A DNA stretch of 64,000 bases from Gammaproteobacteria bacterium (lineage in GTDB: Bacteria; Pseudomonadota; Gammaproteobacteria; QNFE01), in assembly GCA_003645455.1 (NCBI GenBank), contig QNFE01000004.1:3406-67405 (forward strand), in the 5' to 3' direction. Positions within the stretch are counted from its first letter, which is position 1, and each line of letters begins with the position of its first letter. The notes below the pieces were generated by a model. The model was not told where the DNA came from and ran no database searches. It was given only the letters and a program-made list of their open reading frames with translations. The translations under genes were made by a program, and so were the position numbers. Positions 1 through 64,000 of the stretch are shown piece after piece.

Positions 1-341
1 ATAACGATATAATTTTCTTGTTTTTTGTCCTCTTTTTTGAAGATTAAATAATCAATTTTTACCGATATATTTTGCATAAAACTTTGCAAACAACGATTGC
101 AAATCAAAGGCATAGACGATACAATTTTTCCTTTAACAAAAAAATGAGAACCATTATCGTCCTCCAATGCAGAAAAATCTAATCTAACATTTATAACAAA
201 ATCATCATCAATAACAATTTCATCTGACAAATATTCTTTTAATCTGCGACAATGACGCAACAACAAAACCCCTTGCAATGATTCCCCTGCAAGACACATT
301 TTAAAAGGATCAATTTTAACTGGTAGTTTGTTGATAGTCAT
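1..341 (-). CDS. yceD: YceD/DUF177 family protein, N-terminal part (continues beyond window start)
   Basis: Minus-strand ATG at 341..339 gives MTINKLPVKIDPFKMCLAGESLQG...CNRCLQSF with no stop before position 1. The KLP..DP start and the C-x-R-C motif are typical of DUF177/YceD. The start overlaps the hsdR stop (TAATG). Confidence 0.5.
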   Translation of the reverse strand, partial: MTINKLPVKIDPFKMCLAGESLQGVLLLRHCRRLKEYLSDEIVIDDDFVINVRLDFSALEDDNGSHFFVKGKIVSSMPLICNRCLQSFMQNISVKIDYLIFKKEDKKQENYIV

Positions 342-2710
342 TAGCCAGTTTTTTGATACAGATGTTGTTGAAAATCAACAAACAATTGTTTTATCTGGGT
401 GTTGTTTCCAAGTATTTTTGTAGCATCGTCAAGTGATTGATATTTATTTTCTAATAAAATTGGCAATTTATCTTGGTTAAGTTCTTCAAAACCTATCCGG
501 ATATATTTATCTAAGACAAAATCAATAAACTCTTGTTGTTGTGAATTTAAAAATGTTAAAATTTTATTTTTGTTGTTGGCAACTCTTGTGTGGCGACTAA
601 TCGGCTTGGTATCACTGTTAAAAACATACATCAAAACATCAAATAAATCGCTATTTTCGGCATCAATAAGTTTTTTTAAATTATGCAAATCTGGTAGCGA
701 AAAACCTGCATCATCTAATTTATTTAAAAGTGTTTTGCGAGTCATAGGGTTTGCCCATAATTTTTGTAATTCATCCTCATTTTTAAAAAGCTCTGGCAAC
801 TTGCCAAATAAATTATTTAAAAATGTCTGTGTTGATATTGGTTTACCATCACTATTGTAAAATAATGTTGATTGAATATATTTAATCTCTCGCTCTTTGC
901 CATCTTTTAGTTTTATCACAACTTTTTTGGAGCATATGCAAGGCATTTGCTCACACTTGTCGCAAATTACTGGGTCTTTTTCTTCTCCTTCTTCTTCCTC
1001 TTTTGGTTCATCTGGTGTGGGCTTGCTGATTATAATCTCAACAGGTTCTCCGTCCCATTCCGGGTCTGAAAATCTTTGATAGCTATCGACAAAATCATAA
1101 ATAGTAAAAAATTCTTTACCCTCAAAAAGACGCGTGCCACGACCGATAATTTGTTTAAATTCTACCATTTGATTAACAGGACGCATCAACACTATGTTGC
1201 GAATATTACGTGCATCGACTCCTGTGGATAGTTTTTGTGAAGTTGTTAAAATTGTCGGAATCATCTTTTCGTTGTCTTGAAACTCCCTTAAAAATCTCTC
1301 ACCTATTTCGCCATCATTGGCAGTTACTCGCACACAATAATTTAGATCTTTATTATTTTTAATTTGGTTGATGAGGTCACGCACCAAAGCCGCATGCTCT
1401 TGGGTGGCACAAAAAACAAGAGTTTTGTCATTCTCATTTATTTGTTGCATAAAAATTTGCACTCTTTTTTTCTCACGAGCTTTTATTTCAATCTTGCGAT
1501 TAAAATCACGCTCTTCATATAGTTTGTTTTCGGTAATATCTCCTGTAATAATTTCATCATCATCGGTATAAATATAATCATCTAAGGTGGTAGTGATTCT
1601 TTTTATTTTAAATGGGGTTAAAAAACCATCGTTAATACCCTCCTTTAAGGTATAACTATACACAGGCTCGCCAAAATAATTATAAGTATCGATATTTTCA
1701 TCTCTTTTGGGGGTGGCTGTCAGCCCCAATTGCACCGCAGGCGCAAAATAATTTAAAATATCTCGCCAGCTACTCTCATCATTCGCCCCACCACGATGGC
1801 ATTCATCAATAATAATAAGATCAAAAAAATCAGCAGGATATTCGCCAAAGCTTGGTAAAGGTTCGCCGTTTTCATCTGATCCGCTCATAAAAGATTGAAA
1901 GATAGTAAAAAATATACTGCCATTTGTTGGCACTTTGCCTTTTTTTCTTATCTCTTGTGGTTTGATTCTAACTATGGCATCTCTGGCAAATGCTCCAAAC
2001 GCACCCAAAGCTTGGTCGGCAAGAATATTGCGGTCTGCCAAAAATAATATCCTCGGTCTCCTTGATTGATAGTTATTTTTATCATCCATTGCAGAGAGGT
2101 TCCATCTGGCATAAAATAACTTCCAAGCGATTTGAAAAGCGATGGCAGTTTTGCCAGTGCCTGTGGCAAGATTTAATAAGATTCGTTTTTTATTTTGAAT
2201 GATAGCCTCAAGAGTCCTTTTAATCGCAATTTCTTGATAATATCGCAAATGCCAAGTGCCAGATTTATCTTCAAAAGGAACAGCCGCAAATTTTGTCCGC
2301 CAAGTATTTTGTTTTTGATATAATTTGCCCCATAATTGATCTGGGCTGGGATATTTTTTGACTATTTGCTCGGTGCCTGTTTTTAAACAAATTTCATAAA
2401 TCTGTTTGCCATTGGTGGCATAACTATAATCTAAACATAATTTTTTGGCATATAATTTTGCCTGAGCTACGCCCTCTCCCACAGCTAATTCATCTTTTTT
2501 TGCCTCTACAACGGCTAATTTTATGCCACGATATACCAAAATATAATCAGCAATCAGAGCAGTTCCTCGTCTGCCACCGACAGTAATTTTGCCATCGGTG
2601 ATTTTGCAAACATCCCGCTCACGCAAAATTTTTGCCCCATCTACTACACCCCAACCTGCCATTTTCAAGGCAGGATCAATTAACTCCGCTCTGGTTTCTG
2701 ATTCATTCAT
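341..2710 (-). CDS. hsdR: Type I restriction enzyme R subunit (HsdR)
   Basis: The N-terminus MNESETRAELIDPALKMAGW is the classic HsdR start. DEAD/DEAH helicase motifs are present (GTGKT, IIIDECHRG), and it lies downstream of hsdM/hsdS on the same strand. Confidence 0.85.
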   Translation of the reverse strand: MNESETRAELIDPALKMAGWGVVDGAKILRERDVCKITDGKITVGGRRGTALIADYILVYRGIKLAVVEAKKDELAVGEGVAQAKLYAKKLCLDYSYATNGKQIYEICLKTGTEQIVKKYPSPDQLWGKLYQKQNTWRTKFAAVPFEDKSGTWHLRYYQEIAIKRTLEAIIQNKKRILLNLATGTGKTAIAFQIAWKLFYARWNLSAMDDKNNYQSRRPRILFLADRNILADQALGAFGAFARDAIVRIKPQEIRKKGKVPTNGSIFFTIFQSFMSGSDENGEPLPSFGEYPADFFDLIIIDECHRGGANDESSWRDILNYFAPAVQLGLTATPKRDENIDTYNYFGEPVYSYTLKEGINDGFLTPFKIKRITTTLDDYIYTDDDEIITGDITENKLYEERDFNRKIEIKAREKKRVQIFMQQINENDKTLVFCATQEHAALVRDLINQIKNNKDLNYCVRVTANDGEIGERFLREFQDNEKMIPTILTTSQKLSTGVDARNIRNIVLMRPVNQMVEFKQIIGRGTRLFEGKEFFTIYDFVDSYQRFSDPEWDGEPVEIIISKPTPDEPKEEEEGEEKDPVICDKCEQMPCICSKKVVIKLKDGKEREIKYIQSTLFYNSDGKPISTQTFLNNLFGKLPELFKNEDELQKLWANPMTRKTLLNKLDDAGFSLPDLHNLKKLIDAENSDLFDVLMYVFNSDTKPISRHTRVANNKNKILTFLNSQQQEFIDFVLDKYIRIGFEELNQDKLPILLENKYQSLDDATKILGNNTQIKQLFVDFQQHLYQKTG

Positions 2711-2721
2711 TTTTTTATTTT

Positions 2722-2985
2722 CTATTCAGTAAACATTGTATCCTTGTGCCAATTTATAGGATTATTTACAATGTATTCCGCTATTTCATTATATGATTTT
2801 TCATCTCGTATAATATGCTCCCAATAATTTCGTTGCCAAATTCGTTTATCAAACGGAGGCAAAATACCATTTTTAACCATTTTAATATATTCTATCGTAG
2901 TGTATCGTTTAAATGTTTGAACAACCGTGCCAATCGTAGGGGCGGATTCTATATCCGCCCGTTTATGGTGTTCCGCATTCGTCAA
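2722..2985 (-). pseudogene. Truncated REP-associated tyrosine transposase (RAYT / IS200-like Y1) C-terminal half, fused to a REP doublet
   Basis: The C-terminus QRNYWEHIIRDEKSYNEIAEYIVNNPINW matches the conserved RAYT/IS200 C-terminal block, and TIGTVVQTFKRYTT matches the preceding block. The N-terminal catalytic HuH/Tyr half is missing. The first ~17 codons (MTNAEHHKRADIESAPT) are read from the REP palindrome itself. Confidence 0.55.
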
Positions 2986-3036
2986 TTTTTTAAAATCCGT
3001 ATTATCGCGGGCGGATATGGAATCCGCCCCTACATC
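2927..3036. repeat. REP/BIME-like palindromic doublet, copy 1
   Basis: Two hairpin units GTAGGGGCGGATTC(T/C)ATATCCGCCCG (stem GGGCGGAT/ATCCGCCC) lie in inverted orientation around a ~50-nt spacer. Near-identical copies occur at 3888..4023 and 4738..4873. Confidence 0.75.
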
Positions 3037-3109
3037 AAATTGATTGTTTAAATAATTTTTATCTGAAACTATTTTTCTTCCTATCTCTTTTTCTGTGTTC
3101 TCTCGTGCA

Positions 3110-3856
3110 TCACCTGCAACTTTGCCTCCTCATGTTGGCAACATTCTTATTTTCATTAAATGTTTTAGGTTTTTCATTTTGAGATATTTCTGTTGTAACT
3201 CGTTCGCCTAACATTGTAAAAATCAACTCCAAATCATCCATATTGTCACGAAGATTAACACCAGACTTTGCTGGTAAATTTTTAAAATCTTTATATTCAC
3301 TTGGCGTCATACCAAAAGTAGCCTTAGATATTTCGGCAGTTAAAATTGCATAATCCCTATGCTCTTTTACGCCTCGCTCTTGCCATTCATCGGTTAAATT
3401 TTGGCGAATAGCAATCCCTCGCAATCGTTTATCAATCCAATCTTTTGGATAACCCTTTTGCTCATAAATTTCTTTCATTCGCTCTTGGGCAAGTTCTGGG
3501 TTTTCTATCTCGTCCAATCTATCTTGCCCCACCTGTGCTAACCACATTTTAAACGGCTCTGCTTTTTTTGATGGAATTGATTGAATTAAACGAAAAATAT
3601 CTTTTATATTTCCTGCAAGTATTTTTCTATTTTTACCAGATAATGTTTGCATCTCTACCTGGGGACAATTTGTCCCTAAGTAGGTTTTTAACTCTTCATC
3701 TCGTTTTCTTATTTTTTTGAGATAATCAGTAGGATTTTTGCTATCAGATAAAATCGCAACAACATCAACCAAAGAATAATGCCACTCTTCATTATGCCAT
3801 GCTCTGCGAATATTTTTGTCTTGAAAAACAATAAGTTTGTTTTGTTGGTTATCCAT
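3110..3856 (-). CDS. Bro-N domain / DinD-like DNA-damage-inducible protein
   Basis: The N-terminal IRRAWHNEEWHYSLVDVVAIL resembles a Bro-N/KilA-N motif. Its size and its position between hsdS and hsdR are typical of dinD/rhuM-type insertions in Type I R-M loci. Assignment is from recalled family patterns only. Confidence 0.45.
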   Translation of the reverse strand: MDNQQNKLIVFQDKNIRRAWHNEEWHYSLVDVVAILSDSKNPTDYLKKIRKRDEELKTYLGTNCPQVEMQTLSGKNRKILAGNIKDIFRLIQSIPSKKAEPFKMWLAQVGQDRLDEIENPELAQERMKEIYEQKGYPKDWIDKRLRGIAIRQNLTDEWQERGVKEHRDYAILTAEISKATFGMTPSEYKDFKNLPAKSGVNLRDNMDDLELIFTMLGERVTTEISQNEKPKTFNENKNVANMRRQSCR

Positions 3857-3887
3857 TTTTTTATTTTCTATTTGTTAAAAGCATTAT

Positions 3888-4023
3888 ATCATTGTGCCAA
3901 TCGTAGGGGCGGATTCCATATCCGCCCGTTTATGGTGTTCCGCATTCATCAATTTTTTAAAATCCGTATTGTTGCGGGCGGATATGGAATCCGCCCCTAC
4001 ATTTAATTTATCGTCGTTGGATA
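3888..4023. repeat. REP/BIME-like palindromic doublet, copy 2 (extended ~136 bp unit)
   Basis: ATCATTGTGCCAATCGTAGGGGCGGATTCCATATCCGCCCG...CGGGCGGATATGGAATCCGCCCCTACATTTAATTTATCGTCGTTGGAT. It is ~98% identical to copy 3. Confidence 0.8.
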
Positions 4024-4044
4024 ATTTTTGCCCCATTTTTATAG

Positions 4045-4623
4045 TTATAATTCTCCATTAAATGCTTGTTGCAAGATTGATTTTTGTAATTCTACTACAT
4101 TTTTTGTTTTTTGTTGATATATTTTTGTTAATTCTTGAGTTTGCTTTGATAATTTATCTAATTTTTTGACGATTTGTTGTTGTTCGGCAAGTGGCGGGAT
4201 TGGTATTTTTATTTGACCAATTTGATTTTTGTTGATTGAGTTAAATACGGCACCAGTGTTACCAATAATTTCTTTTTGGTGTTTTTTTAAAAAATAAAAA
4301 ATAAAATCTTTATCTACTGATTTTCTGACTCTGATTGAAGCTAAACCTCTGCCTATACATATTGTTTGGGTTGCAAAATTTACAGGTCCGACAGGTGCAC
4401 GAACAGACATCAAAATATCATTTATAATTGCTTTTTTGGTAATTTTTGTAGTCCATTTTGTAGGTTCGCCTATAAAATTTTTGGTAAATTCTTTTTTCCC
4501 TTGATAAAAAGGCATTCCATTTCCATCATTATTGTAGTATTTACTTTCAGGTGATTGTCCTGCAATTATCTCACAAATATCGCCGAGTTTTTTCTCTTGC
4601 CATTCGCCATTTTCAATTTTCAA
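4045..4623 (-). CDS. hsdS: Type I R-M specificity subunit HsdS, half-size (single target-recognition domain)
   Basis: It starts with the HsdS N-terminal motif (GEWQEKKLGDICEI). It has one TRD followed by the conserved HsdS helical block LPIPPLAEQQQIVKKLDKL..LQKSILQQAFNGEL. At 192 aa it is about half of a normal ~400 aa HsdS. The predicted start is TTG. Confidence 0.7.
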   Translation of the reverse strand: MKIENGEWQEKKLGDICEIIAGQSPESKYYNNDGNGMPFYQGKKEFTKNFIGEPTKWTTKITKKAIINDILMSVRAPVGPVNFATQTICIGRGLASIRVRKSVDKDFIFYFLKKHQKEIIGNTGAVFNSINKNQIGQIKIPIPPLAEQQQIVKKLDKLSKQTQELTKIYQQKTKNVVELQKSILQQAFNGEL

Positions 4624-4737
4624 TTTTCAATTCTCCATTGTTTTAAATGTTTTTTTATTTGCCAACCTTTTTTTAGTTGACGATTAGTTTTTGCATTTTC
4701 AATTTTCAACTCCGCCTCCGTTTGTTTTTAATTCGTT

Positions 4738-4873
4738 ATCATTGTGCCAATCGTAGGGGCGGATTCCATATCCGCCCGTTTATGGTGTTCCACATTCATC
4801 AATTTTTTAAAATCCGTATTATTGCGGGCGGATATGGAATCCGCCCCTACATTTAATTTATCGTCGTTGGATT
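4738..4873. repeat. REP/BIME-like palindromic doublet, copy 3
   Basis: Same ~136-bp unit as copy 2, lying between hsdM and hsdS. Confidence 0.8.
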
Positions 4874-4888
4874 ATTTGTTTTTGTTTT

Positions 4889-6346
4889 TCACAATAAACC
4901 TTTAATTTCTTTTAAAATATTTGCACTTTTTTGATCCAATTCTGCCATATTTTTTAATATTTCGGCAGGTTTTCGCAATGGTGTCTCTTGTGGTGCATTG
5001 GGGTTTTTGGCGGACAAATCATAGGTTTTTTGGTCTAATTTTTCAGTATTTATTATCCACGAATTTGGGCTTGTTTTTTTGGTTTTTTGCAATTTTAAAA
5101 ATTCGCTTAAATCATTAGTATTTAATGGATTGGTTTTGCCAAGGTTGCGCTCTAAATTCAACTGATAAAACCAAATATCTGTGGTGGGTTTGCCTTTTTT
5201 GAAAAACAACACGACTGTTTTTACCCCGGCCCCTGTGAATGTGCCAGACGGTAAATCCAAAATTGTATGCAAGTTGCATGAATTTAATAACTCGTGTCGC
5301 AAAGCGATTGAGGCATTATCAGTATTGCTTAAAAATGTATTTTTTATGACAACTCCTGCCTTGCCACCTGCTTTGAGGATTTTTATAAAATGTTGTAAAA
5401 AAAGCGAGGCGGTCTCGCCGGTTTTAATAGGGAAGTTTTGTTGCACCTCGGCTCGCTCTTTGCCGCCAAATGGTGGGTTTGCTAAAATTATATCATAACG
5501 GTCTTTTTGTTGGATATCGTTGATATTCTCTGACAGGGTATTGGTGTGGATAATGTTAGGGGCTGATATGCCGTGCAAAATCATATTCATAATGCCGATA
5601 ATATAAGCTAATGATTTTTTTTCTTTGCCGTAAAAAGTTTTTTGTTGTAATGTTGTGGTGTCACTTGTGGATAACCCACCTGTGGCACTATTTTTTAAAT
5701 AATCAAAAGCTTCAATTAAAAAACCTGCCGAACCTGCCGCTCCATCATAAACTGTGTTGCCTATTTTAGGGCTCACTACGCGGACGATGGTTTTTATCAA
5801 GGCTCGTGGTGTGTAATATTCACCACCATTGCGCCCGGCATTACCCATATTTTTTATTTTGCCCTCATATAGATGGCTCATTTCTAATTGTTCGGCATGG
5901 GTTTTAAAACGCAACTCATTAATAAGATTTATTATCTCTCGTAGGTTATAACCACTTTGAATTCTGTTTTTTAACTCGTTAAAAATTTGCCCTATTTTAT
6001 ATTCAAGGGTATTAGCAGAGCTGGCATTATTTTTGAATTTTTTAAAATATGGGTATAATTTGTTATTAACAAAATCTAATAAATCATCGCCTGTTAAAGA
6101 GTTGTGATCAATTTTACCATTTTTTAATTTGGGGGCAGCCCAGATTTGCCATTGAAACTCTTTTTTAATTATTTGTTGATATTCGGTATCAGACAATTCA
6201 GCAATTTTTATTTTATCTTGCTCCAAATCATCTAAGTATTTTAAAAACAAAACCCACGAGGTCTGCTCGATATAATCTAACTCGCTACTGCATCCTGCAT
6301 CTTTGTGCAAAATATCGTCAATATTTTTAAAAGTTTGGGTAAACAT
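4889..6346 (-). CDS. hsdM: Type I R-M N6-adenine DNA methyltransferase subunit HsdM
   Basis: Carries the N6-adenine MTase catalytic motif NPPFGG (gamma-class layout, as in HsdM). Size and operon context with hsdS/hsdR fit. Confidence 0.9.
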   Translation of the reverse strand: MFTQTFKNIDDILHKDAGCSSELDYIEQTSWVLFLKYLDDLEQDKIKIAELSDTEYQQIIKKEFQWQIWAAPKLKNGKIDHNSLTGDDLLDFVNNKLYPYFKKFKNNASSANTLEYKIGQIFNELKNRIQSGYNLREIINLINELRFKTHAEQLEMSHLYEGKIKNMGNAGRNGGEYYTPRALIKTIVRVVSPKIGNTVYDGAAGSAGFLIEAFDYLKNSATGGLSTSDTTTLQQKTFYGKEKKSLAYIIGIMNMILHGISAPNIIHTNTLSENINDIQQKDRYDIILANPPFGGKERAEVQQNFPIKTGETASLFLQHFIKILKAGGKAGVVIKNTFLSNTDNASIALRHELLNSCNLHTILDLPSGTFTGAGVKTVVLFFKKGKPTTDIWFYQLNLERNLGKTNPLNTNDLSEFLKLQKTKKTSPNSWIINTEKLDQKTYDLSAKNPNAPQETPLRKPAEILKNMAELDQKSANILKEIKGLL

Positions 6347-6368
6347 TTTTTATCCTATTGTTTGTATG

Positions 6369-6394
6369 CGGTCTGATATGGAATCAGCCCCTAC
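6369..6394. repeat. Half-unit of the REP-like element (degenerate)
   Basis: GGTCTGATATGGAATCAGCCCCTACA resembles the right arm of the REP unit. It lies between the hsdM start and the dnaE stop. Confidence 0.5.
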
Positions 6395-6408
6395 ATTTTT
6401 TGTGTTTT

Positions 6409-9400
6409 TTAATGGCATGTTATGCAATTCCAGCCTAATAGGGTTTGGATTTTATCAAAAAATTCCATTTTAGGGTTTATTGTGTAATGTCCTCCAAGTG
6501 ATAGGTTTAATGTGGCTTGTTCGGTTTTGTAAAGAATGCTTATCAGTTTGTCTCCCTTATATTTATTTATTATTTGTTTGAGTTGATTGATTTTCAGGTT
6601 ATCATTATCGGTAATTGTGATTTTTATATTGTTGATATTTTTTGATAAATAGTCATCTATATTTATAATTTGCTCGACACTAAAACGCAAAGTATCACGA
6701 AATTTATCCACCGATAGACTACATTTGCATAATAATAACTGATCTTTTTTATAATTTACCTCAAAAGAATCATATGTTTGTCCTTTGACGGATAGTTCTA
6801 TGAGTGCTGTTTTATCGTCTATCGTAACAAATATTATAGGTCCGGTTTTAAAACTCTTTTTGGTTATTTTAGTGATAAAACCTGCCACTATTACCTGCTC
6901 TTTTTTACTGTATGTGATGTTTTCTGTTTTGTTTTTATTTAAAATCTCTTCAATATTGCCGTCCATAATATTTGATAAAATAGGGGCATATTGTTCGAAA
7001 GGATGACCGCTTAAATATAAATCTAAAAATTTTTTTTCTTCAATTAATAATTTTTGTTTGCTCCATTTTTTAAGATTTTGCCGAACAGCATTTTTGTTTT
7101 GTCCCTCGTTCGTAGAGTTATCATTATCTCTGCCTCCACCAAATAAATCAGACTGTCCGCTTTGTTGGTTTTTAATCTCTTGTTCGGCAGCTCTTATAAT
7201 GCTTGGCATATTGTTTGATAGGATATGACGTTTATCATCGTATTTATCAAAACACCCAGTTTTAATCAACGCCTCCACCACAGCTTTTGTCATAACAAAA
7301 CTTATATTACGAACCAAAAAATCATCTAAGTTTTTATAGTCACCATTTTGCTCTCTATCACTTATAAGTTTGCCGATGGCTTTGCTACCGACACCTTTGA
7401 TAGCACCTAATCCATACATGATTTTATTATCATCAAGAGCATAAAAATCATCGATGCTTTGATTTATATCAGGTGGCATAATCTGCAAACCCATATCATT
7501 ACACTCTTTGATGATTGGTGCTAATTTTTCGGTTTTGCCCTTATCACCTGTTAAAACCTGTGCCATAAAAATAGCAGGATAGTGAAATTTAAGATATGCT
7601 GTCTGCCATGCTATCATCGCATAAGCTACGGAGTGCGATTTATTAAAACCATATTCGGCAAATTTTTCCATATCATCAAAAATTTTACTGGCTAAATTTT
7701 TGTCAATATTATTTTTAACTGCTCCTGTGATAAAAATCTGACGTTGAGATGCCATCTCTTCTTTTTTCTTTTTACCCATGGCACGTCTTAAAATATCTGC
7801 CTCTCCCAGAGAGTATCCTGATAGAATTTGGGCGATTTGCATTACTTGTTCTTGATATAAAATTGTGCCATAGGTGGGGGCGAGTGTATTTTCCAAAGAT
7901 GGATGAGGATACTCTATCTGACTTAATCCATGTTTGCGATTGACAAAATCTACATCCATGCCAGCTCCAAGAGGACCTGGGCGATATAGTGCCACCAGTG
8001 CCACAATATCTTCAAAAACAGATGGTTTTAATTTTTGCATCAGAGATTTCATGCCGGGGGATTCCAACTGAAACACCCCGATAGTTTTAGCTTTGATTAA
8101 AATATTTTCAAAAACCGCTTTGTCATCTGTGGGAATAGTTGAGATATCAATTTTTTCATCATCATTTTTATCTGTATTGATAATTTTTATTGTTTTGTCA
8201 ATAATAGTTAAGTTGCCAAGCCCTAAAAAATCAAATTTTACTAAACCTATCGCTTCAACATCGTCTTTGTCTAATTGGGTGATAAATTTGGCTCCATTGT
8301 CTTCACAATATAACGGCGTAAAATCTGTTAAAGCAGACGGAGCTATGACAACACCACCTGCATGAGTGCTAGCATTACGAGCTAAACCCTCTAATTTTAA
8401 TGCCATATCCCAAACTCTGCGAACGTCTTCTTCATTTTTATAACGCAACGATAACTCTTCACTTTGTTGCATAGCAGAGGATAGAGTAATTCCGATATCA
8501 AGTGGGATAAGTTTTGCTAATCTATCACAAAAAAAATAGGGCAGTTTTAAAACTCTACCAACATCTCGCACCACACCTTTGGCTGCCATTCTGCCATAGG
8601 TTATAATCTGTGATACTTTGTTTTCACCGTATAATTTTGCCACATGAGATATAACCTCATCTCGTCCTTGAGTGCAAAAATCTATATCAAAATCAGGCAA
8701 GGATACTCGCTCTGGATTTAAGAATCTCTCAAATAACAAATCATATTTTAACGGATCTACATCGGTAATTCCCAATACATAAGCGGCGAGCGAACCTGCG
8801 CCTGAACCTCGTCCTGGACCTACCATTATGCCGTTATCTTTGGACCATTGGATAAACTCTGCCACAATCAAAAAATAACCTGCAAAACCCATCTCTTTGA
8901 TTACTTTATTTTCAATTTCAAGTCTCTCGATATAGGGGATTTTTTGCTCGTCAGTAAATTTATTTTTTATCAAAAATTTATCTAATTTATTTTTGGTGGA
9001 TATTAGAAAAAAATCATCTAAATTTTGATTATTTTTTGTGGGAAAATCTGGTAAATAAGTATTGCCAAGTTCAATGGTGACATTACAACGATAGGCGATT
9101 TGCACTGAGTTGTCAATAGCCTCTGGAATATCTCTGAATAATTCCATCATCTGTTTTGAATTTTTAAAAAATTGTTGCTCTGTGTATTTGGTTTTGCGAT
9201 CACCATCATCAAGGTATTCGCCATCTGCTATGCAAACCTTAACCTCATGAGTTTCATAATCATCCTCTATAATAAAACGCACTTTGTTGATGGCAACAAC
9301 TGGAATATCATTTTGTGAACATAACATTAGATTATATTTAATATATAACTCTTCATTCGTCTCGCCAATTCGGCTAATTCCCAGATAAAATCTTTGTGGA

Positions 9401-9894
9401 CATAAGTTATTCCAAAATTTAATTTCATTGTTTGCCTGTTCTATTTTGCCATTATGACATAAATTTGCAAATGGGTTTTGGTTGTTCGTCATAATGACAA
9501 TCAAGCCCTCTGCATTTGTTTGTAACCATGCTTTGGAGATTGTAATTTTTTTATCATAATGTGGTTTTTCAACCTGTCCTTTTTGATATGCCCACGATAC
9601 TAATTTAAAAAGATTTTTCAAACCTTTTTCATTTTGACAAAGAATGGTCAACTCATAATCGTCATCTTCACAGGCATCATTCAAACAACAAATATCAACT
9701 CCAATAATAGGTTTGATGCCATTTGCCATAGCTTCTTTATAAAATTTTATAAAAGCAAACATATTTGATAAATCAGTCATAGCAACTGCCATCATTTTAT
9801 TTTTTTTAGCATTTCGGACAAGGTCGGATACTCGGATAATGCTATCGTGGAGTGAGTATTCAGAGTGGACATTAAGATGAATAAAATTTTTCAT
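6409..9894 (-). CDS. dnaE: DNA polymerase III alpha subunit
   Basis: 1161 aa with a PHP-domain N-terminus MKNFIHLNVHSEYSLHDSI and a conserved polymerase core. Confidence 0.95.
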   Translation of the reverse strand: MKNFIHLNVHSEYSLHDSIIRVSDLVRNAKKNKMMAVAMTDLSNMFAFIKFYKEAMANGIKPIIGVDICCLNDACEDDDYELTILCQNEKGLKNLFKLVSWAYQKGQVEKPHYDKKITISKAWLQTNAEGLIVIMTNNQNPFANLCHNGKIEQANNEIKFWNNLCPQRFYLGISRIGETNEELYIKYNLMLCSQNDIPVVAINKVRFIIEDDYETHEVKVCIADGEYLDDGDRKTKYTEQQFFKNSKQMMELFRDIPEAIDNSVQIAYRCNVTIELGNTYLPDFPTKNNQNLDDFFLISTKNKLDKFLIKNKFTDEQKIPYIERLEIENKVIKEMGFAGYFLIVAEFIQWSKDNGIMVGPGRGSGAGSLAAYVLGITDVDPLKYDLLFERFLNPERVSLPDFDIDFCTQGRDEVISHVAKLYGENKVSQIITYGRMAAKGVVRDVGRVLKLPYFFCDRLAKLIPLDIGITLSSAMQQSEELSLRYKNEEDVRRVWDMALKLEGLARNASTHAGGVVIAPSALTDFTPLYCEDNGAKFITQLDKDDVEAIGLVKFDFLGLGNLTIIDKTIKIINTDKNDDEKIDISTIPTDDKAVFENILIKAKTIGVFQLESPGMKSLMQKLKPSVFEDIVALVALYRPGPLGAGMDVDFVNRKHGLSQIEYPHPSLENTLAPTYGTILYQEQVMQIAQILSGYSLGEADILRRAMGKKKKEEMASQRQIFITGAVKNNIDKNLASKIFDDMEKFAEYGFNKSHSVAYAMIAWQTAYLKFHYPAIFMAQVLTGDKGKTEKLAPIIKECNDMGLQIMPPDINQSIDDFYALDDNKIMYGLGAIKGVGSKAIGKLISDREQNGDYKNLDDFLVRNISFVMTKAVVEALIKTGCFDKYDDKRHILSNNMPSIIRAAEQEIKNQQSGQSDLFGGGRDNDNSTNEGQNKNAVRQNLKKWSKQKLLIEEKKFLDLYLSGHPFEQYAPILSNIMDGNIEEILNKNKTENITYSKKEQVIVAGFITKITKKSFKTGPIIFVTIDDKTALIELSVKGQTYDSFEVNYKKDQLLLCKCSLSVDKFRDTLRFSVEQIINIDDYLSKNINNIKITITDNDNLKINQLKQIINKYKGDKLISILYKTEQATLNLSLGGHYTINPKMEFFDKIQTLLGWNCITCH

Positions 9895-10478
9895 AGGTTT
9901 GTTAGAATATTTTTGACAGGTTTAAAAGTCTTGCGATGATGAGGACATACACCATATTTTTGTAATGTTAATAGATGATTTTTAGTAGGATAACCCTTGT
10001 GTTTATCAAAACCATATAACGGATATTGTCGATGAATATCCATCATCAAATTATCTCGGTGCACTTTGGCAATAATAGAGGCAGCACTTATCGCAGGCTC
10101 GGTTAAATCACCTTTGATAATTGCCACAGCTTGCATTTGCACCTCTGGGATATGAACCCCATCAACCAAAATTTTATGAGGCTGGATTGTTAGTTTTTCA
10201 ACAGCTATTTTCATCGCCATAAGACTTGCTTGTAAAATATTTATTTTATCTATAATTTTTTCATTTACAGCGGCAATGCTCCAACAAATGGATTTTTTTT
10301 TAATCTCTGTGGCAAGAAACTCTCGTTTTTTAGCGGATAATTTTTTAGAATCAGTCAACCCCATAATTTTATTTTTATAATCCAAAATAACAGCGGCAGC
10401 GACCACCGCACCTGCAAGCGGTCCGCGACCTGCCTCATCCACTCCTGCGATAATAAAATTTGAATTTAAGCTGGACAT
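9891..10478 (-). CDS. rnhB: Ribonuclease HII
   Basis: AGVDEAGRGPLAGAVVAAAVIL motif at the expected size. Confidence 0.9.
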   Translation of the reverse strand: MSSLNSNFIIAGVDEAGRGPLAGAVVAAAVILDYKNKIMGLTDSKKLSAKKREFLATEIKKKSICWSIAAVNEKIIDKINILQASLMAMKIAVEKLTIQPHKILVDGVHIPEVQMQAVAIIKGDLTEPAISAASIIAKVHRDNLMMDIHRQYPLYGFDKHKGYPTKNHLLTLQKYGVCPHHRKTFKPVKNILTNL

Positions 10479-11396
10479 TTAAAATTTAAAATGCTGTGGC
10501 AGATCGGCTACAAAATTATATTTTTTACTGATTATAATTTGGCTTGAATGTAAGTATAAATTATTTTTTTGCTCGTTTTCAAAGTTTTTATTATATTTAT
10601 CATCCCCTATGATGGGGTGTTTAAAGTGGGATAAATGCAGACGAATTTGGTGGGTTCTACCGGTTTCAATTCTAATTTTTAAGAGACTTGTATTATTGTT
10701 GATATATTGACAATTTAAAATATGGGTAATCGCTTGTTTGCCTTTGGGGTTGATTTGCATAAATTTCTCACCATTTCGCAGATTTTTTTTATCCATGGCT
10801 TTGTCAATTTTAATAATTTTTTTATCCCATAAACCTGCCACACGAGCATAATAAATTTTTTCAATTTTACGAGATTTAATTAGAGTCTGAATCTTTTTTA
10901 AAAAATGATAATTTTTTGCTATCAATAACACCCCGGTTGTTTTTTTATCCAAACGATGAATTAACTCATAATCATTATTGATACCAGATTTGATTGCCTC
11001 AATAATCCCCCATTTTATATTGCTACCGCCGTGGACACTAATATTAGCAGGTTTGTTTAAAACCAAAATATCGTCATCCTCAAAGATTATAGATTTTTTT
11101 ATTAAATCTACCATCGCAGAGGGGGCTTTTTTGGTAGCTGTATCGGTCATTCTAACAGGTGGTATCCGCACCATATCGCCTGTTTTAATTTTATAAAGTG
11201 GTTTACATCTTTTGGAATTTACTCGCACCTGTCCGGTCCTGATTATTTTATAAATCAAGGATTTAGGAGCAGGTTTCAAAAAATTTAATAAAAAATTATC
11301 TAACCTTTGTCCTGCCTGCTTGTTATAAACTTCAATATTTTTAACTGATGAATTTGTCATTATTGTATTTAATTTTTTTAAAACAATATTATACAT
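10479..11396 (-). CDS. RluA-family 23S rRNA pseudouridine synthase (RluC/RluD-like, with N-terminal S4 domain)
   Basis: The catalytic motif HRLDKKTTGVLLIAKN is present. The S4-like N-terminus is (QRLDNFL..IRTGQVRVN). Confidence 0.8.
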   Translation of the reverse strand: MYNIVLKKLNTIMTNSSVKNIEVYNKQAGQRLDNFLLNFLKPAPKSLIYKIIRTGQVRVNSKRCKPLYKIKTGDMVRIPPVRMTDTATKKAPSAMVDLIKKSIIFEDDDILVLNKPANISVHGGSNIKWGIIEAIKSGINNDYELIHRLDKKTTGVLLIAKNYHFLKKIQTLIKSRKIEKIYYARVAGLWDKKIIKIDKAMDKKNLRNGEKFMQINPKGKQAITHILNCQYINNNTSLLKIRIETGRTHQIRLHLSHFKHPIIGDDKYNKNFENEQKNNLYLHSSQIIISKKYNFVADLPQHFKF

Positions 11397-11484
11397 AATT
11401 GTCAGATAAGAATATTAAAAATCTTAAACTAACTGGTTTTATAAAAAATACATTATGAATTGGATCTTATGGTTAAAAGTGGGT

Positions 11485-11781
11485 TTACAACTGGGTTATC
11501 TTGCCATATAGGTTTTTAGCCATGGTTTCAACCTTGGTATATTCGTTCTGTTGCAAAAGCCTCAACACTATGATCATTTTCGTTATCGACAATCTGCCCC
11601 TACATTTATGTTTTTTTGGTTTCACGACTCTGCCCCATATTGATTCGTATATTTTTGGACTGTGGCATGGGTTCTCATATCCCAAAGCTTTACCGACTTG
11701 ATTAGTTGTTAAATAAAAGTCATTGTTAGGTTGAATGACATCCATATTTTCGTCATTGAAGTTAGCTGTAAGTTTGTTCAT
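11485..11781 (-). CDS. Hypothetical protein (possible Bro-N/KilA-N fragment)
   Basis: The N-terminal LTTNQVGKALGYENP weakly resembles a Bro-N start. The rest of the protein is not recognisable. Confidence 0.3.
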   Translation of the reverse strand: MNKLTANFNDENMDVIQPNNDFYLTTNQVGKALGYENPCHSPKIYESIWGRVVKPKKHKCRGRLSITKMIIVLRLLQQNEYTKVETMAKNLYGKITQL

Positions 11782-11952
11782 GGTAATTTATCTCTAAAAA
11801 AATATTGTTGTTGCCTCGGATTCAAATGCGACAATCCCCGTCATAACGAGGCGGACGAGAATAATTGATAATTAACAGTTATTAGTTTAAATTCCGCTAT
11901 TAATTTTTAACTAATAACTATATAAACTGACGTGGTTATTTCTTGTTGCTGT

Positions 11953-12067
11953 CGTCACTGCGAGCGAACTTGTGAGCGTGGCAGTCTCTTTGGGTGTCCG
12001 TATACTACGATAAGATTGCCGCGTCATTTGCCTTGTGGCAAACTCCTCGCAATGACGGATTCTTTTT
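11953..12067. repeat. MITE-like element, family 2, copy A (~115 bp, 12-bp imperfect terminal inverted repeats CGTCACTGCGAG / CTCGCAATGACG)
   Basis: It shares termini and a GTGGCAGTCTCT core with the copy at 39732..39828. It ends in ATTCTTTTTTTG. Confidence 0.6.
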
Positions 12068-12223
12068 TTGTTTTTAAATTTTAAAAAGGCTATTATGATT
12101 GATAAAAAACCCACTAACATTAACCAAATTTTAGACATAATATTCCTCATCAATAATTTTTAAAATAAAACCTCTTCGCTGGGTTATCTTGTAACAAAAT
12201 AAAAGAAAAGAATAAAATATATT

Positions 12224-12255
12224 GAGGCCTTTGCATAAAACCTGAAAAGGTCTCA
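12224..12255. repeat. Miniature (32 bp) derivative of MITE family 1 (TIR-TIR hairpin TGAGGCCTTTGCAT...TGAAAAGGTCTCA)
   Basis: Both ends match the family-1 terminal inverted repeat. It is flanked by ATATAT on both sides. Confidence 0.5.
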
Positions 12256-12371
12256 ATATATTCAATATTTGTTAAAAACTATCCTTAAATTATGAAATCT
12301 TGACAGAATTTGTAAGTGACGGTTAAAAATTTATGCTACAATAGTCATTTTTTGTTTTGGAGAGAACTTTT

Positions 12372-14315
12372 ATGAGTGCTAAAAAAATTTATTCCGTGCC
12401 ATCAAACATTGCTGATAATGCAATAATAAATGCTAAAAATTATGAATCTATGTATCAAGAATCGATAGATAATCCAAACAAATTTTGGACTCAACAGGCA
12501 GAAAAATTTATAGATTGGAGACAAAAATGGGATGACAAAAATGTTATGGAATCTGATTTTAACACAGGAGACATAAAATGGTTTGCAGGGGCAAAATTAA
12601 ATGTCTCTTATAATTGTTTGGATCGGCATCTGGCAACTCGTGGCAATCAAACCGCTTTAATCTGGGAATCAGATGATCCTAATGTAGATAAAAAAATAAC
12701 CTATAAAGAATTACACTCCCAGGTGTGTAAATTCGCCAATTCATTAAAAAAACGTGGAGTCAAAAAAGGCGATAGGGTCTGCATTTATATGCCGATGATT
12801 GTTGAAGCCTCGGTGGCTATGTTGGCATGCACAAGAATCGGTGCGGTGCACTCTGTCGTTTTTGGTGGTTTCTCGCCAGAGGCATTAAAAGGGCGGATTT
12901 TAGATTCTGACTGCCAAACGATAATTACCGCCGATGAGGGAGTTCGTGGTGGTAAAGCCGTGCCTTTGAAGGCTAATGTTGATAAAGCGGTTGAAGGTTG
13001 CCCTGATGTTAAAAATGTCATAGTCGTTAAAAGAACCGGTGGCAATGTCAATTGGAATAAAAAACACGATGTTTGGTTGCATGATTTATATAATGAGGTT
13101 GATGATAAATGTGAGCCTGTTTGGATGGATGCCGAAGATCCATTGTTTATTTTATATACCTCAGGTTCAACCGGCAAACCCAAAGGGGTGTTGCATACCA
13201 CAGGTGGTTATTTGTTGTTTGCCGCTATGACGCATAAATACTCTTTTGATTATAAAGACGGCGAGATTTATTGGTGCACAGCTGATGTCGGTTGGGTTAC
13301 CGGACATACTTATATAGTTTATGGTCCGTTGGCAAACGGGGCAATTTCTATGATGTTTGAGGGCATCCCCACTTATCCTGATGCTGGACGTTTTTGGCAA
13401 GTGGTTGAAAAACACAAGGTAAATATTTTTTACACGGCGCCGACTGCTTTGCGAGCTTTGATGGCAGTAGGTGATGATTTTGTTAAAAAACATGATCGTT
13501 CTTCTTTGCGGATTTTGGGGACTGTGGGCGAGCCGATAAATCCCGAAGCTTGGCAGTGGTATTATAATATCGTAGGTGATAAAAAATGTCCGATAGTTGA
13601 TACTTGGTGGCAAACAGAAACAGGCGGACATCTTATCACACCACTACCAGGAGCTACTGATTTAAAACCAGGTTCTGCCTCTAAACCATTTTTTGGCATA
13701 ATACCTGCGATAGTGGACGAACATGGCAATGAACTCAAAGGCGAGTGTGAGGGCAACCTTATTATCAAACAATCGTGGCCAGGGCAAATGCGAACTATAT
13801 ATGGCGATCACCAACGATTCAAAGAAACTTATTTTTCAACCTATCCTGGCAATTATTTTACAGGTGACGGATGCAAGCGTGATAAAGATGGTTACTATTG
13901 GATTACAGGCCGTGTTGATGATGTATTAAATGTATCAGGACACAGGCTTGGCACTGCTGAAATTGAATCATCATTAGTGTTGCATCCTGCGGTGGCAGAA
14001 TCTGCTATTGTTGGTTTTCCACATGACATAAAAGGACAAGGGATTTATGCTTATGTTACCTTGATGAGCGACATTGAGGCAACTGATGATTTAATTACAG
14101 AGTTAGTCAATCATGTCAGAACTGACATAGGTCCAATTGCCAAAATTGATATTCTGCAATGGGCGCCTGCTTTGCCAAAAACTCGCTCTGGTAAAATTAT
14201 GCGCCGTATTTTACGCAAAATAGCTGAAAATTCTTTGGATAGTATGGGTGATATTTCAACCTTGGCTGACCCATCTGTGGTGGATAGTTTAATCAATAAT
14301 CGCAAAAATAGATGA
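12372..14315 (+). CDS. acs: Acetyl-CoA synthetase
   Basis: ~648 aa AMP-forming ligase with the characteristic Acs N-terminus ([15 protein letters not shown]) and the motifs [12 protein letters not shown] and the C-terminal SGKIMRR. An RBS (GGAGA) lies 8 nt upstream of ATG 12372; the ORF-track start at 12357 is TTG. Confidence 0.9.
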
Positions 14316-14322
14316 TATATAA

Positions 14323-15216
14323 ATGGTATTAAGTGATTATGTCAATACTTACGGACAATATCTATTAAAAAAATATAGCCAAAGAGTTCATAAAATATCA
14401 TTAGATGCAAGTTTTACCTGCCCTAATCGTGACGGCACAAAAGGGGTGGGTGGGTGCATTTTTTGCAACAATAGCTCATTTAGCCCCAATAGTAAACAGC
14501 CAGATGATTTATCTGTGCAAGTGCAACGAGGCAAAGATGTCATTATAAAACGCACTGGGGCAAAAAAGTATATCGGTTATTTTCAAGCTTATACCAACAC
14601 CTATGATGACGAATCTCGCCTGAAAATCTTATATGACAAAGTCCTGGCAATGAATGATATTATAGGTTTGTCAATTGGCACCCGTCCTGATTGTGTCAGT
14701 GACAAAGTTTTAGATATTTTACAAAAATACCAAGATGAGGGATTAGAGATATGTTTAGAGTTAGGTCTGCAATCATCAAACGACAAAACCTTAGAAAAAA
14801 TAAATCGCGGACACGGATTTTATGAATATCAACAAACAGCCAAAAAAGCCTTAAAGCGAAAAATCCCTATTTGCACTCATCTTATTATAGGGTTGCCAGA
14901 TGAAGATTATCAACAAAACCAAAAAAGTCTGGGTGATGTTTTGGACATAGGAACTAACGGTTTAAAATTGCATCCTCTACATGTAGTCAAAAATACAGTT
15001 TTAGCAAACCAATATAAACAAGGTCTTTACCGGCCTCTGACTGAATGTCAATATATAGAATATGCGGCAAACTTAATAAAACAAACACCGAAGGATATAA
15101 TTTTTCACAGGGTTACAGGCACAGTAAATAAAGAAATATTAATGGCTCCTATTTGGTGTCAAAAAAAATGGGATATAATAAACGGCATCACAAAACAGTT
15201 ATCACTAATTTTATGA
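14323..15216 (+). CDS. TIGR01212-family radical SAM protein (YhcC-like)
   Basis: Radical-SAM CxxxCxxC motif (CPNRDGTKGVGGCIFCNN); size ~297 aa. Confidence 0.75.
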   Translation: MVLSDYVNTYGQYLLKKYSQRVHKISLDASFTCPNRDGTKGVGGCIFCNNSSFSPNSKQPDDLSVQVQRGKDVIIKRTGAKKYIGYFQAYTNTYDDESRLKILYDKVLAMNDIIGLSIGTRPDCVSDKVLDILQKYQDEGLEICLELGLQSSNDKTLEKINRGHGFYEYQQTAKKALKRKIPICTHLIIGLPDEDYQQNQKSLGDVLDIGTNGLKLHPLHVVKNTVLANQYKQGLYRPLTECQYIEYAANLIKQTPKDIIFHRVTGTVNKEILMAPIWCQKKWDIINGITKQLSLIL

Positions 15217-15229
15217 AACTCTGGTTGGA

Positions 15230-15335
15230 TTCCCCTGGTCTTGTTATTGGAGTGCTCCGATACGGAATTCATCCATAATACACAGGTGGCACCGTTATAC
15301 AGATAGATGTTTCAATCAAGTTCAGCATGACGGTG
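15230..15335. repeat. Left dsr-flanking repeat (related, in inverted orientation, to 26419..26500)
   Basis: It shares GATACGGAAT...CAAGTTCAGCATGACGG termini with the reverse complement of the right-flank repeat. Confidence 0.5.
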
Positions 15336-15642
15336 ACTGCAAACTTTTCTTGATATACCCATAAATAGATATATATAATTGTTTGTTTATCTACTTTGCA
15401 CTTGATAAATAAAAAATAATAAAGTATAATTCGCAAATTATTATAATTATGAAACCTTTGTTTTAAAAAGTTACATTGTTACATATGTTTTATAAACTGT
15501 GCTTAAACATACAAAGATTTCACGATAAATTATAAAAAACAAATTTAATATTTTAATAAAGTTGTTCATTTTTTTTATAAAATTTTTTAAAAATGAGCAA
15601 CATTATTAGTATATTTATCTTATCATAAATGAGGACATAAAA

Positions 15643-16887
15643 ATGGCAGAGCAATTTAAAACTCCAATGTTGGATGAGTTAGAAAAAGGTCCATGGCCTA
15701 GCTTCATCTCTGGTTTTAAAAGACTAAGAGACGATCACCCAGACAAAAGAATCAATGAGACCGCAAATTCTTTGTTGGGACAATTAGAGCACTCCTATGA
15801 AACTCGCAAGGGTTACTGGAAAGGTGGCACAGTCTCTGTATTTGGTTACGGATCTGGAATTATCCCTCGTTTTTCTGAGGTAGCCGACACTTTTGTAGCA
15901 TCAAAAGAATTTCATACCGTTCGGGTGCAACCACCTGCGGGCAACCATTATACCACCGATATGCTTCGCACTTTGTGTGATAGTTGGGAAAAATACGGAT
16001 CTGGTTTAATAACCTTTCATGGGCAAACAGGCAACATAATGTTTATTGGGGTTGACACAGAAAACACCCAAAAATTCTTTGATGAGATTAATGAATACGG
16101 TTGGGATCTTGGCGGTGCAGGCCCATGTGTTAGAACTGGTATGTCTTGTATGGGAGCCGCTCGTTGTGAGATGTCTTGTGCCGATGAGCAACAAATTCAT
16201 TTAAGATTGATGAATAATTTTACGGATGATGTCCATCGTCCCGCTTTGCCTTATAAATTTAAATTTAAAGTTTCAGGCTGTGGTAATGATTGTCAAAATG
16301 CGATTGAAAGATCAGATATGGCAATTCTTGGCACTTGGCGTGATGATATGAAAGTAAATCAGACCGAGGTTAAAAACTATATCAATAAAAAATCTCGTCA
16401 GTATGTCATAGATAATGTTACAACTCGTTGTCCTACTAATGCACTGACTTTAAATGATGATGACACCTTGACGGTTGATAATAAAAACTGTGTGCGCTGT
16501 ATGCATTGCTTAAATGTTATGAATAAAGCTCTAAGCCCAGGTGATGATAAGGGTGTGACCATTTGTATCGGTGGCAAACGAACTTTGAAAATTGGTGATT
16601 TGATGGGAACTGTGGTAATCCCATTTAAGAAATTAGAAACCGAAGAGGATTATGAATCTTTGGTAGAGTTTGCCGAAGATATTATTGATTTTTGGGCTGA
16701 AAATGGTTTGGAACACGAGAGAACAGGCGAGATGATAGAAAGAATTGGAATAGCTAATTTCTTAGATGCAATTGGAGTTGAAGTTGATCCAAATATGATA
16801 AATCATCCACGTCAAAGCTCATATGTTCGTCTTGACGAATGGGATGCCGAAGCGCAAAAATGGTTTGAACGAAAAAAAGCCGCTTAA
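15643..16887 (+). CDS. dsrA: Reverse dissimilatory sulfite reductase alpha subunit
   Basis: 414 aa with siroheme/Fe-S cysteine clusters. It is first in a dsrABEFHCMKLJOP series and preceded by RBS GAGGA. Confidence 0.9.
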   Translation: MAEQFKTPMLDELEKGPWPSFISGFKRLRDDHPDKRINETANSLLGQLEHSYETRKGYWKGGTVSVFGYGSGIIPRFSEVADTFVASKEFHTVRVQPPAGNHYTTDMLRTLCDSWEKYGSGLITFHGQTGNIMFIGVDTENTQKFFDEINEYGWDLGGAGPCVRTGMSCMGAARCEMSCADEQQIHLRLMNNFTDDVHRPALPYKFKFKVSGCGNDCQNAIERSDMAILGTWRDDMKVNQTEVKNYINKKSRQYVIDNVTTRCPTNALTLNDDDTLTVDNKNCVRCMHCLNVMNKALSPGDDKGVTICIGGKRTLKIGDLMGTVVIPFKKLETEEDYESLVEFAEDIIDFWAENGLEHERTGEMIERIGIANFLDAIGVEVDPNMINHPRQSSYVRLDEWDAEAQKWFERKKAA

Positions 16888-16921
16888 ATTTAATTTATAC
16901 AAAAAATAGGAGATAATAAAA

Positions 16922-18001
16922 ATGTCAGAAAATACTAAACCTCGCTCACCTACCGAATCAGGATGCCCTGACGGTTTTCAATACATGCACCCACTTATGC
17001 GTAAAAATTATGGTAACTGGGATCATCACGACCATCCTCGTCCAGGAGTCTTAAAACACGTCTCAAAAGACGGCGAGCCAATTTGGACTGTAAAATGTGC
17101 TACTCAAAGAATCTTAGATACTTTTTCACTGCGAACCTTATGTGATATAGGTGACAATTTTGCCGATGGCCATGTGCACTTTACAATGCGCTCTAATATT
17201 GAATATATGGTAGCAGATGAGGCAAAAGTTCAACCTCTAATAGAAGAGATTGAAAAAAATGGTTTTATAGTCGGTGGCACAGCAGCCTCTGTTTCATCAA
17301 TATCTCATACCCAAGGATGGTTACACTGTGACATTCCAGGCACTGATGCCTCAGGTGTTGTAAAGTCAATGATGGATGAGTTAATTGATGAATTTAAAAA
17401 TCATAATATGCCAAATAGAGTTCATATTACAACCTCTTGTTGCCAGATAAATTGTGGCGGACAAGGAGATATAGCTATCAATGTCCAACACACCAAACCA
17501 CCAAAAATTGATCATGACTTGGTTGGTAATGCTTGTGAGAGACCATCTGTGGTAGCTCGTTGCCCGGTGGCAGCTATTCGCCCTGCGGTCGTAAATGGCA
17601 AACCATCATTAGAGGTGGATGAGAAAAAATGTATCTGTTGTGGAGCATGTTTTCCACCATGTCCTCCGATGCAAATCAATGATGCCGAACATACTAAACT
17701 TGCAATCTGGGTTGGTGGCAATCACTCAAACGCTCGTAGCAAGCCAACATTCCAAAAATTAGTAGCAGCGGGAATCCCTAATAATCCACCAAGGTGGCCG
17801 GAGGCGACTGCCATTGTTAAAAAAATATTAAAATGTTATAAAGAAGATGGTAGACCTTGGGAGCGAATGAATGACTGGATAGAACGGATTGGTTGGCCGG
17901 CATTTTTTGAACAAACAGGATTACCTTTTACTAAATTCCATCTTGATAACTGGCGTGGTGCTAGAAATAGCCTTAATGCTTCAAATCATGTTCGTTTCTA
18001 A
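16922..18001 (+). CDS. dsrB: Reverse dissimilatory sulfite reductase beta subunit
   Basis: 359 aa with conserved Cys clusters, immediately downstream of dsrA. Confidence 0.9.
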   Translation: MSENTKPRSPTESGCPDGFQYMHPLMRKNYGNWDHHDHPRPGVLKHVSKDGEPIWTVKCATQRILDTFSLRTLCDIGDNFADGHVHFTMRSNIEYMVADEAKVQPLIEEIEKNGFIVGGTAASVSSISHTQGWLHCDIPGTDASGVVKSMMDELIDEFKNHNMPNRVHITTSCCQINCGGQGDIAINVQHTKPPKIDHDLVGNACERPSVVARCPVAAIRPAVVNGKPSLEVDEKKCICCGACFPPCPPMQINDAEHTKLAIWVGGNHSNARSKPTFQKLVAAGIPNNPPRWPEATAIVKKILKCYKEDGRPWERMNDWIERIGWPAFFEQTGLPFTKFHLDNWRGARNSLNASNHVRF

Positions 18002-18016
18002 AAAGAGAGTTTATTT

Positions 18017-18409
18017 ATGAAATTTTCAATTCAAATTAATGAAGGGCCATATCAACATCAAAGCTCTGATACTGCCTATCAATTCACTAAGGCTGCATTA
18101 GAAGCAGGGCATGAAATTTTCCGGGTATTTTTTTATCATGATGCTGTGAATGTTGCGACTCGTTTAGCGATTCCACCCCAGGACGATAGAAATATCACCA
18201 AACTTTGGCAAGAGTTAGCAGAGCAACATAAATTAGATCTGGTAGTGTGTATAGCCGCCGCCCAAAGACGCGGATTATTGGACGAGGCAGAGGCAAAACG
18301 CCAAGGCAAGGATGCTAATAATATTGCCACAGGGTTTCGTATCTCAGGGTTAGGTCAGTTAATAGAAGCTGGCATTCAAGCCGATAGACTGATTGTTTTT
18401 GGAGATTAA
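18017..18409 (+). CDS. dsrE: Sulfurtransferase DsrE
   Basis: 130 aa. MKFSIQINEGPYQHQSSDTAYQF is near-identical to the recalled Allochromatium DsrE N-terminus. Confidence 0.9.
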   Translation: MKFSIQINEGPYQHQSSDTAYQFTKAALEAGHEIFRVFFYHDAVNVATRLAIPPQDDRNITKLWQELAEQHKLDLVVCIAAAQRRGLLDEAEAKRQGKDANNIATGFRISGLGQLIEAGIQADRLIVFGD

Positions 18410-18414
18410 ATAAT

Positions 18415-18819
18415 ATGGCAACTAAGAAATTTATGTATGTAAATCGTAAAGCTCCCTATGGCACAGTTTATGCTTTGGAGTCTTTGGAAGTAGTTTTAAT
18501 TGGAGCGGCCTTTGAACAGGATGTATCAGTAGCATTTATGGACGATGGTGTTTATCAACTTGTCAAAGGGCAAAAAACTGATGGCATTGGCATGAAAAAC
18601 TTCTCTCCTACTTATGCAGCCTTGGGTGATTATGAGGTGACTAAAATCTATGTGGATAAAGATTCTATGAAAGAGAGAAATCTAAGTCTTGATGACTTAC
18701 AGCATTTGGTGTGGGAAGATGAAGATGAAGACTATGCTGAAAAAAATTCAATAAAATTAGTGTCTCGTGATGAGTTGGCAAAAATATTGGACGAACAAGA
18801 TGTCTTACTTAACTTTTAA
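18415..18819 (+). CDS. dsrF: DsrF
   Basis: 134 aa DsrE/F-fold protein, second in the dsrEFH triplet. Confidence 0.85.
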   Translation: MATKKFMYVNRKAPYGTVYALESLEVVLIGAAFEQDVSVAFMDDGVYQLVKGQKTDGIGMKNFSPTYAALGDYEVTKIYVDKDSMKERNLSLDDLQHLVWEDEDEDYAEKNSIKLVSRDELAKILDEQDVLLNF

Positions 18820-18831
18820 AGGATAATAAAA

Positions 18832-19140
18832 ATGTCAATGTTACACTTAGTAAATAAATCACCATTTGAAAAAAATTCATTAAAAGTTGCGATAAGTTGT
18901 GCACTTAATAAGAGTGCGATTCTAATGATTGAAGATGGTGTATATGGTGCGGTATCTGATGCAAAACATAGCGATATGGTAAAAACTGCTATGAATAAAT
19001 CAGATTTTTATGTGTTAAAAGAAGATACACAAGCAAGAGGAATAGATGAATCAAAAATAATTGACGGCATACAACTTGTTGATTATGCAGGTTTTGTGGA
19101 ACTTAGCACAAAATACGATAAGATTCAATCTTGGGTTTAG
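18832..19140 (+). CDS. dsrH: DsrH
   Basis: 102 aa, third in the dsrEFH triplet. Confidence 0.85.
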   Translation: MSMLHLVNKSPFEKNSLKVAISCALNKSAILMIEDGVYGAVSDAKHSDMVKTAMNKSDFYVLKEDTQARGIDESKIIDGIQLVDYAGFVELSTKYDKIQSWV

Positions 19141-19180
19141 TTTAGTTTTTAGTTTTTTTAATTTTTTAAGGTAAAATATT

Positions 19181-19513
19181 ATGGCAATTGAAGTAAATGG
19201 CACAAGTTATGAGACGGACGAAGAAGGATATTTAACAGATCTTAGTCAGTGGAATAAAGATATCGCCAATAAAATGGCAGAAGCAGAAGATGCAGAGCTC
19301 ACAAGTAATCACTGGGAAGTTATCAGTTTTTTGCGTGAGTATTATGAAGAGTATCAAATCGCCCCTGCGGTGCGAGTTTTAACCAAAGCAATTGGTAAAA
19401 AACTTGGCAAAGACAAAGGTAACAGCAAATATCTATATGAGTTATTCCCATATGGTCCTGCTAAACAGGCTTGTAAGTATGCAGGCTTGCCAAAACCAAC
19501 TGGTTGCGTTTAA
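19181..19513 (+). CDS. dsrC: DsrC (TusE-like sulfur carrier)
   Basis: 110 aa. The C-terminal arm ...ACKYAGLPKPTGCV carries the two conserved cysteines, including the penultimate Cys. Confidence 0.9.
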   Translation: MAIEVNGTSYETDEEGYLTDLSQWNKDIANKMAEAEDAELTSNHWEVISFLREYYEEYQIAPAVRVLTKAIGKKLGKDKGNSKYLYELFPYGPAKQACKYAGLPKPTGCV

Positions 19514-19562
19514 GTAAGGTCTGATTGACTGCCAAAAAACAACAAATGCAGTTATTATTATA

Positions 19563-19584
19563 ACAAGGGGACATGTCCCCTTGT
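19563..19584 (+). terminator. Perfect 22-nt palindrome ACAAGGGGACATGTCCCCTTGT downstream of dsrC (putative attenuator/partial terminator)
   Basis: GC-rich perfect hairpin 50 nt after the dsrC stop, followed 40 nt later by a second weaker hairpin with a T-run (19620..19650). Confidence 0.35.
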
Positions 19585-19680
19585 TAGCAGTTATTCAGAA
19601 CTTACCTTAGCAATATTATTACTCGCTCTTTTTTTTTAAAGAGTGAGCGATTATAATATAAAAATTAAGGCAACAATCAT

Positions 19681-20409
19681 ATGACATTTATCATAGCGGG
19701 ATTCTATTATATAGCTTTTATTATTTTTGTGGGCGGAGTGCTCTTAAAAATCAAACAATACTGGACTACTCCTGCTCCTATTAAAATTCCTACTACCCCC
19801 GCACCGACAACTCGTTTGGGTGTTTTATATCGGATGGGAAAAGAGATTATCGTATTTGAGAGTCTTTTCAAATCCAACAAATGGATTTGGATTTTTGGTT
19901 GGCTTTTTCACTTTGGGATGTTCGCTGTTTTATTTCGTCATTTAAGATATTTTCTTGATCCTGTGCCTGTTATCGTAGTTATGATGCAACCGCTTAAATA
20001 TGCAGCTTTTGCGATGTTAATTGGTTTATCAGGTTTATTATTTCGGCGAATTTTTGTCGCAAGAATTAGATATATTAGCGACCCCTCAGATATTTTAATG
20101 TTAATTCTTATGTTAGGAATTGGCATAAGTGGCACTATGATGACATTTTTTGGTAATGTTGATATTGTTGCTACCAAATCATTTTTTATTGGAATTTTAA
20201 CCTTTAATTTTCAGCCATTTCCCACCCACCCTATGTTACTTATTCATTTAATTTTGGTGGCTGTTTTAATGTTGATTTTTCCATTTAGCAAACTTTTGCA
20301 TGCCCCTGGAATTTTCTTTTCACCTACCCGTAATCAGGTTGATAATGCTCGAGAAAAAAGACATATCGCCCCGTGGGCTGCCAAATTAGACAAAACGAGG
20401 AGTGTGTAA
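19681..20409 (+). CDS. dsrM: DsrM (NarI-like di-heme b membrane protein)
   Basis: 242 aa polytopic membrane protein at the DsrM position. Confidence 0.8.
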   Translation: MTFIIAGFYYIAFIIFVGGVLLKIKQYWTTPAPIKIPTTPAPTTRLGVLYRMGKEIIVFESLFKSNKWIWIFGWLFHFGMFAVLFRHLRYFLDPVPVIVVMMQPLKYAAFAMLIGLSGLLFRRIFVARIRYISDPSDILMLILMLGIGISGTMMTFFGNVDIVATKSFFIGILTFNFQPFPTHPMLLIHLILVAVLMLIFPFSKLLHAPGIFFSPTRNQVDNAREKRHIAPWAAKLDKTRSV

Positions 20410-21940
20410 AATGGCAGATTTTGACATCCCAGCTTATCGCACTATAAAAATAATCCCCAAACCAGTTGAGGGGACTATGGCACATGTTAAACCATACTTT
20501 GCCAAACCAGAACACCAAGAGGCATTAGGATTTCCAGGAGAAAAACCTGAAAATTGGAAACAAATTGCGATTGATAAATTAGGAGAGATTGTCAAAAAAT
20601 ATAAATCCGTGGCTTTGTTTATGGATATATGTGTCAAATGTGGCTCATGCACGGATAAGTGTCATTATTATATCGGCACCTCTGATGCTAAAAATATGCC
20701 AGTTGCTCGTCAAGACTTATTACGCAAGGTATATCGGCGATATTTTACCTTTGCAGGTAAATATTTTCCATGGTTGGTCGGAGCCGTTGATTTAACCGAA
20801 GAGATAATTGATGAATGGTATGTATATTATCATCAATGTTCTCAATGTCGCCGCTGCTCTGTTTTTTGCCCTTATGGCATAGATACTGCCGAGATATCAA
20901 TGGCTGCCAGAGAAATTTTAGATGCCATCGGTATCGGACAAAAATATTGTAATGAAATTCTCGGTAAGGCACAAAAAATTGGTAATAATTTAGGTTTGCC
21001 AGGTCCTGCTTTGGAAAATACTCTGGAGGGATTAGAAGAAGATATAGAAGATGAAACCGGAGTTGTCGTTAAAATGCCTCTTGATGTCAAGGGTGCTGAT
21101 ATTCTATTAGTGACTCCATCTGCTGATTTTTTTGCCGAACCGCATATTGACGGTTTAATAGGTTATGCTAAGGTTTTTCATGCCGCAGGGGCAAGCTGGA
21201 CTATGAGCACCTATGCATCGGAGGCGGGAAACTTTGGAATGTTCATCGGCAATTATGCCAATACCCAAAAACTAACAATGAGAATCCGCAAAGCAGCCCT
21301 TGATTTAGGGGTTAAAAGATTAGTTTTTGGTGAGTGCGGACATGCTTGGCGAGTTGCTTATAGTTTTATGAATACGATGGCAGGTCCATTTGACTTTTTA
21401 GACCCAAAATATCCGGTGCCAGAGCATATTTGCGAATATACTAATAACTTAATAGAGGCAGGAAAACTAAACTTAGACCCATCATTAAATGATGATATGG
21501 TTTTAACTTTTCATGACTCTTGTAATATCGCTCGTGGTTCTCGGATGGGTAAAAAAGCAGGCGGACAATTTGAGATACCGCGTGCTGTTATCAAAGCTGT
21601 ATGTAATAATTATGTTGATATGCCACATGATACCATCAAAGAGGTAACTTTTTGTTGTGGTGGAGGTGGCGGTTTATTGACAGATGATATCATGGAAGTG
21701 CGTGTCAAAGGCGCTTTGCCGAGAATGGAGGCATTAGATGAGGTAACACGTGAACATGGAGTCACTCATATGGCAGCCATTTGTGCTATATGCAAAAGTC
21801 AGTTCACCAAAGTAATTCCATACTATGGTTTTTCCATGGATCAAATTGTCAGCATCCATCAATTGGTAAGCAATGCAATTATCTTAGACGGACAACAAAC
21901 AGAATCAACAACAGAACCTGATAAAAAATCAGCGGATTGA
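20402..21940 (+). CDS. dsrK: DsrK (HdrD-like Fe-S/CCG-domain catalytic subunit)
   Basis: 512 aa with CxxCxxC ferredoxin motifs and C-terminal CCG-type cysteine repeats. Its start overlaps dsrM. Confidence 0.85.
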   Translation: MCKMADFDIPAYRTIKIIPKPVEGTMAHVKPYFAKPEHQEALGFPGEKPENWKQIAIDKLGEIVKKYKSVALFMDICVKCGSCTDKCHYYIGTSDAKNMPVARQDLLRKVYRRYFTFAGKYFPWLVGAVDLTEEIIDEWYVYYHQCSQCRRCSVFCPYGIDTAEISMAAREILDAIGIGQKYCNEILGKAQKIGNNLGLPGPALENTLEGLEEDIEDETGVVVKMPLDVKGADILLVTPSADFFAEPHIDGLIGYAKVFHAAGASWTMSTYASEAGNFGMFIGNYANTQKLTMRIRKAALDLGVKRLVFGECGHAWRVAYSFMNTMAGPFDFLDPKYPVPEHICEYTNNLIEAGKLNLDPSLNDDMVLTFHDSCNIARGSRMGKKAGGQFEIPRAVIKAVCNNYVDMPHDTIKEVTFCCGGGGGLLTDDIMEVRVKGALPRMEALDEVTREHGVTHMAAICAICKSQFTKVIPYYGFSMDQIVSIHQLVSNAIILDGQQTESTTEPDKKSAD

Positions 21941-21978
21941 TTTTAAATATTTATACAATTAAATTTTAGGAGAATTTT

Positions 21979-23958
21979 ATGGCAGTAGAATTAAAAATAA
22001 CAGACAACAAAATAACCTATCTTCGTTTTCGTGATGGTGACAGCAAGTATAAGAGTTATTCAAACAAATATTTGAATGAAGATAAATCATACAAATGTCC
22101 TACATATGTGCACAAAACTCCACCTTGTCAAGGATCATGTCCATCTGGCCATGATGTTCGTGGCTGGCTTGATATAGTGCGTGGGATTGAAAAACCAACC
22201 GGTGATAAAAGTTGGCAAGAATATGCTTTTATGAGAATGACCAAAGCTAATCCATTTCCATCTATTATGGGGCGTGTATGTCCTGCTCCTTGTGAGAGCG
22301 GTTGCAATAGAAATGAGATAGAAGATAAAGTCGGTATCAATTCAGTGGAACAATTTATCGGTGACTATGCTAACGAACATAATTTTCAATTTGCAAAACC
22401 TGCCAATAAAACAGACAAAAAAGTAGCCATTATAGGTGGCGGTCCAGGAGGGCTGGCAGCGGCATACCAGTTAGCAAAATTAGGCCATAACATAACAATT
22501 TTTGAAGAATTGGAAAAGCTTGGCGGTATGATGCTCTATGGTATTCCAGGTTATAGAGTGCCAAGAAAATCGTTAGAGACCGAAATAAACAGAATTTTAT
22601 CACTTGGCATTGAGGTTAAAACTAATACTCGTGTTGGCCAAGATATAAGTCTGGATGATTTAGAAAAAAATTATGATGCAGTCGTGTGGGCGATTGGCAC
22701 CCATAAATCTCGCAACCTACCAGTTGATGGTTTTGATAAAGCTACAAACTGTTTGGGTGGTGTTGAGTTTTTACGAGCCTTTAATGAGGGCAAATTACAA
22801 AGTTCTGCTAAAAAAGTTGTTGTTGTTGGTGGTGGTGATACCTCAATTGATGTCGCCTCCGTCTCTCGCAGGATAGGTTATGTAGAAGGTAGTGCACCTG
22901 CCGAAGATGTATTATCAGGTAAAGCTGTCCATAATGTTGCTAAAGATTCAAAAAGAGAGGACTCAGATGTCACTTTGACCTCACTTTTCCCACTTGAAAA
23001 TATGACAGCCGCAGAACATGAAATTAACGATGCTATACGAGAGGGCATAGATATAAAAGCAGGAGTTATGCCATTGAAAATGATAATTGATAATAACGGT
23101 CGTGCTACGGCAATGAAGTTATGTAAATGCACAATGGATGGCGAGCGTCCCATTAAAACAGAAGGCACGGAATTTGAAATCAAAGCAGATTTATTTGTTG
23201 CTGCCATAGGTCAAGCAGGAGACATGACAGGCTTAGAGAGCATAGATAATGGTAAGAGCTTTATTGATGCGGATAATTTTTATCAAGTAAAAGATAAACA
23301 GGGGCATTTCGTTTGTGGTGATATTGTTCGTCCGCATCTTTTAACAACTGCAATCGGGCAAGCATCAATTGTCTCAGATGGTGTGCACTCTTATTTATCA
23401 GGAGAAGATATAGGAAAAAGACCAAAGGTTGATGTTCATCATTTTAGTTTGTTAGAAAAATTAAAAGAACACAACTTATATCCAGAAGACTTTGTCGGTA
23501 ATCAAGAGGATACGGACGCTAAAAATGATACTGAATTTAATGGTCATCGTGGCACAGATACTGCAAAATATGCTGTGCATAACTACGAAAATCGCTCTAA
23601 ACACGAAATTGTAGAACACGAAGAACTGTTTTTAGGGCATTTTGCCTATGAGCCAAGGAACAAAAGAGACTCCAAAGAAATCGGGGCAGATGAAGTCTTA
23701 GGCAACTTTGAAGAGAGATTAATTTGTTTGAATGAGGAGACAACCCAAAAGGAGGCGGGTAGATGTATGAGTTGTGGGATGTGTTTTGAATGTGATAATT
23801 GTGTAATTTTTTGTCCGCAAGATGCTATTTTTAGAGTTAAAAAAGATAGCAAAACCACTGGTCGTTATGTCGATACTGATTATAATAAATGTATTGGTTG
23901 TCATATCTGTGCTGATGTATGTCCGACAGGTTATATTGAAATGGCAATGGGGCATTAA
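21979..23958 (+). CDS. dsrL: DsrL (NAD(P)H:acceptor oxidoreductase, GltD-like, with C-terminal ferredoxin domain)
   Basis: 659 aa with FAD/NAD binding GGGPGG, a GltD-like core and a C-terminal 2x[4Fe-4S] motif. Confidence 0.85.
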   Translation: MAVELKITDNKITYLRFRDGDSKYKSYSNKYLNEDKSYKCPTYVHKTPPCQGSCPSGHDVRGWLDIVRGIEKPTGDKSWQEYAFMRMTKANPFPSIMGRVCPAPCESGCNRNEIEDKVGINSVEQFIGDYANEHNFQFAKPANKTDKKVAIIGGGPGGLAAAYQLAKLGHNITIFEELEKLGGMMLYGIPGYRVPRKSLETEINRILSLGIEVKTNTRVGQDISLDDLEKNYDAVVWAIGTHKSRNLPVDGFDKATNCLGGVEFLRAFNEGKLQSSAKKVVVVGGGDTSIDVASVSRRIGYVEGSAPAEDVLSGKAVHNVAKDSKREDSDVTLTSLFPLENMTAAEHEINDAIREGIDIKAGVMPLKMIIDNNGRATAMKLCKCTMDGERPIKTEGTEFEIKADLFVAAIGQAGDMTGLESIDNGKSFIDADNFYQVKDKQGHFVCGDIVRPHLLTTAIGQASIVSDGVHSYLSGEDIGKRPKVDVHHFSLLEKLKEHNLYPEDFVGNQEDTDAKNDTEFNGHRGTDTAKYAVHNYENRSKHEIVEHEELFLGHFAYEPRNKRDSKEIGADEVLGNFEERLICLNEETTQKEAGRCMSCGMCFECDNCVIFCPQDAIFRVKKDSKTTGRYVDTDYNKCIGCHICADVCPTGYIEMAMGH

Positions 23959-23961
23959 TAG

Positions 23962-24330
23962 ATGAAAAATTGGCTACTTTTAATGAGTTTTTTTGTATCG
24001 TTTGCAATTCATGCAGATGATAACAATTCATACTTGCCAAAAGCAAAAGCCGGCACAAAATGTGTGGAAGACCGACAAATTATGCGAACCAATCATATGG
24101 ATTTAATCTTACATCAACGAGATAAAACTATGCGAGATGGCAAAAGAGACGGCAGACACTCTTTAAAAGAGTGTATAAATTGCCATGTAACAAAAAATGA
24201 TAAGAATGAATATCCAAATATTGACTCATCACAACATTTTTGTAACTCTTGTCATACCTATGTTGCTGTTAAAACTGATTGTTTTTCTTGCCACCGTTCT
24301 ATCCCTGAAAACAAACAGGTAAAAAAATGA
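23962..24330 (+). CDS. dsrJ: DsrJ (periplasmic tri-heme cytochrome c)
   Basis: Signal peptide plus three CxxCH motifs (CINCH, CNSCH, CFSCH). Confidence 0.85.
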   Translation: MKNWLLLMSFFVSFAIHADDNNSYLPKAKAGTKCVEDRQIMRTNHMDLILHQRDKTMRDGKRDGRHSLKECINCHVTKNDKNEYPNIDSSQHFCNSCHTYVAVKTDCFSCHRSIPENKQVKK

Positions 24331-25046
24331 ATAAATTAAACCGCCGAGAATTTATCAAAAAAACTACAAATACTGCTGCCATAAGTATTTTACCTGGTGT
24401 TTTTTTGCAAACGGTAAATGCTAAAGGTGCTGATGTTAAAAATCGTTGGGGGATGTTGATTGATACTCGTGGATGTGGTGACTGTAAAAATGAGTGCATA
24501 ACAGCCTGTCATAGCGAACATGCGGTAAAAAGCTTTGATCGCCCCCAAACAGACAGCCAATGGATAAGAAAAGTTACAGTTAAAAACAGAAAAACTTCCC
24601 ACACAATGGCGTTACCTATAATGTGTCAACATTGTGAAAAACCTGCTTGTGTTGATGTTTGTCCTACTGGTGCATCATTCAAACGTGTCGACGGCATAGT
24701 TTTGGTTGACCGGCATATTTGTATCGGTTGTCGTTACTGTATGATGGCATGCCCTTATAAAGCTCGTAATTTTGTTCATGAGAATCTTAGTGAACAAAAT
24801 ACCATATCTCCTCGTGGCAAAGGCACAGTGGAGGCTTGCACGATGTGTGTTCACAGAATAGACAAAGATGGAGCAAAAGCTAAAACTGCTTGTCAACAAG
24901 CATGCCCTAAAAATTCTATAATTTTTGGTGATTTAAATGATAAAAATAGTGGTATATCAAAAAAATTAAAAGCAATGGGTGCCAGACAAATTAGAGCAGA
25001 TTTAAACCTAAATCCTGCTGTATTATATCAAGGGTTGGACTTATGA
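24327..25046 (+). CDS. dsrO: DsrO (Tat-exported 4Fe-4S ferredoxin-like subunit)
   Basis: Twin-arginine-like NRREFIKK leader and multiple Cx2Cx2Cx3CP motifs. Its stop codon is supplied by the first 3 nt of a mini-MITE. Confidence 0.85.
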   Translation: MNKLNRREFIKKTTNTAAISILPGVFLQTVNAKGADVKNRWGMLIDTRGCGDCKNECITACHSEHAVKSFDRPQTDSQWIRKVTVKNRKTSHTMALPIMCQHCEKPACVDVCPTGASFKRVDGIVLVDRHICIGCRYCMMACPYKARNFVHENLSEQNTISPRGKGTVEACTMCVHRIDKDGAKAKTACQQACPKNSIIFGDLNDKNSGISKKLKAMGARQIRADLNLNPAVLYQGLDL

Positions 25047-25114
25047 AACCTTTGCATAATTCAATCACAATTTATAACAACAATAAAATGCACCTGAAAT
25101 ATGAAAAGGTCTCA
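25044..25114. repeat. Internally deleted (71 bp) copy of MITE family 1 exactly filling the dsrO-dsrP intergenic space
   Basis: TGAAACCTTTGCATAATTCAATCACAATTTATAACAA...AAATGCAC...TGAAAAGGTCTCA. The termini match the family-1 TIRs and the interior matches the full copies (CACAATTTATAAAACAAATA, AAATGCAC). It is flanked by TTA/TTA. Confidence 0.6.
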
Positions 25115-25116
25115 TT

Positions 25117-26331
25117 ATGAAAAAACAAACATCATTTAGTCAATTTTCTAATAATAGTTTTTTTTACTGGTCTTTGTTAGTTTTATTCGGTGGCATAATT
25201 TTGATAGGTTTGCTCGCAGTGCATCAAATGGAACATCACGGACATCATATCACAGGGATGAGTCAACAAATAGTCTGGGGTTTGCCTCATGTTTTTGCTA
25301 TATTTTTAATTGTCGCAGCCTCGGGTGCTTTAAATATCTCATCTATGTCATCGGTATTTAATCGAACTCATTATAAACCTCTATCTCGTTTGAGTGCCAT
25401 GTTATCAATTTGCCTGCTCGCAGGTGGTTTGGCAGTTTTAGTGCTTGATTTGGGTCGTCCCGATCGGCTAATTGTTGCGATGACTCATTATAATTTTAAA
25501 TCAATTTTTGCTTGGAATATAATTTTATATAACGGTTTTTTTGCTATTGTTTTTGTTTATATTTGGATGATGATGGAACAAAAAATGAATAAGTTTAGCA
25601 AATTAGCGGGCTTTTTTGCTTTTCTTTGGCGTCTGATATTAACCACAGGAACCGGCTCAATTTTTGGCTTTTTGTTTGCCAGAGAGGCATATGATGCGGC
25701 TATTATGGGGCCGATGTTTGTTATAATGTCTTTCTCGTTTGGTTTGGCATTTTTTATGTTGGTGATGGGATTGTTATATAAATTAGACGGCAGGCAAATT
25801 GGCGATTATGTTTTTAATAAACTTCGCAAATTACTGGGTGTATTTATCGCTGCTGTGCTTTATTTTGTCATCGTTAAACATTTGACAAATCTATATGCCG
25901 CCGAACACACAGATATGGAATATTTTATGCTTTTTGGTGACAACATCTACACTCAACTTTTTTGGTATGGGCAGGTGTTATTAGGTGGTTTATTGCCACT
26001 GATTATGCTCTATGGTCCGCTGTGTAAAAAATCTCGTTTGACAGGGTATTTGGCTGCTTTTCTGGTTGTATTAGGTGGCCTGATTCAGATTTATGTAATT
26101 GTTATCGGTGGACAAGCCTATCCTTTGGTGCTGTTCCCTGGGATGGAAGTTACCAGTTCCTTTTTTGACGGAACTATCAACTCATATATACCATCAAAAT
26201 ATGAAATTGCTCTGGGGGTTTCAGGTGTTGCTATCACTTTATTAGCCATAGTTTTTGCCAGTCGCATTTTACCAGTGGCAGCCGACAACCTATCAGATGA
26301 GTATGTTAATCCACACTTTAAGAAAAAATAA
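25117..26331 (+). CDS. dsrP: DsrP (NrfD/PsrC-like integral membrane quinone-interacting subunit)
   Basis: 404 aa with ~10 TM segments, last gene of the dsrMKJOP module. Confidence 0.85.
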   Translation: MKKQTSFSQFSNNSFFYWSLLVLFGGIILIGLLAVHQMEHHGHHITGMSQQIVWGLPHVFAIFLIVAASGALNISSMSSVFNRTHYKPLSRLSAMLSICLLAGGLAVLVLDLGRPDRLIVAMTHYNFKSIFAWNIILYNGFFAIVFVYIWMMMEQKMNKFSKLAGFFAFLWRLILTTGTGSIFGFLFAREAYDAAIMGPMFVIMSFSFGLAFFMLVMGLLYKLDGRQIGDYVFNKLRKLLGVFIAAVLYFVIVKHLTNLYAAEHTDMEYFMLFGDNIYTQLFWYGQVLLGGLLPLIMLYGPLCKKSRLTGYLAAFLVVLGGLIQIYVIVIGGQAYPLVLFPGMEVTSSFFDGTINSYIPSKYEIALGVSGVAITLLAIVFASRILPVAADNLSDEYVNPHFKKK

Positions 26332-26374
26332 ATGACATTAACTGCTTGAATCCTATGTATTTTAGTTTCATCTG

Positions 26375-26431
26375 TCATGCTGAACCACCTACTCCGTCAT
26401 GCTAAACCACCTACTCCGTCATGCTGAACTT
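26375..26431. repeat. Tandem 22-mer array (GTCATGCTGAACCACCTACTCC x2.5)
   Basis: Direct contiguous copies, one with a single substitution. Confidence 0.8.
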
Positions 26432-26489
26432 GATTCAGTATCCATTCATCCAGCAAGATATTCCATGTCTCATAGATAGATTCCGTATC

Positions 26490-26590
26490 AAGCACGGAAT
26501 GACGAGAAAGAACAAAGCACGGAATGACGAGAAAGAACAAAGCACGGAATGACGAGAAAGAACAAAGCACGGAATAATGAGAGTGAGAGG
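26490..26590. repeat. Tandem 25-mer array (AAGCACGGAATGACGAGAAAGAACA x3 + diverged partial copy)
   Basis: Three perfect contiguous copies then AAGCACGGAATAATGAGAGTGAGAGG. Between the two arrays lies a unique segment related to the left dsr-flank repeat. Confidence 0.8.
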
Positions 26591-26660
26591 TTTAATTTAC
26601 TTTGATAACTTTTGTTAGTGGTTATGAAGAGGATATTGTCATGATATAAAATAGAGTTTT

Positions 26661-27887
26661 CTATGTTTTTATAACTTCTTTAATGACCTTTAAGTGAGCT
26701 TTATTTATAACTTTATTTATTTCTTTATTTGTCCGTGCACCTGACTCTGCAATAACTTTTTTATTGTCTATCTTTAAAACCTGCTCTAAAATATTAGCAA
26801 AAATATTAGCTTGTGGATATTCATCTTTTTCGTGTTTTGTTCTGCCTCGTGCATCAGATTTGCAACAGGATAAAAATAATTTAAAATCATCACTTTGTCC
26901 TATTGCTCTCATTGAGTTTAAAGTTTTTAAAATTGTGGTGGCTTTGAGTTGAGTTATTTTATGGCAGTGGGTATGAAATTTTGCCACAGAGCTGGCAAAT
27001 TTTTGATATTGAGTTGGAATTTTTAATCTATTAGAGAATTCGTTGATTATTTTAACTCCTCTTTTTTCATGACCGTAATGACTTGGTAAGATTGCATCTG
27101 TTGTTGTGCCTTTACCAAAGTCGTGGCACAATACTCCAAAGCGCATTTTTGTATTGTCACTTATTTTACAGGCTTGTTTTAAAGCTAACATTGTATGAAT
27201 GCCACTATCTACCTCAGGGTGATATTTGGCAGGTTGAGGTTTGCCAAAAAGGTTATTTATTTCAGGATATAGGATTTTAAGGGCATCCACTGCTCTTAAT
27301 AGGTTAAAATATTCTTGGGGGTCAGGTTGGGACAAGGCTTTTTTAGTCTCAACCCATACTCGCTCACTGACTAAGGAATTAAGCTCGCCATTTTTTGTCA
27401 TTTTAAGCATTAAATCATAGGTTTCATCTGCTACCTTAAAACCTAAGTGATATAATTTTGCATAAAATCTTGCTAGGCGTAAAACCCTCAGAGGATCTTC
27501 GATAAAGGAGCTTGACACATGGCGTAATATTTTGTTTTTTAGGTCTTGAATCCCATGGTAGGGGTCAATTAGTTTGCCATTTTTATCTTCGGCTATGGCA
27601 TTTATAGTTAAATCTCGGCGACATAAATCCTGCTCTAATGAAACTGTTTTATCAAAGTTAGTCTCAAAACCGCAATATCCCGGGGATATTTTTCGCTCAA
27701 CTCTTGCTAAGGCATATTCCTCAGAGGTAGTAGGATGTAAAAAAACTGGGAAATCTTTACCAACTTGTTTGTAGCCTAATTTTAAAAGTGTGGCAGGTTC
27801 GCTACCTACGATTATCCAGTCTTTCTCCACAACTGGTAACTTTAAAAGCCGGTCTCGGATAGCACCACCAACAAGATATGTTTCCAT
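26661..27887 (-). CDS. cca: Multifunctional CCA-adding tRNA nucleotidyltransferase with HD phosphohydrolase domain
   Basis: The N-terminus METYLVGGAIRDRLL matches the Cca start; the NTase-fold GG motif, polyA-polymerase head and C-terminal HD domain fit Cca. Confidence 0.85.
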   Translation of the reverse strand: METYLVGGAIRDRLLKLPVVEKDWIIVGSEPATLLKLGYKQVGKDFPVFLHPTTSEEYALARVERKISPGYCGFETNFDKTVSLEQDLCRRDLTINAIAEDKNGKLIDPYHGIQDLKNKILRHVSSSFIEDPLRVLRLARFYAKLYHLGFKVADETYDLMLKMTKNGELNSLVSERVWVETKKALSQPDPQEYFNLLRAVDALKILYPEINNLFGKPQPAKYHPEVDSGIHTMLALKQACKISDNTKMRFGVLCHDFGKGTTTDAILPSHYGHEKRGVKIINEFSNRLKIPTQYQKFASSVAKFHTHCHKITQLKATTILKTLNSMRAIGQSDDFKLFLSCCKSDARGRTKHEKDEYPQANIFANILEQVLKIDNKKVIAESGARTNKEINKVINKAHLKVIKEVIKT

Positions 27888-27902
27888 GTGCTTTTATGTT
27901 AT

Positions 27903-29123
27903 TTATTTTGAATATAGATATTCGTCAATAATCTCTTTTGCAGGTGGCAGGATATAGTTACCATTTTGGTCTTGTTTGCTGGTTTTTTTTAGTTTATAGG
28001 TGTTCACCCCACAGGTCCAAACATTATATTTTCTCATTTGGGTGCAAATACACATTTTATCAGTGACAACTACTTTATCGGTAGGGTTTTTTAACTCTGA
28101 TTTTGTCTTATTGTAAGAATCAATGTAGGAACATCTGCCCTTATCCAATAAATAACCATAACTTTCGCAATTTGGTGCCAATCCCGAGCCTATAACGGGG
28201 CTTTGTTTTAACATTCTCATAGGATAACCAGTAGGAGAGAGGTAATTTACAATTATATCCTCTTTTTTGGCGGTAAAATATGCCTGTTTTGCTTTATCTG
28301 GCAATCCTGATTCCACAGAGACAGTAAAACGAGTAGCCACCTGCACCGCAGAGCAACCCATATTCATGTATTCAACTGCCTGTTTGCCATTGAATATTCC
28401 TCCTGCTGGGATTATGGGGATAGATAGTTTTAAATTTTTTAAATAGTCAATAACTTCCTGAGTTATTTTTTTAAGATTAAAATCAGCCCAGTCCATGCCA
28501 AAACCCAAATGGCCACCAGCTTTTGGCCCTTCAACTACAATAAAATCAGGTAATCTGCTAACAATTTGAGCTTTTTTTAAAAATATTTTTAAAGCCCGAG
28601 TAGATGAGACGATAATTCCTAAGATAGCATCATTAAAACGAGGATGATTTTTGATTAAATTCAATGAGTTCATATGCAACCCTGCACTGAGTGTAATCCC
28701 ATCAATACCAGCATCTAATGCTGATTCTAATCTGGCTTTTAGGGTGTCACGTGGGTTATTCATCGTAAGTTTTTCCATGCAGTTGATAAATATTCCGCCA
28801 TTACCTTTTTTGGCAGACATTGCATCTTTTACATGCATTTTTTGTGCTCTGCGAATATCATCCAAATCAAATTGTTCGATATTTTTATCATCATTATCTT
28901 TGTTAAATTTAAATTTTTTTAATCTGTCACGGACAAAAGTGGTTTTAAAATTTTTATCAGCAACAGCAGTAGTTAATGCATCAGATATATGCCCGATGGC
29001 GCCATTATTAGCAAAAGCTACGGCGAGATCAGCAGTAGATATATCAACCCCCATACCGCCAAGCATTAAGGGAGCAAATTCTTTATTTTTAAGTTTTAAA
29101 ACAAAATCATTTAAACATTTCAT
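27903..29123 (-). CDS. Nitronate monooxygenase / NAD(P)H-dependent flavin oxidoreductase (NMO, FabK-like TIM barrel)
   Basis: The N-terminal PLMLGGMGVDIST... and ...IPIIPAGGI motifs are typical of the 2-nitropropane dioxygenase family. Confidence 0.65.
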   Translation of the reverse strand: MKCLNDFVLKLKNKEFAPLMLGGMGVDISTADLAVAFANNGAIGHISDALTTAVADKNFKTTFVRDRLKKFKFNKDNDDKNIEQFDLDDIRRAQKMHVKDAMSAKKGNGGIFINCMEKLTMNNPRDTLKARLESALDAGIDGITLSAGLHMNSLNLIKNHPRFNDAILGIIVSSTRALKIFLKKAQIVSRLPDFIVVEGPKAGGHLGFGMDWADFNLKKITQEVIDYLKNLKLSIPIIPAGGIFNGKQAVEYMNMGCSAVQVATRFTVSVESGLPDKAKQAYFTAKKEDIIVNYLSPTGYPMRMLKQSPVIGSGLAPNCESYGYLLDKGRCSYIDSYNKTKSELKNPTDKVVVTDKMCICTQMRKYNVWTCGVNTYKLKKTSKQDQNGNYILPPAKEIIDEYLYSK

Positions 29124-29176
29124 ATTGATAATTATAAGAAAATAAAATATGTTATATTACATCTTTTTAGAATTTT

Positions 29177-29611
29177 TTGTCCAACTTTATGCCCCCTATT
29201 TTAAAAAATAAAAAATTAGGCAAAAAAATTGCTCTTATTATTGCGATGAGTGCGGGTTTATATTTTTCCTATGATGAGTTTATGGTTAAAAAAGAACCGC
29301 CAAACAAAAAACATGAGGATTATTATCAAACAATTATGTGTAATAAGTTAAATGGATTAAAAGAATATGTCTTAGATGACAGAACAAGGGTTGACTGCTT
29401 GACAGATGATTATGCGATAGAGGTAGACTGGGCAAAAAAATGGGCAGAGGGTATAGGGCAAGCACTTTTTTATGCAGAAAAAACTCAAAAAAAACCAGCG
29501 GTTGCTTTAATAATCGGCAAAAAAGACCAAAAATATTTAAAAAGATTAGAAGTTGTTGCCAATAAGTTTAATATTAAAATAATAAAAATAAAAAAAGAGG
29601 TGGGGCAGTAA
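29177..29611 (+). CDS. Hypothetical membrane-anchored protein (possible PD-(D/E)xK-like motif D..EVDWAKK)
   Basis: N-terminal TM segment; no confident family assignment. Confidence 0.35.
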   Translation: MSNFMPPILKNKKLGKKIALIIAMSAGLYFSYDEFMVKKEPPNKKHEDYYQTIMCNKLNGLKEYVLDDRTRVDCLTDDYAIEVDWAKKWAEGIGQALFYAEKTQKKPAVALIIGKKDQKYLKRLEVVANKFNIKIIKIKKEVGQ

Positions 29612-30140
29612 TTGTGTTAAAATTGTGTTCTTCTCTCACAACTATTTAGATGCATAAGTAGCCTTATTGTGGCGGTGTTGGTAAAAAATTTTGTTTATTT
29701 ATGCAGTTATTTTTTATTATTAGCACTTGTTGCATAGTAAAAGGCATAACTCTTAATAAGAGCAACATAGTAGATTTGTTAAAATCATTAACTCGGCAAT
29801 TAAAAACCTTGTTTTTGGAAAGTTACGAGTAATCTTGCGAGCCTTGGAAGTGGGACTTTGGTTCTGTCTTGCGCTCTGTTGTTTTTAAATGGAAATACCA
29901 CCACCAATACCATAACTGTGCCACTGGTTGCCGCTTTTGGGGTTGGTTTGGCTAGTTCAATCAAAGACCGCAACCAATTGTTGATGGGTTTGGTTTAATT
30001 GCTTTTGCCTCACCTACCCCCATAATTTTTGTTATGTTATATGGCATAATAACCCAACAATAAAACTTATAAATCAGAGGTGGGGCTTTTGGAGTTGTCT
30101 ACGGCGATGCTCCAGAGTTGTTATGTTTTAAAACCAAACA

Positions 30141-30170
30141 CTTAAAAGGTGGGACTAAAGTCCCACCTCC
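30141..30170 (-). terminator. Rho-independent terminator of the PEBP-family lipoprotein gene
   Basis: On the minus strand, GAGGTGGGAC-TTTA-GTCCCACC (perfect 9-bp stem) is followed by TTTTAAG, 30 nt after the stop codon. Confidence 0.6.
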
Positions 30171-30197
30171 GAGACAACGAGGTCAATCAGACCTTCC

Positions 30198-30845
30198 TTA
30201 ATGATCAGCTGGATCAAAGGTGCCAGTTATGGTAGCACTGTCTAAAATATGGGCACTATAAACACTCTCAAACCTTTTGCGTGTTATACCAGAGTTAGTG
30301 TTGTAATTGGTGTCAGCAAGTGTCATGGTCGGCATAGTTGATTTTAAAGCATAAATGGTTGTGCGATATTTATCATGAGCTTGTGGAGGACATACCCCTG
30401 CATATATTTGAGTGGTAGCATAATTATAACCTTGAATAACTGGCGAGCTTACTGTGCTGGGTGTTAGTTTTTCTGCATAACTTGTGGTGCTGGTTGGGAC
30501 ATTAAAAACTCCCCAATGGACACAATAATCATCCATACCTGGGTTGGCAGGACCACAGTCATCTGCAAACTCATCATCCATAATTAAAGCATATTTGGCA
30601 GTGTCAGTCGGAGGATTAGACCAACTAAACTGGGGTGATGTCATAACTCCACCAGTCCAATTTGCACAGGCATGTTTTACCGCAATTTTGCCACCATCTG
30701 TGAAACTGGTGGAGCTTATAGCAAAACTAGTGGTGTCGCCATCATCGTCTTTCTTGGTTGAGCCTGTATCATCGTCATCATCCGAACAAGCTACCATCGT
30801 CAGTGGCAAAATTAGCAAAAAAAGTTTTAAGAAATTAATTTTCAT
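30198..30845 (-). CDS. YbhB/YbcL-family phosphatidylethanolamine-binding (PEBP/Raf-kinase-inhibitor-like) lipoprotein
   Basis: Signal peptide with lipobox LTMVAC, an Asp-rich linker, and the PEBP signature ...DYCVHWGVFNVP. Confidence 0.7.
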   Translation of the reverse strand: MKINFLKLFLLILPLTMVACSDDDDDTGSTKKDDDGDTTSFAISSTSFTDGGKIAVKHACANWTGGVMTSPQFSWSNPPTDTAKYALIMDDEFADDCGPANPGMDDYCVHWGVFNVPTSTTSYAEKLTPSTVSSPVIQGYNYATTQIYAGVCPPQAHDKYRTTIYALKSTMPTMTLADTNYNTNSGITRKRFESVYSAHILDSATITGTFDPADH

Positions 30846-31210
30846 AATTTAGATCTCCATTAAAGTAAAAAACTCCCATTATAAATCGTTTTTTTTTTGC
30901 AAATTTTTTTTGCTACAAAACAAGAAAAATCCAAACTCGGGGTTTGAAATTTTCTTGTTTTGTGTTATTTATAAGAAATTTTTGCTATCAAAGTTCTGTT
31001 TTAATTGTTGGTTATCACCTAAGCCACATGAGTGCCATCTGAGGCCAAAGTAAAGTTATCTATTTTGCCTGTGTGGAAAAAGTTGTCCTGTTTGGGCGTT
31101 TGACAATAATGGAGTGGCAATAACAGCAACAGCAGATGAATTAAGTTGGTTAGTTTCATCTTCATCATTGCTACAAGAATATAATACAACAAACAAGAAT
31201 AATGGTAAAA

Positions 31211-31371
31211 TGAGACCTTTGCATAATTCAAGCACAATTTATAAAACAAATAGATTGCATATGCTTATAGCAAAAATTCGTCAAAGGGCTTGCCATATTC
31301 CTCATTTTTGTTATAAAAATGCACTATTTTTTGCATTCTCTAAACAGCACTTGAATTATGCAAAGGTCTCA
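31211..31371. repeat. MITE family 1, full-length copy (161 bp; TIR TGAGACCTTTGCATAATTCAAGCAC)
   Basis: Terminal inverted repeats of ~24 bp. The internal sequence is ~90% identical to the copy at 60853..61014 in the same orientation and to 50901..51062 in inverted orientation. Confidence 0.85.
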
Positions 31372-31433
31372 AAATATATTTGATGAATTGCATAAAATCT
31401 CCTAATCAAAAAAAAACGATTGCCAATTATTTT

Positions 31434-32216
31434 TTAAAAATTGACTTTGCCTTTTTTCTTGAAAATAAATTTATTGTCCGATTCTTGTTTGGCGAAAAGA
31501 CGCAATATGCTAATTAATTGATTATCTAATTTTTGTTTAGGGTTGATTTTAATTGCTGTTTTGTATGTTTTTTTCAAGATATTAAAAACTGTCATACCTG
31601 AAATTTGAATCTGGTTGGAATCGCTGGTGTTATCTATTTTTATTTTTTCATCCTGTTGTGATGTGGTTATATTTATATGCACATCTCCCAGTTGTAATTT
31701 GCTGGGGGATTCAATATTAAGCCGTAAAATATCAATATTACCAGCAATATATTTTAAACGATTTTTTTCAAGTATTATTTTTTTAATAGAAAAATGAGCC
31801 TTACCAGCTGTTGTTATTAAATCTAAATTCCAGTTACTTAATAGGTTTTGCAAAGAATTTTCATAAGTTAAGTTCGTGATCTGGGTTTGTTTGTCTTTTA
31901 TTCCGATCTTTAATTTAATTTTGCCGTTGATATAATCTCCTGTAATATTAAAGCTTGTATTCAACAACAACAAATCACCTATGTTTAACGATGTTTTGAC
32001 GTTTTCAATTCTATGTTTGTTAAAAGTTACCGCCGAGAATGAGCCGTTGAATATTGTGCCAGATGGTTGTTCTGGGATGATATTTTTTGGTATGTTTACC
32101 ATTGACATAATTTGTGTCAGCGGAATAGCCGTTATTGAAAAATAAAGCAAAGAAACCATAAATACAAACAACAAAATAATAATTTTTTTCATAGGTTTCT
32201 CAAGGTCAATAGGCAA
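31434..32216 (-). CDS. gspN: Type II secretion system protein N (putative)
   Basis: Single N-terminal TM, ~260 aa, last gene after gspM in a gspIJKLMN series. Confidence 0.45.
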   Translation of the reverse strand: MPIDLEKPMKKIIILLFVFMVSLLYFSITAIPLTQIMSMVNIPKNIIPEQPSGTIFNGSFSAVTFNKHRIENVKTSLNIGDLLLLNTSFNITGDYINGKIKLKIGIKDKQTQITNLTYENSLQNLLSNWNLDLITTAGKAHFSIKKIILEKNRLKYIAGNIDILRLNIESPSKLQLGDVHINITTSQQDEKIKIDNTSDSNQIQISGMTVFNILKKTYKTAIKINPKQKLDNQLISILRLFAKQESDNKFIFKKKGKVNF

Positions 32217-32647
32217 CTTACCATACCAGCGCTTGTTTTTTTAACAGCGATATTTTTAACGGTTATGGCATGGGTTTGTCTCATTTTTAAAATAAATTGC
32301 ATAAGCGATTTGTATTTTATGTTTTTAAATTCAAGTTTAATGCTATTTTTGCCAATTGGTTGAATTTTTGCAGGAATAGGTAGCTCCATTTTAGAAATTG
32401 TTTCATCCGTCCTTATGAGAATAGATTTATTTTTATCAATGTTTTGCGTCTTGTTTAATAAATAAGAATTGCTTTTAATGAAATTTAATGTTTGTAGGTT
32501 AGATATTAAATCATTTTTGTTTTTGCTATAATCATCAAGCAATGGCATTAACATGAAATTATAAACCACAAGTGGCACCGCAACCAACAACAAAGATATG
32601 ATTAAAATTTTTTCACGATTAGATAGATTGGAGAATTTTTTTATCAT
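32189..32647 (-). CDS. gspM: Type II secretion system protein M
   Basis: ~150 aa bitopic protein between gspL and gspN. Confidence 0.5.
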   Translation of the reverse strand: MIKKFSNLSNREKILIISLLLVAVPLVVYNFMLMPLLDDYSKNKNDLISNLQTLNFIKSNSYLLNKTQNIDKNKSILIRTDETISKMELPIPAKIQPIGKNSIKLEFKNIKYKSLMQFILKMRQTHAITVKNIAVKKTSAGMVSCLLTLRNL

Positions 32648-33828
32648 TGTTTTTTTATCCGCATTGTAACCAGAGTTTTTTTGCTTTTTTTGTCGATAGA
32701 AAGAATCTCAGATAGAAGTTTTGCTTTTTTTAGCTCTTTGTTAAAATCTCCAAGGCTGATAGGGTTATCTGTTGTAAATATAATCTGTAATTGATTGGCA
32801 TTAAATTTATACTCTTGTATTGAAAAATTTTTAATTTGTTTGCCGTTTTTTATCGTCTGGTTTAAGAGAGTTAAAAACAAACCGGCAGAGTTCATTTCTT
32901 TGATTTTAGATATTTTTTGTTGGATTTTTATAAATTTGCCAGATTTATTTTTTAAAGATGGAAATTTTGCTATGATAATTTTGTTCAACTCTTGTTCGGC
33001 TGCTTGATTTTTATTTTGAATTTTTGATAAATTTATCAAATAATTTGGAATCTGGCTTAATCCTACAATCAATAATATTATCATAGGTAATTTATAAAAT
33101 TGTATTGATTTGATAAAACTGCTTAATTCTATTTGTTTTTTTTGGATAAGATTAACAACAGAATTGGCATAACCCGCCGATGCTTCTTCTAAAAAATTAT
33201 ATTCATATGTTTTGCTATCTGTTGTTGTTTTTATTGCCGGACCACTATTTTTTAGGTTATATTGTTGGATTCCCATCTTAGGGTTGGCAGACAAAATTGA
33301 ATCTATTATAAATTCTACCGCATGATCAGGGCATACTAAGCGATATTTATCGGTGCAAACAACCATTTTTTCATCTGGCAATTGATAGAGGGTTATTTGT
33401 TCTAATAGTGGTGGAAATAAATCCCATGCTGGCACAATTACATCTAATTTTATTCCATTATTTTTATAGATTGTTACGATATGCTCTATTTTGTTATGCT
33501 CACTTACCGCGGTATTGACATTGTCCCCTACAACACTATTGATAAAATTTAAATTTTTAATGTTGTCATTTAGGCTGTCTTCTATTTTAAAGCCTATCGA
33601 GTCAATTGCCTTTTTACGATTTTTTTGGGGCAATGGTGTTTGGATAAAAGTGCAATCTGTGCCATCAGTTATCAATACAATTTTTTTACCAGATAGGGCA
33701 GATTTTAAAGCAGACAAACTGCCAATATGTGAATTTCCGGTTTTTGTTTTATAGTTTTTATCTGTTATAACATAATGAATATCATCAAAGCTGTTATTAG
33801 AATTGTATATAAAAATATAATCTGCCAA
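32644..33828 (-). CDS. gspL: Type II secretion system protein L
   Basis: 394 aa with a cytoplasmic domain, a mid TM segment and a periplasmic domain. Its position after gspK fits. Confidence 0.55.
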   Translation of the reverse strand: MADYIFIYNSNNSFDDIHYVITDKNYKTKTGNSHIGSLSALKSALSGKKIVLITDGTDCTFIQTPLPQKNRKKAIDSIGFKIEDSLNDNIKNLNFINSVVGDNVNTAVSEHNKIEHIVTIYKNNGIKLDVIVPAWDLFPPLLEQITLYQLPDEKMVVCTDKYRLVCPDHAVEFIIDSILSANPKMGIQQYNLKNSGPAIKTTTDSKTYEYNFLEEASAGYANSVVNLIQKKQIELSSFIKSIQFYKLPMIILLIVGLSQIPNYLINLSKIQNKNQAAEQELNKIIIAKFPSLKNKSGKFIKIQQKISKIKEMNSAGLFLTLLNQTIKNGKQIKNFSIQEYKFNANQLQIIFTTDNPISLGDFNKELKKAKLLSEILSIDKKSKKTLVTMRIKKQ

Positions 33829-34779
33829 TTAGTTGCCCCCTATACTTTTTGATATTGTTTTAATTTTGCCATTGTTGGCACGATGCAAAACAAGAATAAA
33901 TTTTAGATTAATTTTTTGTAAAAAAATTACAAATTTTACTTTAAAATAGTTTGATTTAACACTAAAATATTTCATTTGAGGGTTTTTATTTTTTAATAAA
34001 CTATGATTTTTTAGAGTATTGATGTTTTTATAGGGTTCCTCTTGAATCTCATCATAGATTGTTTGGACATCTTCTTTTTTCAGCATAGATAACATAGAGT
34101 GCAAAACCTCAATCTTTGTAGTGTTGATATTTATCAAGGTATCACCTGGCAAGACAGTTACAAAATCTATCATTTTTTCAAAAATTTGTTGATCAATTCC
34201 GCGAACAAGCAATAATTCACTGATATGAATCATAGGTTGGTTTGAATTTTTATAGGGTGTTTCTAAACCCAGATAATAATCACTTTCAGCTCCTCCTATG
34301 CCTGCTACCTCGGAATCCTTGTCGATTCTATCACGAATGGCTTGGATAATGTTTTTATTAATTTCAAGTTCTGCAAACAATAAATTAAGTGCGGTAAAGA
34401 TGTATGGATTGGTTTTGTTATTAGAATCCACCAATGAATTTAAATTTATTTTTCCCGATAAATCGTCAAAATCGCCAGTAAAATAACCATCGTTTGGTAA
34501 GGGATAAGCCATATTTTTAGTCTGTGCCCAGATGTCTTCTTTGGAATCAGTTTTATTTAGCTCGTGATCTTTTTTAAGAATAATATAGGCTAATGCGGTG
34601 GCTCCTTCGGCGTATTGCTGTGCTTGTTGGAATGTTAACCGATTAATTGTTTTTAAGGTTTGTTTTTGTCTGTCCGCTATCATTTTAATGGATATTGCTG
34701 ATATAATGGCACTTATGAGCAAAACCGTTAATAATGCCACTCCATTTTGTTGTTTTTTGCTTAAATATTCCATAACCAC
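33829..34779 (-). CDS. gspK: Type II secretion system minor pseudopilin K
   Basis: The N-terminal QNGVALLTVLLISAIISAISIKMIADRQ prepilin-like hydrophobic segment and ~316 aa size are typical of GspK. Confidence 0.7.
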   Translation of the reverse strand: MVMEYLSKKQQNGVALLTVLLISAIISAISIKMIADRQKQTLKTINRLTFQQAQQYAEGATALAYIILKKDHELNKTDSKEDIWAQTKNMAYPLPNDGYFTGDFDDLSGKINLNSLVDSNNKTNPYIFTALNLLFAELEINKNIIQAIRDRIDKDSEVAGIGGAESDYYLGLETPYKNSNQPMIHISELLLVRGIDQQIFEKMIDFVTVLPGDTLININTTKIEVLHSMLSMLKKEDVQTIYDEIQEEPYKNINTLKNHSLLKNKNPQMKYFSVKSNYFKVKFVIFLQKINLKFILVLHRANNGKIKTISKSIGGN

Positions 34780-35351
34780 TCTAATTTATCAAAGCCATCA
34801 ATTTCAAAACTGATTTTAATACCAGCAGGATAATCTATTTTTTTACTGTAATGAGGAAAGGTGGTTGATTTTGATTTGCCCTCACTATCTAATAAAAATT
34901 CAACTTTTAATTCTTTTACTCCCGACAACAACAATCTTTTGCGTTTTGTGGTATTATCTATTCTATCCGCTTTTGAATATAAAATACGATATATATTTTC
35001 GTCTTCGTATAGATAAACCGCTCTTTGGATTTGGCTGTTTTGAATAACGGGGTTCACAACTCCTGCTCTGCTAAACTCCATGATAATGTTATCCGCCTTA
35101 TTACTGACAAAAGCAGGTTGCTCCGTATCATACTCATCGTTTATTTTTCTATTTACAACCGTGAATAAGTCTGCGGACACTATGCGATGAGCATTTTGTA
35201 GACTCATCAGGGTTGTAGCAATTAATGCAGTTTTATTTTTTTGAAAAAGAATAGTGTTTAAGGCGGAATAAGCAGCAGCAGCCAAGATTGAAAATATTGC
35301 CAAAGCTACCATAAGCTCAATCAAAGTAAAACCATCATTATTTTGTTTCAT
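34761..35351 (-). CDS. gspJ: Type II secretion system minor pseudopilin J
   Basis: Prepilin N-terminus GFTLIELMVALAIFSIL. Confidence 0.7.
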   Translation of the reverse strand: MKQNNDGFTLIELMVALAIFSILAAAAYSALNTILFQKNKTALIATTLMSLQNAHRIVSADLFTVVNRKINDEYDTEQPAFVSNKADNIIMEFSRAGVVNPVIQNSQIQRAVYLYEDENIYRILYSKADRIDNTTKRKRLLLSGVKELKVEFLLDSEGKSKSTTFPHYSKKIDYPAGIKISFEIDGFDKLEWLWNI

Positions 35352-35734
35352 TGGGATGGCGAATAATATGTTTGCAGTTGGTAGATGATTCTCTTATCAT
35401 CATCCTTGCTATAAATCTCGGCACGTACACCGATAAATTGATTTTTGCCTAGGGTTTGTGCCACTGCCGTTTGAGTTATAACATCTTTGACGACCCAATC
35501 CTGTCCTGCCATATGGACATTAGTTTTTTTGTTGTTAATGTGAGGCATTTTTTGGCGCATTCGCAGTTGAGCCAAACGATTAGAGGCAACCCAAGAGGCA
35601 ATCGTTTTGTTTTTAAGGCTAATCAATGATGATGTTTGCATCGTGCTGGTGTTGATAAGTGACACAAAAACAATAGCCACAATAACCATAGCCACCAAAA
35701 CTTCTATCAATGTAAAACCTATAAAATTTTTCAT
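35348..35734 (-). CDS. gspI: Type II secretion system minor pseudopilin I
   Basis: Prepilin N-terminus GFTLIEVLVAMVIVAIV; 128 aa. Confidence 0.7.
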   Translation of the reverse strand: MKNFIGFTLIEVLVAMVIVAIVFVSLINTSTMQTSSLISLKNKTIASWVASNRLAQLRMRQKMPHINNKKTNVHMAGQDWVVKDVITQTAVAQTLGKNQFIGVRAEIYSKDDDKRIIYQLQTYYSPSQ

Positions 35735-35746
35735 CTTTTTAAAAGA

Positions 35747-36769
35747 TTATTCCTCGATACAAATTGATTTATTTAACATAGCTTTGATTGTTTTAATGCT
35801 AAGCAGTATAATCAAAAGCGTAAGGATGGTTAACAATATACCAAACAAAACTTTATAAAATAAAAAACCTGATAATTTCGCCATTAAAAAAGTGGCAATA
35901 GTCATAGCTGCCAGCGGAAAACTATATGCCCACCAAGATAAATAAAATTTTAACTTGATGAGTTTATTAAATTGTAACAATAAAAAAATAGTTAAAAATA
36001 AAGCACTATTATATAAAAATTGGGCAAAAAAATCAATCTGTGTCAAGCCTGTGAGTTGAACATAAGAGATAAAACCCAAAGCAGGAGGTGCGATAAAGAT
36101 GAACAAGGTTGGTAGCAATTTATCAGCCATAGGGTGGTGAAAAATAATCCGATAAAAAACAATCGTAAATAAAATCAGCCAATATAACAAACCTAAATCA
36201 AAGAAAAAATATGAAAGATTGACAAAACCATAGTGTACCCCCGCAATCGGCACAATAATATTACCCACAGCCGGAATAAACCAAGCAGGGTTGATAAATT
36301 TTATATCAATATCTCGATTTATCCAAGCGGATAAAATAAATAAAGTCCAAGCAAAGTGCAACCCTGCCCCTATCATCCATAGATATTTCGAAAGTTCAGG
36401 GTTGATATGGATGCCGGCGGTGGCAAGCAACAAAATGGAGATTGAAGTTGTCGGGAAAAAACTTAATTTTATTGGGCTTTTTAACTCTTTTAAAACTTCT
36501 TGTGGATATTTGATGATTTTTATGAAATACATAACAAGCAACACCACAAACATAAAAAAAGTAAAATAATAAAGATAAAAAGATATAAAGGGAAATTGGA
36601 GCATTGTTGTGGCTCTCTCCCAGGCAAGAGTAAAACCACCAAGACCCATAATTATAGCGAAAAATGAGATCGGCATATTAGCGAGTCTTTGATTGATGTT
36701 GTTCATAAAAAATTTAAAAAATAAAACAGAGCATAATAACACAAACATTCCACATAAAGCAAACATCAA
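35747..36769 (-). CDS. TehA/Mae1-family (TDT) anion/C4-dicarboxylate transporter-like membrane protein
   Basis: ~10 TM helices. The LANMPISFFAIIMGLGGFTLAW motif is typical of TehA-like proteins. Confidence 0.5.
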   Translation of the reverse strand: MMFALCGMFVLLCSVLFFKFFMNNINQRLANMPISFFAIIMGLGGFTLAWERATTMLQFPFISFYLYYFTFFMFVVLLVMYFIKIIKYPQEVLKELKSPIKLSFFPTTSISILLLATAGIHINPELSKYLWMIGAGLHFAWTLFILSAWINRDIDIKFINPAWFIPAVGNIIVPIAGVHYGFVNLSYFFFDLGLLYWLILFTIVFYRIIFHHPMADKLLPTLFIFIAPPALGFISYVQLTGLTQIDFFAQFLYNSALFLTIFLLLQFNKLIKLKFYLSWWAYSFPLAAMTIATFLMAKLSGFLFYKVLFGILLTILTLLIILLSIKTIKAMLNKSICIEE

Positions 36770-36875
36770 GCCAAAAATTCAAAAAAACGACACTTGGACA
36801 CTTGATTTATACAAAGGTATCTTGATATTTTAAAATTAGACTATATAATATTTTTTTATTTTAGAGAAAATTATT

Positions 36876-37253
36876 ATGGCAACAATAAATCTTACCCAAG
36901 ATAACTTTACCGATACTATCAATAATAATGATATAGTTGTAGTGGACTTTTGGGCCGATTGGTGTGGTCCTTGCAAATCATTCGCCCCTGTTTATGAAAA
37001 AGTATCACAGGAGCATAAAAATGTTGTATTCGCAAAAGTTGACACCCAAGCACAACAGGAACTTGCAGGCTCTTTTAACATCCGCTCTATTCCAACTTTG
37101 ATGGTATTTCGTGAAAAAACTATTATATTCCAACAAGCCGGAGCCTTACCAGAATCATCTCTTACCGAGCTTATAACCTCTGCTACAAACCTTGATATGA
37201 AACAGGTCAAAGCAGATATCGAGAAGAAAAATCAAGAAAAAAACAAATCTTAA
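36876..37253 (+). CDS. trxA: Thioredoxin
   Basis: WCGPC active site (FWADWCGPCKSFAP). Confidence 0.85.
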   Translation: MATINLTQDNFTDTINNNDIVVVDFWADWCGPCKSFAPVYEKVSQEHKNVVFAKVDTQAQQELAGSFNIRSIPTLMVFREKTIIFQQAGALPESSLTELITSATNLDMKQVKADIEKKNQEKNKS

Positions 37254-37269
37254 AATAGGATAGTTCCTT

Positions 37270-37752
37270 ATGAAAAAATATAAAAAATGGTTATTGCAGT
37301 TTTTAATTGTTATAGTCATTTTTTTTGGTATTCGTTTTTATCAACAACAAAATCTTATCACAGGAGTTGCCCCCACATTTAACCAAAAATCTTTAAATGA
37401 TGAAAGCATAAATCTTGCAAGTTACCAAGGAGACCCAGTATTAGTGCACTTTTGGGCTAACTGGTGTCCTATCTGCAAAGCAGAGCAATCAAATATAAAC
37501 ATTACCAACGATTACTATAAAATAATTACGATTGCATCTTTTTCGCAAAGAGATGAAATAAAAAAATATGTTAGTGATAATGATTTGAATTGGACTGTTG
37601 TCTATGATAGTGGTAATTTGATCGCTAAAAAATATGGCATAAAAGCTGTGCCTGCAAGTTTTTTTGTAAATTCAAAAGGTGAGATTAAATTTACAGAAGT
37701 AGGCTATACAACTACCATAGGTTTTCTGGCAAGAATGTTTTTGTTTGATTGA
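37270..37752 (+). CDS. TlpA/ResA-like membrane-anchored thiol:disulfide oxidoreductase
   Basis: N-terminal TM plus a WCPIC active site in a thioredoxin fold (VHFWANWCPICKAE). Confidence 0.75.
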   Translation: MKKYKKWLLQFLIVIVIFFGIRFYQQQNLITGVAPTFNQKSLNDESINLASYQGDPVLVHFWANWCPICKAEQSNINITNDYYKIITIASFSQRDEIKKYVSDNDLNWTVVYDSGNLIAKKYGIKAVPASFFVNSKGEIKFTEVGYTTTIGFLARMFLFD

Positions 37753-37782
37753 CTTATATAGGGACCTTTGCACAGTCATAAT

Positions 37783-38304
37783 TTAGTGTAAATCAGGATT
37801 TTTATCATTCGACAGAGGGAGACCGCGAGCATAACCTGTTGAGATTTTACCAGTTAACTCATCGGAGCTGGCACTGCGAATATTTTTAACTTCTAAGTCA
37901 AATCTTAGAGTTTTGCCGGCAAATGGGTGGTTGCCGTCGACCGTGATGCGGTTATCGGTGATGCTTGATACTATAAATGTTTTTTGGTGTCCTTCTTCAT
38001 TTTGCATTTTTACCTCGGCACCTATTTTACACAACTCCTCCGGAACATTGTTGATATCATCGGTAAATGTCAAAGATGGGTCATGATATCCAAAACCTTC
38101 ATCAGGACTCAAATCTACACTTACTTTATCACCTGGCGAGCATCCTTCTAAGGCGTTTTCAATTTTAGGATACATATTGTTTTCTAATTTATGGATGTAG
38201 TTAATCGGCAGATCCATTTTCTCCAATAGGCTATTATCTTTTTTGTCGTAAATTTCATAGGTTATTTCGACTAATTTATTTTTAATTATTTTTGGTTTTG
38301 GCAT
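37783..38304 (-). CDS. slyD: FKBP-type peptidyl-prolyl cis-trans isomerase (SlyD/FkpB-like)
   Basis: VDGNHPFAGKTLRFDLEV motif and an inserted IF domain; 173 aa. Confidence 0.75.
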   Translation of the reverse strand: MPKPKIIKNKLVEITYEIYDKKDNSLLEKMDLPINYIHKLENNMYPKIENALEGCSPGDKVSVDLSPDEGFGYHDPSLTFTDDINNVPEELCKIGAEVKMQNEEGHQKTFIVSSITDNRITVDGNHPFAGKTLRFDLEVKNIRSASSDELTGKISTGYARGLPLSNDKNPDLH

Positions 38305-38341
38305 TTTGTTTTCTCCTTAGTTATTGGTGTTGCTATTATTA

Positions 38342-38584
38342 TTATTTTTCCCATTCCATTAAAATTTGTTTGGGACGTTGTTGTTGTAATTGCTCTTCGG
38401 CTGACAAGGGATTATCAGCGAAAATAACTTGGAATTCATCAGCGTTATTCTTATCTGTATTTTGCATACGAAGAGTGCGAACTTCTTTTTTAGCATCAAT
38501 AAATCTATCAAATTGATTCATTTTTTGCATAATTTTTGGTGCCGGTGGTAAATTTTTCTGCACTTTAAATATAAAATATGGCAT
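38342..38584 (-). CDS. Hypothetical small protein
   Basis: 80-aa ORF with good coding bias; no family recognised. Confidence 0.3.
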   Translation of the reverse strand: MPYFIFKVQKNLPPAPKIMQKMNQFDRFIDAKKEVRTLRMQNTDKNNADEFQVIFADNPLSAEEQLQQQRPKQILMEWEK

Positions 38585-38608
38585 AATTTCCTATTTTTGT
38601 GATAGATT

Positions 38609-39088
38609 ATGAGATTTTTAAGCATTGATCCTGGTTCTGCCATAACTGGTTTTGGTATCATAGATAGCGATGGCAAAAAATATCATTTAATAAAACAGGG
38701 CACTATTATACTAAAAAAAATAAAAGAACATCCATTAAAGTTAAAAAAAATATATTATGAGGTAAATAATCTGATTTTGGAACATCAGCCGGATGAGTTT
38801 GCCATAGAAGATGTATTTATTAGCAAAAACCCCCAGTCTGCTTTAAAGTTAGGACAGGCACGAGGGGCTGCGATTTGTGCGGCAGTTAATAATAACTTAG
38901 GGGTTTTTGAATACTTTCCAAGAATTGTTAAAAAAACAGTAGTGGGGGCAGGCTCTGCTGATAAAAATCAAGTGCAACATATGATTAAAATCCTGCTAAA
39001 TTGTAGGGCAGAAAAGATAACAGAAGATGCAGCTGATGCCTTGGCAGTTGGCATTTGCCATATTAACCATAAACGAAATATAATATGA
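38609..39088 (+). CDS. ruvC: Holliday junction resolvase RuvC
   Basis: MRFLSIDPGSAITGFGI (catalytic Asp7); 159 aa. Confidence 0.9.
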   Translation: MRFLSIDPGSAITGFGIIDSDGKKYHLIKQGTIILKKIKEHPLKLKKIYYEVNNLILEHQPDEFAIEDVFISKNPQSALKLGQARGAAICAAVNNNLGVFEYFPRIVKKTVVGAGSADKNQVQHMIKILLNCRAEKITEDAADALAVGICHINHKRNII

Positions 39089-39666
39089 TAGCGACATTAA
39101 CAGGTTTAATTGCTTCTAAAAATCCACCATTTTTGATCTTAAATGTGATGGGTGTAGGTTATGAAGTTCAAGCTCCATTATCTTCGTTTGGCAAGTGGGA
39201 GAAAGTCGTAAAAAATGAGAGTATAACAATTTTAACTGTCCATATCGTGCGTGAGGACTCCCAAGATTTATATGGTTTTGCCACAGATGATGAAAAAAAT
39301 CTTTTTAAAACTCTGATAAAAGTCAATGGTATTGGTCCTAAGATTGCCATTGGAATTTTATCCGCCAGTGGGGTTGATGGTTTTATCGCTAATATTAACT
39401 CGGCAAATATTGATAATTTGGTGTGTCTGCCGGGGATTGGTAAAAAAACAGCCCAGCGACTTATCATCGAGATGAAAGATAAACTAACAAGCAAAGCGGG
39501 CAACAGCAAACAAGAGGCAAACTTTTTAGACAAAAATTCACAGGTTATATCTGCCTTGACGAATTTGGGTTTTAAATCAAGTGTCGCCCAACGGATGTTA
39601 GCAGGAATTGATAGCAATAACAAAACTATTGATGAGATATTAAGATTAGCATTGAAAAATAACTGA
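39085..39666 (+). CDS. ruvA: Holliday junction branch-migration protein RuvA
   Basis: MIATLTGLI...GVGYEV start and HhH motifs (LPGIGKKTAQRLI). Its start overlaps ruvC. Confidence 0.9.
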   Translation: MIATLTGLIASKNPPFLILNVMGVGYEVQAPLSSFGKWEKVVKNESITILTVHIVREDSQDLYGFATDDEKNLFKTLIKVNGIGPKIAIGILSASGVDGFIANINSANIDNLVCLPGIGKKTAQRLIIEMKDKLTSKAGNSKQEANFLDKNSQVISALTNLGFKSSVAQRMLAGIDSNNKTIDEILRLALKNN

Positions 39667-39731
39667 TGATTTATTATCCGTCTGCTCCTATGAAATAAAT
39701 ACTCCTGCCTACGGTCATGATGCCAAAAAGT

Positions 39732-39828
39732 CCGTCACTGCGAACGAGCCGCGGCGAAGTGTGGCAGTCTCTTGTTGTTATTCGTATACCACGATGAGAT
39801 CGCTCCTCGCGATGACGTATTCTTTTTA
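39732..39828. repeat. MITE-like element, family 2, copy B (shorter, ~97 bp)
   Basis: CCGTCACTGCGAACGAG...GTGGCAGTCTCT...CTCCTCGCGATGACGTATTCTTTTTA has the same termini and core as 11953..12067, with a ~22-nt internal deletion. It lies where ruvB would normally follow ruvA. Confidence 0.6.
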
Positions 39829-39838
39829 TGGCTTTTTC

Positions 39839-41377
39839 TTAATCAAAAACTACTCTGAATCCTATGTCATAACTTGTCAAAGTAGGATGCAAATATCTTT
39901 TGGAGGTTAGAATTGTATTGGATTTATCAAGTGCAAAACTACCGCCCTTGATAACGGCTTGGATATTTTGTTTTGACAAATTAAAGGTAGAGGTCCACTC
40001 CGATACATTCGCCCCCATCGCATATAAACCCAGCAAAGAAATGTCGTTTTTGTCTGATTTTATATCAATGGGATGATTTATATTATTTTCTCTGCTGTGA
40101 GTTATGATAGGCGGATTATTAGAATTTGGATAAATAAATTTATGTAAATTGACACTTTGCATCCACTGCTCTGATGTCGGCAACCTGCCACCTGCAAATT
40201 TGGCAAAAGAATAAGCACAATACCAGTTAATATTTGTGATGGGTCGGCGGGGATTCTTTAATTGTTGTTGCCAATTATTAGGCTTGCACTTGTTGTTTTT
40301 TGGTTGAGATTCGTTGGCATAAAAATTTAATTTGACAAAAGTATTATTTAAAAATTTTTGATAATCTGCAATGCTTATCTCATATTTGCTGATTTTAAAA
40401 TTATTTTTTATTCTATCTTGTTTGATGATGGAGGCTGCATCCTGATAGGATAGTTGGCTGATATGTGGCAACAGAGCGGGCATTTTTGCTTGCTTTTTCA
40501 AACCTATCGTGTATTCCCCATCTGGAATTTTTATTAAATTTAAATTTGTTCCCCAGGCAGTTGTTTTTAAATTTTCATCATAAACACATCTAAACCCCAC
40601 AAAAACGGAGCGATATTTTGGATCTTCTGGGCGATAAACAGGGTTCATAGTCCAAAGTTCGGCAGGTTTTAAATATGAATTACCACCGCTTATGATAGGG
40701 TCGCCGTGAGGATATGAACCCATAGTCCACTCTGATACCATTGTAGACATATTCTCAACACCATCTGGGGTATTGTTGGCAGGGTGAGCGCCGATTTTAG
40801 CACCGGCATTTAAAATTGGGTCATCATAAACATAAGAGCTATTATCAAATTTATCACCCCAGGCATAGGTGCGAGATGTTTTACCGCCGGCAATTGCCAT
40901 CCATTCATAAGTTGCAGGTAATCTGCCACCTGTGTTGTGACAATAACTTGTAACATCATAAAAACTTATATTATTAGCGGCAACATAATTTTCACCTAAG
41001 ATTTTATGGTTTTGTGAGAGGGTTTTTGGTTTAAAATCTTGCCCTACCCCTATTACTTTTCTGATTTTATTTTTTTTGCTATATTCCATAAACTTATAAA
41101 AATCCCCTTGACGAACCTCATATTTATCAATATATATATTTTTTAATTTATAAGTTGTAGGTGGAATTGATAAGGATTTTTGTAAGATTTCTGATTTTTT
41201 AAGATAGGCAAAATTATCTAATAAAATTTTATCAATAGGGTGAATTTTTGTGGTTTTTTTATTATTACCGATTTTTATTTTTTCAATATCAATCAATAAT
41301 CCTGCAAATAAATCTGTTAATAAAAAGATAAAAAATATGAGAGTTATAGTAGCAATTGTGGCATATATTTTTTTCAT
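39839..41377 (-). CDS. Membrane-anchored protein with two tandem FGE-sulfatase (SUMF1/formylglycine-generating-enzyme-like, GldK/PorK-type) domains
   Basis: N-terminal TM. The two repeats are ...YEVRQGDFYKFM...SFYDVTSYCHNTGGRLPATYEWMAIAGG...GFRCVYD and ...YEISIADYQKFL...NWYCAYSFAKFAGGRLPTSEQWMQSV...GFRVVFD, both matching the FGE-sulfatase domain pattern. Confidence 0.65.
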   Translation of the reverse strand: MKKIYATIATITLIFFIFLLTDLFAGLLIDIEKIKIGNNKKTTKIHPIDKILLDNFAYLKKSEILQKSLSIPPTTYKLKNIYIDKYEVRQGDFYKFMEYSKKNKIRKVIGVGQDFKPKTLSQNHKILGENYVAANNISFYDVTSYCHNTGGRLPATYEWMAIAGGKTSRTYAWGDKFDNSSYVYDDPILNAGAKIGAHPANNTPDGVENMSTMVSEWTMGSYPHGDPIISGGNSYLKPAELWTMNPVYRPEDPKYRSVFVGFRCVYDENLKTTAWGTNLNLIKIPDGEYTIGLKKQAKMPALLPHISQLSYQDAASIIKQDRIKNNFKISKYEISIADYQKFLNNTFVKLNFYANESQPKNNKCKPNNWQQQLKNPRRPITNINWYCAYSFAKFAGGRLPTSEQWMQSVNLHKFIYPNSNNPPIITHSRENNINHPIDIKSDKNDISLLGLYAMGANVSEWTSTFNLSKQNIQAVIKGGSFALDKSNTILTSKRYLHPTLTSYDIGFRVVFD

Positions 41378-42993
41378 TTTTTTTGCCTACGAATTAAAAA
41401 GAAAATAGTAAAAGTTATAAATAAAATAAAATATAACCATAAATGAAATGATGATAAATAATTTTTACTATCACTTGATTTTAATATTAACTCTTGATTG
41501 TTAATTTTTAAATCATTTTCTAAGTTTTTAATATCAAGTTTATTTTTATTTATTTTGGCAAAAATATGTCCTAAGGATATATCTTCTATATTTTTGTCAA
41601 TCAAAGCTATGACTTGCCAATTATTGCGATTTTTGATTTTTATAGGCACTAATAAAATATTATTTTTAATAATCTCATTTTCAATTCCTTGATAAAAATT
41701 ATTATAGGGATATAACGATAAAGACAATAAATTATCGGCGAAAATATAAGGTTTGTTGTTTTTTTGATAATATAAATCAAAACCTCGGATGGGAACATTA
41801 AATGGTAGTTTTATAAAATTTTTGCCGCCTTTTTTACGATTATAAATCTGTAATTTTTTTTGCTTGGTTTGGCGTATTGATTTTATTTTTCGTAAAATTA
41901 GATTGACCTCTTGATTATAAATTGAGTTATTAACAAATTTTAAAGGGTCTTTTAAGTGGGCTTGCATTTGTTGTAAAATATCTTTAATGTTAAAATTAAA
42001 AAATTTATTTTTATTTTCAATCTCTTGGGCTTGATGTAAATATAACAATAAAAAATTTAACATAAATCTCTCATATGAAACCTGCGAGCTATTTAATTTT
42101 TTAAATTTTTGTTTAAAAGATAACTCGGCTTTGCCTTGCTCTCCTGCAATTTTTATTTTTAACTTTCGGTTGCTGAAACCTTTTATACCATGTTCTTTTT
42201 GTTGGCGTTTTTTAGCAAATGATTGAGTTAGTGCCTCGGATAAGGATAGGTTTTGTGAATCTCTTTTTTGTTTGCCAATATCGGATGGAATCCTATCATC
42301 AAATGGCGAGTTTTGCATTCTGTCAAAGTCAAAATCTGTATTATTTGGTAGGCTATGAGAAAAATCCGGTTTATCCTCTGTTGGTTTTTCTGTTGTTTCC
42401 GTTTGTTTGTCAAGGGTAAAATTAGTTTTTGTATTTTTTTGTTTTTTGTTTTTCAAACGAGCATTTGCCATATCCTCGCCATTATAATGCCAATGACGAA
42501 TTTTTAAGTTTTGCTCTTTGATAGCTGCCATCGTTAAATAATATAACCTGATGCTATAAATATCTGCTCTTAGCAATAATTTTTGGGGGCTTTTTAATGA
42601 CTTTAAAAATAATTCAAATTTATTGTTTTTTTGCAATAATTGATTACGAGTTATCGTTAAATTTAAATTAGGGTTAGTTTTTTCATCACCTAATATTCTA
42701 ATAAAATTATCATACATTTCAATAATAGGGGACTGTGGATTTCGTTTGTGATTATAGTCATGCAAAACCGCAGGTGATGAGCTTGGCAAATCATTGACGA
42801 TTATTTTATTTAATATGTCTTGTGCCATAACCACTTGCATATCTTTGTTTTGTTGAATTTGCACCTCGGCTTGGTGTTGTTTGACAACCAAAGATAGGAT
42901 TATTAAAATCAAAATTACTGCCACCCCATTTGCCAGAATATCTGCCAAAGCAATTCCGACAACGGATGGCAAATTTTGAGGGTTGAATTTCAT
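41374..42993 (-). CDS. Hypothetical 539-aa lysine-rich protein with N-terminal ExbD/MotB-like TM segment (with Asp) and C-terminal TM segment
   Basis: N-terminal TM VGIALADILANGVAVILILIIL, central low-complexity K/N/Q-rich region, and C-terminal TM LWLYFILFITFTIFFLI. Overlapping stops/starts indicate translational coupling with its neighbours. Confidence 0.45.
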   Translation of the reverse strand: MKFNPQNLPSVVGIALADILANGVAVILILIILSLVVKQHQAEVQIQQNKDMQVVMAQDILNKIIVNDLPSSSPAVLHDYNHKRNPQSPIIEMYDNFIRILGDEKTNPNLNLTITRNQLLQKNNKFELFLKSLKSPQKLLLRADIYSIRLYYLTMAAIKEQNLKIRHWHYNGEDMANARLKNKKQKNTKTNFTLDKQTETTEKPTEDKPDFSHSLPNNTDFDFDRMQNSPFDDRIPSDIGKQKRDSQNLSLSEALTQSFAKKRQQKEHGIKGFSNRKLKIKIAGEQGKAELSFKQKFKKLNSSQVSYERFMLNFLLLYLHQAQEIENKNKFFNFNIKDILQQMQAHLKDPLKFVNNSIYNQEVNLILRKIKSIRQTKQKKLQIYNRKKGGKNFIKLPFNVPIRGFDLYYQKNNKPYIFADNLLSLSLYPYNNFYQGIENEIIKNNILLVPIKIKNRNNWQVIALIDKNIEDISLGHIFAKINKNKLDIKNLENDLKINNQELILKSSDSKNYLSSFHLWLYFILFITFTIFFLIRRQKK

Positions 42994-43006
42994 TTTGAGA
43001 TAGTTC

Positions 43007-43516
43007 TCATTTTTTTATGACTTTTTTAATGTGGGGCGGAATGTCTTTGATATTAACAGATTTTAATAATTCTTGATTAGCTATAATCCAGCCGATAGAT
43101 ATTTTTTTGCCGGCGAATATAGCCATAAGGCAATCACGCGATTTTTTCATTGTGCCTGCTCCGCCCTCTAAAATTGCAAAAATAATTTGTTGTTTTGGTT
43201 GGGAATAAATATTTTTTGCATACGAGACAAAAGCACTATTATTTTTGCAAATATTTGCTCTTTTAACGCTTTTTTGATCTTCAATAATGTGTAATTTATC
43301 TTTAAAACTCAGGACAACAAAACCCTCTCCATCAGAGCCCCAACTTATATTATAGATGCCATCGCTGTTATCTATATCGGCTAATCGCTGGGCTGTCGTG
43401 GATTCACTAATTAGATTAAACAACAAAAACAACACCAGCAACAAAGCGAATGCACCGCCGAAAATCTCAACTATCGCATAGTTATCACCCTCGTCATTAT
43501 TGCGATATTTTCTCAT
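43007..43516 (-). CDS. ExbD/TolR/MotB-like single-TM protein (putative stator partner)
   Basis: A short cytoplasmic N-terminus is followed by a TM with an acidic residue (AIVEIFGGAFALLLVLFLLF). The C-terminal IIFAILEGGAGTMKKSRDCLMAIFAGKKISIGWI resembles the ExbD periplasmic fold. Its start overlaps the MotA-like gene by 4 nt. Confidence 0.45.
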   Translation of the reverse strand: MRKYRNNDEGDNYAIVEIFGGAFALLLVLFLLFNLISESTTAQRLADIDNSDGIYNISWGSDGEGFVVLSFKDKLHIIEDQKSVKRANICKNNSAFVSYAKNIYSQPKQQIIFAILEGGAGTMKKSRDCLMAIFAGKKISIGWIIANQELLKSVNIKDIPPHIKKVIKK

Positions 43517-44496
43517 TTTTGCAAGTTTTGCTTTTGCAGATCACAAAAAAATTGTTCCTCCTTTTTTTGTAATAAGGTTTGCAATAATGCCAAAACTACA
43601 CTCAACGATAAAGCGATTAAAGTGGTATCAAAAGCAATGCCAAGCGGGGCAATAGCGGATGCGAGATCTGAGCCCATCTGCGACAGCCCATCTCCTCCTG
43701 CTATGATTTTTTGCAAGCCTTCGGATGCCAAAGAAATCCCCAAAACCGTGCCGATAAATCCTAATAATGGAATCGCCCAGTTAATGTATTTTAAAGTTTG
43801 ATAAAAATTATTATTTTGTTGCCAGATAACCTCAACAACATCATTAAAATTGGTTTTGTTAATTTTGATTGGTGATTTTTGTTGTTTTTTCAAGGATAAT
43901 AATTTGCCAAGCAACAACAACAACCCCCAGTTGAATAACACCAGACACAATGGCGGAATTATGCCCCTATCTAACATTTTACTATTTAAAAAACTCAAAA
44001 AATCAGGCAACATATGAGATTGAATTAAAGACAGCAACAAAGCGGACAAAATAATAGCGATTGACAAAGAAAATAACAACGGCGGCCCATTTAAAAAATT
44101 ATCTAAATATTCGTTAAATACTTTATTATTTTTTTCGTCAAATAATCTGATTAGAGCAAAGTTTATCAATACACATAAAATTATCAATACCAAAGAAAAA
44201 TGGAATCTCAAATCAATTTGAATTTTATCAGTTTGAATAATATTAAACACAACATCAAAAACAAAAATTGAGGCGAATAAAATACTAAACAAAGACAACA
44301 AATTCATTGAATGTTGCCAAAATTTGTCTTGATATTTTTTTAAACTACTCACAAAAAACCAAACAATCGGCAAAATTGTCGCTATAACAATTAATGCCGT
44401 TGTAGATATCTCAAGCAATCCTGCAACAACAAAAGCCCCTGCCAGAGAGATAATTAAATTCAATCCTAAGTTTAAATACGGATATATTTTTTTCAT
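43513..44496 (-). CDS. MotA/TolQ/ExbB proton-channel family protein
   Basis: The C-terminal INWAIPLLGFIGTVLGISLASEGLQ...LASAIAPLGIAFDTTLIALSLSVV matches the MotA_ExbB signature. It has ~6 TM helices and no long cytoplasmic tail. Confidence 0.7.
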   Translation of the reverse strand: MKKIYPYLNLGLNLIISLAGAFVVAGLLEISTTALIVIATILPIVWFFVSSLKKYQDKFWQHSMNLLSLFSILFASIFVFDVVFNIIQTDKIQIDLRFHFSLVLIILCVLINFALIRLFDEKNNKVFNEYLDNFLNGPPLLFSLSIAIILSALLLSLIQSHMLPDFLSFLNSKMLDRGIIPPLCLVLFNWGLLLLLGKLLSLKKQQKSPIKINKTNFNDVVEVIWQQNNNFYQTLKYINWAIPLLGFIGTVLGISLASEGLQKIIAGGDGLSQMGSDLASAIAPLGIAFDTTLIALSLSVVLALLQTLLQKKEEQFFCDLQKQNLQK

Positions 44497-44516
44497 TTTT
44501 TAATTCCTTTGTGAAG

Positions 44517-45479
44517 TTATACAATCATTTCAAGTCGGTTTTTGTTATCTTTAATTTTGTCTAATCTATATTGAGCGATTTTTATATATTCTTTATTAAG
44601 TTCAATTCCGATATAATTTCTATCCATCATTTTACAGGCTACGGCTGTTGTGCCTGATCCTAAAAATGGATCTAAAACAACTGCTCCTGTTTTGGTGGTA
44701 AGAGATATAAGATATTTACAGATTGATAGGGGCTTGACTGTTTTGTGGGTATTGCCTGCTCCCTTTTCTTTTTTGTTTGGTTTGCCTGTTAAAAACGCTC
44801 TGTCAATAATGGGGCTTATATTTTGAGAAGAGACAACATTCGCAGGGTGCATATTTTGATCCTTGCCGTGTTTTATAGAGGTATTTACCAACGATACATT
44901 ATGTCGCATCATATTGTTTAAAAAAGTTTTGTCAACTGGTTTTTGTGCCATGGCGATGGGCTCAAAACAGGATTTTACCTGTGGGGTTTTCCAGCCACTT
45001 AAAGTTTTTATCAATCTGTTTTTTTCAAAATCTGACATATCTAATTTTTTAATGAAATGGTTAAGGCTCATACCTTTTGGTTGGTTCATTGTGTATAACC
45101 ACATAAAACAGTCACGAATATCAAAACCTGCATCTTCTATCGCACATGCCATTCTATGATATAAACGAGGGCTTGAAAATGAAAAGAAAAATCCACCTGG
45201 TTTTAAAACCCTGTATAATTCTTCTGATATTTTTAAATACCACTTATAAAATCGCTTGCCTTGGTTTTTATCAAACTTCATACCAGCTGGCAGTGATTTA
45301 ATCGTGTGTAAATTTTTATCATTATGCACTCTATCAACATTCCATTTATTATCCATTTTATCTAAAAAATATGGTGGATCTGTCAGCACAATATCCACAG
45401 AATTTTCTTGGATATTTTTTAAAAACTCTAGTGAATCTTGATTTATTATTTTGTTTATATATTCGTTATTTTTTAACAT
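44517..45479 (-). CDS. DNA methyltransferase, beta-class N4-cytosine/N6-adenine family (DPPY then FxGxG)
   Basis: Motif IV VLTDPPYF is N-terminal and motif I VVLDPFLGSGTT C-terminal. This order indicates a PF01555-type MTase. Confidence 0.8.
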   Translation of the reverse strand: MLKNNEYINKIINQDSLEFLKNIQENSVDIVLTDPPYFLDKMDNKWNVDRVHNDKNLHTIKSLPAGMKFDKNQGKRFYKWYLKISEELYRVLKPGGFFFSFSSPRLYHRMACAIEDAGFDIRDCFMWLYTMNQPKGMSLNHFIKKLDMSDFEKNRLIKTLSGWKTPQVKSCFEPIAMAQKPVDKTFLNNMMRHNVSLVNTSIKHGKDQNMHPANVVSSQNISPIIDRAFLTGKPNKKEKGAGNTHKTVKPLSICKYLISLTTKTGAVVLDPFLGSGTTAVACKMMDRNYIGIELNKEYIKIAQYRLDKIKDNKNRLEMIV

Positions 45480-46179
45480 TGAATTTTTGCTCCAATAGTT
45501 TATATGCTTTTTTCTGTACTTCTATTGTACTTCTTAAAATTACTTTTGCATTCGCTAATTTAATTACTCTACCTTTTCTGTCATATTCCCAACGATTTCT
45601 GTCGGCTTGATTGCACTTTTGACATTGTGGAATTATGTTGCCGGCAATAAGTGGCTTTTGTGGATTCATATGGGCTTTTTGGAGTTTGGTTTTAGTTGCC
45701 GGCCAATGAAAATGAGGTTTGTTTTCAACAGAGCCACAGGTCGCACATCTGTTTTGATATTTTCTTTTTATTTCATCAAAATCATCGCCAATATCTTCCA
45801 ATCTACGGTTAGATTTAAAATCAGGATAGGGTTGTTCTAAGGTGTATAATTTGTATTCTCCTCTTTTTAAGTTTTCAACAATATTGTCTCTGCCGCCTGC
45901 GACTATCCACCAACCTTTTTGAGCCCCAAGATGTCTTGCTTGTTGCATGTCATTAGTGTTTGGATAATATTGTCTGATAAATTGAGTTAATTCGTTTTTT
46001 GATGCTACTTTTGTTTGTGGATAATTTTGAGCAAGATAGATTAAAACAAGAGCGTCTTTGGTGTAGCCTGTTTTATATTTAAGGTTAGGTAATTTTACTC
46101 CCACATCTTTTAAGAATTTACCATGGTAAGATTTGATTGTATTGTAGGTTTTATTAATAGTGCTATCTGTTAGTTTCAT
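45466..46179 (-). CDS. HNH-family endonuclease (putative Type II restriction enzyme)
   Basis: C-terminal CATCGS...H..N...CQKCNQADRNRW is a CxxC...H...N...CxxC HNH/zinc-finger nuclease pattern. The N-terminal ~130 aa is a putative DNA-recognition domain. It overlaps the downstream MTase by 14 nt. Confidence 0.65.
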   Translation of the reverse strand: MKLTDSTINKTYNTIKSYHGKFLKDVGVKLPNLKYKTGYTKDALVLIYLAQNYPQTKVASKNELTQFIRQYYPNTNDMQQARHLGAQKGWWIVAGGRDNIVENLKRGEYKLYTLEQPYPDFKSNRRLEDIGDDFDEIKRKYQNRCATCGSVENKPHFHWPATKTKLQKAHMNPQKPLIAGNIIPQCQKCNQADRNRWEYDRKGRVIKLANAKVILRSTIEVQKKAYKLLEQKFNVKK

Positions 46180-46224
46180 ATTTTTATTGTTGTTTAACTT
46201 TTAATGTTATTTTTTGTTGTATTA

Positions 46225-47640
46225 TCATTTACCAAATGTTAGTTTTTCTTTTAATAATTCGTCTTGTATTTTTACTTTATTCATTAGGTATTCCATAGGT
46301 CTGTCGCCTTTGGTTGTGTTGCAATGTCCGCATAATAATTGATAGTTTTCATAATAATCGCCGCCGCCTTTGGCTTTTGGTATTATGTGATCTATGTGAA
46401 AATCTTTGATTAAATATTCGTGGTTGCATCCTTTGCATATGCCTTTTTGTTCTTTATGTAATCTCTCTTTTATGCTGAAACTTGGAAGCTCTTTTTTAAT
46501 GTCATCTCTTTTTGGGATATCTACTCGATGAATAAAATTGCTAAATAAACCTGCATCATCGCTTAGGCGATTAACCAAAACTTCGGCGGCTTGTTTTTCA
46601 ATATCTATGCCGATCCATTTTCGGTTTAATTGTTGGGCTGCCACACAGGCTGTGGCACAACCACAAAATGGATCAAAAATTATATCACCCTCGCGACTGC
46701 TGGCTTTAATTATTCTATTTAATAAAGCTATTGGTTTTTGAGTGGGGTAGCCGGTGCGCTCGCCTCCCATAGCTCTTGGTATATCAATCCAGTTATTATC
46801 TAATGTTTTGCCATCATAATCATCAAAATATTTGCGTCGCTCTAATTTGCCATCATCTTTTATGACGATATTGCCTTTTTGATATTCCTCTTCTAACCTT
46901 TGTTTGGATAGTCTCCAACCAGATAAATGAGGGTTATTAAATCCTCGCCATGCGTAACATAAATTTGGTCTATCTCCCATTGATGGATTGCGCCAAATAT
47001 GAGCCGAATCATCATAATATCTTTTGCCTTTGTTATCAATTTTGTTGAATTTTTTAAGCATTACAGGATCATTTTCTTTGAGTTTTATCGTAGGATTTAA
47101 ATGATATTCATCACTTTTTGTATAGAATAATATAGTGTCTGTGCTGGCACCGAATTTTTTTGCTTTAAATTGACTGCCTTTCGCCCCTGTCATTCTTTGC
47201 CAAATTATTTCATTTCTAAAATTACTTTTGCCAAAAATTTTGTCTAAAACTATTTTCAAATAGTGTGAGGCTGTGGGGTCCACATGTAAATAAAAACTGC
47301 CTGTTGGTTTTAAAACTCGGTGCATTTCTATAATTCTTTGAGTCATATAAGTGATATATGCCATCATAGCTTTGCCGTGGATTCCTTCGATGGATTGAAT
47401 AAAATTAACCAAAAAAGGATAGTTGCTAAACATTTTTTCAAGATAAGATTCGTTAACATCCTCCCAACTCCACATATCAGAAAAACTCGCCCCTGCGGAC
47501 TTGCTACCAATGGGGGCAGAATAAAAACGTTTGGAATTAAAAGGTGGGTCCAAATATATTAAATCAATGCTCTCGTTATTCAAACCATTTAAAATAAATA
47601 GGTTGTCGTTGGTATATAAAGTGTTTATAAATTTATTCAT
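46225..47640 (-). CDS. DNA methyltransferase (beta-class, DPPF) fused to C-terminal HNH endonuclease domain
   Basis: IYLDPPFNS (motif IV) comes before IIFDPFCGCATA (motif I). The C-terminal CKGCNHEY...HIDHIIPKAKGG..YENYQLLCGHCNTTKG is a clear HNH motif. Confidence 0.8.
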   Translation of the reverse strand: MNKFINTLYTNDNLFILNGLNNESIDLIYLDPPFNSKRFYSAPIGSKSAGASFSDMWSWEDVNESYLEKMFSNYPFLVNFIQSIEGIHGKAMMAYITYMTQRIIEMHRVLKPTGSFYLHVDPTASHYLKIVLDKIFGKSNFRNEIIWQRMTGAKGSQFKAKKFGASTDTILFYTKSDEYHLNPTIKLKENDPVMLKKFNKIDNKGKRYYDDSAHIWRNPSMGDRPNLCYAWRGFNNPHLSGWRLSKQRLEEEYQKGNIVIKDDGKLERRKYFDDYDGKTLDNNWIDIPRAMGGERTGYPTQKPIALLNRIIKASSREGDIIFDPFCGCATACVAAQQLNRKWIGIDIEKQAAEVLVNRLSDDAGLFSNFIHRVDIPKRDDIKKELPSFSIKERLHKEQKGICKGCNHEYLIKDFHIDHIIPKAKGGGDYYENYQLLCGHCNTTKGDRPMEYLMNKVKIQDELLKEKLTFGK

Positions 47641-47683
47641 TAGTTTTTTAAAATTTGTTTAATGGTCGTATTATGCCATAATC

Positions 47684-48253
47684 TCAATGAATAATTCGCA
47701 TAAATTTATCAAATTCTTCGTTGATGAGTAAATCGTTTTGATCTATGACATCTGATATTTTATCGGTTATGGCGGTAGCCTGATTTTTGTCAGGTTTTGA
47801 TAAAACATAATTTGTAACAGCTGATTTGTCGCCAGGGTGAGAGATGCCGATTCGCAGTCGCCAAAAATCTTTGTTGCCGAAATGTTCAAATATATTTTTC
47901 AAACCATTGTGACCGCCATTGCCACCACCTTTTTTAAGCTTGATTGTGCCAGATGGTAAGTCTAACTCATCATGGGCTACTATAATATTTTGTGGTTCAA
48001 TTTTATAAAAACTAATAATAGAGGCGATGCTTATGCCGTTATTATTCATAAATTGTCGGGGTTTGATGAGATAAATATTGCCATTTTCGCTGTCTATCGA
48101 GGCGATATCTGCTTTGAATTTTAGGCTTTGTTGCCATTGGGTGTTGTGGAATTTTGCTAATTCGTCTAATAACCAAAACCCAACATTGTGTCGGGTTTTG
48201 TTATATTTTTCGCCAAAATTACCAAGTCCTGCGATGAGTTTATTTTTTCTCAT
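47684..48253 (-). CDS. pth: Peptidyl-tRNA hydrolase
   Basis: LIAGLGNFGEKYNKTRHNVGFW core. The ORF-track start at 48316 is probably an upstream extension; the likely start is Met22 at 48253. Confidence 0.8.
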   Translation of the reverse strand: MRKNKLIAGLGNFGEKYNKTRHNVGFWLLDELAKFHNTQWQQSLKFKADIASIDSENGNIYLIKPRQFMNNNGISIASIISFYKIEPQNIIVAHDELDLPSGTIKLKKGGGNGGHNGLKNIFEHFGNKDFWRLRIGISHPGDKSAVTNYVLSKPDKNQATAITDKISDVIDQNDLLINEEFDKFMRIIH

Positions 48254-48947
48254 CCTTTTTGTCGTCTTCTTTTTTGTCGGACTCATCGTCTTTATTGCCT
48301 TGTTTGGTAGTTTCAACTTCGGCTGATTGCTCCTCTTCGGTTTCTTCTACTATTTCTTCTACTTTCTTTGGTATATGACAGGTTACAACCGCAGTATCGT
48401 GATCGCTATCGTGAGATAATGCTGTGATAACAACACCATCTGGCATTTTAATCTCACTCAAAGAAACCGAATTGCCTATGTCTAAGTCCATAACATCAAC
48501 TGTTAGATATTCTGGAATATCTTTTGGCAGGGCAGTAATCTCAACACTGGTTAGAACAAAACTTAGGACACCGCCACCTGTTTTAACACCTGCTGCCTCT
48601 TCGGTATTTTCAAAGTGAATTGGAATTGTAAGGCTTATGGCAACTTTGTTACTTACTCTTTGAAAATCAGCATGCATTATTTGTCTTTTAAAAGGGTGTC
48701 GTTGTAAATCTCTTAAAATCACTTTTTCCTTTTCTTTTTCCACTACCAAGGTTATGATTTGCGAGAAAAATTCTTCATGATCGCATCTTTTTATGATGTC
48801 ATCGTGATTCAAACATAGGCTTATGGCATCTTTTTCTGATCCATAGATTATTGCAGGCACCATATTGTTGTGACGTAAGCGGCGGCTCGCACCCTTGCCT
48901 TTGTCGGATCTCATGGTGGCATTTAATTTTAAAACTTCAATACTCAT
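48240..48947 (-). CDS. rplY: 50S ribosomal protein L25 / general stress protein Ctc
   Basis: MSIEVLKLNATMRSDKGKGASRRLR start and an acidic/lysine-rich C-terminal tail. It sits in the conserved prs-ctc-pth neighbourhood. Confidence 0.85.
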   Translation of the reverse strand: MSIEVLKLNATMRSDKGKGASRRLRHNNMVPAIIYGSEKDAISLCLNHDDIIKRCDHEEFFSQIITLVVEKEKEKVILRDLQRHPFKRQIMHADFQRVSNKVAISLTIPIHFENTEEAAGVKTGGGVLSFVLTSVEITALPKDIPEYLTVDVMDLDIGNSVSLSEIKMPDGVVITALSHDSDHDTAVVTCHIPKKVEEIVEETEEEQSAEVETTKQGNKDDESDKKEDDKKDEKK

Positions 48948-49020
48948 TGTATATACTCCAAAAATAAAAAATAAAAAAACTATTCTGTCGCGACCAACAA
49001 AATAGTACCTAAAAAAAATT

Positions 49021-49974
49021 TTACGAATACAGCGAACTCACAGATTCGTTGTTATGAATTCTTGATATTGCCTCTCCCAGTAAATTGGCAATCGTAATTT
49101 GTCTGATTTTTTTGCATTTTTTTGCCTCTTCTGCCAAAGAAATGGTATCGGTTACCACCAACTCATCAATTTGTGAGTTTTTAATGTTTTCCAAAGCATT
49201 GCCTGACAATACCGGATGGGTGGCATAGGATACGACTTTATTAGCTTTGTGTTCTTTTAAGGCATCAGCGGCTTTGCAGATTGTGCCTGCGGTATCAACT
49301 ATGTCATCAACGAGAATACAGGTTTTGTTGTTAACCTCACCTATGATATTCATAACTTGGGATTGATTAGGGGCAGGGCGTCTTTTATCAATTATAGCCA
49401 AATCCAAATCACCCAGTTGTTTGGCAATAGCACGGGCTCGCACGACACCGCCTACATCAGGAGAAACTACAACTAAATTATCAGTATTTTGTTTTTTGTA
49501 AATGTCGCCCAATAAAATCGGCGAGGCATAGATATTATCTACTGGAATATCAAAAAAACCTTGGATTTGCTCTGCATGTAAATCCACCGTAAGTAACCTA
49601 TCAACTTTGCTAATAGCGAACATATTAGCAATAAGTTTTGAGGTTATAGCAACACGTTGCGAGCGAACTCGGCGATCTTGTCGTGAATAACCAAAATAAG
49701 GCACAACGGCGGTAATTCTGGCAGCAGATGCACGAGATAGAGCATCCACCATTATCATAAGCTCCATTATGTTTTCATTCGCAGGGCTACTGGTGGGTTG
49801 GATTATAAAAACATCGCGTCCGCGAACATTGTCTAATATCTCAACACTAATCTCACCATCGCTAAATGTCTCGACACTGGCATCACCTAATTTTGTTTGC
49901 AAATAGGTGGCAATATCGTAACTTAGTTTTTTATTAGCATTACCTGTAAATAAAATGGCATCTGTTTGTTGCAT
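49021..49974 (-). CDS. prs: Ribose-phosphate pyrophosphokinase
   Basis: [16 protein letters not shown]... and PRPP-binding motifs. The start is taken at Met17 (49974) to avoid overlap with tRNA-Gln. Confidence 0.85.
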
Positions 49975-49990
49975 ATTTTTATATTGTGTA

Positions 49991-50065
49991 TGGCTGGGTT
50001 GGCAGGATTCGAACCTGCGCATGACGGGATCAAAACCCGGTGCCTTACCGCTTGGCTACAGCCCA
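49991..50065 (-). tRNA. tRNA-Gln (anticodon UUG)
   Basis: The reverse complement TGGGCTGTAGCCAAGCGGTAAGGCACCGGGTTTTGATCCCGTCATGCGCAGGTTCGAATCCTGCCAACCCAGCCA gives a cloverleaf with anticodon loop TTTTGAT, a T-loop GGTTCGAATCC and an encoded CCA. It closely resembles E. coli tRNA-Gln. Confidence 0.8.
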
Positions 50066-50070
50066 TTTTT

Positions 50071-50895
50071 TTAAAGACTACTTACCACTTGACAAAACCA
50101 ACTTATAGGCAGATGAGGCAACATTTTAATACCTGTTTTTTTGTCAGGTATTGCAATAAAAATACTAGACCCTGTGCCGGTTAATTTTGCTTGGGTATTT
50201 AACTTAAAATCTTTTATTAGTTGATTTATTAGAGAAAAATTTTCAATCATTTGCGGATATGCATCAAGTGCACTCTGCAAACAATCATTCCTACTATTTT
50301 TAAAATCAAAAAAAGCGGATATATTAACTCTTTTTGTAAACTTTGTCAATTTTAAATTTGAAAAAACTTGCTTGGTGCTGATGTGAAGGTTGGGATAAAT
50401 CAATAAATAGTTCTGTTGTGGTAGATTATGAGGGGTGATTATTTCTCCTGTACCCTCGGCAAATGCACTTTGTTTTTTGATAAAAATACTAACATCGGCA
50501 CCAATTTTTAGAGCCATTTTTAAAAGTTCTTGTTGACTTAAATTAGTTGAAAACATTTCATTTAAAGCGATTAAGGCTATCGCCGCATTAGAGCTTGCTC
50601 CGCCGAGCCCTGCCCCTGCTGGAATATTTTTGTTGATTTCTATACGGACATTTTGGAGGCATCTGGTTGTTTTTTGCCATAAATTAAAAGCTTTATAAAC
50701 CAAATTATCTGCCATTTTTATTTGTTGATTATGAGTTATAATCTTTGTCGTCACAGATGGTTTTATCTTGATTGTATCATATAAATCTATGAGCTGAAAA
50801 TAGGTTTGTAGTTTGTGAAAACCATTATCTTTTTTGCCGACTATATGCAGAAATAAATTTATTTTTGCATAGGATTTGTATTCTTTAAATTTCAA
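50071..50895 (-). CDS. ispE: 4-diphosphocytidyl-2-C-methyl-D-erythritol kinase
   Basis: GHMP kinase. YAKINLFLHIVGKKDNGFH is typical of the IspE N-terminus. It lies in the conserved ispE-tRNA-prs neighbourhood. Confidence 0.85.
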   Translation of the reverse strand: MKFKEYKSYAKINLFLHIVGKKDNGFHKLQTYFQLIDLYDTIKIKPSVTTKIITHNQQIKMADNLVYKAFNLWQKTTRCLQNVRIEINKNIPAGAGLGGASSNAAIALIALNEMFSTNLSQQELLKMALKIGADVSIFIKKQSAFAEGTGEIITPHNLPQQNYLLIYPNLHISTKQVFSNLKLTKFTKRVNISAFFDFKNSRNDCLQSALDAYPQMIENFSLINQLIKDFKLNTQAKLTGTGSSIFIAIPDKKTGIKMLPHLPISWFCQVVSSL

Positions 50896-50900
50896 AATTA

Positions 50901-51062
50901 TGAGACCTTTGTATAAATCAAGTGCTGTTTAAAGAGGACAGAAAATAGTGCATTTTTATAGCAAAAATGAGGAATATGGTAATTCCCTTTGACGAATTTT
51001 TGCTATGAAAAGGTGCATTTTGTGTATTTTATAAATTGTGCTTGATTTATACAAAGATCTCA
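50901..51062. repeat. MITE family 1, full-length copy (162 bp), inverted internal orientation
   Basis: TGAGACCTTTGTATAAATCAAGTGC...GTGCTTGATTTATACAAAGATCTCA. It is flanked by ATTA/ATTA and ends 1 nt from the lon stop codon. Confidence 0.85.
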
Positions 51063-51063
51063 A

Positions 51064-53412
51064 TTAAACCAAAGCAATTTTAAAAACCTCTTCAATCCAC
51101 AACACGGGTTTTATTGTTATTTTTTGTAAAATAGTGACAGGAATTTCTTTTAAATCTTTTTCGTTTTCGGATGGAATAATAACTGTTTTGATGCCACCAC
51201 GATGGGCTGCGAGCAATTTTTCTTTTAAACCTCCGATAGGCAGAACTTCTCCTCGTAGAGTTATCTCGCCTGTCATAGCAACCGATGCTTTGACTTTTTT
51301 ATTTGCCAAAACTGATGCTAATGCTGTGCACATACCAACCCCTGCACTTGGCCCATCTTTGGGTGTGGCTCCCTCTGGCACATGAATATGAATATCTGTT
51401 TTTTTGTAATAGTCTTTTTTTAGTTTTAAATCATTATGTCTGTTGCGGACCACACTCATGGCAGTCTCAATAGATTCTTTCATAACGTCTCCCAGTGATC
51501 CAGTATATTTTATCTTACCATCACCTGCAAATGCCGCCGCCTCAATTGTAAGCAACTCACCACCTACTTGGGTCCATGCGAGCCCTGTAACTTGTCCTAT
51601 TTGGTTTTGTCTCGTAGCTTTACCATAGTTAAATTTATAGACTCCCAAATATTGTTCTAAATCATTAGGAGTTATCATAGTTTTAACTTCTTTTTTGTCA
51701 TCATCAGGGGCAAGGGCTATTTTTGTGACTACCTTGCGACAAACCTTAGCAATTTCTCTCTCTAAACCTCTTACTCCTGATTCACGAGTATATGTGCGGA
51801 CAATCTCTAAGATGGCAGATTTTGTAAAAAATATATCTTTTCTATCTAAGCCATTATTTTTTATTTGTTTAGGAATAAGGTATTTTTGGGCGATATTCGT
51901 TTTTTCATCCTCTGTGTAACCTGATATTTTTATAATCTCCATCCTGTCTAATAATGGCGGTGGAATATCAAGACTATTTGCTGTTGCCACAAACATTACA
52001 TCAGATAAATCATAATCAATCTCTAAATAATGATCGCCAAATGTGTTGTTTTGTTCTGGATCCAATACTTCTAACAAAGCTGAGCTAGGATCTCCTCTGA
52101 AATCTGTTGACATTTTGTCAATTTCATCCAATAAAAATAATGGATTGCTATTTTTAATTTTTGACAGATTAGTGATGATTTTGCCAGGCATTGATCCTAT
52201 GTAAGTTCTTCTATGTCCTCTGATTTGCGCCTCATCACGCACACCGCCGAGCGACATTCGGATGAATTTGCGCTTTGTGGCACGAGCGATTGAACGGGCA
52301 ATAGAAGTTTTGCCGACACCAGGTGGACCGACCAGACATAAAATAGGTCCTTTTAATTTTGCTACCTTGTTTTGCACAGCAAGATGTTCGGTGATTCTTG
52401 TTTTTACCTCATTCAATCCATAGTGATCTTTTTCTAATATGTTTTGTGCTTTGTTAAGGGTTTTTTCTAATCTGCTTTTTTTATCCCATGGCAGATCAAA
52501 AATAACATCAAGATAATTACGAATGACAGTCGCCTCGGAGCTCATAAGGTGCATTTTTTTGAGTTTTTTAAATTCTTTTTGACACTTTTCTTTGGCCTCG
52601 GAACTCATTTTAATTTTGGTAATTTTGCTTTCTATCTCTTTTAATTCTTCTTCATCATCGGCATCGTCATCTTTGTTGATCTCTTTTTTGAGGACTTTTA
52701 TTTGTTCGTTGACATAGTATTCTTTTTGGTTTTTGTCCATTTGTTTGCGAACTTTTGAATGAATTTTTTGTTCAATTTGCAAAACTTCCAATTCTTTTTC
52801 AAGATATTTTAAAATAATCTCCATTCTTGAGTCCAATTCAACGGTTTCTAAAATAGTTTGTTTGTCTGTTAGTTTTAATTTGATATGAGCCGATACCACA
52901 TCACACATAGCACCATAATTTGTCGTGTTTAGAACAGAGGATAAAATATCAGTGGGAATTTTACGATTGATTCTAACATATTGTTCAAAAACAGACAAAA
53001 CAGAACGAGACAATGCCTCAGATACTTTGTTATAACGATGTTTTTTGTCATATAGTGTTATATAATCTGCGACAAAATTTTGTGAATTATTTCTGATTTC
53101 AGTGGATACAGCACGATGCCTGCCCTCTATTAAAACCTTAATGGTGTTGTCAGGTAGTTTTACTAATTGTAAAATATTAGCAACTGTGCCGACCTTATAG
53201 AGATCTTTTAATTTGGGACTATTGGTTTTTGATGTTTTTTGGGTAGATAAAAAAATATTTTGATGGTTTTTGGTAGCAATATTTATAGCATTGATTGATT
53301 TTTTTCTGCCAATAAAAAGAGGAACCACCATCCCAGGGAATACCACCAAATCTCGCAAGGGCAATAAAGGAATAGTTTCTATTTTATGAATATCGTCTGT
53401 TGCAGTTGCCAT
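51064..53412 (-). CDS. lon: ATP-dependent Lon protease
   Basis: N-terminal LON domain, AAA+ Walker A GPPGVGKTS, and C-terminal protease PKDGPSAG; 782 aa. Confidence 0.95.
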   Translation of the reverse strand: MATATDDIHKIETIPLLPLRDLVVFPGMVVPLFIGRKKSINAINIATKNHQNIFLSTQKTSKTNSPKLKDLYKVGTVANILQLVKLPDNTIKVLIEGRHRAVSTEIRNNSQNFVADYITLYDKKHRYNKVSEALSRSVLSVFEQYVRINRKIPTDILSSVLNTTNYGAMCDVVSAHIKLKLTDKQTILETVELDSRMEIILKYLEKELEVLQIEQKIHSKVRKQMDKNQKEYYVNEQIKVLKKEINKDDDADDEEELKEIESKITKIKMSSEAKEKCQKEFKKLKKMHLMSSEATVIRNYLDVIFDLPWDKKSRLEKTLNKAQNILEKDHYGLNEVKTRITEHLAVQNKVAKLKGPILCLVGPPGVGKTSIARSIARATKRKFIRMSLGGVRDEAQIRGHRRTYIGSMPGKIITNLSKIKNSNPLFLLDEIDKMSTDFRGDPSSALLEVLDPEQNNTFGDHYLEIDYDLSDVMFVATANSLDIPPPLLDRMEIIKISGYTEDEKTNIAQKYLIPKQIKNNGLDRKDIFFTKSAILEIVRTYTRESGVRGLEREIAKVCRKVVTKIALAPDDDKKEVKTMITPNDLEQYLGVYKFNYGKATRQNQIGQVTGLAWTQVGGELLTIEAAAFAGDGKIKYTGSLGDVMKESIETAMSVVRNRHNDLKLKKDYYKKTDIHIHVPEGATPKDGPSAGVGMCTALASVLANKKVKASVAMTGEITLRGEVLPIGGLKEKLLAAHRGGIKTVIIPSENEKDLKEIPVTILQKITIKPVLWIEEVFKIALV

Positions 53413-53452
53413 AGGTATTTAAGGTTTTAGAAAAAAATTTTACAAAAAAGAA

Positions 53453-53479
53453 CATAAGGGCAAAATAAAAAATATCAAG
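53453..53479 (-). promoter_or_regulatory. Putative sigma-32 (heat-shock) promoter of lon
   Basis: On the minus strand CTTGAT-N13-CCCTTATG sits ~40 nt upstream of the lon start, against the consensus CTTGAAA-N13-15-CCCCATNT. Confidence 0.3.
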
Positions 53480-53594
53480 TTCAATCAAGACACCTGACAA
53501 GCAAAAACCCAACTAAAAAAATATTATCCTTAAAATTTGTTATAATATCTCATTTTTAATTGGTGTTTTCGCAAAATCAAACATTAAATTCCAT

Positions 53595-54080
53595 ATGACA
53601 AAAAACCAAACCACACAAAAATTACTCCAAAAAAGATTAAAAAAGGCTTCCAGGCATTTTACAGCATTAAAAGAATATAAGTTCTTAATAGAGCAAATTT
53701 TAATCGATAAGAATATTTACCAAGTAGATGAATACAAACAATTACAACCAGCAGACAGGGCAATATTTGATGCCTATTTAAAAAGATTTTCATCATTGCA
53801 AGATTTTCTGGGGGCAAAAATATTCCCATTGTTGCTTGATATAGCTGGTATAAATAATAACTCATTGAGCGAGGTTTTGTTATATGTTGAAAAAGAGCAG
53901 ATAATTGACAGTCTAGATAGTTGGATTGAGTTGCGAGCGATAAGAAATGAGCTAGAACATGATTATCCAGAGATTATAAGAGAGGCATTAGAGAACTTAA
54001 AATATTGTGTTGATAGTTTTGATAGAATAACTTCTTATTATAAAAATAGTGTCAATTTTTCTAATAAATACATAAAATGA
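53595..54080 (+). CDS. HEPN-domain protein (HepT-like putative RNase toxin)
   Basis: Carries the Rx4-6H motif in ELRAIRNELEHDY. At 161 aa and all-helical, it is immediately followed by nucleotidyltransferase genes. Confidence 0.6.
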   Translation: MTKNQTTQKLLQKRLKKASRHFTALKEYKFLIEQILIDKNIYQVDEYKQLQPADRAIFDAYLKRFSSLQDFLGAKIFPLLLDIAGINNNSLSEVLLYVEKEQIIDSLDSWIELRAIRNELEHDYPEIIREALENLKYCVDSFDRITSYYKNSVNFSNKYIK

Positions 54081-54370
54081 GACTATCAACAAGAATTATA
54101 AGTATTTTAAAAAATAATATCCATACCAGTTTTGGTGATGTTGAGGTATATTTATTCGGTAGTCGTGTAGATGACAACAAATTAGGTGGGGATATTGATC
54201 TTGCCATTGATACTAATATAAATAACCAAAAATTTTTAAAAAATAAGATAAAATTTGACTGCCAGATGATAAGAGCAGGTTATGATTTAAAAGTTGATTT
54301 AGTAAAATACAATCACTGGGACGATTTATTAAACAGACAAATAAAAAACGATGCTATTAAATTATTTTAA
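54077..54370 (+). CDS. Minimal nucleotidyltransferase (MNT, Pol-beta superfamily) protein, copy 1
   Basis: LFGSRVDDNKLGGDIDLAID matches the GS-x9-13-DhD NTase motif. Its start overlaps the HEPN stop (ATGA). Confidence 0.7.
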   Translation: MRLSTRIISILKNNIHTSFGDVEVYLFGSRVDDNKLGGDIDLAIDTNINNQKFLKNKIKFDCQMIRAGYDLKVDLVKYNHWDDLLNRQIKNDAIKLF

Positions 54371-54376
54371 ATTAAA

Positions 54377-54664
54377 ATGAGATTATCAAAACAAGATATA
54401 AATATTATAAAAAATACAATTCTTGACAACATAAACGATGGCAAAATTACTCTATTCGGCAGCCGTGCAGATGACAATAGAAAAGGTGGCGATATTGATT
54501 TAATGGTGGAGACAAATAAAAATATTAGTTTTGCAACTGAGCTTAATATTTTAACAAAATTAGAATTAAATGGCATTGAGAGAAAAGTAGATCTATTGCT
54601 TAAAGCTCCAAATTCAACACCACACAATATTTATAAAAAAGCGAAAAAGGGAGTACTGTTATGA
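54377..54664 (+). CDS. Minimal nucleotidyltransferase (MNT) protein, copy 2 (paralogue of copy 1)
   Basis: LFGSRADDNRKGGDIDLMVE. The N-terminus MRLSKQDINIIKN parallels copy 1 MRLSTRIISILKN. Confidence 0.7.
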   Translation: MRLSKQDINIIKNTILDNINDGKITLFGSRADDNRKGGDIDLMVETNKNISFATELNILTKLELNGIERKVDLLLKAPNSTPHNIYKKAKKGVLL

Positions 54665-55539
54665 TACAGAAACCTCCAATAACAACTGGTAAACAAAATA
54701 TACAAGATAAAATTTATACTTTAAGAGATGTTCAGGTAATGTTAGACAGAGACTTAGCTGAACTTTACGGGACTAAATCTACAAGACTCAGAGAGCAGGT
54801 TAAAAGAAATATAAAAAAATTTCCACAAGATTTTATGTTTGAACTTACTGAACCTGAAACTAATTTGATGGTATCGCAAAATGCGATACCATCAAAACAG
54901 CATTTAGGAGGCAGTTTGCCACTTGTATTCACTGAGCAAGGTGTTTCTATGCTGGCCACTGTTTTAAAAAGTGATATTGCTACACAAATAAGCATAAAAA
55001 TTATGAGAGCTTTCGTCAATATGCGAAAATTCATTTTATCTAATGCAGATATGTTTATGAGATTTGAAAGAATAGAGCATCGCATATCTTTACATGATGA
55101 AAAGTTCAATAAATTATTTCAAGCTATAGAAAACAAAGAGACCAAACCAAAACAACATATATTCTATGATGGACAAATATTTGATGCTTATCTTTATGTC
55201 CGTGATATTATAAAGTCGGCTAAAAAATCTATAAAACTTATAGATAACTATATAGACGAGAGTATTTTAGTATTATTTACAAAAAGAAATGCAGATGTAG
55301 ATATGAAAATATATACAAAAACTATATCCAAGCAATTAGAATTAGACATAAAAAAATATAATGCCCAATATCCAAAGATTGAGGTAAAAAAATTTGCTTT
55401 ATCCCATGATAGATTTTTAATCATAGATGAAAAAAAGATATATCACTTCGGAGCAAGCTTAAAAGATCTTGGCAAAAAATGGTTTGCAGTTTCAAAAATG
55501 GACATAAACTCTTTTGAACTTTTAGAGAAGTTAAAATAG
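54661..55539 (+). CDS. ORF6N (KilA-N-like) domain protein
   Basis: The N-terminal LRDVQVMLDRDLAELYGTKSTRLREQVKRNIKKFPQDFMFELT matches the ORF6N DNA-binding domain. The C-terminal half is uncharacterised. Its start overlaps the MNT2 stop. Confidence 0.65.
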   Translation: MIQKPPITTGKQNIQDKIYTLRDVQVMLDRDLAELYGTKSTRLREQVKRNIKKFPQDFMFELTEPETNLMVSQNAIPSKQHLGGSLPLVFTEQGVSMLATVLKSDIATQISIKIMRAFVNMRKFILSNADMFMRFERIEHRISLHDEKFNKLFQAIENKETKPKQHIFYDGQIFDAYLYVRDIIKSAKKSIKLIDNYIDESILVLFTKRNADVDMKIYTKTISKQLELDIKKYNAQYPKIEVKKFALSHDRFLIIDEKKIYHFGASLKDLGKKWFAVSKMDINSFELLEKLK

Positions 55540-56793
55540 ATGTTAAATAAACTCAAACCAAAATCAGAGTTTAGTCGTAATGTCCTAACTCTTATGACAG
55601 GTAGCACCATCGCCCAAGCTATCCCTATCGCTATTAGCCCTATTTTAACCAGAATTTACACTCCTGAGGATTTTGGGATATTTGCTTTATATATGAGTAT
55701 TGCCTCCATCATAGCGGTCATTGCCACAGGGCGCTATGAATTAGCAATAATGTTACCAGAAAAAGATGAGGATGCTATCAATATTGTAGCTTTATCTGCC
55801 ATCATTACAGTTATCATAAGCCTTTTAACTTTATCAATAGTTATAATATTCAACTTGCAAATTACGAATTTATTAGGCAACCCCCAAATCTCAAATTGGT
55901 TATATCTTGTGCCTATTAGTGTGCTTTTGACAGGATTTTATCAAAGTTTTAATTATTGGTCTAACCGCCAAAAACAATACAAAACCTTAGCACAAAATAA
56001 AGTTATTCAAAGCACCTCAACAGCTGGGGTCAATTTAAGTATGGGGCTGGCAAAATGGGGGGTTGTAGGTTTAATATGGGGCAATATTATAGGGCAAACT
56101 CTTGCTAGTGTAATTTTATTTAAAAATATTTTGAAAAAAAATCATAATTTGCCAACGGCAATCAATAAAAACAAAATAATTAAAATGTTGAAAAGATATA
56201 TAAAATTCCCCAAATATGATATAATATCAGCACTTGCCAACACCTCGGCACAACAGATAACCCATATTTTATTCAATATAATTTACAACCCTGCCATAGC
56301 AGGCTTTTTTTATTTTACTCAAAAAATACTTTCAATGCCAATCACTTATATATCATCTGCCATCTTAGATGTCTTTAAAGAGCAGGCAGCCCGAGATTAT
56401 AAAAAATATAATAACGCTAAAAAAATATATAAATCAACATTTATCAAATTGATGATGATTGCTATCTTGCCTTCTGTTTTTTTATATTTTTTTGCAGTTG
56501 ATATGTTTGTTATAGTTTTTGGAGAAAAATGGCAAATAGCAGGTGAATATGCCAAAATTTTGTCTCCCATGCTTTTTTTCAGATTTATGGGCAACCCATT
56601 GAGTTTTATGTTTTATATTGGCGAGAGGCAAATTTGGGATATGTATAGTCAGACACTATTGCTGTGCAGTATTCTGCTGTCTTTTTTTTGGAACACTAAT
56701 GCAACACAAACTGTATATTTTATATCTTTGGTGTTTTCTATTTTTTATATATCTCAAATTTTTTTATCCGCAAAAATTGCTAAAATATTCTAA
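55540..56793 (+). CDS. wzx: Wzx-like oligosaccharide/O-antigen flippase (MOP superfamily)
   Basis: 417 aa with ~12 TM helices and a polysaccharide-biosynthesis-protein pattern. It heads a glycan cluster. Confidence 0.65.
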   Translation: MLNKLKPKSEFSRNVLTLMTGSTIAQAIPIAISPILTRIYTPEDFGIFALYMSIASIIAVIATGRYELAIMLPEKDEDAINIVALSAIITVIISLLTLSIVIIFNLQITNLLGNPQISNWLYLVPISVLLTGFYQSFNYWSNRQKQYKTLAQNKVIQSTSTAGVNLSMGLAKWGVVGLIWGNIIGQTLASVILFKNILKKNHNLPTAINKNKIIKMLKRYIKFPKYDIISALANTSAQQITHILFNIIYNPAIAGFFYFTQKILSMPITYISSAILDVFKEQAARDYKKYNNAKKIYKSTFIKLMMIAILPSVFLYFFAVDMFVIVFGEKWQIAGEYAKILSPMLFFRFMGNPLSFMFYIGERQIWDMYSQTLLLCSILLSFFWNTNATQTVYFISLVFSIFYISQIFLSAKIAKIF

Positions 56794-56795
56794 TC

Positions 56796-58109
56796 ATGAT
56801 AACTATAACAATCCCCAATAATAACAATAAAGAAAGAGAATATGTGATTAGTGTTATTTTTAAAGAGTTCATGTGTATAGATTATAACATACAGTATGGA
56901 TCAAAAAATTATGAAATTAAGATGAAAAATAACTCTAAATTAATAGTGATAGATTGTTTTTTCAATAAGCATCCAACAAGCCTGTCTTATCTAAAAAATG
57001 AGAACATACCAAAAAAAATAAATTTAGTAAAAAATCAATTTACAAATGTGGATGGTCTACCAGTTATCTACGGCAATAATAAATTAGAAATAAAAGAAGA
57101 CATAATAGTTTGTGGCACAGATATATTTGCTTCTATTTTTTTTATGTTAAGCAGATGGGAAGAGTATGTAAATAAAAATAGAGATTATCATAATCGTTTT
57201 CCAGCAACTGAAAGCATTGCTTTTAAGTATAATTTTTTGAACAGACCGATTGTTGATGAATGCATTAAAATGTTAAAAAATATGCTGATAGAGTTAGATA
57301 GCAGTTTAACATTTAATCAAAATAAAACCAAATTATATTTAACTCATGATGTAGATGAGGTGTATAGATGGAAAAATTGGAGACAAGTAATCAGATCTTC
57401 GCTTGGAGATATAATAAAAAGACAAAACTTGAAGTTAGGTTTAAAGAATTTTAGCAAATATTTTTTAATAAAAAGAAATAAAACAAAAGAACCATTTGAT
57501 ACATTTGACTGGCTAATGAATGAAAGCGAAAAATTAAAAACTAAAAGTAGATTTTATTTTATGAGTGGAGGGAATTCAATTTATGATAGAGGTTATGCTA
57601 TTAACGACAAGTATATATTAAATCTTATTAAAAAAATAAAAAAAAATAATCACTACATAGGTTTTCATCCATCATATAATACATACAATGATCTTGAAAG
57701 ATTTAAGCAAGAAAAAGAATTATTAAGCAATGTTGTTGGTATTGATTTAAAAGAGGGTAGACAACATTTTTTAAGGTTTGAGGTGCCTACTACATGGCAA
57801 ATATGGGAAGATAGCGGAATGAAGGTAGATAGTACTTGTGGATATGCAGACAAAGAAGGTTTCAGGTGTGGCACAGCTTATGAATACAGTGTTTTCAATA
57901 TATTGACAAGAATAAAATTGAACCTAAAAGAGAGACCTTTGATTGTTATGGACTGCACTTTATTTAGGTATATGAATCACAGTCATAAAAGTGCGATGAA
58001 TAGTGTGCTAACAATGCAAAATAAATCAAAAAATTTCACAATATTATGGCATAATTCACACATCGATGATATGATTTTTTATAAAAATTTTTTAAAAAAA
58101 CAATGCTAA
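56796..58109 (+). CDS. Hypothetical protein, possibly polysaccharide deacetylase-like (CE4-like)
   Basis: Soluble 437-aa protein with THDVD and HPSY motifs, reminiscent of NodB-type deacetylases. Its position inside the O-antigen cluster fits. The call is weak. Confidence 0.3.
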   Translation: MITITIPNNNNKEREYVISVIFKEFMCIDYNIQYGSKNYEIKMKNNSKLIVIDCFFNKHPTSLSYLKNENIPKKINLVKNQFTNVDGLPVIYGNNKLEIKEDIIVCGTDIFASIFFMLSRWEEYVNKNRDYHNRFPATESIAFKYNFLNRPIVDECIKMLKNMLIELDSSLTFNQNKTKLYLTHDVDEVYRWKNWRQVIRSSLGDIIKRQNLKLGLKNFSKYFLIKRNKTKEPFDTFDWLMNESEKLKTKSRFYFMSGGNSIYDRGYAINDKYILNLIKKIKKNNHYIGFHPSYNTYNDLERFKQEKELLSNVVGIDLKEGRQHFLRFEVPTTWQIWEDSGMKVDSTCGYADKEGFRCGTAYEYSVFNILTRIKLNLKERPLIVMDCTLFRYMNHSHKSAMNSVLTMQNKSKNFTILWHNSHIDDMIFYKNFLKKQC

Positions 58110-59317
58110 ATTTTCAAAACAAAAATTTTTATCAGTCTCTATTAAACCTATCTTTATATCTATTCGTTTATTATTATTTTGTCAGGGTCGTTTATGTTTA
58201 TTATAAGCTTGCAAAATATATAAGTCTTGATTTTTATAGGGTTGCCCTTTTTGTGCCAGCAGTTATTTTTATTACTCTTGCTGCCTATCATTATTTTAAA
58301 AACATCCAACAATTAAAAAATAATATTTATTTGAATTCATTCCTATCGTTGTTTGCAATTATTGTTTTATCTATAATTTATCATTTTATTTTTCGCTTGG
58401 ATTATATGAGTGATGATGTGTTTTCATATCAAATTAAGAATTTATCTTATAGCATTCTTAATGCTTTGTTAGGTTTTTATCTTTATCAACAATTAAATTC
58501 CAACTCATCAAAAAAAATAATTTTTGTTGTTTGGTTTTTTTATGCGATTATGTTGTTGATTAATTTAAATGGCTTCGCTTTGGATACAAAAGGAGTAAGC
58601 GGTGTTCATTTAATGCTCGGTGATACATTCATAATAATATCAATTGTTGCTATTTTTATGAATATAAATCATAAAATTTTAAAAATTATATCTTTGTCTG
58701 CTGTTTTGATTTTGGCATACTTAATTAACTCTCGCAGTTCTTTTTTTAGTTTTTTGGTCGTGTATTTATTTTTTCTCTACAAAGAAATTGGGTTAAAAAA
58801 TTTGTTGTATTTATTTGTTTTAATGTTTTTTGTTGCATTTGCACTTTATTATTTTGATTTGTTGCGGATAAACAAAAGAATGTTTGGAGTTTTTCAAGGA
58901 CACAGTGACGGCTCATTGAATGAGAGAATGGAACAGTTTAAATATGGTATCGAAGCCATTAAAAATAATTGGTTTTTTGGTGAGTTTGCAGGACAAGCAA
59001 TTGTTCATACGCAAGGCTATAGGAGCGGTCAAATGGGTGCTTATATGCACAATTGGTTGTCATATTATCGTCAATTTGGTTTAGTGTTTTTTGTTATTTT
59101 TACTTTAATGTTTGTTTATGCAGGTCTGTTTATACTTAAAGAATGGTATTTGAAAAACACACCTATAAAAAATATGTTATATTATCTGTTTGTTTTTGAA
59201 GCGGTGTCTTTATTGGTATTTAGAGCTTATAGTTTTACTCATGTATGGCTTGTTATGGTTATGTTATATTCTTATATCCATGACAAAAATATAAAAAATT
59301 TATCGGAGAAAGCATGA
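58103..59317 (+). CDS. O-antigen polymerase/ligase-like (Wzy/WaaL family) membrane protein
   Basis: 404 aa with ~10 TM helices and a large periplasmic loop near the C-terminus. Confidence 0.5.
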   Translation: MLNFQNKNFYQSLLNLSLYLFVYYYFVRVVYVYYKLAKYISLDFYRVALFVPAVIFITLAAYHYFKNIQQLKNNIYLNSFLSLFAIIVLSIIYHFIFRLDYMSDDVFSYQIKNLSYSILNALLGFYLYQQLNSNSSKKIIFVVWFFYAIMLLINLNGFALDTKGVSGVHLMLGDTFIIISIVAIFMNINHKILKIISLSAVLILAYLINSRSSFFSFLVVYLFFLYKEIGLKNLLYLFVLMFFVAFALYYFDLLRINKRMFGVFQGHSDGSLNERMEQFKYGIEAIKNNWFFGEFAGQAIVHTQGYRSGQMGAYMHNWLSYYRQFGLVFFVIFTLMFVYAGLFILKEWYLKNTPIKNMLYYLFVFEAVSLLVFRAYSFTHVWLVMVMLYSYIHDKNIKNLSEKA

Positions 59318-60381
59318 AACTTAAATTTGGATTAGTAGGTTGTGGTAGAATTGCTAAAAGGCATAGCGAGTTGTTGGGGCTTGATCAGATTAAAAATGCA
59401 ACCTTGGTGGCAGTTTGTGATATTATTAAAGAAAAAGCACAAAAAATTGGAAAACAATTTGATGTGCCGTTTTATGATGATATGGATCAGATGATGCAAA
59501 ACACTGATATTGATGTTGTAGTGGTGTTGACAGAAACTGGTCTGCATGCGAAAAATGTTATAAATCTGGCAAAATATGGCAAACATATTTTGGTGGAAAA
59601 ACCTATGGCATTGACTTTGGATGATGCTGATAAAATGATTATGAGCTGTGATAAAAACAATTGTAAATTATTTGTCATCAAACAAAATCGCTTTAATGTG
59701 CCGGTCGTAAAATTACGCGAAGCTTTGGAGGCGGACAGATTTGGCAAATTAGTCTTAGGCACGGTGCGAGTGCGGTGGAGTCGTAATCAAGATTATTATG
59801 ATCAAGCGGATTGGCGAGGAACCTGGGCTATGGACGGCGGAGTTTTAACCAATCAAGCCAGCCACCATGTTGATTTATTAGAGTGGATGATGGGTGATGT
59901 GGAGAGTGTTTTTGCCAAAAGCACCACAGCTTTGGTTGATATTGAAGCCGAAGATACCGCGATTGTAACTTTAAAATTTAAAAATGGAGCGCTGGGAATT
60001 ATAGAGGCAACAACTGCGGTGCGTCCCAAAGATTTGGAAGGTTCAATTAGTATTCTGGGCGAGACAGGCACAGTTGAAATTGGCGGTTTTGCGGTTAATC
60101 AAATGTTACATTGGAATTTTAATAACAAACAACCAGGCGATGATGAGGTGATGGAAAAATACTCGGTAAATCCGCCGAATGTATATGGTTTTGGTCATCA
60201 GGCTTATTATGAACATGTCGTAGATAGCATAATAAATGGTAAAAAGCAGCTTGTTGATGGCTTAGTGGGGCGTAAAAGTTTAGAGTTAATATCAGCTATT
60301 TATGAGTCAATTGAAACCGGACGTGAAGTATTTTTAAGATTTAAACCGACAAAATGTAAATTAGGGCAAATTAGTGAATGA
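59314..60381 (+). CDS. Gfo/Idh/MocA-family NAD-dependent sugar-nucleotide dehydrogenase (WbpB-like UDP-GlcNAcA 3-dehydrogenase)
   Basis: Rossmann start KFGLVGCGRIAKRH and the EKP motif LVEKPMAL. It is followed by a hexapeptide acetyltransferase and a DegT aminotransferase, the WbpB-E-D pathway layout. Confidence 0.7.
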   Translation: MKLKFGLVGCGRIAKRHSELLGLDQIKNATLVAVCDIIKEKAQKIGKQFDVPFYDDMDQMMQNTDIDVVVVLTETGLHAKNVINLAKYGKHILVEKPMALTLDDADKMIMSCDKNNCKLFVIKQNRFNVPVVKLREALEADRFGKLVLGTVRVRWSRNQDYYDQADWRGTWAMDGGVLTNQASHHVDLLEWMMGDVESVFAKSTTALVDIEAEDTAIVTLKFKNGALGIIEATTAVRPKDLEGSISILGETGTVEIGGFAVNQMLHWNFNNKQPGDDEVMEKYSVNPPNVYGFGHQAYYEHVVDSIINGKKQLVDGLVGRKSLELISAIYESIETGREVFLRFKPTKCKLGQISE

Positions 60382-60850
60382 AAAACCTATAATAAAGCAA
60401 ACGGGCATAAAAAATGTTAATTTTGGTAAAAATGTAACTATTATTCAGCCAGTTAATTTATATGGTTGTGACATAGGAGATAACACTTTTGTAGGACCGT
60501 TTGTTGAAATTCAAAAAGATGTTAAAATTGGCAAAAATTGTAAAATCCAATCCCATTGTTTTATTTGTGAATTAGTGAATATCGGCGATAATACAGTCAT
60601 AGCTCATGGGGTAATGTTTATCAATGATTTGTTTAAAAATGGTCGCCCCGCAGGTGGTGATAAAAAATTATGGCAAAAAACTAAGATAGGTAATAATGTG
60701 TCAATCGGTTCAAATGCCACCATTTTGCCAGTTAATATTTGTGATAAGGTCGTAATCGGAGCAGGCTCGGTGGTCACCAAAAATATAACAGAATCTGCTG
60801 TTTATGCTGGCAACCCTGCCAAAAAAATAAAAAATTTTACTGATAGATAA
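60374..60850 (+). CDS. Left-handed beta-helix (hexapeptide-repeat) N-acetyltransferase (WbpD/WlbB-like)
   Basis: 158 aa with hexapeptide repeats (IGDNTVIAHGVMF, IGNNVSIGSNATI). Confidence 0.7.
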   Translation: MNEKPIIKQTGIKNVNFGKNVTIIQPVNLYGCDIGDNTFVGPFVEIQKDVKIGKNCKIQSHCFICELVNIGDNTVIAHGVMFINDLFKNGRPAGGDKKLWQKTKIGNNVSIGSNATILPVNICDKVVIGAGSVVTKNITESAVYAGNPAKKIKNFTDR

Positions 60851-60852
60851 AA

Positions 60853-61014
60853 TGAGACCTTTGCATAAATCAAGCACAATTTATAAAACAAATAGATTGC
60901 ATATGCTCATAGTAAAAATTCGTCAAAGGGAATTACCATATTCCTCATTTTTGCTATAAAAATGCACTATTTTCTGTCCTCTCTAAACAGCACTTGATTT
61001 ATGCAAAGGTCTCA
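60853..61014. repeat. MITE family 1, full-length copy (162 bp)
   Basis: TGAGACCTTTGCATAAATCAAGCAC...GTGCTTGATTTATGCAAAGGTCTCA. It begins 2 nt after the wbpD-like stop. Confidence 0.85.
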
Positions 61015-61086
61015 AAATAAAATGATAAATTTACTTATCATTTATGTTATAATACCTCAAAATGATAAACAAATTTATCAAAATCT

Positions 61087-62241
61087 ATGGAAAATATAAC
61101 TGTTTCAATTAAAAACAAACAAATCGGTGAGCTTTTTTATGATGAAAGTTTGCATCAATACGGTTTTAATTACAATAATGACGTGGCTCCTATATCATTG
61201 ACTATGCCATTTAAAAACTCAACCTATCTATGGCAAAATAAACTCCATCCAATTTTTGATATGCACATGCCAGAGGGTTATTTGTTTGAAGTATTTAAAA
61301 ACTATCTTAATAAAAAACACGGATTTATCAATGATTTTCTAATTTTTTCTTATTTATCGGCTAATATTCAAAGCAGATTGGAATTTAAAAGTGAATTTGC
61401 GGTTAAGAAATTTAAAAGTTTGGAGTTATCTTATATATTACAAAATGATGATAACGATACTTTTTTAAAACTTGTTAAAATGTTTCTATCTAAAAACTCT
61501 ATCTCTGGTATTCAACCTAAAACCATCGCAGTTGTAAAAGACAAAGAGGCTTTAAATTATCGTGAATATATTGTAAAAACATGGGGTGATGAATATCCGC
61601 AGTTGGCTCTTAACGAATATTTTTGCTTAAAAGCCGTGCAAGAATCAGGGGTTACTATCCCTCATATTCATCTATCAAATAACAACAAATTTTTACTGGT
61701 TGAAAGATTTAATTATGATAAAAAAAATAATAAATTTTTAGGTTTTGAAGAAGTTCTGGGTTTAATGGGTAAAAATTCTTCGCAGAAATATACGGGTAGT
61801 TATGAGCAGGTGGCAAAACTAATCTATAAAATAACAACCGATAAAATCGCAGATATGACAAATTTTTATAAAATAATGGTGATGAATTATTTACTTAAAA
61901 ATGGCGACGCTCATCTTAAAAATTTCGGCATAATTTATAATGATGATTTTTCCGTTATAAAACTTGCCCCAGCTTATGATATAGTTAATACCGTGGCATA
62001 TTTATATGACGATAAACCTGCTCTTACGATGTTTGGCAAAAAAGTCTGGTTCGGCAAAAAGGATTTATTAAAATTTGGCATCAAACATTGTTATTTATCC
62101 AAAACACAAGCTAATAGATGCTATCAAGATTGTTTTTTATCTTTGCAAGAAAACCACCAAAAATTAAAAAAATATATAAAAACAAATCCTGATTTTGTTA
62201 ATATAGGCACAAAAATGTTAGACAGTTGGAGGGTAGAATAG
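61087..62241 (+). CDS. HipA-like Ser/Thr kinase toxin
   Basis: The HipA N-terminal region (IGELFYDES...FDMHMPEGYLFE) and the kinase catalytic motif NGDAHLKNFGI (DxHxxN) are both present. Confidence 0.75.
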   Translation: MENITVSIKNKQIGELFYDESLHQYGFNYNNDVAPISLTMPFKNSTYLWQNKLHPIFDMHMPEGYLFEVFKNYLNKKHGFINDFLIFSYLSANIQSRLEFKSEFAVKKFKSLELSYILQNDDNDTFLKLVKMFLSKNSISGIQPKTIAVVKDKEALNYREYIVKTWGDEYPQLALNEYFCLKAVQESGVTIPHIHLSNNNKFLLVERFNYDKKNNKFLGFEEVLGLMGKNSSQKYTGSYEQVAKLIYKITTDKIADMTNFYKIMVMNYLLKNGDAHLKNFGIIYNDDFSVIKLAPAYDIVNTVAYLYDDKPALTMFGKKVWFGKKDLLKFGIKHCYLSKTQANRCYQDCFLSLQENHQKLKKYIKTNPDFVNIGTKMLDSWRVE

Positions 62242-62244
62242 AGC

Positions 62245-62505
62245 ATGAATTTAGATGAAATAGGACCCAAAATACAACAACTTAGAAAAAGTTTAAAAAT
62301 AACTCAACAGGAACTATCAGATTTAAGTGGCATAAGCCGGGTTACCTTAGGCAAATTAGAGCGAGGAGAAATTGCTCCAATTTCTTTAAAAACTCTCGAT
62401 TTGATTTTAAATAAACTCAATTATGAAATAGATTTTGTCGTAAAAAATAAATTTTCTTTGCCGACTTTGGATCAAATGGGACAAGACAGTAAGTTTTATA
62501 CATAA
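62245..62505 (+). CDS. XRE-family helix-turn-helix protein (HipB-like putative antitoxin), encoded downstream of the kinase
   Basis: ITQQELSDLSGISRVTLGKLERGE is an HTH_XRE motif. It starts 4 nt after the hipA-like stop. Confidence 0.7.
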   Translation: MNLDEIGPKIQQLRKSLKITQQELSDLSGISRVTLGKLERGEIAPISLKTLDLILNKLNYEIDFVVKNKFSLPTLDQMGQDSKFYT

Positions 62506-62520
62506 TAAGGAGAGAATATA

Positions 62521-62784
62521 ATGCAATTAGAAGCAATTAGAAAAAACGGTCATTTTTATATTCCATATTTAGATAGGGTAAAAGTAAAATCCGATAAAAT
62601 TATGATTGAAATAGATAATGATATTATTGAGAATAAAAATGATAAAAAAATAGAATATTCGGATGAATACCTTCAAAAAAACTGGCGAAAATTGATTATG
62701 ACCTCGTCTTTGCCAGTTGATTATGAAGATAGCGAGGAATATAAAAAAGATCGTGGTGAATATTTAGCAAAAAAATACCAATGA
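62521..62784 (+). CDS. Hypothetical small acidic protein (candidate antitoxin partner of the downstream PIN domain)
   Basis: 87 aa. Its stop overlaps the downstream ATG (ATGA), the classic toxin-antitoxin coupling. Confidence 0.35.
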   Translation: MQLEAIRKNGHFYIPYLDRVKVKSDKIMIEIDNDIIENKNDKKIEYSDEYLQKNWRKLIMTSSLPVDYEDSEEYKKDRGEYLAKKYQ

Positions 62785-64000
62785 AAAATATTCTATTGGA
62801 TTTGAATGTAATATTTGATAACTATGATCCGGTTAGACAAAAGTCATACCCATCATCTGTTGTCGCTTTAAACGAATTAAAAAAAGATAAAAATGTAAAT
62901 ATTTTTATATCTGCAAGCTCGCTTGATAATTTGCATTTTATAAAATTAAAAGATATAAAACGAGAACATCCAGCGCTAACCAACAAAAAAGCTAATTTTT
63001 TGACGAATAATTTTATCAAAGATATATTGTCATTTTGCCGCATTATCAAAACCCCATCTTACCTAGATATAGATTATAACAATATAGAGGACTCACAAAT
63101 CATAGCATCTGCTATCGCCTGTAATGCGATAGTTATAAGCCGTGATAAAAATATGTTAAATAGTTATCCAGATATAGCAATAAACCCCAAACAATTTTTA
63201 AAAATTATCAAGCCTGAAAACCAACAGATTAAATTTTTAGACCTACCATCTCAATATGCCAAAATTCAACCCCAGATAGAACAAGTCATTGATAAAGTTA
63301 TAAATAATAGTGCTTTTATCGGTGGTGAATATGTTGCCAAATTTGAAAAAAAATTTGCCGTCTATCAAGATGCGGATTTTTGTGTAGGGGTAGCCAACGG
63401 CACAGATGCTTTGGAGATTGCGATTGAAGCTTTTGATTTACCAAAAAATAGTGAGATTATAGTGCCTGCAAATAGTTTTATCGCAAGCTCCGAGGCGGTT
63501 ACCAGATGCGGACATAAAGTAGTATTTTGTGATTGCAATAAGCACAACTACACAATTTCAATAAAAAGCTTACAAGAGAAAATTACGAGAAAAACAGCCG
63601 CCATAATCGCTGTTCATATTTATGGGCATCCGGCTGATATGGACGAATTATTAAAAATTGCCAAAACTCATAACCTTAAAATCATAGAAGACTGTGCTCA
63701 ATCTCATGGTGGCACCTACAAAAACCAAAAAATAGGGGCAATAGGTGATATCGGGGCTTTTAGTTTTTACCCTGGCAAAAATCTGGGAGCATATGGCGAC
63801 GGTGGAGCGATCACTACCAACAACCAAACCTTAGCCAAAAAATGTAAAATGATTGCCAATCATGGTAGGGTAGAAAAGTATAATCATCAATTTGAGGGTA
63901 GAAATTCAAGGTTAGATGCCATCCAAGCTGCGATATTATCAATAAAATTAAAATACTTAGATAACTGGACGGATGCCAGGATAAAAGTAGCAGACTATTA
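62781..64000 (+). CDS. PIN-like domain fused in frame to a DegT/DnrJ/EryC1-family aminotransferase (WbpE-like). Partial: the ORF continues past the window end
   Basis: Hand translation from ATG 62781 shows no stop through 64000. The N-terminal ~124 aa (ILLDLNVIFD ... DSQIIASAIACNAIVISRDKN) has PIN-domain acidic positions. From ~63230 the sequence (IKFLDLPSQYAKIQPQIEQVI..GGEYVAKFEKKFA..VGVANGTDAL...YGHPADMDEL..) is a PLP sugar aminotransferase. An internal in-frame ATG at 63153 may be the aminotransferase's own start. The ORF track omits this ORF because it is open-ended. Confidence 0.7.
   Translation, partial: MKNILLDLNVIFDNYDPVRQKSYPSSVVALNELKKDKNVNIFISASSLDNLHFIKLKDIKREHPALTNKKANFLTNNFIKDILSFCRIIKTPSYLDIDYNNIEDSQIIASAIACNAIVISRDKNMLNSYPDIAINPKQFLKIIKPENQQIKFLDLPSQYAKIQPQIEQVIDKVINNSAFIGGEYVAKFEKKFAVYQDADFCVGVANGTDALEIAIEAFDLPKNSEIIVPANSFIASSEAVTRCGHKVVFCDCNKHNYTISIKSLQEKITRKTAAIIAVHIYGHPADMDELLKIAKTHNLKIIEDCAQSHGGTYKNQKIGAIGDIGAFSFYPGKNLGAYGDGGAITTNNQTLAKKCKMIANHGRVEKYNHQFEGRNSRLDAIQAAILSIKLKYLDNWTDARIKVADY

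Follow-up and report, generated by a model that had tools for sequence, protein, structure and literature searches.

A predicted toxin-first HEPN/MNT pair, an orphan antitoxin and an ORF6N gene with a PLD-type fold, probably three independent modules, at the head of a glycan operon

In a 64,000-nt stretch of gammaproteobacterial DNA (hereafter the window), four tightly packed genes lie between lon and a glycan cluster and encode a predicted HEPN protein, two minimal nucleotidyltransferases (MNTs) and an ORF6N-domain protein. Do these genes form one system, or have unrelated modules come to lie end to end? We consider it likely, at a probability of about 0.72, that the cassette consists of three independent mobile modules piled up ahead of the O-antigen/wzx operon. 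Folds, motifs, conserved pairings and the lack of conserved linkage between the modules are directly observed. We note that RNase activity, AMPylation, a toxic phenotype, co-transcription and any defence role are putative, as they are predicted from characterised relatives. The features of the locus are as follows.

51064-53412, minus strand: lon, upstream of the cassette and divergent from it
53413-53594, no strand: lon/cassette intergenic region, the sole upstream non-coding gap
53595-54080, plus strand: HEPN-domain protein, predicted RNase toxin; 161 aa, HEPN-first subfamily, R117-x4-H122-x-Y124
54077-54370, plus strand: MNT1, a 'type A' minimal nucleotidyltransferase; 97 aa, predicted cognate antitoxin of the upstream HEPN
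54377-54664, plus strand: MNT2, a 'type B' minimal nucleotidyltransferase; 95 aa, predicted intact orphan without the usual downstream HEPN
54661-55539, plus strand: ORF6N + PLD-fold protein; 292 aa, PADLOC PDC-S05 single-gene candidate defence element
54864-54896, plus strand: hairpin in the ORF6N coding sequence; perfect 15-bp stem, 3-nt loop
55540-56793, plus strand: wzx-type flippase, gene 1 of the glycan cluster (Pfam Polysacc_synt_3, E = 5e-25); context, outside the modules

The arrangement given in the earlier note, with overlapping or adjacent stop and start codons and a cassette running into wzx, is borne out: the four plus-strand ORFs at 53595-55539 match the program-made ORF list exactly. 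The HEPN gene and MNT1 share an ATGA overlap, MNT1 and MNT2 are separated by 6 nt, and MNT2 and the ORF6N gene again share an ATGA overlap. The TAG stop of the ORF6N gene is directly followed by the ATG of wzx, which starts at 55540, and wzx is followed by genes for a DUF7033 protein, Wzy (Wzy_C), a GFO/IDH/MocA oxidoreductase and a hexapeptide transferase. Judging from their homologues, none of the four ORFs is a chance ORF and all are conserved genes; sequence searches returned 700 homologues of the 161-aa protein, 842 of MNT2 and at least 8000 of the ORF6N protein, and MNT1 matched 77 partner MNTs in survey loci. An Rfam search of the cassette gave no family at E <= 0.1.

Since 53413-53594 is the only non-coding gap upstream of the cassette, the cassette and the glycan genes are probably transcribed from a promoter in this region. 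Two weak sigma-70-like matches (53439-53466 and 53494-53522, 9/12 positions) lie there, as consensus matches only. A scan to 56000 found no plus-strand terminator-like site between or after the four genes; the single such site on that strand lies within the HEPN gene (53809-53828). The three modules are probably co-transcribed from the lon-proximal intergenic region, with transcription running on into the O-antigen/wzx operon.

When the 161-aa protein was searched as a single sequence against Pfam, NCBIfam, PADLOC and PDB sequences, all matches stayed below threshold. There was no Pfam match (PF08780/PF01934) at E <= 0.01, the score against TIGR01987 was 19.2 bits with a cut-off of 55.8 (E = 9e-4), and relatives of the protein also fall below the cut-off of Pfam NTase_sub_bind. 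Because no curated family threshold was passed, HEPN membership rests on fold and profile-profile evidence, and we settled the identity of the protein by a structure model searched with Foldseek and by profile-profile comparison. The AlphaFold2 model is all-helical (pLDDT 90.9), and its 12 best Foldseek PDB matches, among them 8yuf, 8xdj, 7ae6, 8xeh, 1jog and 1wty, are all HEPNs of HEPN/MNT pairs or HI0074-family relatives. Target-normalised TM-scores against PDB HEPNs were mostly 0.68-0.77, with two 7ae6 chains at 0.49-0.59. Alignment of the family with canonical MNT-linked HEPNs by hhalign gave 99.94% probability (E = 7e-37), and the canonical profile in turn matched HI0074 (1jog; E = 3e-6) and the Legionella HEPN toxin (E = 1e-3). 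R117, H122 and Y124, in the motif R117-N-E-L-E-H122-x-Y124, are invariant in 32 homologues and align with the invariant R, H and Y of the sister HEPN family and with RNLTNHTY of TTHA0048. By fold, profile comparison and motif, the protein is a HEPN of the HepT/NTase_sub_bind branch. The three lines of evidence agree with the HEPN assignment that had been made from the Rx4H motif, and the structure prediction, on which that assignment could have failed, returned a HEPN fold.

The pairing of this HEPN with an MNT is conserved well beyond the window. Among 80 GTDB species-representative loci, 64 carry an intact 160-aa HEPN directly followed by an MNT, and the two genes overlap in nearly all of these 64 (by 4 nt in 33 loci, 1 nt in 15 and 14 nt in 10). 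The HEPN does come first here, as had been remarked, but this is no local oddity, since the whole 160-aa HEPN subfamily keeps invariably to this order. MNT1 matches Pfam Polbeta (E = 7e-9), and its family profile matches HI0073 and MntA 5yep. Its full-length identity to MNTs encoded immediately downstream of 160-aa HEPNs elsewhere reaches 63.5%, and it keeps every residue conserved in at least 85% of the family except for L64M. Its catalytic residues G28, S29, D39, D41 and D74, which are family invariants (GS-x(9-11)-DxD and a third acidic residue), are all present. Eight of the 80 loci retain an intact MNT beside a split or truncated HEPN, and two have an intact HEPN without an MNT, an asymmetry of decay that is expected if the HEPN is the harmful partner.

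No neighbourhood is conserved around the HEPN-first pair: 110 flanking proteins fell into 168 Pfam families, none of which occurred more than three times. The hosts are patchily distributed over Campylobacterota, Spirochaetes, Gammaproteobacteria, Cyanobacteria and Melainabacteria, at about 45-70% identity. With variable neighbours and hosts in several phyla, the pair appears to be mobile; a search of 72,556 plasmids for the HEPN gave 0 matches. We interpret the 161-aa HEPN and MNT1, from the conserved pairing, as a type VII toxin-antitoxin module; the earlier note had spoken of HEPN/MNT pairs as toxin-antitoxin or abortive-infection modules. By analogy with characterised relatives, MNT1 would be the cognate antitoxin of the upstream HEPN.

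Three known systems come closest to this module. In Shewanella, MntA uses its GSX10DXD motif to transfer three AMPs to Y104 in the RX4HXY motif of HepT (PMC7641770). The window pair is likewise a two-gene module of an RX4HXY HEPN and a GSX10DXD MNT, and the HEPN fold matches 7ae6, 6m6u and 7bxo; however, its toxin comes first, the window MNTs have 95-97 aa compared with 139 aa in MntA, and the HEPN, of about 160 aa, is only 12-16% identical to its structural matches and reaches no curated family threshold. The best structural match to the 161-aa protein is the Legionella pneumophila HEPN-MNT system (lpg2920/lpg2921; 8xdj, 8xeh, 8yuf), whose HEPN is about 13% identical to that of the window. 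Its MNT is also short (108 aa), and the two genes share an operon and overlap by 8 bp; this MNT AMPylates Y105 in the RX4HXY motif of the HEPN (PMC11586414). The active site of the Legionella HEPN is reportedly not made up of the RX4H residues; a Mg2+ site at Q44/E47 has been proposed in their place (PMC11586414). Given that this closest structural match reportedly lacks an RX4H active site, the catalytic detail of the window HEPN may differ from the R-x4-H scheme; the autoinhibited tetramer and the proposed Mg2+ site are Legionella features. HI0073/HI0074 of Haemophilus influenzae (1no5/1jog; TIGR01987) belong to the same family at the level of fold and profile, but there the MNT comes first, and the window HEPN scores 19 bits against the TIGR01987 cut-off.

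By analogy with the relatives described in PMC7641770 and PMC11586414, from which both toxicity of the HEPN as an RNase and its neutralisation by AMPylation are predicted, the first module (53595-54370) would be a toxin-first type VII pair in which the HEPN is a dimeric RNase acting through its R-x4-H site. MNT1, translated through the ATGA overlap, would use its GS...DxD centre to add AMP to Y124 of the R-x4-H-x-Y loop, which would keep the RNase off. If the supply of MNT1 or ATP dropped, as on loss of the locus or phage attack, unmodified HEPN would build up and cleave RNA, and growth would stop.

The position of the cassette at the head of a wzx/wzy operon raises the question of whether the HEPN and MNT could instead be accessory enzymes of glycan synthesis, a nucleotidyltransferase with its substrate-binding subunit, as was first proposed for HI0073/HI0074. 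The first three HEPN-first contexts and three of four contexts of the closest MNT2 relatives do lie within sugar-biosynthesis clusters, in one case as acetyltransferase - MNT - HEPN - NeuB with overlapping genes. The 80 species-representative loci disagree with a general link between the pair and glycan clusters, which we rejected: flanking genes differ widely, and each glycan family is represented by only about 2 of the 110 neighbours. The eight loci with a decayed toxin and a retained MNT also argue against such a role, as do the characterised relatives, in which AMPylation neutralises an RNase toxin (PMC7641770, PMC11586414). The same glycan clusters contain other toxin-antitoxin genes (PIN/RHH, PemK, ParE, HipA), which suggests that variable glycan loci are sinks for mobile genes. 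We therefore regard a role in glycan synthesis as highly improbable.

Both small proteins are minimal nucleotidyltransferases, as had been read from their GS...DIDL motif (G28-S29 and D39-x-D41), and both exceed the gathering thresholds of Pfam Polbeta and NTP_transf_2. The suggestion that they are duplicated paralogues does not hold, as the two are not each other's closest relatives. Their N-terminal halves share 54% identity and their C-terminal halves 21%, and in a half-by-half comparison each half of each protein groups with its own, different subfamily (best identities up to 63.5% to type-A MNTs for MNT1 and up to 66% to type-B MNTs for MNT2). A direct repeat across the two genes with 300-nt spacing (44 nt at 82% and 72 nt at 75% identity) had suggested recent duplication or gene conversion; the half-by-half grouping rules this out, and the repeat is explained by the shared GSR.DD..GGDIDL core. 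MNT2 is thus not a tandem duplicate of MNT1 but a member of a different subfamily, and neither gene is pseudogenised.

The closest homologues of MNT2 (65-66% and 51% identity) are each followed, through an ATGA overlap, by a HEPN of about 150 aa of the NTase_sub_bind type, and all four of its closest relatives with readable context lie in MNT-then-HEPN pairs. The MNT2 family profile matches HI0073 (1no5; E = 1e-6), the Legionella MNT (8xeh_E; E = 8.5e-6) and also MntA 5yep. No second HEPN or remnant was found in the 64-kb window, where tblastn with 16 type-B HEPNs matched the 161-aa gene only. MNT2 therefore appears to be an intact orphan antitoxin of the other MNT subfamily, its own HEPN being absent from the window. 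Another orphan MNT was found at L005:2329-2616. The sequence [TC]TATGA closes all seven junctions compared (the window MNT2 and six type-B MNT/HEPN pairs), and its ATG serves in the window as the start codon of the ORF6N gene. The second module (54377-54664) would then be an MntA-type antitoxin gene with the ORF6N gene starting at the ATGA junction where a HEPN gene would start. Its HEPN has probably been displaced or deleted, with junction geometry pointing to displacement by the ORF6N gene, and MNT2 would persist as an orphan; it could also have arrived already orphaned. The ORF6N protein begins with 'MIQ', which might be left over from the start of a displaced HEPN; we rejected this idea as too weak, since the ATGA overlap largely dictates the second codon and 'MIQ' opens only 2 of 7 HEPN(B) proteins.

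Whether MNT2 still has a function is less clear-cut. It may be a decaying, functionless remnant caught before disabling mutations, since its partner HEPN is absent and its nearest relative among 5.8 billion proteins is only 66% identical. However, its full-length reading frame retains 27 of the 28 residues that at least 85% of the family share, and the whole catalytic set (G28, S29, D39, D41 and D72, family invariants) is present. The context of its start codon and the coupling junction are likewise retained, and we consider decay a real but minority possibility. Because the 161-aa HEPN is 25-35% identical to the HEPN partners of MNT2-type enzymes, MNT2 could also act on that protein.

This last similarity, together with tight packing in which stop and start codons overlap or abut throughout and with two catalytically intact MNTs, could be taken to mean that all four genes form one integrated system, as the earlier note held. 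Two MNTs with distinct specialities would then control a single HEPN, the one perhaps starting the AMP chain and the other lengthening it, or each responding to its own trigger, with the ORF6N protein as a DNA-binding regulator or sensor. The HEPN-MNT-MNT adjacency does recur, in the loci L059 and L005, but the second MNT there is followed by its own HEPN: both hold two complete pairs in the order HEPN - MNT(A) - MNT(B) - HEPN(B), and L024 and L078 show the mirror arrangement. In the 80-locus genome survey, a type-B MNT directly follows a HEPN-first pair only in L059. The C-terminal halves of the two MNTs, only 21% identical, are subfamily-specific, and MNT helices contact the HEPN in solved complexes (PMC11586414). 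For the fourth gene, partnership with the HEPN and MNT genes finds no parallel, with 0 of 80 metagenome relatives of the ORF6N-PLD protein adjoining an MNT or HEPN; the only two weak MNT-like matches nearby are more than 400 nt away. An integrated system is thus unlikely.

The same survey bears on the idea that MNT2 and the ORF6N-PLD gene form a new two-gene module, in which a nucleotidyltransferase restrains a PLD-type nuclease toxin as MntA restrains HepT. The ATGA overlap joins the two genes, and the ORF6N gene sits exactly where MNT(B)-HEPN(B) pairs have their HEPN toxin. But an MNT lies directly upstream of none of the 80 relatives, the four close MNT2 relatives examined all pair with a HEPN, and ORF6N-PLD genes elsewhere overlap unrelated upstream genes such as WbqC and Wzm, so we read the overlap as a habit of this gene and not as evidence of partnership. 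Such a module seems very unlikely.

In the preferred reading of three independent modules, the third (54661-55539) would be a solitary gene whose product combines an ORF6N (DNA-binding) domain with a PLD-fold (nuclease-like) domain, of the PDC-S05 type. The ORF6N domain that had been proposed for the fourth protein is present (Pfam, residues 17-101, E = 2e-30), but the phage antirepressor setting suggested with it is not supported, as 50,697 phage records held no full-length relative. Among 2.9 million viral contigs, 24 loci matched, nearly all through the C-terminal domain only, and chromosomal and plasmid contexts predominate among relatives, including conjugative Legionella plasmids. The commonest neighbours of ORF6N relatives are type I restriction-modification genes (HsdM 13 and HsdS 5 of 93 flanking proteins), an association that favours a defence context. 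Co-directional junctions of at most 10 nt occur upstream in 18 of 54 cases and downstream in 13 of 46. We rejected the idea that the gene is a mobile ORF that inserts precisely, with junctions of zero length at either end, as such short junctions are frequent but no rule.

The PLD-type fold of the C-terminal domain (residues ~165-285, pLDDT about 90) went unmentioned in the earlier note. Foldseek matched it to NucT (6ehi; E = 2.5e-5) and Nuc (1byr; E = 1.1e-3), and also to Zucchini and PLD3. The fold and the position of the motif are shared with these PLD nucleases (Foldseek E 2.5e-5 to 1e-3), but their canonical motif, HxK(x4)D(x6)GSxN, is not found in the 292-aa protein, where Arg replaces Lys and GSxN is altered (HxR(x4)D...GxSxK); within the ORF6N-PLD family, H249-D-R251-x4-D256-x7-G264-A-S266-L-K268 is invariant. 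Inactive PLD-like proteins, FAM83B and MITD1, are among the top fold matches and score equally well. With HxR in place of HxK and these inactive proteins among the matches, nuclease activity of the modelled domain is uncertain.

The protein also matches PADLOC model PDLC04869 (PDC-S05; E = 1.5e-116) over residues 8-291, against model positions 11-300 of 306, and its C-terminal domain is 47-51% identical to that of annotated 'virulence RhuM family' proteins. One PDC-S05 representative cut T7 and T5 plating about 1000-fold (bioRxiv 10.1101/2024.09.26.614923). That representative had a RhuM domain, whereas the window protein has an ORF6N N-terminal domain, and PDC-S05/RhuM proteins often lie in type I restriction-modification operons, whereas the window copy lies in a glycan operon. 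By analogy with these relatives, we regard the ORF6N-PLD gene as an independent, stand-alone candidate anti-phage gene.

Within the coding sequence of this gene lies a hairpin (54864-54896; TTTGATGGTATCGCA aaa TGCGATACCATCAAA), which encodes ...LMVSQNAIPSK... and has a folding energy as RNA of -27.8 kcal/mol (z-score -9.4); a synonymous-codon control was run. The stem covaries across 48 homologues, and compensatory changes in it carry the encoded residues along (Ser/Ala, Ser/Val, Phe/Gly, Arg/Thr and Lys/Ile). Hairpins of 9-16 bp keep a constant position some 25-33 nt before the P..FTEQG codons, and occur also in ORF6N-only proteins, in RhuM-type paralogues, in ORF6N genes of viral (phage) contigs and in homologues of many phyla, sometimes as tandem repeats in frame. 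We found no Rfam family or paper describing this hairpin. On balance, we lean towards the view that the ORF6N coding sequence bears a structured nucleic-acid element that acts in cis, with its stem kept by compensatory changes. It most likely works as an intrastrand hairpin, in mRNA or single-stranded DNA, because complementarity is conserved while sequence is not. A comparison of RNA with DNA counted 8 sense-strand wobble pairs and 3 would-be antisense wobbles, which is too few for a call. The hairpin might autoregulate a potentially toxic gene, act as a signal for processing or pausing, or provide a recombination site for the exchange of N-terminal variants.

Together, these results would add a HEPN-first subfamily, of about 160 aa and without a Pfam domain, to the type VII HEPN/MNT systems; its members are called 'hypothetical protein' in every record that gives a name. 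The apparent 'two-antitoxin' operon would be two different modules, one of them without its toxin. Automatic defence-system callers would probably report the PDC-S05 and PDC-S09 matches here and miss the type VII pair. The locus cleanly illustrates how toxin-antitoxin and candidate defence genes accumulate at the head of, and inside, variable surface-glycan operons. Finally, ORF6N and RhuM-type genes are very common in restriction-modification operons, plasmids and phages, and they carry the covarying hairpin in their coding sequence. If functional, the hairpin would be a widespread, previously undescribed cis-element in a large defence-associated gene family, and would show with unusual clarity how nucleic-acid structure can dictate protein sequence.

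The four genes lying between lon and wzx are a juxtaposition and do not constitute a single system. The earlier note described a HEPN-MNT-MNT-ORF6N cassette, where MNT denotes a minimal nucleotidyltransferase. Its observation of four genes was confirmed and its interpretation was supported in part. All four open reading frames are present where it placed them, each on the + strand (ORF list):

53595-54080, + strand: HEPN gene, 161 aa
54077-54370, + strand: MNT1 gene, 97 aa
54377-54664, + strand: MNT2 gene, 95 aa
54661-55539, + strand: ORF6N-PLD gene, 292 aa

The HEPN/MNT1 and MNT2/ORF6N junctions are ATGA overlaps, and a 6-nt gap separates MNT1 from MNT2. As had been claimed, the cassette runs into a wzx-type flippase gene, which begins at 55540 through a TAG-ATG junction. 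A divergent lon lies upstream, and genes for a DUF7033 protein, Wzy, an oxidoreductase, and a hexapeptide transferase are tightly packed past wzx. The DNA comes from a metagenome-assembled gammaproteobacterium (locus tag DRQ51_01675). All four open reading frames are genuine genes. Searches returned 700 homologues of the 161-aa protein, 842 of MNT2, and at least 8000 of the ORF6N protein, and the survey loci described below contained 77 partner MNTs that matched MNT1. We note a tRNA-Gln(TTG) gene (49991-50065, - strand) flanked by prs and ispE, some 3.5 kb away from the cassette; no integrase or repeat tying it to the cassette was seen. Just past the glycan genes, at 61087-62505, a gene for a 384-aa HipA-family kinase (HipA_C E = 2e-42) is followed after 3 nt by one for a helix-turn-helix protein of 86 aa; the two form the window's second toxin-antitoxin-like pair with the toxin gene first.

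The 161-aa protein is a HEPN, as had been proposed, on the basis of its fold model, profile-profile comparison, and motif. Matches to curated libraries were below threshold (e.g., TIGR01987/HI0074, E = 9e-4). An AlphaFold2 model built with 32 homologues was all-helical with a pLDDT of 90.9, and every one of its best 12 PDB matches was a HEPN from a HEPN/MNT pair or a relative in the HI0074 family (Legionella 8yuf/8xdj/8xeh, Aphanizomenon 7ae6, HI0074 1jog, TTHA0048 1wty). Most target-normalised TM-scores were 0.68-0.77, with two 7ae6 chains at 0.49-0.59. The family profile aligned end to end in hhalign with that of the ~150-aa HEPNs that follow an MNT (probability 99.94%, E = 7e-37), and the latter matched HI0074 (E = 3e-6) and the Legionella HEPN toxin (E = 1e-3) in the PDB. 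R117, H122, and Y124, which constitute the RX4HXY motif, are invariant among homologues; the tyrosine of this motif is the AMP acceptor in characterised HEPN/MNT systems (PMC7641770, PMC11586414).

We surveyed 80 loci of species-representative genomes, fetched with the profile of the 161-aa family and annotated with purpose-built HMMs. An intact ~160-aa HEPN gene was directly followed by an MNT gene in 64 loci, and overlaps of the MNT start with the HEPN stop came to 4 nt at 33 loci, 1 nt at 15, and 14 nt at 10. The HEPN-first order, regarded as unusual in the earlier note, is thus the rule across this subfamily and no peculiarity of the window locus. In eight of the 80 loci an intact MNT accompanied a HEPN that was split or truncated; the reverse, an intact HEPN without an MNT, occurred in only two, an asymmetry expected if the HEPN is the harmful partner. 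These eight loci, with a frameshifted or truncated HEPN-first gene (L062, L072, L074, L076, L094-L097; L-numbers denote loci fetched from other genomes or metagenome contigs), look like cases of toxin decay in which the antitoxin was kept. Neighbours of the HEPN-first pair are unrelated between genomes, since 110 neighbouring proteins spanned 168 Pfam families, none seen more than three times. The hosts include Campylobacterota, Spirochaetes, several gammaproteobacterial orders, Cyanobacteria, and Melainabacteria, at ~45-70% identity. Together, the conserved pairing, toxin-decay asymmetry, and varied neighbours and hosts are the hallmark of a mobile toxin-antitoxin module made up of two genes.

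By sequence, MNT1 is typical of the partners of HEPN-first proteins (type A), with full-length identities to them of up to 63.5%, and it carries the family-conserved residues G28, S29, D39, D41, and D74. The proposal that a HEPN/MNT toxin-antitoxin module is present therefore holds for the HEPN and MNT1, given their conserved pairing, motif, and fold. By these features the pair belongs to the type VII HEPN/MNT systems; among the features examined, it falls short of curated sequence thresholds only. We consider it a new, previously unannotated member within these systems, with the Legionella lpg2920/lpg2921 pair as its nearest characterised relative.

MNT2 is an orphan from a different MNT subfamily (type B). 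The two MNTs had been read as a duplicated pair, but they are 54% identical over residues 1-48, the catalytic core, versus 21% beyond, and when each half was considered separately MNT1 remained nearest to type A and MNT2 to type B. Among relatives of MNT2 whose context could be read, the closest four (66%, 65%, 66%, and 51% identity) are each followed by a HEPN gene that they overlap at an ATGA. No second HEPN, intact or decayed, was found within the 64-kb window. Pseudogenisation of one MNT, raised in the earlier note as grounds for rejecting its reading, does not apply to MNT2: of 28 positions that at least 85% of its family conserve, it keeps 27, among them the entire catalytic set. The catalytic motif is present in both MNTs, as claimed.

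All seven junctions compared, from the window MNT2 and six type-B MNT/HEPN pairs, terminate in ...[TC]TATGA, and in the window this junction opens the ORF6N gene. A survey for HEPN-MNT-MNT triplets, suggested as a check, showed that the arrangement recurs in a Leptospirales MAG (L059) and a metagenome contig (L005), but both carry a type-B HEPN after the second MNT, giving a complete HEPN - MNT(A) - MNT(B) - HEPN(B); L024 and L078 have the mirror order. The simplest reading is that the locus once held two adjacent pairs of opposite order and that the second HEPN was probably lost or displaced later. MNT2 may serve as a spare antitoxin against incoming type-B HEPNs or, less likely, act on the resident HEPN, whose identity to type-B partners is 25-35%; alternatively, MNT2 may be a recent relic. 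Orphan antitoxins are an already known category, and a further solitary MNT without an adjoining HEPN was seen at L005:2329-2616.

The ORF6N-PLD protein is an element separate from the HEPN/MNT modules. It comprises an ORF6N domain (residues 17-101), a helical linker, and a C-terminal alpha/beta domain (pLDDT ~90 in the model) matching phospholipase-D-family nucleases (NucT, E = 2.5e-5; also Zucchini, PLD3, and Nuc). Across the family the catalytic motif is altered but does not vary (H249-D-R251-x4-D256...G264-A-S266-L-K268). Matches of equal score came from catalytically dead PLD-like proteins, so that nuclease activity is at most putative. Its proposed partnership with the other genes was contradicted by its relatives, none of which had an adjoining MNT or HEPN in 80 metagenome loci. 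Their commonest neighbours were type I restriction-modification genes (HsdM 13 and HsdS 5 of 93 flanking proteins), and relatives are also carried by conjugative Legionella plasmids. "Phage antirepressor" is likewise a poor description, since 50,697 phage records contained no full-length copy, and such copies are rare among viral contigs.

PADLOC profile PDLC04869, of candidate defence class PDC-S05, matches the protein over its full length (E = 1.5e-116), and this class is an already known category. One PDC-S05 representative protected E. coli ~1000-fold against T7 and T5 (bioRxiv 10.1101/2024.09.26.614923), but it has a RhuM N-terminus, whereas the window protein has an ORF6N N-terminus. Annotated RhuM family proteins share the C-terminal domain at 47-51% identity. 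In the same study, a representative of the MNT-like candidate class PDC-S09 was outside the four systems reported protective. Tandem arrays of two or three ORF6N-PLD and RhuM-type paralogues were observed on metagenome contigs L132, L133, L157, and L174.

The nearest ORF6N-PLD relatives (76-82% identity, Campylobacterota) are wedged in glycan operons with overlapping stop and start codons, such as WbqC-ORF6N-DegT and Wzm-ORF6N-Wzt, and the window copy likewise stands ahead of wzx. More broadly, toxin-antitoxin or candidate defence genes were repeatedly observed inside sugar-biosynthesis operons with stop/start overlaps (L002-L004, from Arcobacter cloacae CP053833; L005; L011; L100-L103; L014-L019). 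Examples are HEPN-MNT, RHH-PIN, and PemK between epimerase and glycosyltransferase genes; acetyltransferase - MNT - HEPN - NeuB; and the Wzm - ORF6N - Wzt of Sulfurospirillum multivorans. A glycan-cluster link of the HEPN-first pair failed across the 80 species-representative loci.

Transcription probably begins between lon and the cassette, in a 182-bp gap with only weak promoter matches, and would extend across the cassette and on into the glycan genes; a scan reaching to 56000 gave no terminator-like site between or after the four genes. The HEPN would be translated first, and the ATGA overlap would couple MNT1 translation to it. If MNT1 behaves as its counterparts do in HepT/MntA and the Legionella pair, it would AMPylate Y124 and silence the predicted RNase, and loss of MNT1 activity would free the toxin. 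ORF6N-PLD would act alone, possibly as a DNA-targeting defence effector.

The repeat scan also revealed a hairpin inside the ORF6N coding sequence:

54864-54896: perfect 15-bp stem with a 3-nt loop, inside the ORF6N gene

As RNA it folds at -27.8 kcal/mol (z-score -9.4). A hairpin occurs at the corresponding position of homologous genes, with differing arm sequences (stem 9-16 bp, loop 3 nt; L014, L018, L129-L208, L211-L290). For covariation analysis, 48 distinct 51-nt segments were chosen by protein-alignment coordinates only and aligned with MAFFT; they contained 22 distinct arm pairs. Nine core pairs formed in 92-100% of these sequences, and one was A-U in 25, G-C in 17, and C-G in 6, with zero mismatches. 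The covariation score was 0.403 versus 0.157 in shuffles (0 of 500 reached 0.403) and at most 0.112 when partner columns were slid out of register. RNAalifold independently predicted eight pairs, six with compensatory changes. Synonymous-codon resampling with the peptide fixed lowered the mean best perfect stem from 8.9 to 3.5 bp (p ≤0.01 in 34 of 48 sequences), and the encoded residues covary according to stem pairing (Ser/Ala, Ser/Val, Phe/Gly, Arg/Thr, Lys/Ile). Complementarity kept while the sequence changes argues for an intrastrand hairpin, in RNA or single-stranded DNA. Wobble counts, 8 for the sense versus 3 for the antisense strand, are too small to favour either.

Some ORF6N-PLD genes (L159, L186, L168, L172, L185, L208) carry two or three tandem hairpins as in-frame insertions, which encode repeated (S)LR[SF]Q[NFI][AG]T[LS] peptides and have self-complementary arms in each copy. 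The hairpin also occurs in genes for 190-aa ORF6N-only proteins and RhuM-type paralogues, and 9 of 14 distinct viral-contig ORF6N genes have 9-14 bp stems. In the model of the ORF6N domain it falls in a part with somewhat lower confidence (block-mean pLDDT 73-82). The PLD-domain half contains another, shorter hairpin at 55227-55245 (perfect stem of 8 bp, loop of 3 nt), which recurs around nt 560-570 of genes in L144, L160, and L187. An Rfam search gave no family matching the main hairpin, and we found no description of it in the literature. That hairpin is the sole element of the cassette for which we found no known category. Interest in the cassette itself is modest, and the hairpin deserves follow-up of its own.

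Follow-up and report, generated by a model that had tools for sequence, protein, structure and literature searches.

The end of the 64,000-nucleotide stretch of gammaproteobacterial DNA analysed here (the window) raises the question of whether a PIN nuclease domain has become part of a surface-glycan aminotransferase, or whether two genes only appear to be one. The original prediction offered both readings: either a VapC-like PIN domain fused to the aminotransferase, or a PIN pseudogene read through into an aminotransferase gene with its own start at the in-frame ATG 63153.

The reading frame behaves as that prediction described. It opens at ATG 62781, the sole ATG, GTG or TTG after the in-frame stop at 62757-62759, and continues without a stop to the window end at 64000, a run of 406 codons for which the chance expectation at this base composition is about 2e-16. 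Its start overlaps the TGA of an 87-aa ORF (62521-62784) as ATGA, and its absence from the list of open reading frames reflects the omission from that list of frames running off the window end. The sequence from 62521 to 64000 was found letter for letter in two independent assemblies (ENA ERZ27227324 and Logan SRR6478866), both of which carry the complete ORF (including L049:10261-11811); it extends 331 nt past the window end and finishes, as a protein of 516 aa, at residue 516. The two assemblies are identical, and neither a stop nor a frameshift lies between the PIN and DegT parts. It is barely conceivable that an assembly or sequencing artefact, such as a missed stop or frameshift, merged two genes: no support for this was found, and although breaks in the related contigs L002, L034 and L093 resemble frameshift errors, the identical independent assemblies rule out sequencing error as the cause of the fusion, and the same unbroken frame recurs in dozens of unrelated genomes.

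The predicted fold of fusion residues 1-143 (62781-63209, + strand) is a VapC-type PIN domain, as judged from AF2, Foldseek, the Pfam matches of relatives, conservation and dN/dS. AF2 structure prediction, run with database proteins, gave a pLDDT of 95 for residues 1-150, and the three-layer alpha/beta/alpha PIN fold is present in this model. Comparison with the PDB by Foldseek returned VapC, FitB and PAE2754 at a probability of 1.0 and TM scores of about 0.55-0.67, the best matches being VapC2 (3zvk), FitB (2bsq/2h1c), Shigella VapC (5ecw) and PAE2754. The N-terminal 150 aa of the window copy gave no Pfam or NCBIfam PIN match at E<=1, and neither the domain sequence nor the family profile gave anything meaningful against PDB sequences. 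Four of five close relatives (45-58% identical) match PIN_3 (PF13470, 1.6e-8) and PIN (PF01850, 1.2e-5); since the window copy has no direct PIN HMM match, its PIN identity is drawn from these relatives and from structure. The best PIN match among GTDB representative genomes is 51% identical to the window copy, and a scan of viral contigs for the PIN family found none. The length of about 124 residues first given to the domain fell short of the actual 143 or so.

Four acidic residues of the window copy, D7, D49, D104 and D122, would form the canonical PIN metal-binding tetrad, an assignment made by motif similarity to VapC/FitB and predicted secondary-structure position rather than by superposition; their positions are like those of the tetrad in FitB. 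Among 38 fusions, D7 is present in all, D49 in 33, D104 in 31 and D122 in 34, with all four intact in about 29 loci and the tetrad degenerate in about 8. The tetrad is less strictly conserved than a second set of residues, namely K90, T91, P92 and Y94, which form the family-specific invariant motif K90-T91-P92-x-Y94, together with D13, R19, E103 and R121, all of which are invariant even in tetrad-degenerate members. That these family-specific residues outlast the tetrad in the alignment points to an additional or different role of the PIN domain.

A short linker (63210-63227, + strand; residues 144-149, the PENQQ region) leads from the last PIN helix to the first DegT strand, its limits being set by the secondary structure of the models, the alignment of the 38 fusions and the starts of the PDB aminotransferase alignments. 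It is about 6 residues long and of near-constant length across fusions. The linker of the window contains no start codon, and the linker alignment of the 38 fusions contains no Met in any relative.

Residues 150-516, a stretch of 367 aa of which 150-406 lie within the window (63228-64000, + strand), are predicted from sequence and model to be a complete nucleotide-sugar 3-aminotransferase of the DegT/DnrJ/EryC1 family with intact catalytic residues. Residues 162-405 match Pfam DegT_DnrJ_EryC1 at an E-value of 1e-86, the alignment placing profile position 3 on residue 162, and the sequence matches of this half in the PDB are HCAN_0200, QdtB, WlaRG, DesV and WbpE; the PDB aminotransferases align from their own residue 2-3 to fusion residue ~150. 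The full-length AF2 model (pTM 0.76) aligns with 7b0d, 7n63, 5u23, 3frk and 3nu8 at TM scores of 0.94-0.96 relative to the target, and structure-based alignments of residues 150-516 to C3 aminotransferases show 36-48% identity. The PLP Schiff-base lysine K333 and the cofactor-binding residues D304 and Q307 are invariant in 38/38 fusions. The complete fold, the Pfam match and the invariant lysine, aspartate and glutamine bear out the PLP-dependent aminotransferase originally assigned to the remainder of the frame. The enzyme half reached none of the NCBIfam equivalog cut-offs and is placed in the C3 class by its similarity.

The fusion is real and conserved across many bacterial phyla. An unbroken PIN-DegT ORF was present in 41 of 46 species-level genome loci from GTDB, the complete ones being about 500-545 aa long, in Campylobacterota, Methylococcales, Chromatiaceae (including the isolate Thiohalocapsa marina DSM 19078), Aquificota, Zetaproteobacteria, Gracilibacteria and Leptospiraceae. 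Four of the five exceptions (L010, L013, L040 and L043) are truncated where the contig stops; in the fifth (L034) the ORF is broken by a stop just past the PIN domain and the DegT part lies in a different frame, probably through a frameshift. The fusion also occurs on 46 further metagenome contigs, and more divergent subfamilies have the same two-gene layout. Values of dN/dS were 0.07-0.13 for the PIN part versus 0.06-0.19 for the DegT part, and both halves are under purifying selection.

These data also decide the status of ATG 63153 (63153-63155, + strand), which encodes M125 inside the PIN domain. It is the start chosen in the NCBI gene model RLA08711.1, which covers only the last 392 aa of the 516-aa ORF, and the equivalent codon is Met in 25/38 relatives, both of which would agree with two products, an aminotransferase started at this ATG and a decaying PIN pseudogene in frame with it by chance. 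Such an arrangement is nevertheless extremely unlikely. A PIN dN/dS of about 0.1, equal to that of DegT, and an in-frame fusion kept at 41 loci and across phyla rule out pseudogene read-through, while internal initiation is ruled out by the Met-free linkers, by an equivalent codon that is a non-start (TTA, ATA, ATT or TTT) in 8/38 relatives and by an SD-like motif before it in only 1/38; in the window, no SD precedes ATG 63153. M125 lies, in the AF2 model, within a PIN helix, and translation from that codon would give an enzyme with 25 PIN residues at its N-terminus, whereas its solved homologues begin at the equivalent of about residue 150. On this sequence evidence ATG 63153 is probably not a real start. 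A pseudogene next to an independent degT gene can accordingly be rejected, and the alternative originally set beside it, a VapC-like PIN domain fused to a glycan aminotransferase, is the one that the 41 loci, the dN/dS values and the codon-125 and linker data support. The M125 start of the NCBI gene model hides the PIN-DegT architecture from annotation-based surveys.

The gene directly upstream encodes a small antitoxin-like protein of 87 aa (62521-62784, + strand), preceded by a Shine-Dalgarno sequence, AAGGAGA (62507-62513, + strand), read 7 nt 5' of its ATG; SD-like motifs were likewise found in 22/26 relatives with a mapped small ORF. Homologues of this protein carry the C-terminal motif [ST]DEYxxxNW...Y(K/E)xDR and lie directly 5' of the fusion in nearly all loci, with an overlap between small ORF and fusion start of 4 or about 20 nt, also in nearly all loci. 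The C-terminal half is conserved and the N-terminal modules are variable and interchangeable. A metagenome search with the small protein alone, using a subset of the family alignment as the query, found an adjacent in-frame PIN-DegT at 46/62 loci, and the 87-aa protein belongs to a dedicated partner family of the fusion. Searches of this family against Pfam, NCBIfam and PDB sequences assigned it to no family, returning only noise and a weak VapB15 match (E 0.02, 2/25 members), and PADLOC has a model for neither the small protein nor the fusion. In one type of small protein, the N-terminal 45 aa are 52% identical to the partner of a stand-alone PIN (L085), where the partner gene overlaps a canonical 145-aa PIN gene, and a GxxxIP pattern, noted by eye, suggests an AbrB-like domain.

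Loss of the small partner follows the state of the predicted active site. The only loci in which the small ORF is missing or a pseudogene are L019, L023, L046 and L047, all four of which have tetrad substitutions, and it is kept at all 29 of the 29 loci with an intact tetrad (Fisher p ~0.001, calculated by hand and without phylogenetic correction). The tetrad is degenerate yet the small ORF is kept in L017, L028, L031 and L048. A restriction of small-ORF loss to tetrad-decayed loci is what would be expected if the small protein neutralises the active site.

Upstream of this module the window encodes a Gfo/Idh/MocA sugar 3-dehydrogenase (WbpB-like; 59314-60381, + strand), recognised by Pfam and by an NCBIfam UDP-GlcNAc 3-dehydrogenase match of 1e-36 that is below the cut-off, a hexapeptide-repeat acetyltransferase (WbpD-like; 60374-60850, + strand), recognised by Pfam Hexapep and by related neighbourhoods, and a VimE-like deacetylase. 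These Pfam and NCBIfam neighbours, together with the similarity to C3 aminotransferases, agree with the early view of the enzyme as the partner of the WbpB/WbpD-like genes. In relatives an acetyltransferase or an FdtA-like cupin lies directly 5' of the module, the acetyltransferase gene abutting the small ORF in most related loci, and the fused aminotransferases belong to at least two pathway types, being found next to a WbpD-like acetyltransferase or an FdtA-like isomerase. The small ORF mostly abuts or overlaps the upstream acetyltransferase stop, leaving no intergenic room for a promoter or operator; in the window, 15 nt separate it from an Xre gene. The enzyme segment shares only part of its history with the segment made up of the PIN domain and its partner.

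The arrangement shares several features with VapBC and FitAB, including a PIN fold closest to VapC2, FitB and Shigella VapC, a small partner gene upstream whose stop overlaps the start of the PIN gene, a partner protein that varies in its N-terminal module and is conserved in its C-terminal half, and loss of the partner only together with active-site decay. It differs from these systems, in which the toxin stands alone at about 130-150 aa, in that the PIN domain forms the N-terminus of a 516-aa enzyme. Unlike VapBC, the pair lies inside an operon without promoter or operator space of its own between the genes, and the partner belongs to no known antitoxin family among Pfam, NCBIfam and PDB sequences; unlike the nearest stand-alone PINs, the fusion carries the extra invariant KTPxY. 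The enzyme half resembles WbpE, QdtB, WlaRG, DesV and HCAN_0200 in its end-to-end alignment, its catalytic Lys, Asp and Gln and its pathway neighbours, but solved or characterised members of this type consist of a single domain, are about 360-400 aa long and have a start codon of their own, and no solved aminotransferase covers the N-terminal 150 residues of the fusion (TM <=0.69 relative to the query). A precedent exists in PhoH2, a PIN domain fused to a PhoH ATPase and accompanied by a small upstream partner, in which the fused ATPase is RNA-directed and works with the nuclease on RNA. Both proteins carry a VapC-like PIN domain at the N-terminal side of a larger enzymatic domain; in the fusion described here, in contrast to PhoH2, the PIN domain is joined to a PLP enzyme of sugar metabolism, for which no link to nucleic acids is known. 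Fusion of PIN_4 with PhoH is mentioned by Matelska 2017.

The reading favoured here, with a probability of roughly 55%, is that a VapBC-like toxin-antitoxin pair has been welded to a glycan-pathway enzyme within its biosynthetic operon. One 516-codon gene encodes a PIN domain, a linker of about 6 residues and a complete nucleotide-sugar 3-aminotransferase that depends on PLP. It is translated in tandem with the 87-aa ORF, which has a strong SD and overlaps it as ATGA. The PIN domain would keep a putative metal-dependent ribonuclease site at D7/D49/D104/D122, to which the small protein would bind through its conserved C-terminal half and so block it, while the aminotransferase half would do its ordinary job, presumably amination in the 2,3-diacetamido-sugar branch of a Wzx/Wzy locus for surface polysaccharide. 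Both the nuclease activity and its inhibition by the small protein are inferred, and the role of such a pair may be stabilisation of the glycan locus or a growth arrest, linked to glycan synthesis, in response to stress or phage. A more specific proposal, which is doubtful at present, is that the small protein and PIN domain act as a domesticated toxin-antitoxin switch coupling surface-glycan synthesis to RNA cleavage. The nuclease half would be released on loss of the small protein or on a change in pathway status and would then cut the mRNA of its own operon, or tRNA or rRNA, either tuning glycan output or arresting growth upon replacement of the glycan locus or phage attack. If true, this switch would mean that envelope polysaccharide biosynthesis and a toxin-antitoxin nuclease are directly connected in their regulation, and that this connection is conserved.

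The resemblance to toxin-antitoxin systems could also be a matter of ancestry only, with the PIN domain domesticated as a non-nucleolytic oligomerisation, scaffold or ligand-binding module that, with the small protein, assembles or regulates the 3-dehydrogenase, aminotransferase and acetyltransferase steps. This is rather unlikely. In its favour, KTPxY, R19, R121, D13 and E103 are more conserved than the tetrad and persist where it has degenerated, the fusion survives that degeneration in about 8/38 loci, the module lies within an operon without promoter space, the short, near-constant linker suggests a fixed geometry, the full-length model has a pTM of 0.76 and the small protein has interchangeable N-terminal modules. 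It is opposed by a tetrad that is intact in about 29/38 loci and under purifying selection, and by a small ORF that is lost only with tetrad decay. The same co-loss, and the antitoxin-like nature of the partner, are left unexplained by a bifunctional metabolic enzyme whose PIN-like site has a phosphodiester or pyrophosphate other than RNA as its pathway-linked substrate, for example through hydrolysis of a nucleotide-sugar or an off-pathway intermediate. Indirectly in line with such an activity, this PIN domain is fused exclusively to nucleotide-sugar 3-aminotransferases, which belong to at least two types of pathway, and the invariant K90, T91, Y94, R19 and R121 could bind diphosphate, but the structural neighbours are all RNA or DNA nucleases and we know of no PIN-like domain that acts on nucleotide-sugars, which makes this explanation improbable.

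The literature searched on PIN/VapC with DegT, aminotransferase or O-antigen yielded no published description of a PIN-DegT fusion. The novelty claimed for it in the original prediction holds only in this limited sense, as public sequence databases already contained the architecture without remark, and the PIN domain is dropped through an internal Met start in at least one NCBI gene model. Toxin-antitoxin nucleases, whose physiological roles are debated, are normally encoded by mobile two-gene cassettes that stand on their own. In the present case a VapC-type domain is covalently joined to a surface-polysaccharide enzyme, with its dedicated partner kept and purifying selection acting in many phyla. 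The PIN-DegT fusion may thus provide a concrete system for the role of a chromosomal toxin-antitoxin module tied to a defined pathway, for which at least one cultured host, Thiohalocapsa marina DSM 19078, is on hand.

The frame opening at ATG 62781 contains 406 stop-free codons up to the window end at 64000, a run with a chance of about 2e-16 (34% G+C, stop probability 0.085 per codon), and ATG 62781 is its sole possible start after an in-frame stop at 62757-62759. Directly upstream lies an 87-aa ORF (62521-62784), preceded by a strong Shine-Dalgarno motif (AAGGAGA, 62507-62513), whose TGA overlaps ATG 62781 as ATGA. Both the open frame and the overlap are as described in the original prediction, which had also reported this frame missing from the ORF list; the list leaves out ORFs that run past the end of the source. 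An exact-match query with the 87-aa protein located two independent further copies of this DNA, a 75-kb ENA metagenome contig (L049) and the Logan assembly of SRR6478866 (L050), in which 62521-64000 is identical base for base and the frame, continued past 64000, stops after 516 codons. A sequencing error or frameshift in 63100-63250, proposed earlier as a refutation, is excluded because the two independent assemblies are identical and both give an ORF of 516 codons. This protein, from a metagenome-assembled genome, is called at 516 aa by JGI, ENA and Logan; the NCBI record (RLA08711.1, 'erythromycin biosynthesis sensory transduction protein eryC1') has a gene model of just the C-terminal 392 residues, starting at ATG 63153 and dropping the N-terminal PIN domain. 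Truncations of this kind may conceal the same PIN-DegT architecture in other records.

The assignment of the larger, C-terminal part to the DegT/DnrJ/EryC1 PLP-dependent aminotransferases was borne out by a Pfam match over residues 162-405 (DegT_DnrJ_EryC1, E 1e-86, starting at profile position 3) and by the catalytic lysine K333, D304 and Q307, which every one of the 38 fusions retains. From end to end, the 371 C-terminal residues can be aligned with nucleotide-sugar C3 aminotransferases in the PDB (in order HCAN_0200 (7n63), 7b0d, QdtB, WlaRG, DesV and WbpE), with residue 2-3 of the solved enzymes falling opposite fusion residue ~150. Modelled in full by AF2 (pLDDT 89, pTM 0.76), the protein matches C3 aminotransferase structures with a TM score of 0.94-0.96 relative to the target, and in this fold search the first 150 residues were covered by no solved structure (TM relative to the query at most 0.69). 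Apart from lacking a start codon of its own, the enzyme half is a typical C3 sugar aminotransferase.

The N-terminal 150 residues of the window copy have no direct Pfam or NCBIfam match, but four of five relatives (45-58% identical) match PIN_3 (1.6e-8) and PIN (1.2e-5). An AF2 model of this segment (pLDDT 95) has PIN topology, with VapC2 of Rickettsia felis, FitB, Shigella VapC and PAE2754 as its best structural matches, all at probability 1.0. The PIN identity originally proposed for the first ~124 residues thus holds, but the extent does not: the domain is about 143 residues long, so that M125, encoded by ATG 63153, falls inside it, and it is joined to the first aminotransferase strand (IKFLDL) by a linker of about six residues. 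From motif and secondary-structure position, the acidic tetrad is probably formed by D7 (after beta-1), D49 (first turn of the helix following beta-2), D104 (within DSQIIASA, which resembles the VapC motif D-x-x-I-A-A-x-A) and D122 (within (T/S)RD, after beta-4).

Two origins had been proposed for this arrangement: a VapC-like gene fused to the aminotransferase, or a PIN pseudogene with read-through, the aminotransferase starting independently at ATG 63153. Queried with the PIN part, a set of 5.8 billion proteins yielded few relatives, of which the sufficiently long ones run on into DegT, and a PIN alignment used to query one genome for each GTDB species gave 46 loci in Campylobacterota (Sulfurimonas, Sulfurovum, Arcobacteraceae), Methylococcales, Chromatiaceae (among them the isolate Thiohalocapsa marina DSM 19078), Thiotrichaceae, Aquificota, Zetaproteobacteria, Desulfobacterota, Gracilibacteria, Peptostreptococcaceae and Leptospiraceae. 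The ORF is unbroken from PIN to DegT in 41 of the 46 (about 500-545 aa when complete); a contig end or a probable frameshift breaks it in the other five. Among 1.84 billion representative proteins, a profile search picked out about 18 clusters at E<1e-30, about 513-540 aa long where complete, with stand-alone PIN proteins (~137 aa), which lack the KTPxY motif of the family, surfacing only at E 1e-9 and weaker. The dN/dS of the PIN part (0.07-0.13, from pairs with dS 0.6-1.8) is indistinguishable from that of the aminotransferase part (0.06-0.19; Nei-Gojobori). These values and the unbroken frames favour the fusion and speak against a pseudogene, as does the site of the supposed internal start: in 8 of 38 relatives a non-start codon stands in place of ATG 63153, an SD-like motif precedes this position in one of 38, and the short linker, of near-constant length, never contains Met. 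That the fusion is real and conserved is, in our estimate, about 97% probable.

The frame has always been kept, although the segment of PIN plus partner has a history partly distinct from that of the enzyme segment. Identities of the two domains correlate with r=0.50 overall, and the PIN part is far more alike than DegT in two pairs of loci (L005/L006, 74% against 45% identity; L035/L038, dS 0.15 against 1.66), which points to recombination near the domain junction with the frame preserved. More divergent PIN-DegT subfamilies also occur (P0045, P0047, P0055, P0060, P0065, P0066 and L071).

Nearly every locus has a 70-108-aa ORF directly 5' of the fusion, overlapping its start by 4 nt (ATGA, GTGA or TTGA) or about 20 nt, and divergent fusions likewise have an overlapping upstream ORF (86-98 aa). 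Searches of Pfam, NCBIfam, PDB and PADLOC assigned the small protein to no family. The protein is conserved in its C-terminal half ([ST]DEY(I/V)xxxW(R/K)E(L/I), followed by DYYKSxQYKxDR or DDDxxLxxxYxxYxxxKHS), while the N-terminal 40 residues are of at least three unrelated types. One of these (MYAIEFEADVxNGMIKIP...) shares 52% identity across 45 residues with a 75-aa ORF in L085 that overlaps a canonical stand-alone 145-aa PIN gene (Pfam PIN 1.3e-16), and is therefore a module common to the partner of an ordinary VapC-like toxin. A metagenome search with the small protein alone, independent of PIN and DegT, returned 62 loci: 46 with an adjacent in-frame PIN-DegT, five in which PIN runs off the contig, one where a stop follows PIN, on an old contig of low quality, and ten with no PIN detected, five of them at contig ends. 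One of these ten, L071, has a divergent PIN-DegT behind a second small ORF. The small upstream ORF is a dedicated partner of the fusion. In L071 (1488-3575), the tandem partner-type ORFs (98 and 108 aa) have different N-terminal types. Homologues without PIN-DegT were seen in L104 (366-1233), flanked by a nucleotidyltransferase-like fragment and a 143-aa protein of unknown type, and in L085 (1724-1996), as an orphan about 1 kb from the unrelated canonical PIN pair.

The fusion gene lies inside a Wzx/Wzy polysaccharide locus comprising, in this order, a flippase (55540-56793), a homologue (DUF7033) of VimE-like UDP-2,3-diacetamido-2,3-dideoxy-glucuronate deacetylase (56796-58109; NCBIfam E 2e-60, 204 bits, below the 440-bit cut-off), a Wzy_C protein (58103-59317), a WbpB-like 3-dehydrogenase (59314-60381) and a WbpD-like hexapeptide acetyltransferase (60374-60850). 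The last two, by similarity, are the likely pathway partners of the aminotransferase, as anticipated. The fusion would supply the amination step of the 2,3-diacetamido-sugar branch, an assignment that reaches no equivalog cut-off, and the VimE-like match hints that the locus may make and then partly de-acetylate such a sugar. Neighbours beside fusions are of two kinds, the WbpD-like acetyltransferase or an FdtA-like cupin isomerase. As a rule the small ORF begins right at the stop codon of the acetyltransferase gene upstream, or overlaps it, with no obvious room for a dedicated autoregulated promoter. In the window, a HipA-like kinase gene (384 aa, within 61087-62505; Pfam HipA_C 1.9e-42 and Couple_hipA), followed rather than preceded by an 86-aa Xre-type HTH gene, sits between acetyltransferase and small ORF, which begins 15 nt after the Xre gene. 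This insertion, found in none of the 46 related genome loci, places two toxin-antitoxin-like pairs back to back. Just upstream of the flippase (~54077-55539; L049:1557-3019) are, in tandem, two small genes for nucleotidyltransferases (97 and 95 aa; NTP_transf_2/Polbeta) and then an ORF6N-domain protein (292 aa); ORF6N genes also occur near divergent fusions in L113 and L114.

Of 38 full-length fusions, 29 have an intact tetrad, and it is substituted in L017, L019, L022, L023, L028, L031, L046, L047 and L048. The small ORF is absent from L023, L046 and L047, and in L019 (9720-9995, a Candidatus Endobugula sp. MAG) it is a pseudogene with two in-frame stops, next to a PIN domain that has lost three acidic residues (D49V, D104G, D122N) and an intact aminotransferase half. 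All four loci without a functional small ORF carry tetrad substitutions (at least three in L019, L023 and L046), and every intact-tetrad locus retains it (4/0 against 4/29; Fisher's exact p ~0.001, computed by hand, uncorrected for phylogeny and with L022 excluded because a contig end truncates its upstream region). This pattern, correlative and no proof, would be expected of a small protein whose task is to neutralise an active and potentially harmful site. The main rival is a non-catalytic, domesticated role of PIN, favoured by the most invariant residues of the domain being family-specific (K90-T91-P92-x-Y94, D13, R19, E103 and R121) and unchanged even in members with a decayed tetrad, which implies a conserved role beyond or other than catalysis; the domain might contact the enzyme half or the partner. 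Of the mechanisms considered, a putative nuclease joined to the enzyme and held under inhibitor control has the best support, at slightly better than even odds.

PIN domains, named after PilT N-termini, are known in fusion with larger enzymes, as in PhoH2. The literature searched, full text included, yielded no account of one joined to a sugar aminotransferase, and none is mentioned in a comprehensive PIN classification (PMC5499597) or a type II toxin-antitoxin survey (PMC2701414). The suggested novelty applies to this literature, but not to the architecture itself, which is already in public databases as "aminotransferase" or "PIN domain-containing protein", sometimes mis-annotated. In its putative working the module is most like a VapBC/FitAB pair, from which it differs in that the toxin-like domain is part of a larger protein and the cassette lacks autonomy. 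The partly separate histories of the two segments and the two kinds of pathway neighbour likewise depart from a textbook toxin-antitoxin cassette, as do the absence of obvious promoter room and the family-specific invariant residues. Its purpose, speculatively, could be stabilisation of the locus, or a stress- or phage-triggered arrest coupled to glycan synthesis.
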